Source: Gemmatimonadota bacterium (GTDB lineage Bacteria; Gemmatimonadota; Gemmatimonadetes; Gemmatimonadales; GWC2-71-9). Taken from it: DNA of 16,742 bases. The stretch spans positions 1 to 16,742 of the forward strand of contig QHTZ01000058.1 in the NCBI GenBank assembly GCA_003221005.1, written 5' to 3'. A model generated the notes under the pieces. That model searched no databases and was not told where the DNA came from. It saw nothing but the letters and a program-made list of their open reading frames with translations. How positions within the stretch are numbered: the stretch's first letter is position 1; each line of letters begins with the position of its first letter. This document shows, piece by piece, positions 1-16,742 of the stretch. The position numbers and the translations under genes were made by a program.

Positions 1-111
1 GACGACGGCCCCGCACCGGAGGCAGCTCGGCCCGTCGCTAGGCGAGCCGGTAGGCGCCGGTGAGGAAGGGATTGTGGCGACGCTCGCGTCCGACGGTGGT
101 CTCGAGTCCAT
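1..111 (-). CDS. Possible 5' end of a small CxxC (zinc-ribbon-like) protein, running off the window
   Basis: Open frame from ATG at 111 to the window edge: MDSRPPSDASVATIPSSPAPTGSPSDGPSCLRCGAVV. The only support is the CLRC motif; it overlaps the MBL gene end by 74 nt and the start is uncertain. Confidence 0.25.
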   Translation of the reverse strand, partial: MDSRPPSDASVATIPSSPAPTGSPSDGPSCLRCGAVV

Positions 112-676
112 GGCCGCTGTACACGATGGTATCGTCGGGCAGACTGAGCAACTCCCGTTCGATACTCCGGATCAATGTGTCAAAGTCGCCGCCCGGAAGA
201 TCGGTGCGGCCGATCGATCCTTGGAAGAGCACATCCCCGACGAACACGGCCCCATGCCCCACGAAGGACACGCTGCCCGGAGAGTGCCCGGGCGTGTGGC
301 GGACCTGGAAGGTGAGGCCGCCCACGTGCACGGCGTCGCCGTGCGCCAGCGTCCGGTCGGGCGCCGGCAGCCGAGCGACGTCCATGCCGAACGCCACCCC
401 CTGCTCCTCGACGTGGTCGTACAGGCTCCGGTCCGCCGGATGCAGGAACACGGGCGCACCGGTCTCCTGCTTGAGGTGGGTCACCCCTACGACGTGGTCC
501 ACGTGCGCATGCGTCAACCAGATGGCGACGGGGCGCACGCCCAGCGCCGCGACCTTGTGTGCGATGAGATCCGTCGCTTCGCCGGGGTCGATGACCGCAC
601 ACTCACCGCTCGGCGGGTCTACCACGAGGTAGCAGTTTTCGAGGAAGCGACCGTTCGGGATCGCGACGACGTTCAC
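38..676 (-). CDS. MBL-fold metallo-hydrolase (glyoxalase II-like, YcbL/GloC type)
   Basis: THAHVDH (HxHxDH), HTPGHSPG, GDVLF, GRTDLPGGD, SGHG and terminal ERRHNPF motifs; GTG start overlaps the trxB stop (GTGA). Confidence 0.92.
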   Translation of the reverse strand: MNVVAIPNGRFLENCYLVVDPPSGECAVIDPGEATDLIAHKVAALGVRPVAIWLTHAHVDHVVGVTHLKQETGAPVFLHPADRSLYDHVEEQGVAFGMDVARLPAPDRTLAHGDAVHVGGLTFQVRHTPGHSPGSVSFVGHGAVFVGDVLFQGSIGRTDLPGGDFDTLIRSIERELLSLPDDTIVYSGHGLETTVGRERRHNPFLTGAYRLA

Positions 677-1683
677 GGGGCGACGGCTGCCTTCTCTTTC
701 TCGCGCAGGGCCGCGAGGTACTTCTCGACTGCGATCGCCGCGGTCGTGGCGTCACCCACAGCGGTCGTGATCTGGCGCGTGAGCTGGCTCCGGACGTCTC
801 CCGCCACGAACAGCCCCGGGATCGACGTCATCATGCGCTCATCGGTGACGAAGTAGCCCCCGGCGTCGTGCTTGAAGTGACCCTCCACCAGCTTCGTGTT
901 CGGCGTGAATCCAATGAAGATGAATACGCCCCCGACCTTGGGTCGGGAGTGCTTCCGCGTCGCGGTGTCTTCGAGCACCAGGTGATCGACACCCTTCTCG
1001 CCCCCGACGATTTCGAGGACCCGCTTGTTCCAGATCACCTCGATCTTAGGGTTCGCGAAGGCCCGCTCCTGGAGGATCTTGGACGCCCGTAGCTCGTCGC
1101 GCCGGTGCACGATGTACACCTTACTGGCGTAGCGGGTCAGGTAGTCCGCCTCCTCCACCGCAGCGTCGCCGCCGCCGATCACGGCCAGCACTTCGTCCTT
1201 GAAGAACGCTCCGTCGCACACCGCGCAGTAGGACACACCTTTGCCGGCGTACTCCTTCTCGCCGGGAACGCCAAGCTTCACCGGAGTCCCGCCGGCGGTG
1301 AGGATGACCGCGGGCGCGCGATGCACCCATCCCCGGGCCGTCACCACCTCGAAGGACCCGTCTGCGACCTTCCGGATACGATCCACCGTGTCCGTGACGA
1401 TCTCGGCGCCGAACTTCTTGGCGTGCTCGGTCATCTTCTGCGCGAGCTCCCACCCCTTGATGCTCTCGAAGCCGATGTAGTCTTCGATCAAGTCGGTATT
1501 GAGAAGCTCGCCGCCTGGCGCGCCGCGCTCGAGGAGGAGCGCTTTCAACATGCCGCGCCCGGCGTACATCGCGGCGCATAGCCCCGCGGGCCCCGCACCG
1601 ACGATGATGACGTCGTACTCGTCGGGGTGGACCTTGGCGGCGACGCTCTTGCCGATTTCACGATCCCGGTTGTGGTCGGTCAT
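673..1683 (-). CDS. trxB: Thioredoxin-disulfide reductase
   Basis: GAGPAG FAD motif, GVSYCAVCDG redox CxxC, GGGDAAVEEA and HRR NADPH motifs, TSIPGLFVAGD, RQITTAVGD. Confidence 0.95.
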   Translation of the reverse strand: MTDHNRDREIGKSVAAKVHPDEYDVIIVGAGPAGLCAAMYAGRGMLKALLLERGAPGGELLNTDLIEDYIGFESIKGWELAQKMTEHAKKFGAEIVTDTVDRIRKVADGSFEVVTARGWVHRAPAVILTAGGTPVKLGVPGEKEYAGKGVSYCAVCDGAFFKDEVLAVIGGGDAAVEEADYLTRYASKVYIVHRRDELRASKILQERAFANPKIEVIWNKRVLEIVGGEKGVDHLVLEDTATRKHSRPKVGGVFIFIGFTPNTKLVEGHFKHDAGGYFVTDERMMTSIPGLFVAGDVRSQLTRQITTAVGDATTAAIAVEKYLAALREKEKAAVAP

Positions 1684-2764
1684 CCGCTCGGAATTCCAAT
1701 CGCGGGGGATCCCCCTCCCCCGTCAGGGCCCGCGCCAACTGAGCGCGGAACGTCACCGTGTCAAATTCCACGTCGGGGCGTTGCGGCCCGCCTAATTTCG
1801 CGAGCGCGGCGCCGCCCACCACCTCGACGCCGTGGTCATTGCCACGCTCCCGGTGCAGCAACGCCGCGGCCGCCTGAATCAGCCCCTGCCACACAGCCGC
1901 CTCGTCTTCCCTAATAATAGAACGCCAGACTGTTTCCAAGGCTTCGTGGGCGAGCCAGTAGTCCCCGGCATTGAAGAGATCACGGGCATGCCGCAGGATC
2001 GCTGAACGCTCCGCTGGAGTCATGGGCGGTAACGGGCGGCCGTGGCAGCTCGAGACCGTCCCGATGAGCACGCTGGCCGGCTCCCCGCTCGCCCCTGCTG
2101 CCGCCACCAGCGCGTCCCCCGCGAGCACCGCGTCCACGGCGAAGGTGCCGACGCCGAACACGTGGTGGCGGCACACAAACAGTGCGGGGCCGCTCACCGG
2201 CTCGCCGGCGCCGCGCAACCGCCCCGCGAGTTCCGCCACCGCTTCGCTCATCTCCCAGGTGCGCGGCCGGCCGATCGCCGGGCACACCGCGGGCTCCACG
2301 CAGTGCGTTGGGCAGATCCAGTCGGCAAAGGAGACGTAGCGGGTGTGGTCGGGAGCGGGCGCGGCGCGATCGTAGGGCGTGCCGAGCGTGCCCGGCACCG
2401 GCGCGATCGCGACGGCGCGCGCCGGCCAGCGCGTCCGTGCACGCCGCACGACCCACTCGCACATGAGGTGCGGCATCAGGGGTGAGGGTACGATGTAGTC
2501 CTGGGGCTCGCCGGGGCGCGCCGGCGCAGCCTCCCCGAGGAACGCGTCGAAGTACGCCGTCCAGTCGCTCTCCACGAACGCGCGCTCCGGTGCCTCTCCC
2601 AGCTCGAGCCGTGCGCGGCAGCGCGGGTCGCGGTCCACCACGATCACCTTGCGGAACCGCGCTTTGCCCTTCGTCAGGGCCTTCGAGAGCTGAGCGGCGT
2701 AGAAGGTCCCGTAGCACCCTCCGCCGATCACGACGACGTCCCGCATCGTGACGACGTCGCTCAA
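1658..2764 (-). CDS. Hypothetical fusion: Rossmann-like Cys-rich domain (N-terminal) plus DUF309 domain (C-terminal, about 1658-2023)
   Basis: N-terminal VVVIGGGCYG...VIVVD dinucleotide-binding pattern, CPTHCVEPAVC and SSCHG; C-terminal LFNAGDYWLAHEALETVW...QGLIQAAAALLH matches the DUF309 pattern. Start is TTG 2764 (abuts the SDR stop) or ATG 2746. Confidence 0.75.
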   Translation of the reverse strand: MSDVVTMRDVVVIGGGCYGTFYAAQLSKALTKGKARFRKVIVVDRDPRCRARLELGEAPERAFVESDWTAYFDAFLGEAAPARPGEPQDYIVPSPLMPHLMCEWVVRRARTRWPARAVAIAPVPGTLGTPYDRAAPAPDHTRYVSFADWICPTHCVEPAVCPAIGRPRTWEMSEAVAELAGRLRGAGEPVSGPALFVCRHHVFGVGTFAVDAVLAGDALVAAAGASGEPASVLIGTVSSCHGRPLPPMTPAERSAILRHARDLFNAGDYWLAHEALETVWRSIIREDEAAVWQGLIQAAAALLHRERGNDHGVEVVGGAALAKLGGPQRPDVEFDTVTFRAQLARALTGEGDPPRLEFRADDRPQPGS

Positions 2765-3490
2765 CTAGGAGTCCCCGCCGGTAACGGGGAGGACCTCGCC
2801 CGACACCCCCTTAGCCTCGTCGCTCGCGAGGTACAGGACCGCCCGTACGAGGTCCTCGAGCTCCACCCAGCGCACGTTCTTGCTCTTCATCTGCGCGACG
2901 TTGTCTGCGGTGCGCATGGTGCCCGGAGCGACGGCGTTGACGCGCACCCCTCCGCTCTGGAACTCCCTGGCCAGGGCCCGTGTCAGGCCGGCGACTGCCG
3001 ACTTCGCGGCGATGTATGACGCCATCTGCGATTGCGGCCGGAGCACGGCGACGGACGCGAAGTTGACGATCGCCCCGCCGCCGCGCTCCAACAGCGCCGG
3101 GAGCGCGGCCTGCGAGACGTAGAACGTCGTCTTCACGTTGATGGCAAGCTCCCGCTCGAGCTGCTCCGGGGTGAGCTCGAGCGCCGAGCCGAAGTTCACC
3201 AGCCCGCCCGCCACGTTCACCACGACGTCGAGCCCCCCGAGCTGCTCCCGCGCCACGGCGACGGCCTGCCGCGCCGCCTCCGGCGTCGTCAGGTCGCCTG
3301 CCGAGGCGCGCACGTCGAAGCCCTGCGTGACGAACTCTTTCGCCCGGGTCGCGAGCCCGACCGCGTTCACGTCGGCGATCACGAGCTTCGCACCGGCCGC
3401 GGCGAACCCCAAGGCCACCGCGTGGCCGATCTGTCCCACGCGGGCAACGCCGGTGACGAGCGCGACCTTGCCGCGAAAATCAGGTGGCAC
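2765..3490 (-). CDS. SDR-family NAD(P)-dependent oxidoreductase
   Basis: GKVALVTG...IG, DVVVNVAG, IVNFAS, YIAAK (YxxxK), GVRVNAVAPG; GTG start overlaps the peroxiredoxin 3' end. Confidence 0.92.
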   Translation of the reverse strand: MPPDFRGKVALVTGVARVGQIGHAVALGFAAAGAKLVIADVNAVGLATRAKEFVTQGFDVRASAGDLTTPEAARQAVAVAREQLGGLDVVVNVAGGLVNFGSALELTPEQLERELAINVKTTFYVSQAALPALLERGGGAIVNFASVAVLRPQSQMASYIAAKSAVAGLTRALAREFQSGGVRVNAVAPGTMRTADNVAQMKSKNVRWVELEDLVRAVLYLASDEAKGVSGEVLPVTGGDS

Positions 3491-3938
3491 GGCCCGGCGG
3501 GTCGAGAGCCTCGACGATCACCTCGACGGGCGGCGCCCCGCGCGCGGCGAACGCCACCGTGCCATCGCGCGCGACCACGTACACCGAGCGCTGGATCCCC
3601 GTATCATCGTCCTTCAGGGCGTGATAGGCACGCGTGATCGCGCGCTCCGGATCGGACAGCAGCGGAAAGTTGAACTTCATCTTTTCGACGTAGCGCGCGT
3701 GGCTCTCGACCCCCGCCGGATTGACGCCGAAGGGCTGAATGCCTCGGGTGGTGAATGCTGCCAGCTCGTCGCGCACGGCGGAGAGTTGGCGGTTTCAGCC
3801 GGGAGTGTTGTTGCCAGGATAAAAGATGAGCGCGACGTGTCGCGTCTCGAGGACATCTGTCAGACGGTAGGTCTTGCCGTCGGACGCCGCCGCCGTGAAC
3901 GCCGGCGCCTTGCTGCCGACTTGGAGGAGCTCGCTCAT
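3480..3938 (-). CDS. Selenocysteine-containing peroxiredoxin (BCP/PrxQ, AhpC-TSA family), 152 aa, Sec at codon 48 (TGA 3795-3797)
   Basis: Reading through the TGA joins MSELLQVGSKAPAFT...LIFYPGNNTPG-U-NRQLSAVRDELAAF...FPLLSDPER...IQRSVYVVARDG in one frame. The TGA occupies the C of PxxxTxxC and the catalytic Arg is retained. The ATG overlaps the PHP stop (ATGA). Confidence 0.88.
3760..3790 (-). promoter_or_regulatory. Putative bacterial SECIS hairpin
   Basis: mRNA UGA-AACC-GCCAACUC-UC-CGC-[CGU]-GCG-C-GA-C-GAGCUGGC. Folded by hand: 7 of 8 bp in the lower stem, bulged upper stem, GU-containing apical loop starting after 17 nt downstream of the UGA. Confidence 0.65.
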
Positions 3939-4783
3939 CGCGTCGCGCTTCTCGCCGCCTCGTCGCGCCGTGCTTCCAGCCGTTCGAGCCATTCGAGCGG
4001 GATGTCGAGCCCGCCGAGCGGGGCGTGGGAATCGCCGAAGCGGGTGTCGCCGTGCCAATCCGAGCCGCCGCTGAGCGCGAGCCCGAGGCGTTCGGCGATC
4101 CGGGTGAGGCGGGCCTCGGTGGCGGAGGAGTGGCTCGGGTGGCGCACCTCGATCCCGTCGAGTCCCTGCTCCGCGAACTGCCGGATCTGTCCCTCCGTCC
4201 CGCGCTCGCCCAGATGCGCCGCCACCGCGACCCCACCGACCTCGTGAACCAGCTGGGTGACTCCCGCCAGCGTCGGCAGCGGCTTCTCGACGAACGCCGC
4301 GCGCCCCCGCCCGAGGAAGCGCTCGAACGCCTCGTTGATGTCGGCGCTCACGCCCCGCTCCACCAGCGCCCGCGCGACGTGCGGTCGCCCGACGGCGCCC
4401 CCGCCCGCCTGCTCTTCCACATCGGCGAGCGCGATTGCCACGCCCAGCTCCTGGAGCTTGCCCACCATCTGCTCGCCACGGCGCCGCCGAGCCTCCCGAG
4501 TCCCCGTGAGAAACGCCTGCAGCGCGGCATGGTCGGGGTCGAGGAAGTAGCCGAGCACGTGCAGCTCGCCCCACGGCGCTCGCGTGCTGAACTCGCAGCC
4601 GCATACCACCCGCACCCCGAGCGCGGCGCCTTCCCGCGCCGCTTCCGGCACGCCGGCCGTGGTGTCGTGATCGGTGAGAGCGATGGCGGTGAGGCCTGCC
4701 GCGTTGGCGCGGCGCGGCACCTCGGCGGGGAGGCATTCGCCGTCGGAGGCAGTCGAGTGACAATGCAGGTCAACGCGCGCCGT
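3935..4783 (-). CDS. PHP-domain phosphoesterase (TrpH/YciV-like)
   Basis: DLHCHSTASDG, ALTDHD, GCEFS, ELHVLGY, GRPHVA, DGIEV, GGSDWHG. Start placed at ACG 4781-4783, 6 nt after GGAGG; there is no nearby in-frame ATG/GTG/TTG upstream of the HxH motif. Confidence 0.85.
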   Translation of the reverse strand, partial: TARVDLHCHSTASDGECLPAEVPRRANAAGLTAIALTDHDTTAGVPEAAREGAALGVRVVCGCEFSTRAPWGELHVLGYFLDPDHAALQAFLTGTREARRRRGEQMVGKLQELGVAIALADVEEQAGGGAVGRPHVARALVERGVSADINEAFERFLGRGRAAFVEKPLPTLAGVTQLVHEVGGVAVAAHLGERGTEGQIRQFAEQGLDGIEVRHPSHSSATEARLTRIAERLGLALSGGSDWHGDTRFGDSHAPLGGLDIPLEWLERLEARRDEAARSATR

Positions 4784-5048
4784 ACGACGCCTCCGGTGAA
4801 GTCCAGGCGGGTTGTGAGGCCGCGAGCAGCTCGCGCCGTTGTCGCTCCGAGAGCTCGGCGAGCGCGGCGTCGCGGCTGCGGCTGCGGCTGCGGCTGCCGA
4901 GCGGCGCATAGCGCGTGAAGCGCCGCTTGCGCTCCGGTCCTGTCCCCTGCTGGAACACGAGGCCGAACTCGTCCTTCCCATACACCGTGACGCGTCCGGA
5001 CGGATAGACCTCCCACGTCTCGCCGTTCACCACGATCGTCCGTCTCAC
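4770..5048 (-). CDS. Hypothetical protein, 92 aa
   Basis: GTG start overlapping the upstream stop (GTGA); MRRTIVVNGETWEVYPSGRVTVYGKDEFGLVF...AWTSPEASYGAR has protein-like composition and fills the gap exactly. Confidence 0.75.
   Translation of the reverse strand: MRRTIVVNGETWEVYPSGRVTVYGKDEFGLVFQQGTGPERKRRFTRYAPLGSRSRSRSRDAALAELSERQRRELLAASQPAWTSPEASYGAR
4872..4897. repeat. Perfect hexamer tandem repeat (GCGGCT)x4 + GC, encoding (Ser-Arg)4
   Basis: Read directly from the sequence. Confidence 0.9.
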
Positions 5049-5359
5049 GCTTCCGTGGGCGCGGCGAGGGACACTTCGGTCCAGAGCTCCCAGGCATCGG
5101 GCGCATACGTCACGAGGCTCTGCAGGTGCGTTTCCAGCTTGATCTCCTCCGGGAGCCGCGAAGCCTGGGCGCGATGGGACATCTCCGTCGGGCTCTCGGA
5201 GAACTCGATGAAGAGCTGCGGGTCCTTGGCGTGCCGAAACACCCAGATGCGCTGCCCGCGCGCTTCGGCGTACTGACACAGCTCCCGCAGCGTCGCAAGA
5301 TAATCGGCCTCGCTCGCCGCGGGCACGCGCACCCGCGACGCCGTGAGCACTCGGGGCAT
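5045..5359 (-). CDS. Hypothetical protein, 104 aa (possibly dimeric alpha+beta barrel / ABM-like)
   Basis: ATG 2 nt after the E2 stop; MPRVLTASRVRVPAASEADYLATLRE...IWVFRHAKDPQLFIEFSE has a beta-alpha-beta-beta pattern. The fold call is inference. Confidence 0.75.
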   Translation of the reverse strand: MPRVLTASRVRVPAASEADYLATLRELCQYAEARGQRIWVFRHAKDPQLFIEFSESPTEMSHRAQASRLPEEIKLETHLQSLVTYAPDAWELWTEVSLAAPTEA

Positions 5360-5361
5360 GG

Positions 5362-6792
5362 TCAGACCGCTCCCTCCGGGAAGTCCTGAAGCAGCGCTTT
5401 CACGTCGGCCAGGAAGCGGTCGGCGTCGGCGCCGTCCACGACGCGGTGGTCGTACGACATCGAGAGCATGCCCATCGTCCGGATCGCGATGGTGTCGGTG
5501 CCGTCCGGCAGCGCGACGACCTTGGGCCGCTTCTCGATCGCGCCCACGCCCAGGATCGCCACCTGGGGTTGATTGATGATCGGCGCGCCGGCGAACGAGC
5601 CGAACACGCCCGGATTGGTGATCGTGAACGTGCCCCGCTGGATCTCCTCGGGGCTCAGCTTCTTGGTGCGTGCGCGCTCGCCGAGGTCGTTGATCGCGCG
5701 CGCCAGTCCGAGCAGCGACATCTCGTCTGCGCGCTTGACGACCGGCACGATCAACCCCCAGTCGAGCGCGACGGCGATGCCGATGTTCACGTCGCGCCGA
5801 TAGATGATGTTGTCTCCGGACACGGCGGCGTTCACCACGGCGTGCTGCCGCAGCTGCTCGGCGCACGCCTTGGCGATGAACGCGAGGTAGGTGAGGCTCA
5901 CGCCCCGCTCGGCGTAGGACGCTTTGTGCCGCTTCCGCAGCTCGGCGATCTTGCTGTAATCGACCTCGAAGAAGCTGGTCACGTGCGCCGACACGCGCCG
6001 CGACATGATCATGTGGTCGGCGGTGATCTTGCGGATCTTCGAGAACGGCTCGACCCGGTCCCCGGGCCAAGGCTCGACGACGGGATGTTCGACGGGACCA
6101 GGGGTCGGGACGGGGGACGCGGGACGGGGGACGGGGGCACCGGGGCGCGCAACGGTTCGCGCCGCGCCGCTCTCGATGAACCCGAGGACGTCCTGCTTCG
6201 TCACCCGCCCGGCGAACCCCGTTCCAGGAATCGTGGCGAGGTCCAGCTGATGCTCGGCCGCGATCTTGCGCACCAACGGGGTGGATTTCTTACGGAGCCG
6301 CTCCTCGGCGGTCTCGGGCCCATCGCCGCCCTTCCCCGCCGGGTCGGACGGAGGCGGGAGGGGACGGACAGGGGCGGACGGCGCCGGTCCGGCGGAGGGG
6401 GCGCCCCCCGCAGCGGCGGGCGCCCGCTGGGCTGCCGCGGAGGGGGGCGCCGCCGACGCCGGACCGGCGGGGGATGCCGACGCGGCGGGTGCCCGCTGGG
6501 CTGCTGCGGAGGGGGGCGCGGCCGCAGCTGCGGACGGCGCCACCGCTCCGGCGTCGGTTTCGATCACCGCAACCAGCGTCTGCACCGGAACCGTCTCCCC
6601 CTGCTGCACCTTGATCTCGGCCAGGACTCCCGCCGCGGGCGCCGGGATCTCGGCATCCACCTTGTCGGTCGAGATCTCGAACAGGGGCTCGTCGCGCTTA
6701 ACCGGGTCGCCGAGCTTCTTCAGCCACTTGCTCACCGTCCCCTCGGCGATGGATTCGCCCATCTGGGGCATGAGGACGTCAATGCGGGCCAT
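5362..6792 (-). CDS. 2-oxoacid dehydrogenase E2, dihydrolipoamide acyltransferase
   Basis: Lipoyl domain MPQMGESIAEGT...EISTDKV, Ala/Pro linker, peripheral subunit-binding domain STPLVRKIA...GTGFAGRVTKQD, catalytic GTFTITN and DHRVVDG. Confidence 0.95.
   Translation of the reverse strand: MARIDVLMPQMGESIAEGTVSKWLKKLGDPVKRDEPLFEISTDKVDAEIPAPAAGVLAEIKVQQGETVPVQTLVAVIETDAGAVAPSAAAAAPPSAAAQRAPAASASPAGPASAAPPSAAAQRAPAAAGGAPSAGPAPSAPVRPLPPPSDPAGKGGDGPETAEERLRKKSTPLVRKIAAEHQLDLATIPGTGFAGRVTKQDVLGFIESGAARTVARPGAPVPRPASPVPTPGPVEHPVVEPWPGDRVEPFSKIRKITADHMIMSRRVSAHVTSFFEVDYSKIAELRKRHKASYAERGVSLTYLAFIAKACAEQLRQHAVVNAAVSGDNIIYRRDVNIGIAVALDWGLIVPVVKRADEMSLLGLARAINDLGERARTKKLSPEEIQRGTFTITNPGVFGSFAGAPIINQPQVAILGVGAIEKRPKVVALPDGTDTIAIRTMGMLSMSYDHRVVDGADADRFLADVKALLQDFPEGAV
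6107..6134. repeat. Heptamer tandem array GGGACG(G/C) x4 in the E2 linker
   Basis: GGGACGG GGGACGC GGGACGG GGGACGG on the + strand. Confidence 0.85.
6413..6524. repeat. 43-bp direct repeat (6413-6455 and 6482-6524) encoding AAPPSAAAQRAPAA twice
   Basis: Three mismatches, all at third codon positions; offset 69 nt. Confidence 0.85.
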
Positions 6793-6810
6793 AAGAACTC
6801 CGTCGGACCG

Positions 6811-7788
6811 TCAGTACTTCGCCAGCCATCTCACCGCCTTGACGATATCCTCCGTCTGCGGCAGCACGAAATCTTCCAGCGTCGGCGCATATGGCAGCGG
6901 CACGTCGTGAGCCGTGACGCGCATGATCGGACCGTCGAGCCACTCGAACGCCTGCTCGTTGATGCGGGCCGTGATCTCGCCGGCGACGCCGCCGGTGCGC
7001 GTGTCTTCGTGCACGATCAACACCTTGTTCGTCTTGCGCACCGTGCGCATGATCGCGGCGTCGTCCAGGGGCACGAGCGTCCGCAAATCGAGCACCTCGA
7101 CCGACACGCCCTCCTGCTGCGCGAGCTGCTCGGCGGCCTCGAGCGCCTTCCACACCATCGCCCCGTACGTCACGACCGACACGTCCTTCCCCTCGCGCGC
7201 GAGGCGCGCCTCACCGATCGGCGTGAGCACCTCCCCCCCGTCCAGCGGCTCCTTCACGCGCCGGTACAGCCACTTGTGCTCCAGATAGATGACGGGGTCC
7301 TCGTCCCGGATCGCGCTCTTGATCAACCCCTTCGCGTCACGCGCGGTGGCCGGGTAGACGATCTTCAGGCCGGGCGTGTGAAAAAACGCCGCCTCGACGT
7401 TCTGCGAGTGAAACGGACCACCGCGCACGTACCCACCACAAGGCCCCCGCACCACGAGCGGCGTCGGCAGATTGGCGCGATAGCGCGCGGTCGCGACGTA
7501 GTTCGTGAGCATGTCGTAGGCGCAGGAGATGAAGTCGATGAACTGCATCTCCGCGACGGGGCGCATCCCCATGTGAGCCGCACCGGCGGCGGCGCCGACG
7601 ATTGCCGCCTCCGAGATCGGCGTATCGATGACCCGGCGCTCGCCGAACCGCTCGACAAAGCCTTCGGTCACCTTGAACGCGCCGCCGTAGGCGCCCACGT
7701 CCTCGCCAAGGATGAACACGCGCTCATCGCGCTCCATCTCCTCCCACAGCCCCTGGCGGAGCGCTTCGAGGTACGTGACCTCGGCCAT
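6811..7788 (-). CDS. 2-oxoacid dehydrogenase E1 beta subunit (BCKDH/PDH type)
   Basis: LGEDVGAYGGAFKVT, DTPISEAAIVG, EMQFIDF, GGPFHSQ, DLRTLVPLD, LDGPIMRV. Confidence 0.95.
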   Translation of the reverse strand: MAEVTYLEALRQGLWEEMERDERVFILGEDVGAYGGAFKVTEGFVERFGERRVIDTPISEAAIVGAAAGAAHMGMRPVAEMQFIDFISCAYDMLTNYVATARYRANLPTPLVVRGPCGGYVRGGPFHSQNVEAAFFHTPGLKIVYPATARDAKGLIKSAIRDEDPVIYLEHKWLYRRVKEPLDGGEVLTPIGEARLAREGKDVSVVTYGAMVWKALEAAEQLAQQEGVSVEVLDLRTLVPLDDAAIMRTVRKTNKVLIVHEDTRTGGVAGEITARINEQAFEWLDGPIMRVTAHDVPLPYAPTLEDFVLPQTEDIVKAVRWLAKY

Positions 7789-8855
7789 CAGAGACCCCGG
7801 TACCAGTGCAACGGCGCGGCAGCCGGATGGACGTACACCGCAGGGAGCGCCGACTCGGGGACGGGTAGCGGGTCGTTCGCGCAGGCGTCGGTCGCCGCGT
7901 CGATCTCGGCCGCGACACGCGCGTCGATATCGCGCAATTCACGAGCATCGGCCCAGTCGTGATCCAGCAGCTGCTTCACGTACCGGTCGATCGGGTCGTT
8001 CTCGCGAGCCCACCGCTCGAGCTCCCCGGGGGGGACGTAGTGCTGATCGTCGTGTTCGGCGTGTCCCTTGCGCCGGTACGTCACGACCTCGAGGAACTGC
8101 ACCCCTTCACCGTGCCGCGCCCGCTCGGCCGCGCGCCGTGTAGCCTCGTACACCGCCAACACGTCGTTCCCGTCCACCGTGACCGCAGGGATTCCATAGC
8201 CTTTGGCCTTGTCGGCGAGCCGCGGCACGGCGAACTGCTTGTCCGGAGGCGTGGAGTAGGCCCAATGGTTGTACTCGCCGATCACCAGGAGCGGAACCCG
8301 CTGCACCGCCGCGAGGTTCAGGCCTTCGTGGAAGGTGCCGGTGGAGGTGCCGCCGTCCCCAATGTACACAAGCGCGACGCGCGGCTCGCTGCGCAGCTTG
8401 AAAGTCAGGGCGATCCCGGCCATCACCGGGATCATGTCCCCGAGGTGCGAAATCTGCCCCAGGAACCCGAGCTCGAGATCGCCGAAGTGAACGTTGAGCT
8501 CGCGGCCGGCGCTAGGCGAGGTGCCCTTCGCCATGTACTGCCGCAGGATCTGGAGCGGCTCCGCCCCCATGACGAGCATCGAGCCAAGGTTCCGGATGAG
8601 CGGCGACAGGACATCCTTGTGGCGCCCGCGCTCGAGCGCGTACGCCGAGCCCACCGACTCCCCCTCCTGCCCCAGGGAACGAAATAATCCCCCGATCACC
8701 TTGCTCTGCCGATACAGGGCGGTAAGCCGTTCCTCGAGCGTCCGGGTGAGACGCAGGTAGCGGTAGATTTCGAGCAGTTGCTCGCCCCGGAGGCCCGCCG
8801 GCGGGGGAGGCGACGGTGAAGCGGGAGCGGGGGCGGGGGCGGCACGCGACGTCAT
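7788..8855 (-). CDS. 2-oxoacid dehydrogenase E1 alpha subunit (TPP-dependent)
   Basis: GQEG, TPP motif GDGGTSTGTFHEGLN...YN, VDGNDVLAV, TYRRKGHAEHD, DPI; TGATG overlap with E1 beta. Confidence 0.93.
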   Translation of the reverse strand: MTSRAAPAPAPASPSPPPPAGLRGEQLLEIYRYLRLTRTLEERLTALYRQSKVIGGLFRSLGQEGESVGSAYALERGRHKDVLSPLIRNLGSMLVMGAEPLQILRQYMAKGTSPSAGRELNVHFGDLELGFLGQISHLGDMIPVMAGIALTFKLRSEPRVALVYIGDGGTSTGTFHEGLNLAAVQRVPLLVIGEYNHWAYSTPPDKQFAVPRLADKAKGYGIPAVTVDGNDVLAVYEATRRAAERARHGEGVQFLEVVTYRRKGHAEHDDQHYVPPGELERWARENDPIDRYVKQLLDHDWADARELRDIDARVAAEIDAATDACANDPLPVPESALPAVYVHPAAAPLHWYRGL

Positions 8856-8914
8856 GACGTAAATTGTGATGGGCGTGAAACTTGGCGAGCGCGCCCGGCC
8901 AAATCAAGCGCTTG

Positions 8915-8923
8915 TAAGGAGGT
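8915..8923 (+). promoter_or_regulatory. Strong Shine-Dalgarno for copZ
   Basis: TAAGGAGGT ends 4 nt before ATG 8928. Confidence 0.8.
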
Positions 8924-8927
8924 GGCA

Positions 8928-9143
8928 ATGGCCAGCATCAAGTTGCGGGTGAGCGGCATGACCTGCAGCCACTGCCAGGCCAAGGTCGAACAGGCTTTGA
9001 AGGGGACGCCAGGAGTGTACTCGGCGGTGGTGGACCTGCACTCGGGCGAGGCCGAGATCGACTTCGAGGACGACCGCGCAACGCCCGGACAGCTAGTGGC
9101 CGCCGTGCAACGGGCGGGCTACGGCGCGAGGCTCGCGGGCTAG
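8928..9143 (+). CDS. copZ: Heavy-metal-associated domain copper chaperone, 71 aa
   Basis: VSGMTCSHC (GMxCxxC) and terminal AGY; strong RBS; close to copA. Confidence 0.9.
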   Translation: MASIKLRVSGMTCSHCQAKVEQALKGTPGVYSAVVDLHSGEAEIDFEDDRATPGQLVAAVQRAGYGARLAG

Positions 9144-9430
9144 TAGGCGCCCCTGACCGTGTGGGTCGGCTCGACCGCGCGGTGCACTTCCGCGAGGAAG
9201 CGCTTCGCGAGCCGGTCGAGCTCCGACTCGCCTACCTGGTCGGTGCTTACTTCCACGAACGTGTAGTGTCCCCCTTCCGCTCGCGCGGTGACCGCCACCT
9301 TGCCAAGCGTGCCGGTGTAGACGCGGCGCCGTGGTGCCTCTTCGGCGGGGACCATGCGCGCCCCGAAGAACCCCTTCGCCGCGGCGAGGACGCGCTCGGG
9401 CGCGAGCGTGGTGCGGTGAAAGTAGCGCAC
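9140..9430 (-). CDS. Hypothetical protein, 96 aa
   Basis: GTG 4 nt after the copA stop; MRYFHRTTLAPERVL...GESELDRLAKRFLAEVH...RGAY; its stop overlaps the copZ stop (CTAG). Confidence 0.7.
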   Translation of the reverse strand: MRYFHRTTLAPERVLAAAKGFFGARMVPAEEAPRRRVYTGTLGKVAVTARAEGGHYTFVEVSTDQVGESELDRLAKRFLAEVHRAVEPTHTVRGAY

Positions 9431-9434
9431 TAGC

Positions 9435-11996
9435 TCAGCTCGCCCACGCGGGCTTGAAGCGCCGCAGCGTGAGGCTGTTGAGAACCACACTCAAGCTGGA
9501 CCACGCCATCGCCGCACTCGCGATCACGGGCGACAGCAGCACCCCTACGAACGGATATAGCACGCCCGCAGCGATCGGAATGCCCAACACGTTGTAGATG
9601 AACGCCCAGAAGAGGTTCTGCCGGATCGTTCGCATGGTGCGCCCCGCAAGGTCGAAGGCAGTGACGACGCCGCGCAGGTCGCCGCGCACCAGGGTGACGT
9701 CCGACGCCTCCATCGCGATGTCGGTCCCCGTGCCGATCGCGATCCCCACGTCCGCCTGCGCCAGAGCGGGCGCGTCGTTGATGCCGTCTCCGACCATCGC
9801 CACCCGCCTCCCCTGCTTCTGCACCTTGCGGACCAGGTCCGCCTTCTGCGACGGGAGCACTTCGGGCACGACCTCGTCGATCCCGACCTCCTTCGCCACC
9901 GCCTCCGCCCCCTTACGCGAATCGCCCGATACCATGATCACGGTGAGGCCGCGTCGCTTGAGATGTGCAACCGCTTCGTGCGAAGTGGGCCGGATCGGGT
10001 CCGAAATCGCGATCACCGCGCAGATGGTGTTGTTGACGACGACGATGACCGGGCTCCGGGCCTGTGCGGCCAACCGGTCAGCGTCCTGGCCCAGGGTCCC
10101 GAGCTCGAGGCTGCGTTCGCGCGCGTGCCGGAGGGAGATGACCTCGACGATGCGGCGATCCACGGTGCCGCGGACGCCCCGGCCCTCCATGGCCGCGAAT
10201 TTGTCGACCGGGAGGATCTCGACCTGCTTGTCGCGGGCTGCCTTGAGGATCGCGTGGGCGAGCGGGTGCTCGGAGCGCTGCTCGACCGAGGCCGCCCACT
10301 TGAGCACCTCGGCGGACGAGATCGGCGTGCCGTCGGACTTCTTGGCGCTGACGATGTGCGTGACCGCGGGCTGTCCCTCGGTGATGGTCCCGGTCTTATC
10401 GAGCAGGACCGTCCGGACCCGCGAGAGCTTCTCGAGGCCTTCCCCGCTCCGGATCAGGATGCCATACTCCGCCGCCTTCCCCGTTCCCACCAGCAGCGCC
10501 GTCGGTGTCGCGAGGCCGAGGGCGCAGGGACAGGCGATGATGAGGACTGTCACGAGCGCGACCGTCGCGAACAGCAGCGCGGGCTCCGGGCCGACGTCGA
10601 ACCAGACCACGAACGCCGCGATCCCGAGGGCGATCACGATCGGCACGAACACGCTCGCCACCTGGTCCGCGACCCGCTGGATCGGGGCCTTGGTGGCCTG
10701 CGCATCTTCCACGAGCTGCACGATCTGCGCGAGCGCCGAGTCCTTGCCCACTCGCGTCGCGCGGAGCGTGAAGCTGCCCGTCGTGTTCAGCGTGCCGCCG
10801 GTGACGTGGTCGCCGATCCGCTTCGCCACCGGCATCGGCTCCCCCGTGAGCATCGACTCGTCGACGGCCGACACGCCCTCCGTGACGACACCGTCCACGG
10901 AGACCCGTCCGCCGGGCTTCACGACCACGAGGTCGCCCGGGACGACCGCCTCCACGGCGATGTCGCTCTCGCGGCCGTCGCGCAGCACGTGCGCCGTCTT
11001 CGCCTTGAGTCCAGCGAGCCGCCGGATCGCCTCCGAGGTACGCCCCTTGGCGCGAGCCTCGAGCAGGCGCCCGAGCAAGATGAGGGCGATGATCGCGGCG
11101 ACCGCTTCGTAGTAGACGTCGGCCGGGAGCCCGGCCTGTGTGAACAGGCCGGGGGCGACCGTGGCCACGAGTGAGTAGAGATACGCCGCGGCCGTGCCTA
11201 CGCCGATCAGCGTGTTCATGTCGGCGGTGCGGTGCTTCAGCCCGCTCCAGGTGCCGCGGTAGAACTGCTGCCCGGACCAGAGGATGACCGGGACCGTGAT
11301 CACCGCAAGCCCCCACTTCACCCACTCGGGATCGAGCCTCCCTCCCGGATCGAGCAAGGCCCGCAACCGTTCGGCGGACGGCATGAGCAGCCGCCCGAGC
11401 AGGTCGAAGCGCTTGGCCGTTTCCATCGTGGTGAGGGAGCGCGTGGCCATGAGGAGCATGGAGCCGAGCATCGCGACGACCGCCACCACCGCCGCGAGCG
11501 CGAATCGTCCGGCCAGCGTCCGGACCTCCCGCGCCCGCGCCAGACGCTCGCGCTCGACCGGATCCTCCGCCGCGATCGGTGCCGCGACTTGAAATCCGGC
11601 GGCCGCCACGGCGCGCTCCAGCGCCTCCGCCGTGGTCACTCCGGGCACGTAGTCCACGGTAACCATCTCCGTCGCCTGGTTCGCGACCGCCCGCACGATG
11701 CCCTTCACGCGCGCGAGCTCCCGCTCGAGCGGTGCGACGCTGGGCGCGTAGTGCAGATCGGTGACGGCGAACGCGACGGTGGCCAGGCCGCAGTCGTAGC
11801 CCGCCCCGCGGACCGTCTTGATCAGCTCGGCGACGTGAGTCTGCGCGTCGTCGTAGTCCACCGCAGCCTTGGCGGTCGCATAGTTGACGGCTGCAGAAGT
11901 GACGCCGTCGGCGTTGCTGAGCGCGTCCTGCACCGTGGCGGCGCAGCTGGCACAGCTCATCCCCTCGATCGGCAGGACGATGCGGGCTCTACTCAT
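9435..11996 (-). CDS. copA: Cu(I)-translocating P1B-1 ATPase
   Basis: [42 protein letters not shown] and MAWSS transmembrane metal ligands; ATGA overlap with the upstream gene. Confidence 0.95.
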
Positions 11997-12427
11997 GATT
12001 CAGTCTCGTGCAACTTGTGGGGTGACGTCGCGCGCCGCCGGTCGCTCCCGGCCGGCTCGACGACGAGGAGCCCCTTCAGCATGTTCATCCCGCAGCGGAA
12101 CGGGAATTCTCCCGCCTCGAGCGGCGTGAACTCCACGGCGGTGGTCTGGAACGCGGGCAGGGCCACGTCGATCCCGAACTTGGGGAACACAAGGCGCTCG
12201 GAGCAGTCGGCCGTCTCATCGCGATAGAACTGGATCCGCACCGGATTCCCGGCCTGCACCACGATCGTGTCGGGGGTGTAGCCGCCCTTCACCGTCACGC
12301 GCACTTCCTGCACGTCTCCCGCCTCTCGCGCGACCACCGCGGGGCCACGCGAGAAGAGGAAGTACCAGAGCACCCAAACGATCGCGGCAGCACCGAAGGC
12401 GGTGACGGCGATTTGCGCGACGGTCAC
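11993..12427 (-). CDS. Membrane-anchored cupredoxin-domain protein (CupA-like), 144 aa
   Basis: N-terminal TM helix ([16 protein letters not shown]), [22 protein letters not shown]; GTG start overlapping the ino1 stop. Confidence 0.85.
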
Positions 12428-13749
12428 GCCTTCTCGTAGTACTCGATCCCGAGGTGGGTGATCTGCTCCTCCCCCATCATCCAGCGCAGCGTGTTCTTGA
12501 GCTTGGTTTGCTGGATGAAGAGGTCGTGCTCGGGGTAGAGCCCAGGGGCCGTCTGCGGGCTCTTGAAGTAAAACGACAGCCATTCCTGAATCCCGGACAT
12601 GCCGGCCCGCCGTGCGAGGTCGAACATCAGTGCGAGGTCGAGCACGATCGGGGCGGCGAGAATCGAGTCGCGGCACAGGAAATCGACCTTGATCTGCATC
12701 GGATAGCCCAGCCACCCGAAGATGTCGATGTTGTCCCAACCCTCCTTATTGTCGCCGCGGGGGGGGTAGTAATTGATGCGCACCTTGTGGAACACGTTGC
12801 CGTACAGCTCCGGGTACATCTCGGGCTGGAGGATGTACTCGAGCACGCCGAGCTTCGACTCCTCCTTCGTCTTGAACGACTCCGGGTCGTCCAGGACCTC
12901 GCCGTCACGGTTGCCGAGGATGTTGGTCGAGTACCAGCCCGACAGGCCGAGCATCCGGGCCTTGAACGCCGGGGCGAGCACCGTCTTCATCATCGTCTGG
13001 CCCGTCTTGAAGTCCTTGCCGCCGATCGGCACTCCCCGCTCGTCGGCCAGACACTCGAGCGCGGGGATGTCGACGGTGAGGTTCGGCGCGCCGTTCGCAA
13101 AGGGGACGCTCTCCATCAGGGCCGCATAGGCGTATAGCATCGACGGGGCGATGGCGGGGTCGTTCTGGTCCATCGCCTTCTCGAACGTCGCGAGCGTCTG
13201 ATGCGTGGGGCCGGGCTGGAGAAACACCTCGGTGGACGCCGCCCAGATGATCACGAGCCGGTCCGCACCGGACGCGCGCTTGAACTCTCGGATGTCTTGG
13301 CGCAGCTGCTCGGCGAGCTCGCGCTTCGTCTTTCCGCGCTTGACGTTGCTGCCCTGGAGCCGCTTGACGTACTGCTGGTCGAACGCCGCCGGCAGGGGCT
13401 GAATGCCCTTCAAAAAGGGCGCGATGGGCTCGAGGTGCTTGCCTTCGAGCACCCCCGCCTTGACGGCGGCGGTGTAGGCGTCGTCCGGGATCGGGTCCCA
13501 CGCGGCGAACACCAGGTCGCCCAGCTCGGCCAGCGGGACGAACTCGCGGATCTTCGGCGCGCGCTTCTCCGCCCGCTTGCCCAGCCGGATCGTCCCCATT
13601 TGAGAGAGCGACCCGATCGGGAGAGCGCGACCACGGCGCACGTTCTCCACGCCCGCGATGAACGTGGTGGAAACGGCGCCCAAACCGACGAGCATGACGC
13701 CAAGTTTGCCCTTCGGGGGGGCGATCTCCCGGCCGAGCTCCTGTGCCAC
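12424..13749 (-). CDS. ino1: myo-inositol-1-phosphate synthase
   Basis: GLGAVSTT, AASTE, NGAPN, GKDFKTGQT, NILGNRDG, YYPPRGDNKEGWD, RDSILAAP, YFKSP; GTG start with AAAGGA RBS just after the upstream stop. Confidence 0.95.
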   Translation of the reverse strand: MAQELGREIAPPKGKLGVMLVGLGAVSTTFIAGVENVRRGRALPIGSLSQMGTIRLGKRAEKRAPKIREFVPLAELGDLVFAAWDPIPDDAYTAAVKAGVLEGKHLEPIAPFLKGIQPLPAAFDQQYVKRLQGSNVKRGKTKRELAEQLRQDIREFKRASGADRLVIIWAASTEVFLQPGPTHQTLATFEKAMDQNDPAIAPSMLYAYAALMESVPFANGAPNLTVDIPALECLADERGVPIGGKDFKTGQTMMKTVLAPAFKARMLGLSGWYSTNILGNRDGEVLDDPESFKTKEESKLGVLEYILQPEMYPELYGNVFHKVRINYYPPRGDNKEGWDNIDIFGWLGYPMQIKVDFLCRDSILAAPIVLDLALMFDLARRAGMSGIQEWLSFYFKSPQTAPGLYPEHDLFIQQTKLKNTLRWMMGEEQITHLGIEYYEKA

Positions 13750-13751
13750 GA

Positions 13752-14450
13752 TCAGTGTCCTTTCCGCGATTGCCATGCGGGCGCATGTCCGGGCAGCGTC
13801 TCGCGCGAGCGGGCGGGCCGCACCACGCTGGGGCCAGCTGCACTCCGCGCGACGTGTACGACACGCTGCACGACAGTCACGACCGTCGCGAGCGCCAGCA
13901 CGGCGACGATCCAAAACAACAACGCTCCATTGTTCCCGGCCCCGAAGAAGACCGTGGGGGCACCCAGGAGCAGGACGCGCTCCGCCCGCTGCGCGATCCC
14001 GACGTTGCACTCGAGCCCGAGACCTTCGGCGCGGGCGCGCGCGTACGAAACGAGCAGCGAGCTCGCCAGCGCGACGCAGCACAACACCACGGCCAGCGTG
14101 AGGCGCTCGCGGGGGACGCCCCCTTGCAGGAAGTACACCGCGATCCCCGTGAACAGCGCCGACTCCCCCACGCGATCGAGCGTGGAGTCATAGAACGCGC
14201 CGAACGTCGTACGAGCTCCCCCGTCGCGCGCCACCCGGCCGTCCAGCATGTCGAACACCCCGCTGAGCAGCAGCAGGAACCCACCCGAGTGCGCGCGCCC
14301 CGCGGCGAACGCCAAGGCCGACGCGATCACCAGCAGGGTCCCGACGGTCGTGATCGTGTTGGGGCGGACGTGCATGCGAACGAGGAGCTGGACGAGCGGT
14401 CCCAGGAGCTGTAGAACGCCGCGGCGGACGACCTGGGGGATCAGATTCAT
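13752..14450 (-). CDS. CDP-alcohol phosphatidyltransferase, probably phosphatidylinositol-phosphate synthase
   Basis: PNTIT, DMLDGRVAR...GAFYDSTLD signature, SYARARAE, RAER; directly upstream of ino1. Start MNLIPQ at 14450. Confidence 0.88.
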   Translation of the reverse strand: MNLIPQVVRRGVLQLLGPLVQLLVRMHVRPNTITTVGTLLVIASALAFAAGRAHSGGFLLLLSGVFDMLDGRVARDGGARTTFGAFYDSTLDRVGESALFTGIAVYFLQGGVPRERLTLAVVLCCVALASSLLVSYARARAEGLGLECNVGIAQRAERVLLLGAPTVFFGAGNNGALLFWIVAVLALATVVTVVQRVVHVARSAAGPSVVRPARSRETLPGHAPAWQSRKGH

Positions 14451-14485
14451 TGCCGGGGGAAAGTAACGGCCCTCCGGGAGAACTT

Positions 14486-15727
14486 CTAGTAGAGCAAGTA
14501 CTTGAGCCGCGCGCGCCGAAACCGCGCCAGCGCGCGTTTCCAGCTGCGCCAGACGACGGACGGCGCAGTGCCCGCGACGAGGGCGTGTCGCAGTTCCGGA
14601 CCCGCCGCGAGGCGGTCGAAGCGCTCGGCCACGAACAGGAGGGAGTCCGGGTGCACCGCACGCACGGCCGCGAGCAGCGCGACCGCTGCCCGCGTGGGAT
14701 CGTAGCGCCTCCGGTCCGTCGCGCGCAGCCGGATCGCATTGAGTCTCAGGCCATCGTACTTGCCGTCGGTCGGGGCGCGGGGCGTGATCGTATCCGCCGT
14801 CACCGCGACGCCATCCAACCCGTCCCCCGTCCCTCCTCCCCCGTCCCGCGTCCGGCGAATGACCGCCGCCGCATCCAGCCACGGCGCTCCGATCACCTGG
14901 AACGCGAGCGCCGTGCCGCGTCCCACCGAGAGATTGGTGCCCTCGAACAGACAAGTCCCCGGGTAGTGCAGCGCGCTCTCGAGGTCCGGCATCGCGGGGG
15001 AGGGCCGCACCCAGGGCAGTCCGGTCGCGTCGTAGTACATGTCGCGACGCCACCCGGTCGCGGGCACGACGGTCAGCCGCGCGTGGACGCCGAGCACGTC
15101 GTTCGCGAGCCGCAGCAGCTCGCCCAGCGTCATCCCGGGCCGCATCGGCACGGGGAGAAAACCCACGAGCGTCGCCTCCGGCGCCGGGCGCTCGCGGACG
15201 TTGCCCTGGACGGCGACGCCCCCGAGCGGGTCAGGCCGGTCGAGCGCCACCACCGGCTTCCCGTGACGGGTCGCCTGCTCCATGAGGAGCACCGCGGTCG
15301 CGATGTACGTGTAGTACCGGGCGCCTACGTCCTGGAGGTCGATGAGCACGGCGTCGAGACTGTCCAGCTCCGCGGACGCCGCCGCCCGCGTGGCCCTGTA
15401 GAGGTTATAGATTGGGAGGCCGCTGACCGAATCACGCGCGATCGGACGTGGCGGGCGGTCCTCGGTGCCCCAGAAGCCGTGCTCGGGGCTGAACAGCACG
15501 GTGAGCCGGACGCCGGGCGCGGCGCGCAGCAGGTCCACGTCGCGGCGCCCGGCCCGATCGACGCCCGTCTGATTCGTGAGGAGACCGACGCGCTTCCCCG
15601 CGACGAGGTGGGCCGAGTCGCTGAGCAGCACCTCGATGCCCGGCCGTACCTGCGCCGGCGCGGCGCGGGGACAGGCTATGACGACCACCCACGGCACGAG
15701 AACCCGTAACGCGTAATGCGTAGGCAT
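14486..15727 (-). CDS. namZ: Exo-beta-N-acetylmuramidase NamZ (DUF1343/YbbC family), exported
   Basis: GKRVGLLTNQTG, LFSPEHG, DLQDVGARYYTY, LDRPDP, GMTLGEL, YPGTCLFEG, SVGRGT, terminal YLLY; GAGGAG RBS before ATG 15727; hydrophobic signal-like N-terminus. Confidence 0.9.
   Translation of the reverse strand: MPTHYALRVLVPWVVVIACPRAAPAQVRPGIEVLLSDSAHLVAGKRVGLLTNQTGVDRAGRRDVDLLRAAPGVRLTVLFSPEHGFWGTEDRPPRPIARDSVSGLPIYNLYRATRAAASAELDSLDAVLIDLQDVGARYYTYIATAVLLMEQATRHGKPVVALDRPDPLGGVAVQGNVRERPAPEATLVGFLPVPMRPGMTLGELLRLANDVLGVHARLTVVPATGWRRDMYYDATGLPWVRPSPAMPDLESALHYPGTCLFEGTNLSVGRGTALAFQVIGAPWLDAAAVIRRTRDGGGGTGDGLDGVAVTADTITPRAPTDGKYDGLRLNAIRLRATDRRRYDPTRAAVALLAAVRAVHPDSLLFVAERFDRLAAGPELRHALVAGTAPSVVWRSWKRALARFRRARLKYLLY
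14820..14854. repeat. Heptamer tandem array CCGTCCC-like x5 inside namZ
   Basis: CCGTCCC CCGTCCC TCCTCCC CCGTCCC GCGTCCG, the reverse complement of the unit at 6107-6134. Confidence 0.8.
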
Positions 15728-16742
15728 CGACTGCTTCTCCTCTGGGCCATGCTCGGGTGCGGCGCCACGAACGCGCCGCACCCCACAGCCGTGGCGCCCG
15801 CGGGCGTGTCTGTCGACTCGATCCTCGCGACGCTGACGGTCCGTCAGAAGGCCGCGCAGCTGGTGATGCCGTTTCTTCCCGGGGCGTACGCGGCGCTCGA
15901 TGATTCGGAGTTCCAAGTCGCGGCCCGCTGGGTCGATTCGCTCGAGGTCGGCGGCGTCATCGTCTCGGTCGGCTCGCCCTTCGATATCGCCGCCAAGCTC
16001 AATACCCTGCAGCAGCGCTCGCGTCTCCCGCTGCTTGTCTCCGCCGACCTTGAATGGGGCGCTGGGATGCGCCTGCTCGGCGGCACGGCGTTCCCCATGA
16101 TCATGGCGGTCGGCGCGACCGGCGAGCCGCGAGACGCCTACACCATCGGGGAGGCCGCGGCGATCGAAGGGCGGGCAGTGGGGATCCACGTGAATTTCGC
16201 TCCAGACGCCGATCTCAACAACAACCCGCTCAACCCGATCATCAACGTGCGCTCGTTCGGGGAGGACCCGCGCGCCGTGGCTCGCCTGGTCCAGGAGTAC
16301 GTGCGCGGGCTCCAGGACCACGGCATGCTGGCCACGCTGAAGCATTTCCCCGGGCAGGGCGATACGCGCCAGGACTCGCACATCAGTCTGCCGGTGATTA
16401 CGGCCGACTATCCCCGGCTCGATTCCCTGGAGCTGGTGCCATTCCGCGCCGGGATCGCGGCGGGGGCGGGTGCCGTGATGAGCGCGCACATCGCATTCCC
16501 GGCGTTCACCGGGTCGGACGAGCCAGCAACACTCTCCGGCGCCGTGCTCACCGGCCTGCTGCGCGACTCGCTGCACTTTCAGGGTCTCGTCGTGACCGAC
16601 GCCCTGATGATGGGCGCGATCGCGTCGAAATACGGCGCGGGGGAGGCCGCGGTACGGGCATTCGCGGCCGGCTCGGACCTGCTGCTCATGCCTGCCGACC
16701 CCGACTCCGCCCTGAACGCGATGGTGGCGGCCGTGGACGCAG
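15716..16742 (+). CDS. nagZ: GH3 beta-N-acetylhexosaminidase (NagZ-like) lipoprotein, 3' truncated by the window
   Basis: Hand translation: MRRHRLLLLWAMLGC (lipobox-like), QKAAQL, ADLEWG, NFAPDAD, INVRSFGEDP, KHFPGQGDTRQDSH, VVTDAL. Missing from the ORF track because it has no stop in the window. Confidence 0.88.
   Translation, partial: MRRHRLLLLWAMLGCGATNAPHPTAVAPAGVSVDSILATLTVRQKAAQLVMPFLPGAYAALDDSEFQVAARWVDSLEVGGVIVSVGSPFDIAAKLNTLQQRSRLPLLVSADLEWGAGMRLLGGTAFPMIMAVGATGEPRDAYTIGEAAAIEGRAVGIHVNFAPDADLNNNPLNPIINVRSFGEDPRAVARLVQEYVRGLQDHGMLATLKHFPGQGDTRQDSHISLPVITADYPRLDSLELVPFRAGIAAGAGAVMSAHIAFPAFTGSDEPATLSGAVLTGLLRDSLHFQGLVVTDALMMGAIASKYGAGEAAVRAFAAGSDLLLMPADPDSALNAMVAAVDA

Follow-up and report, generated by a model that had tools for sequence, protein, structure and literature searches.

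A peroxiredoxin gene in a 16,742-nt stretch of Gemmatimonadota DNA (the whole of which we call the window) is interrupted by an in-frame TGA that is a real feature, far beyond chance, and this UGA almost certainly encodes selenocysteine (Sec) in the active site of a small enzyme that destroys peroxides, as judged from the sequence around it. We put the probability of our combined reading at roughly 0.9: UGA48 would be decoded as Sec by way of a downstream hairpin, and the product would be a 1-Sec peroxiredoxin of the BCP/PrxQ-AhpE type, devoid of cysteine and recycled by an outside thiol. We predict that, as the ribosome reads UGA48 as Sec, the hairpin located 13-33 nt past the UGA recruits SelB and Sec-tRNA(Sec), a step suggested by the machinery of the genome and the constraint on the hairpin. 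The resulting selenolate would lie in the usual pocket formed by Pro41, Thr45 and Arg117 and, by the chemistry of the family, would reduce H2O2 or organic hydroperoxides and become a selenenic acid. The features on which this reading is built are listed in Table 1.

Table 1. Positions of the Sec-peroxiredoxin gene, its functional elements and the adjoining genes in the window
Feature	Coordinates	Strand	Details
Sec-peroxiredoxin CDS	3480..3938	-	152 codons plus terminal TGA at 3482..3480; translated with TGA=U
Sec codon UGA, codon 48 (predicted)	3795..3797	-	peroxidatic position of PxxxTxxU
Pro41 to Thr45 codons (PGNNT), active-site loop	3804..3818	-	P41 and T45 invariant in a 35-sequence protein alignment
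Arg117 codon, conserved peroxiredoxin arginine (GIQRSV)	3588..3590	-	invariant in the 35-sequence alignment
Putative bSECIS hairpin core	3765..3785	-	nt 13-33 from the U of UGA: CUCUCCGC / loop CGU / GCG(C)GA(Y)GAG
Hairpin with possible outer stem (GCCA...UGGC)	3760..3790	-	predicted energy lowered to -14.2 kcal/mol in the window sequence
PHP-domain phosphoesterase	3935..4981	-	upstream; TGA stop overlaps the peroxiredoxin ATG (ATGA); Pfam PHP 5.5e-12
Short-chain dehydrogenase (SDR)	2765..3490	-	downstream; GTG start, 11-nt overlap with the peroxiredoxin end; adh_short_C2 1.6e-45
DUF309-containing protein	1658..2764	-	Pfam DUF309 9.9e-19
Thioredoxin-disulfide reductase trxB	673..1683	-	last gene of the string; TIGR01292 364 bits, cut-off 343.45

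The interrupted reading frame

The preliminary description had placed a single in-frame TGA on the Cys of a PxxxTxxC motif, and this was borne out: the TGA is codon 48 (3797..3795), and the surrounding sequence, ...IFYPGNNTPG-U-NRQLSAVRDE..., is PxxxTxxC with U replacing C. The strand was left unstated there; it is the minus strand. Both halves had been called intact and in one frame, and indeed a single match to Pfam AhpC-TSA (PF00578; 110.9 bits versus a cut-off of 26, 5.1e-32) extends over residues 7-130 on profile positions 1-123 of 124 and crosses the TGA. The overlaps claimed for the two gene ends are likewise present, as ATGA at 3938 upstream and as the GTG at 3490 (11 nt) downstream. 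When translated with table 11 the frame is split into a first ORF that stops at ...FYPGNNTPG and a GTG-started 98-aa ORF (3776..3480). Standard callers had been expected to give the 98-aa piece only; exactly this fragment is what they deposited (P0025), and the best 120 database matches include 28 further fragments of 94-99 aa (29 with P0025).

A peroxiredoxin without cysteine

The protein is predicted to adopt a thioredoxin-type peroxiredoxin fold. Its AF2 model (pLDDT 92.7, pTM 0.88) retrieved peroxiredoxins as all of its top Foldseek matches, with TM up to 0.88. In the alignment of 35 sequences, P41, T45, U48 (C in the Cys forms) and R117 are all invariant, and Arg117 lines up with the GIERS arginine of PDB 5enu. 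The window protein is a 1-Sec peroxiredoxin in our reading because it has no cysteine at all, a property common to 77 of 78 Sec forms (74 of 80 as scored; three more have Cys only past the true stop).

The folds nearest to the model are those of 1-Cys AhpE and BCP/PrxQ. Its best structural match is M. tuberculosis AhpE (1-Cys; PDB 1xvw, 1xxu and 4x1u; TM 0.87-0.88), which superposes with an rmsd of 1.7 A over 148-150 columns; the two are alike in size, in having one redox-active residue and in the absence of a resolving Cys. They differ in that identity is 26-27% (sequence E-value 7e-12) and that AhpE has Cys where the window protein is predicted to have Sec. By sequence the best matches are BCP/PrxQ proteins, Sulfolobus Bcp1 (3drn, 4.9e-17) being the best in the PDB; the structures of this group (among them 3drn and Xanthomonas PrxQ, 5iiz) reach TM 0.78-0.83 to the model, and the Cys-form relatives are named 'peroxiredoxin Q/BCP' in their source records. 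Among the NCBIfam peroxiredoxin equivalogs, the protein fell under every cut-off. An atypical 2-Cys BCP/PrxQ was rejected on the scores against the BCP equivalog NF006960 (68.2 versus a cut-off of 140) and the PrxQ equivalog NF053650 (59 versus 260), and on the absence of Cys; the resolving Cys of BCP/PrxQ, five residues past the peroxidatic one, is missing here and present in two distant homologues from the phylum (L130 and L131). PrxU of Eubacterium acidaminophilum has Sec at the peroxidatic site, as predicted here, and is the sole biochemically studied Sec-peroxiredoxin cited in the accessible text of a 2026 review (PMC13188914, its reference 83). Its equivalog, NF040737 (peroxi_PrxU), was also rejected (42.6 bits versus a cut-off of 270; 152 residues versus a 233-position profile).

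Gene neighbourhood and recycling

The string PHP, Prx, SDR, DUF309, TrxB is conserved. Of 80 loci, 78 have the PHP gene, whose NCBIfam matches were all under cut-off, next to the orthologue, and 77 have the SDR gene; DUF309 (65/80) and trxB (62/80) follow, with many of the remaining loci cut by locus ends. With no resolving cysteine in the protein, recycling has to come from a thiol outside it. Gene order suggests that this would most likely be thioredoxin reduced by the co-encoded TrxB, encoded ~1.8 kb downstream of the peroxiredoxin; no thioredoxin gene was identified within the string. An unlikely but credible alternative is that the selenoprotein is real and works less as a bulk peroxidase than as a thiol/selenol redox relay or sensor, or that its reductant is something other than thioredoxin. 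Such a role would agree with the missing resolving Cys, with a nearest fold that is 1-Cys AhpE and with the SDR and DUF309 genes conserved alongside between prx and trxB; against it, every catalytic peroxiredoxin residue is kept, and no disulfide reductase other than TrxB can be recognised in the string. For AhpE, recycling follows a non-classical route. Candidates for another reductant would be the SDR and DUF309 proteins encoded alongside or, as in the case of mycobacterial AhpE, a thiol of low molecular weight. For the enzyme as we read it, a thioredoxin-recycled peroxidase, we infer from sequence both the role in peroxide defence that the preliminary description had proposed and the insertion of Sec.

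Two metatranscriptome runs gave just three short contigs on the stretch, including a 151-nt contig at 3584-3734 and another with 4 differences over 3760-3819 that probably comes from a relative. We did not count these contigs as a sign of expression, as one is probably a relative's and the libraries may hold DNA.

Selenocysteine machinery of the source genome

The Sec trait had been attributed to this organism on the strength of the one gene, and a search of the source genome, a 141-contig metagenome-type assembly that is 93.9% complete, recovered selA (532.6 bits), selB (310.7 bits), selD (376.9 bits) and tRNA-Sec (82.5 bits, anticodon TCA), all over their cut-offs. The tRNA-Sec was called by both Rfam and ARAGORN. 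The selB gene reaches a contig end and is not quite complete, and selD itself has a TGA, in GAGUACK. Probing four families for selenoproteins in the genome revealed three further genes with TGA, for FdhA (ARIUHS) and for proteins resembling SelW (CVVU) and AhpD (CRYU). A tRNA scan of the window found no tRNA.

A constrained hairpin shortly after the UGA

The hairpin after the UGA agrees in its loop and spacing with the published model of the bacterial SECIS and is a putative SECIS element. According to that model, the loop has 3-9 nt with a G in the first two loop positions, the spacing is 16-37 nt, the stem has 4-16 bp and the MFE is -7.5 or lower (PMC13188914). The core found here has 8 bp with two bulges, a CGU loop and 17 nt from the UGA to the loop; loop positions 2-3 are G then U, matching the model. 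The energy of the conserved core alone, -6.2 kcal/mol, is weaker than the model limit. Across 80 distinct sequences the 8 core pairs are identical, bar one pair in one sequence, and the outer stem is partly kept by relatives (paired in 54-75 of 80 per position). In a divergent Sec form (L132), a hairpin occurs at the same place and with the same geometry, formed by different letters and encoding different amino acids. The putative element is unusually uniform.

The 66-nt fold has a predicted energy of -18.2 kcal/mol (z = -0.44) and 65 of 200 shuffles were equally or more stable, so fold stability was rejected as evidence for a SECIS. No covariation was supported in the core, where 7 of 8 pairs never vary, one is broken in one sequence and 49 of 500 shuffles reach the score; the test is uninformative because the core pairs never vary. 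Nor was there significant covariation in the outer stem, whose 5 compensatory cells among 80 sequences did not exceed shuffles, and an Rfam search of the window at gathering thresholds returned no match. By contrast with other conserved positions, codons 49-58 are nearly frozen at synonymous sites: in 88 distinct Sec-form CDSs their entropy averages 0.18 bits versus 1.14 bits for 55 conserved degenerate codons elsewhere (Mann-Whitney p=2.6e-6), and when codons of at least 4-fold degeneracy alone are compared the values are 0.095 versus 1.37 bits, with no overlap. This constraint is lost in most of the more distant Cys forms; 9 of the 11 Cys forms examined use other codons at 49-58. Part of the conservation is at the protein level, NRQLSAVRD being kept in Cys forms too. 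Two Cys forms retain much of the element itself: one (L122) has the SECIS letters throughout the core hairpin except the last position, and a second (L123) has lost that same position and has one further change.

The reading of UGA48 as Sec is sequence-based, and the hairpin is unremarkable in stability and has no covariation support; a true stop at the UGA, its decoding by something other than Sec (near-cognate Trp or Cys), or re-initiation at the GTG at 3776 to give 98 aa must therefore be weighed, the last the more so as this GTG falls inside the hairpin loop. We regard all of these as very improbable. A 98-aa product would be devoid of Pro41, Thr45 and residue 48, which is to say the whole active site, and the codons concerned are strictly conserved. 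Moreover, the Cys-form homologues have their catalytic Cys at the position of the TGA, the genome has the full set of Sec machinery along with four other genes that carry Sec codons at canonical positions, and the synonymous-site freeze starts directly after the TGA.

Conservation of the TGA and the Cys forms

The TGA occupies the same column in 19 of 20 orthologous loci from related Gemmatimonadota and in 78 of 80 loci from species genomes titled Gemmatimonadota and the like, and within a set of 41 related genomes it is present in 23 of the best 25 matches. In a phylum sample of 301 genomes, 79 had an orthologue at E<=1e-30; among these matches 70 list TGA inside the match (G290 not counted) and 9 are Cys forms. 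Unpublished genomes contribute one of the 20 loci (G020) and three of the 79 matches (G083, G176 and G201), and nothing changes without them. Sec forms make up ~90% of the family, and the Sec-peroxiredoxin is common to many soil Gemmatimonadota. These counts settle in favour of TGA the question, raised in the preliminary description, of whether close homologues carry TGA or a Cys codon (TGC/TGT) here; in the Cys-form homologues the codon is TGC. A base-call error had also been named as a possible refutation; the codon is spanned by contigs from two soil runs of other studies with no difference.

Were the TGA an error of sequencing or assembly, or a nonsense mutation of recent date in a dead peroxiredoxin, the frame would also break under table 11 and databases would have just the 98-aa piece for this sequence; the source is, besides, a 141-contig metagenome-type assembly. 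This explanation is refuted in practice, and we give it hardly any weight, because the TGA is conserved in independent genomes down to ~49-53% protein identity; both halves show protein-level conservation, and the two soil runs agree at the codon. Genome-wide reassignment of TGA to Trp or Gly (NCBI tables 4 or 25), for which the open frame is the sole argument, can be dismissed, as TGA terminates 9 of 10 Pfam-supported window genes (the peroxiredoxin included) and, as scored, closes the frame of 72 of the 80 orthologues (in 3, scoring ran past the true stop), the genome has 69% G+C, and its TCA-anticodon tRNA is tRNA-Sec.

The Cys forms are not confined to genomes without the Sec trait, an idea that we rejected: among ten Cys-form genomes (completeness 83-100%), selA is kept in six, one of them with a split gene, and four gave no selA match. 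One Cys form adjoins a split selA.

Relation to known Sec-peroxiredoxins

Peroxiredoxins with Sec in a TxxU motif form an established family (PMC1088965, PMC1794560, PMC13188914): the Sargasso Sea set contained 43 of the genes (PMC1088965) and complete genomes 12 (PMC1794560), and the 2026 review places the family among those known from experiment (PMC13188914). They have been known since 2001-2005. The family of the selenoproteome surveys (COG1225/PF00578) has the AhpC/TSA fold with Sec for the peroxidatic Cys in PxxxTxxU, as we predict here; it was found by Cys/Sec pairing, and its Cys homologues are widespread. Compared by description in the accessible survey text, its carriers were mostly anaerobes (Deltaproteobacteria, Clostridia), whereas those found here are soil Gemmatimonadota. 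Among the papers listed by a literature search, none was on selenoproteins of Gemmatimonadota, as judged by title and the opening of the abstract. The supplementary tables of PMC1794560 (S6/S7, on how Sec/Cys peroxiredoxins are distributed) and of PMC5029168 may list the phylum; in the accessible part of PMC8318568 the name is a mere bin label. The protein is a known kind of selenoprotein, and its report for this phylum is probably new. General knowledge of selenoproteins is left unchanged by it.

Gemmatimonadales are usually regarded as aerobic, and according to the published trend Sec use falls as oxygen rises. We speculate, with considerable doubt, that a small redox selenoproteome may be the main reason why soil Gemmatimonadales keep the costly Sec machinery; the cysteine-free 1-Sec peroxiredoxin would be its most widespread member, with the strictly co-ordered PHP-Prx-SDR-DUF309-TrxB genes as a dedicated recycling module and a SECIS that is near-invariant in its letters across the order. 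If true, this would run counter to the trend and would provide a natural setting in which to ask what advantage Sec confers on a peroxiredoxin, resistance to over-oxidation being one example. In this lineage the gene routinely enters databases as an inactive piece of 98 aa, and the antioxidant capacity and selenium dependence of these abundant soil bacteria are therefore under-called. The family also provides a large natural set of Sec/Cys pairs, and the uniformity of its putative SECIS makes it convenient for studying the retention of Sec at a peroxidatic site and the replacement of Sec by Cys.

An in-frame TGA within an intact peroxiredoxin gene

When TGA is read as selenocysteine (Sec, U), the minus-strand frame 3938..3480 encodes 152 residues followed by a terminal TGA. 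The protein begins MSELLQVGSKAP, and the internal TGA is codon 48 (3797..3795), in the context ...HVALIFYPGNNTPG-U-NRQLSAVRDE.... Translation in this way showed that the preliminary description, made from the sequence alone, had the coordinates and nature of the gene and its TGA right; the strand had gone unstated. Under translation table 11 the frame is split in two, the first ORF stopping at ...FYPGNNTPG and the second running from a GTG at 3776 to 3480; the latter is the 98-aa product that had been foreseen for standard gene callers, and it is deposited as database protein P0025. The proposed overlaps at both ends are also present: the start codon shares bases with the upstream gene's TGA stop (ATGA), and the GTG start of the downstream gene, at 3490, lies 11 nt ahead of the peroxiredoxin stop. 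That both halves are intact and in frame is borne out by a single Pfam AhpC-TSA match (5.1e-32, 110.9 bits), which spans the TGA and takes in residues 7-130 (profile positions 1-123 of 124). The observation is confirmed, and the interpretation is supported: this is a real and conserved selenoprotein gene, of a type already known, that has been mis-annotated.

Conservation of the TGA

TGA ends 9 of the 10 Pfam-supported genes in the window, the peroxiredoxin gene included, and is thus a normal stop in this genome (69% G+C), which excludes genome-wide reassignment. A sequencing error or a pseudogene is ruled out by the conservation of the TGA among relatives. Across 41 related genomes, 23 of the 25 best matches (46-99% identity) have an in-frame TGA and 2 lack it; 20 loci cut out of these matches have TGA at the exact column in 19 cases and TGC in one (L025). 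A scan of species-representative genomes gave 143 relatives, and among the best 80 (79 with Gemmatimonadota-type titles and one titled 'uncultured bacterium') the peroxidatic codon is TGA in 78 and TGC in 2, which answers the earlier question of whether homologues align TGA or Cys here. In an even sample of the phylum, 301 genomes in all, an orthologue passes E<=1e-30 in 79, among them 62 of the 124 genomes that share the window's family. Of these orthologues, 8 are without an internal stop and a further one, G290, has TGC at the site, the position of the TGA being confirmed at fetched loci only. These counts take in unpublished genomes (G020, 1 of the 20 loci; G083, G176 and G201, 3 of the 79), and the conclusions are independent of them. 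As to the base-call error raised in the preliminary description, soil contigs from two runs of other studies, spanning 3783-4200, do not differ from the window at 3795-3797.

A putative SECIS element after the UGA

A bacterial SECIS (bSECIS) is a hairpin 3′ of the UGA that recruits SelB. Counted from the U of UGA, nt 13-33 are invariant in 80 distinct Sec-form sequences, apart from the third position of codon 57 and a single base that differs in one of the sequences. We measured the entropy of conserved degenerate codons in 88 distinct Sec-form CDSs, a contrast made within one gene and hence unaffected by kinship of the genomes. The mean was 0.18 bits at codons 49-58 and 1.14 at 55 such codons elsewhere (Mann-Whitney p=2.6e-6); for codons at least 4-fold degenerate it was 0.095 versus 1.37, with ranges that do not overlap. 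Leu52, Ser53, Ala54, Val55 and Arg56 each use one codon wherever the residue is present (87 or 88 of 88 sequences), while nearby Pro, Gly, Thr and Val, equally conserved as residues, use 2-4. Since Cys forms also read NRQLSAVRD, the amino-acid conservation here is partly at the protein level.

The hairpin formed by this frozen stretch is CUCUCCGC, loop CGU and GCG(C)GA(Y)GAG, with 8 pairs and two one-base bulges. A spacer of 17 nt separates the UGA from the loop, whose second and third bases are G and U, values that agree with the consensus bSECIS model in the prokaryotic SECIS section of a 2026 review (PMC13188914). Further support comes from L132, a Sec form with 53% identity that belongs to a different family within the phylum: SSLRDD replaces SAVRDE, and a clean hairpin, CUCUCA-AGUU-UGAGAG, lies at the same distance from the UGA, its loop also having G then U. 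The Cys forms add to this support: 9 of 11 fetched Cys-form homologues have abandoned the frozen codons (CAG for CAA; TCG, GCA, CGT or CTG), while L122 has one change in the stretch and L123 four, with weaker core hairpins (-3.3 and -4.0 versus -6.2 kcal/mol). Besides the protein-level conservation of NRQLSAVRD, further observations count against a SECIS element. By itself the conserved core reaches only -6.2 kcal/mol; the window hairpin reaches -14.2 with an outer stem that relatives keep only partly. Stability showed no excess over shuffled sequence (z = -0.44), and the core showed no covariation because it never varies. A SECIS element is strongly suggested, though not proven.

Among the Cys forms, L122 (TGC) retains the Sec-form string AACCGCCAACTCTCCGCCGTGCGCGAC directly after codon 48, as though Sec had recently given way to Cys and left a SECIS relic behind. 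The single same-genus genome with a Cys form (G001; loci L025/L117) has TGC with relaxed downstream codons and has gained a second cysteine six residues further along (CNRQLSC). Its selA match (G001:C35:264033-265353) falls into two neighbouring frames (profile positions 2-160 and 161-451), which may mean either that the lineage is losing its Sec trait or that the assembly contains a frameshift. In contigs from two soil-metagenome runs, summed word depth rises from about 6-20 to 790-1190 at window 3765-3826 only, a segment that takes in the putative SECIS and active-site codons and where short 39-nt contigs heap up, as expected if the invariant stretch is common to many community members.

Sec machinery and further candidate selenoproteins

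The Sec trait that had been proposed for this organism is present: its genome (G000; 2.79 Mb, 141 contigs, 93.9% complete) contains selA, selB, selD and tRNA-Sec. The TGA in selD falls at GAGUACK, the known Sec/Cys site. Three further selenoprotein families were probed, and each has TGA at the canonical site. Counting the peroxiredoxin and selD, the genome thus encodes at least five candidate selenoproteins.

Features of the peroxiredoxin locus and of the Sec system in G000
Feature	Location	Strand	Remarks
PHP phosphoesterase	window 4981..3935	-	head of overlapping same-strand string
Sec-peroxiredoxin	window 3938..3480	-	second gene of string
SDR	window 3490..2765	-	third gene of string
DUF309 protein	window 2764..1658	-	fourth gene of string
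Thioredoxin reductase (TrxB)	window 1683..673	-	TIGR01292, 364 bits, above cut-off
2-oxoacid dehydrogenase set	window 5362-8855	-	
P-type ATPase and cupredoxin-like protein	window 9435-12739	-	
selA	G000		532.6 bits
selB	G000		310.7 bits, runs to contig end
selD	G000 C46:14499-15422	-	376.9 bits; in-frame TGA
tRNA-Sec	G000		82.5 bits, anticodon TCA
Formate dehydrogenase alpha (FdhA)	G000 C14:12934-16179	+	TGA in ...ARIUHS...
SelW-like/Rdx protein	G000 C6:10094-10306	+	TGA in CVVU
AhpD-like/CMD protein	G000 C88:1010-1228	+	TGA in CRYU

In many relatives (for example G029:C2:315932-316354, G023:C2:549885-550283 and G033:C2:860422-860847) a second, distant AhpC/TSA-like set (24-33% identity to the query) likewise has a single in-frame TGA and is possibly a separate thioredoxin-fold selenoprotein family. 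Four weaker AhpC/TSA-like matches in G000 have no in-frame TGA.

Protein family, predicted chemistry and gene context

The nearest solved structures by sequence are Sulfolobus Bcp1 (3drn, 4.9e-17), a Burkholderia peroxiredoxin (5enu, 2.8e-15) and mycobacterial AhpE (about 7e-12). Pro41, Thr45, residue 48 and Arg117 do not vary in an alignment of 35 sequences, and the AlphaFold2 model built from it (pLDDT 92.7, pTM 0.88) gave only peroxiredoxins as top Foldseek matches; the 1-Cys enzyme AhpE scored highest (TM 0.87-0.88, rmsd 1.7 A) and BCP/PrxQ structures 0.78-0.83. The protein stays below the NCBIfam equivalog cut-offs for BCP (68.2 versus 140), PrxQ (59 versus 260) and PrxU (42.6 versus 270), and reaches no other. 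By these profile scores the protein is a superfamily member outside all curated named subfamilies, neither PrxU nor an atypical 2-Cys BCP.

The window protein has no cysteine, and 77 of 78 Sec-form orthologues have none inside the true CDS, one having a single Cys; three apparent Cys-bearing forms reflect reading past the stop and were counted as Cys-free. The lack of cysteine therefore predicts a 1-Sec enzyme. From peroxiredoxin chemistry, peroxide reduction would leave a selenenic acid on Sec, to be resolved by an outside thiol. Gene order is conserved in 80 related loci (PHP 78, SDR 77, DUF309 65, TrxB 62; most misses are loci that end short), and on this evidence only, a string that includes TrxB, the likeliest reductant is the thioredoxin system.

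The conserved DUF309 protein (368 aa) matches Pfam DUF309 at its C-terminus only; its N-terminal ~250 aa, starting with a Rossmann-like VVVIGGGCYG, have no Pfam or NCBIfam match. Upstream of the string lies the 2-oxoacid dehydrogenase set (E1 alpha, E1 beta, E2), and a heavy-metal ATPase with an HMA domain adjoins the cupredoxin-like protein.

Relation to known selenoproteins and database annotation

TxxU Sec-peroxiredoxins are an established family of bacterial selenoproteins: a Sargasso Sea set lists 43 genes under COG1225 (PMC1088965), a survey of complete genomes counts 12 and infers five Cys-to-Sec events (PMC1794560), and the 2026 review places the family among experimentally known selenoproteins, citing the Eubacterium acidaminophilum enzyme (PMC13188914). 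The window protein is predicted to work likewise. Full-text literature yielded no paper on Gemmatimonadota selenoproteins (supplementary tables, which might list the phylum, were outside this scope), and the host lineage and the scale of Sec-peroxiredoxin use may be new. Since Sec use falls with rising oxygen in the 2006 survey table (PMC1794560), a Sec-peroxiredoxin so common in a soil phylum is mildly unexpected.

Among the best 120 database matches, 29 are C-terminal fragments of 94-99 aa, including P0025, and several carry the source name 'peroxiredoxin Q/BCP'; the full-length entries fetched have Cys in 12 of 12. One further match, P0065 (123 aa), has an odd N-terminus and reads TPG-S-NRQLSAVRDE, with a Ser at the Sec/Cys column; the entry may be an artefact of the way a pipeline translated it.
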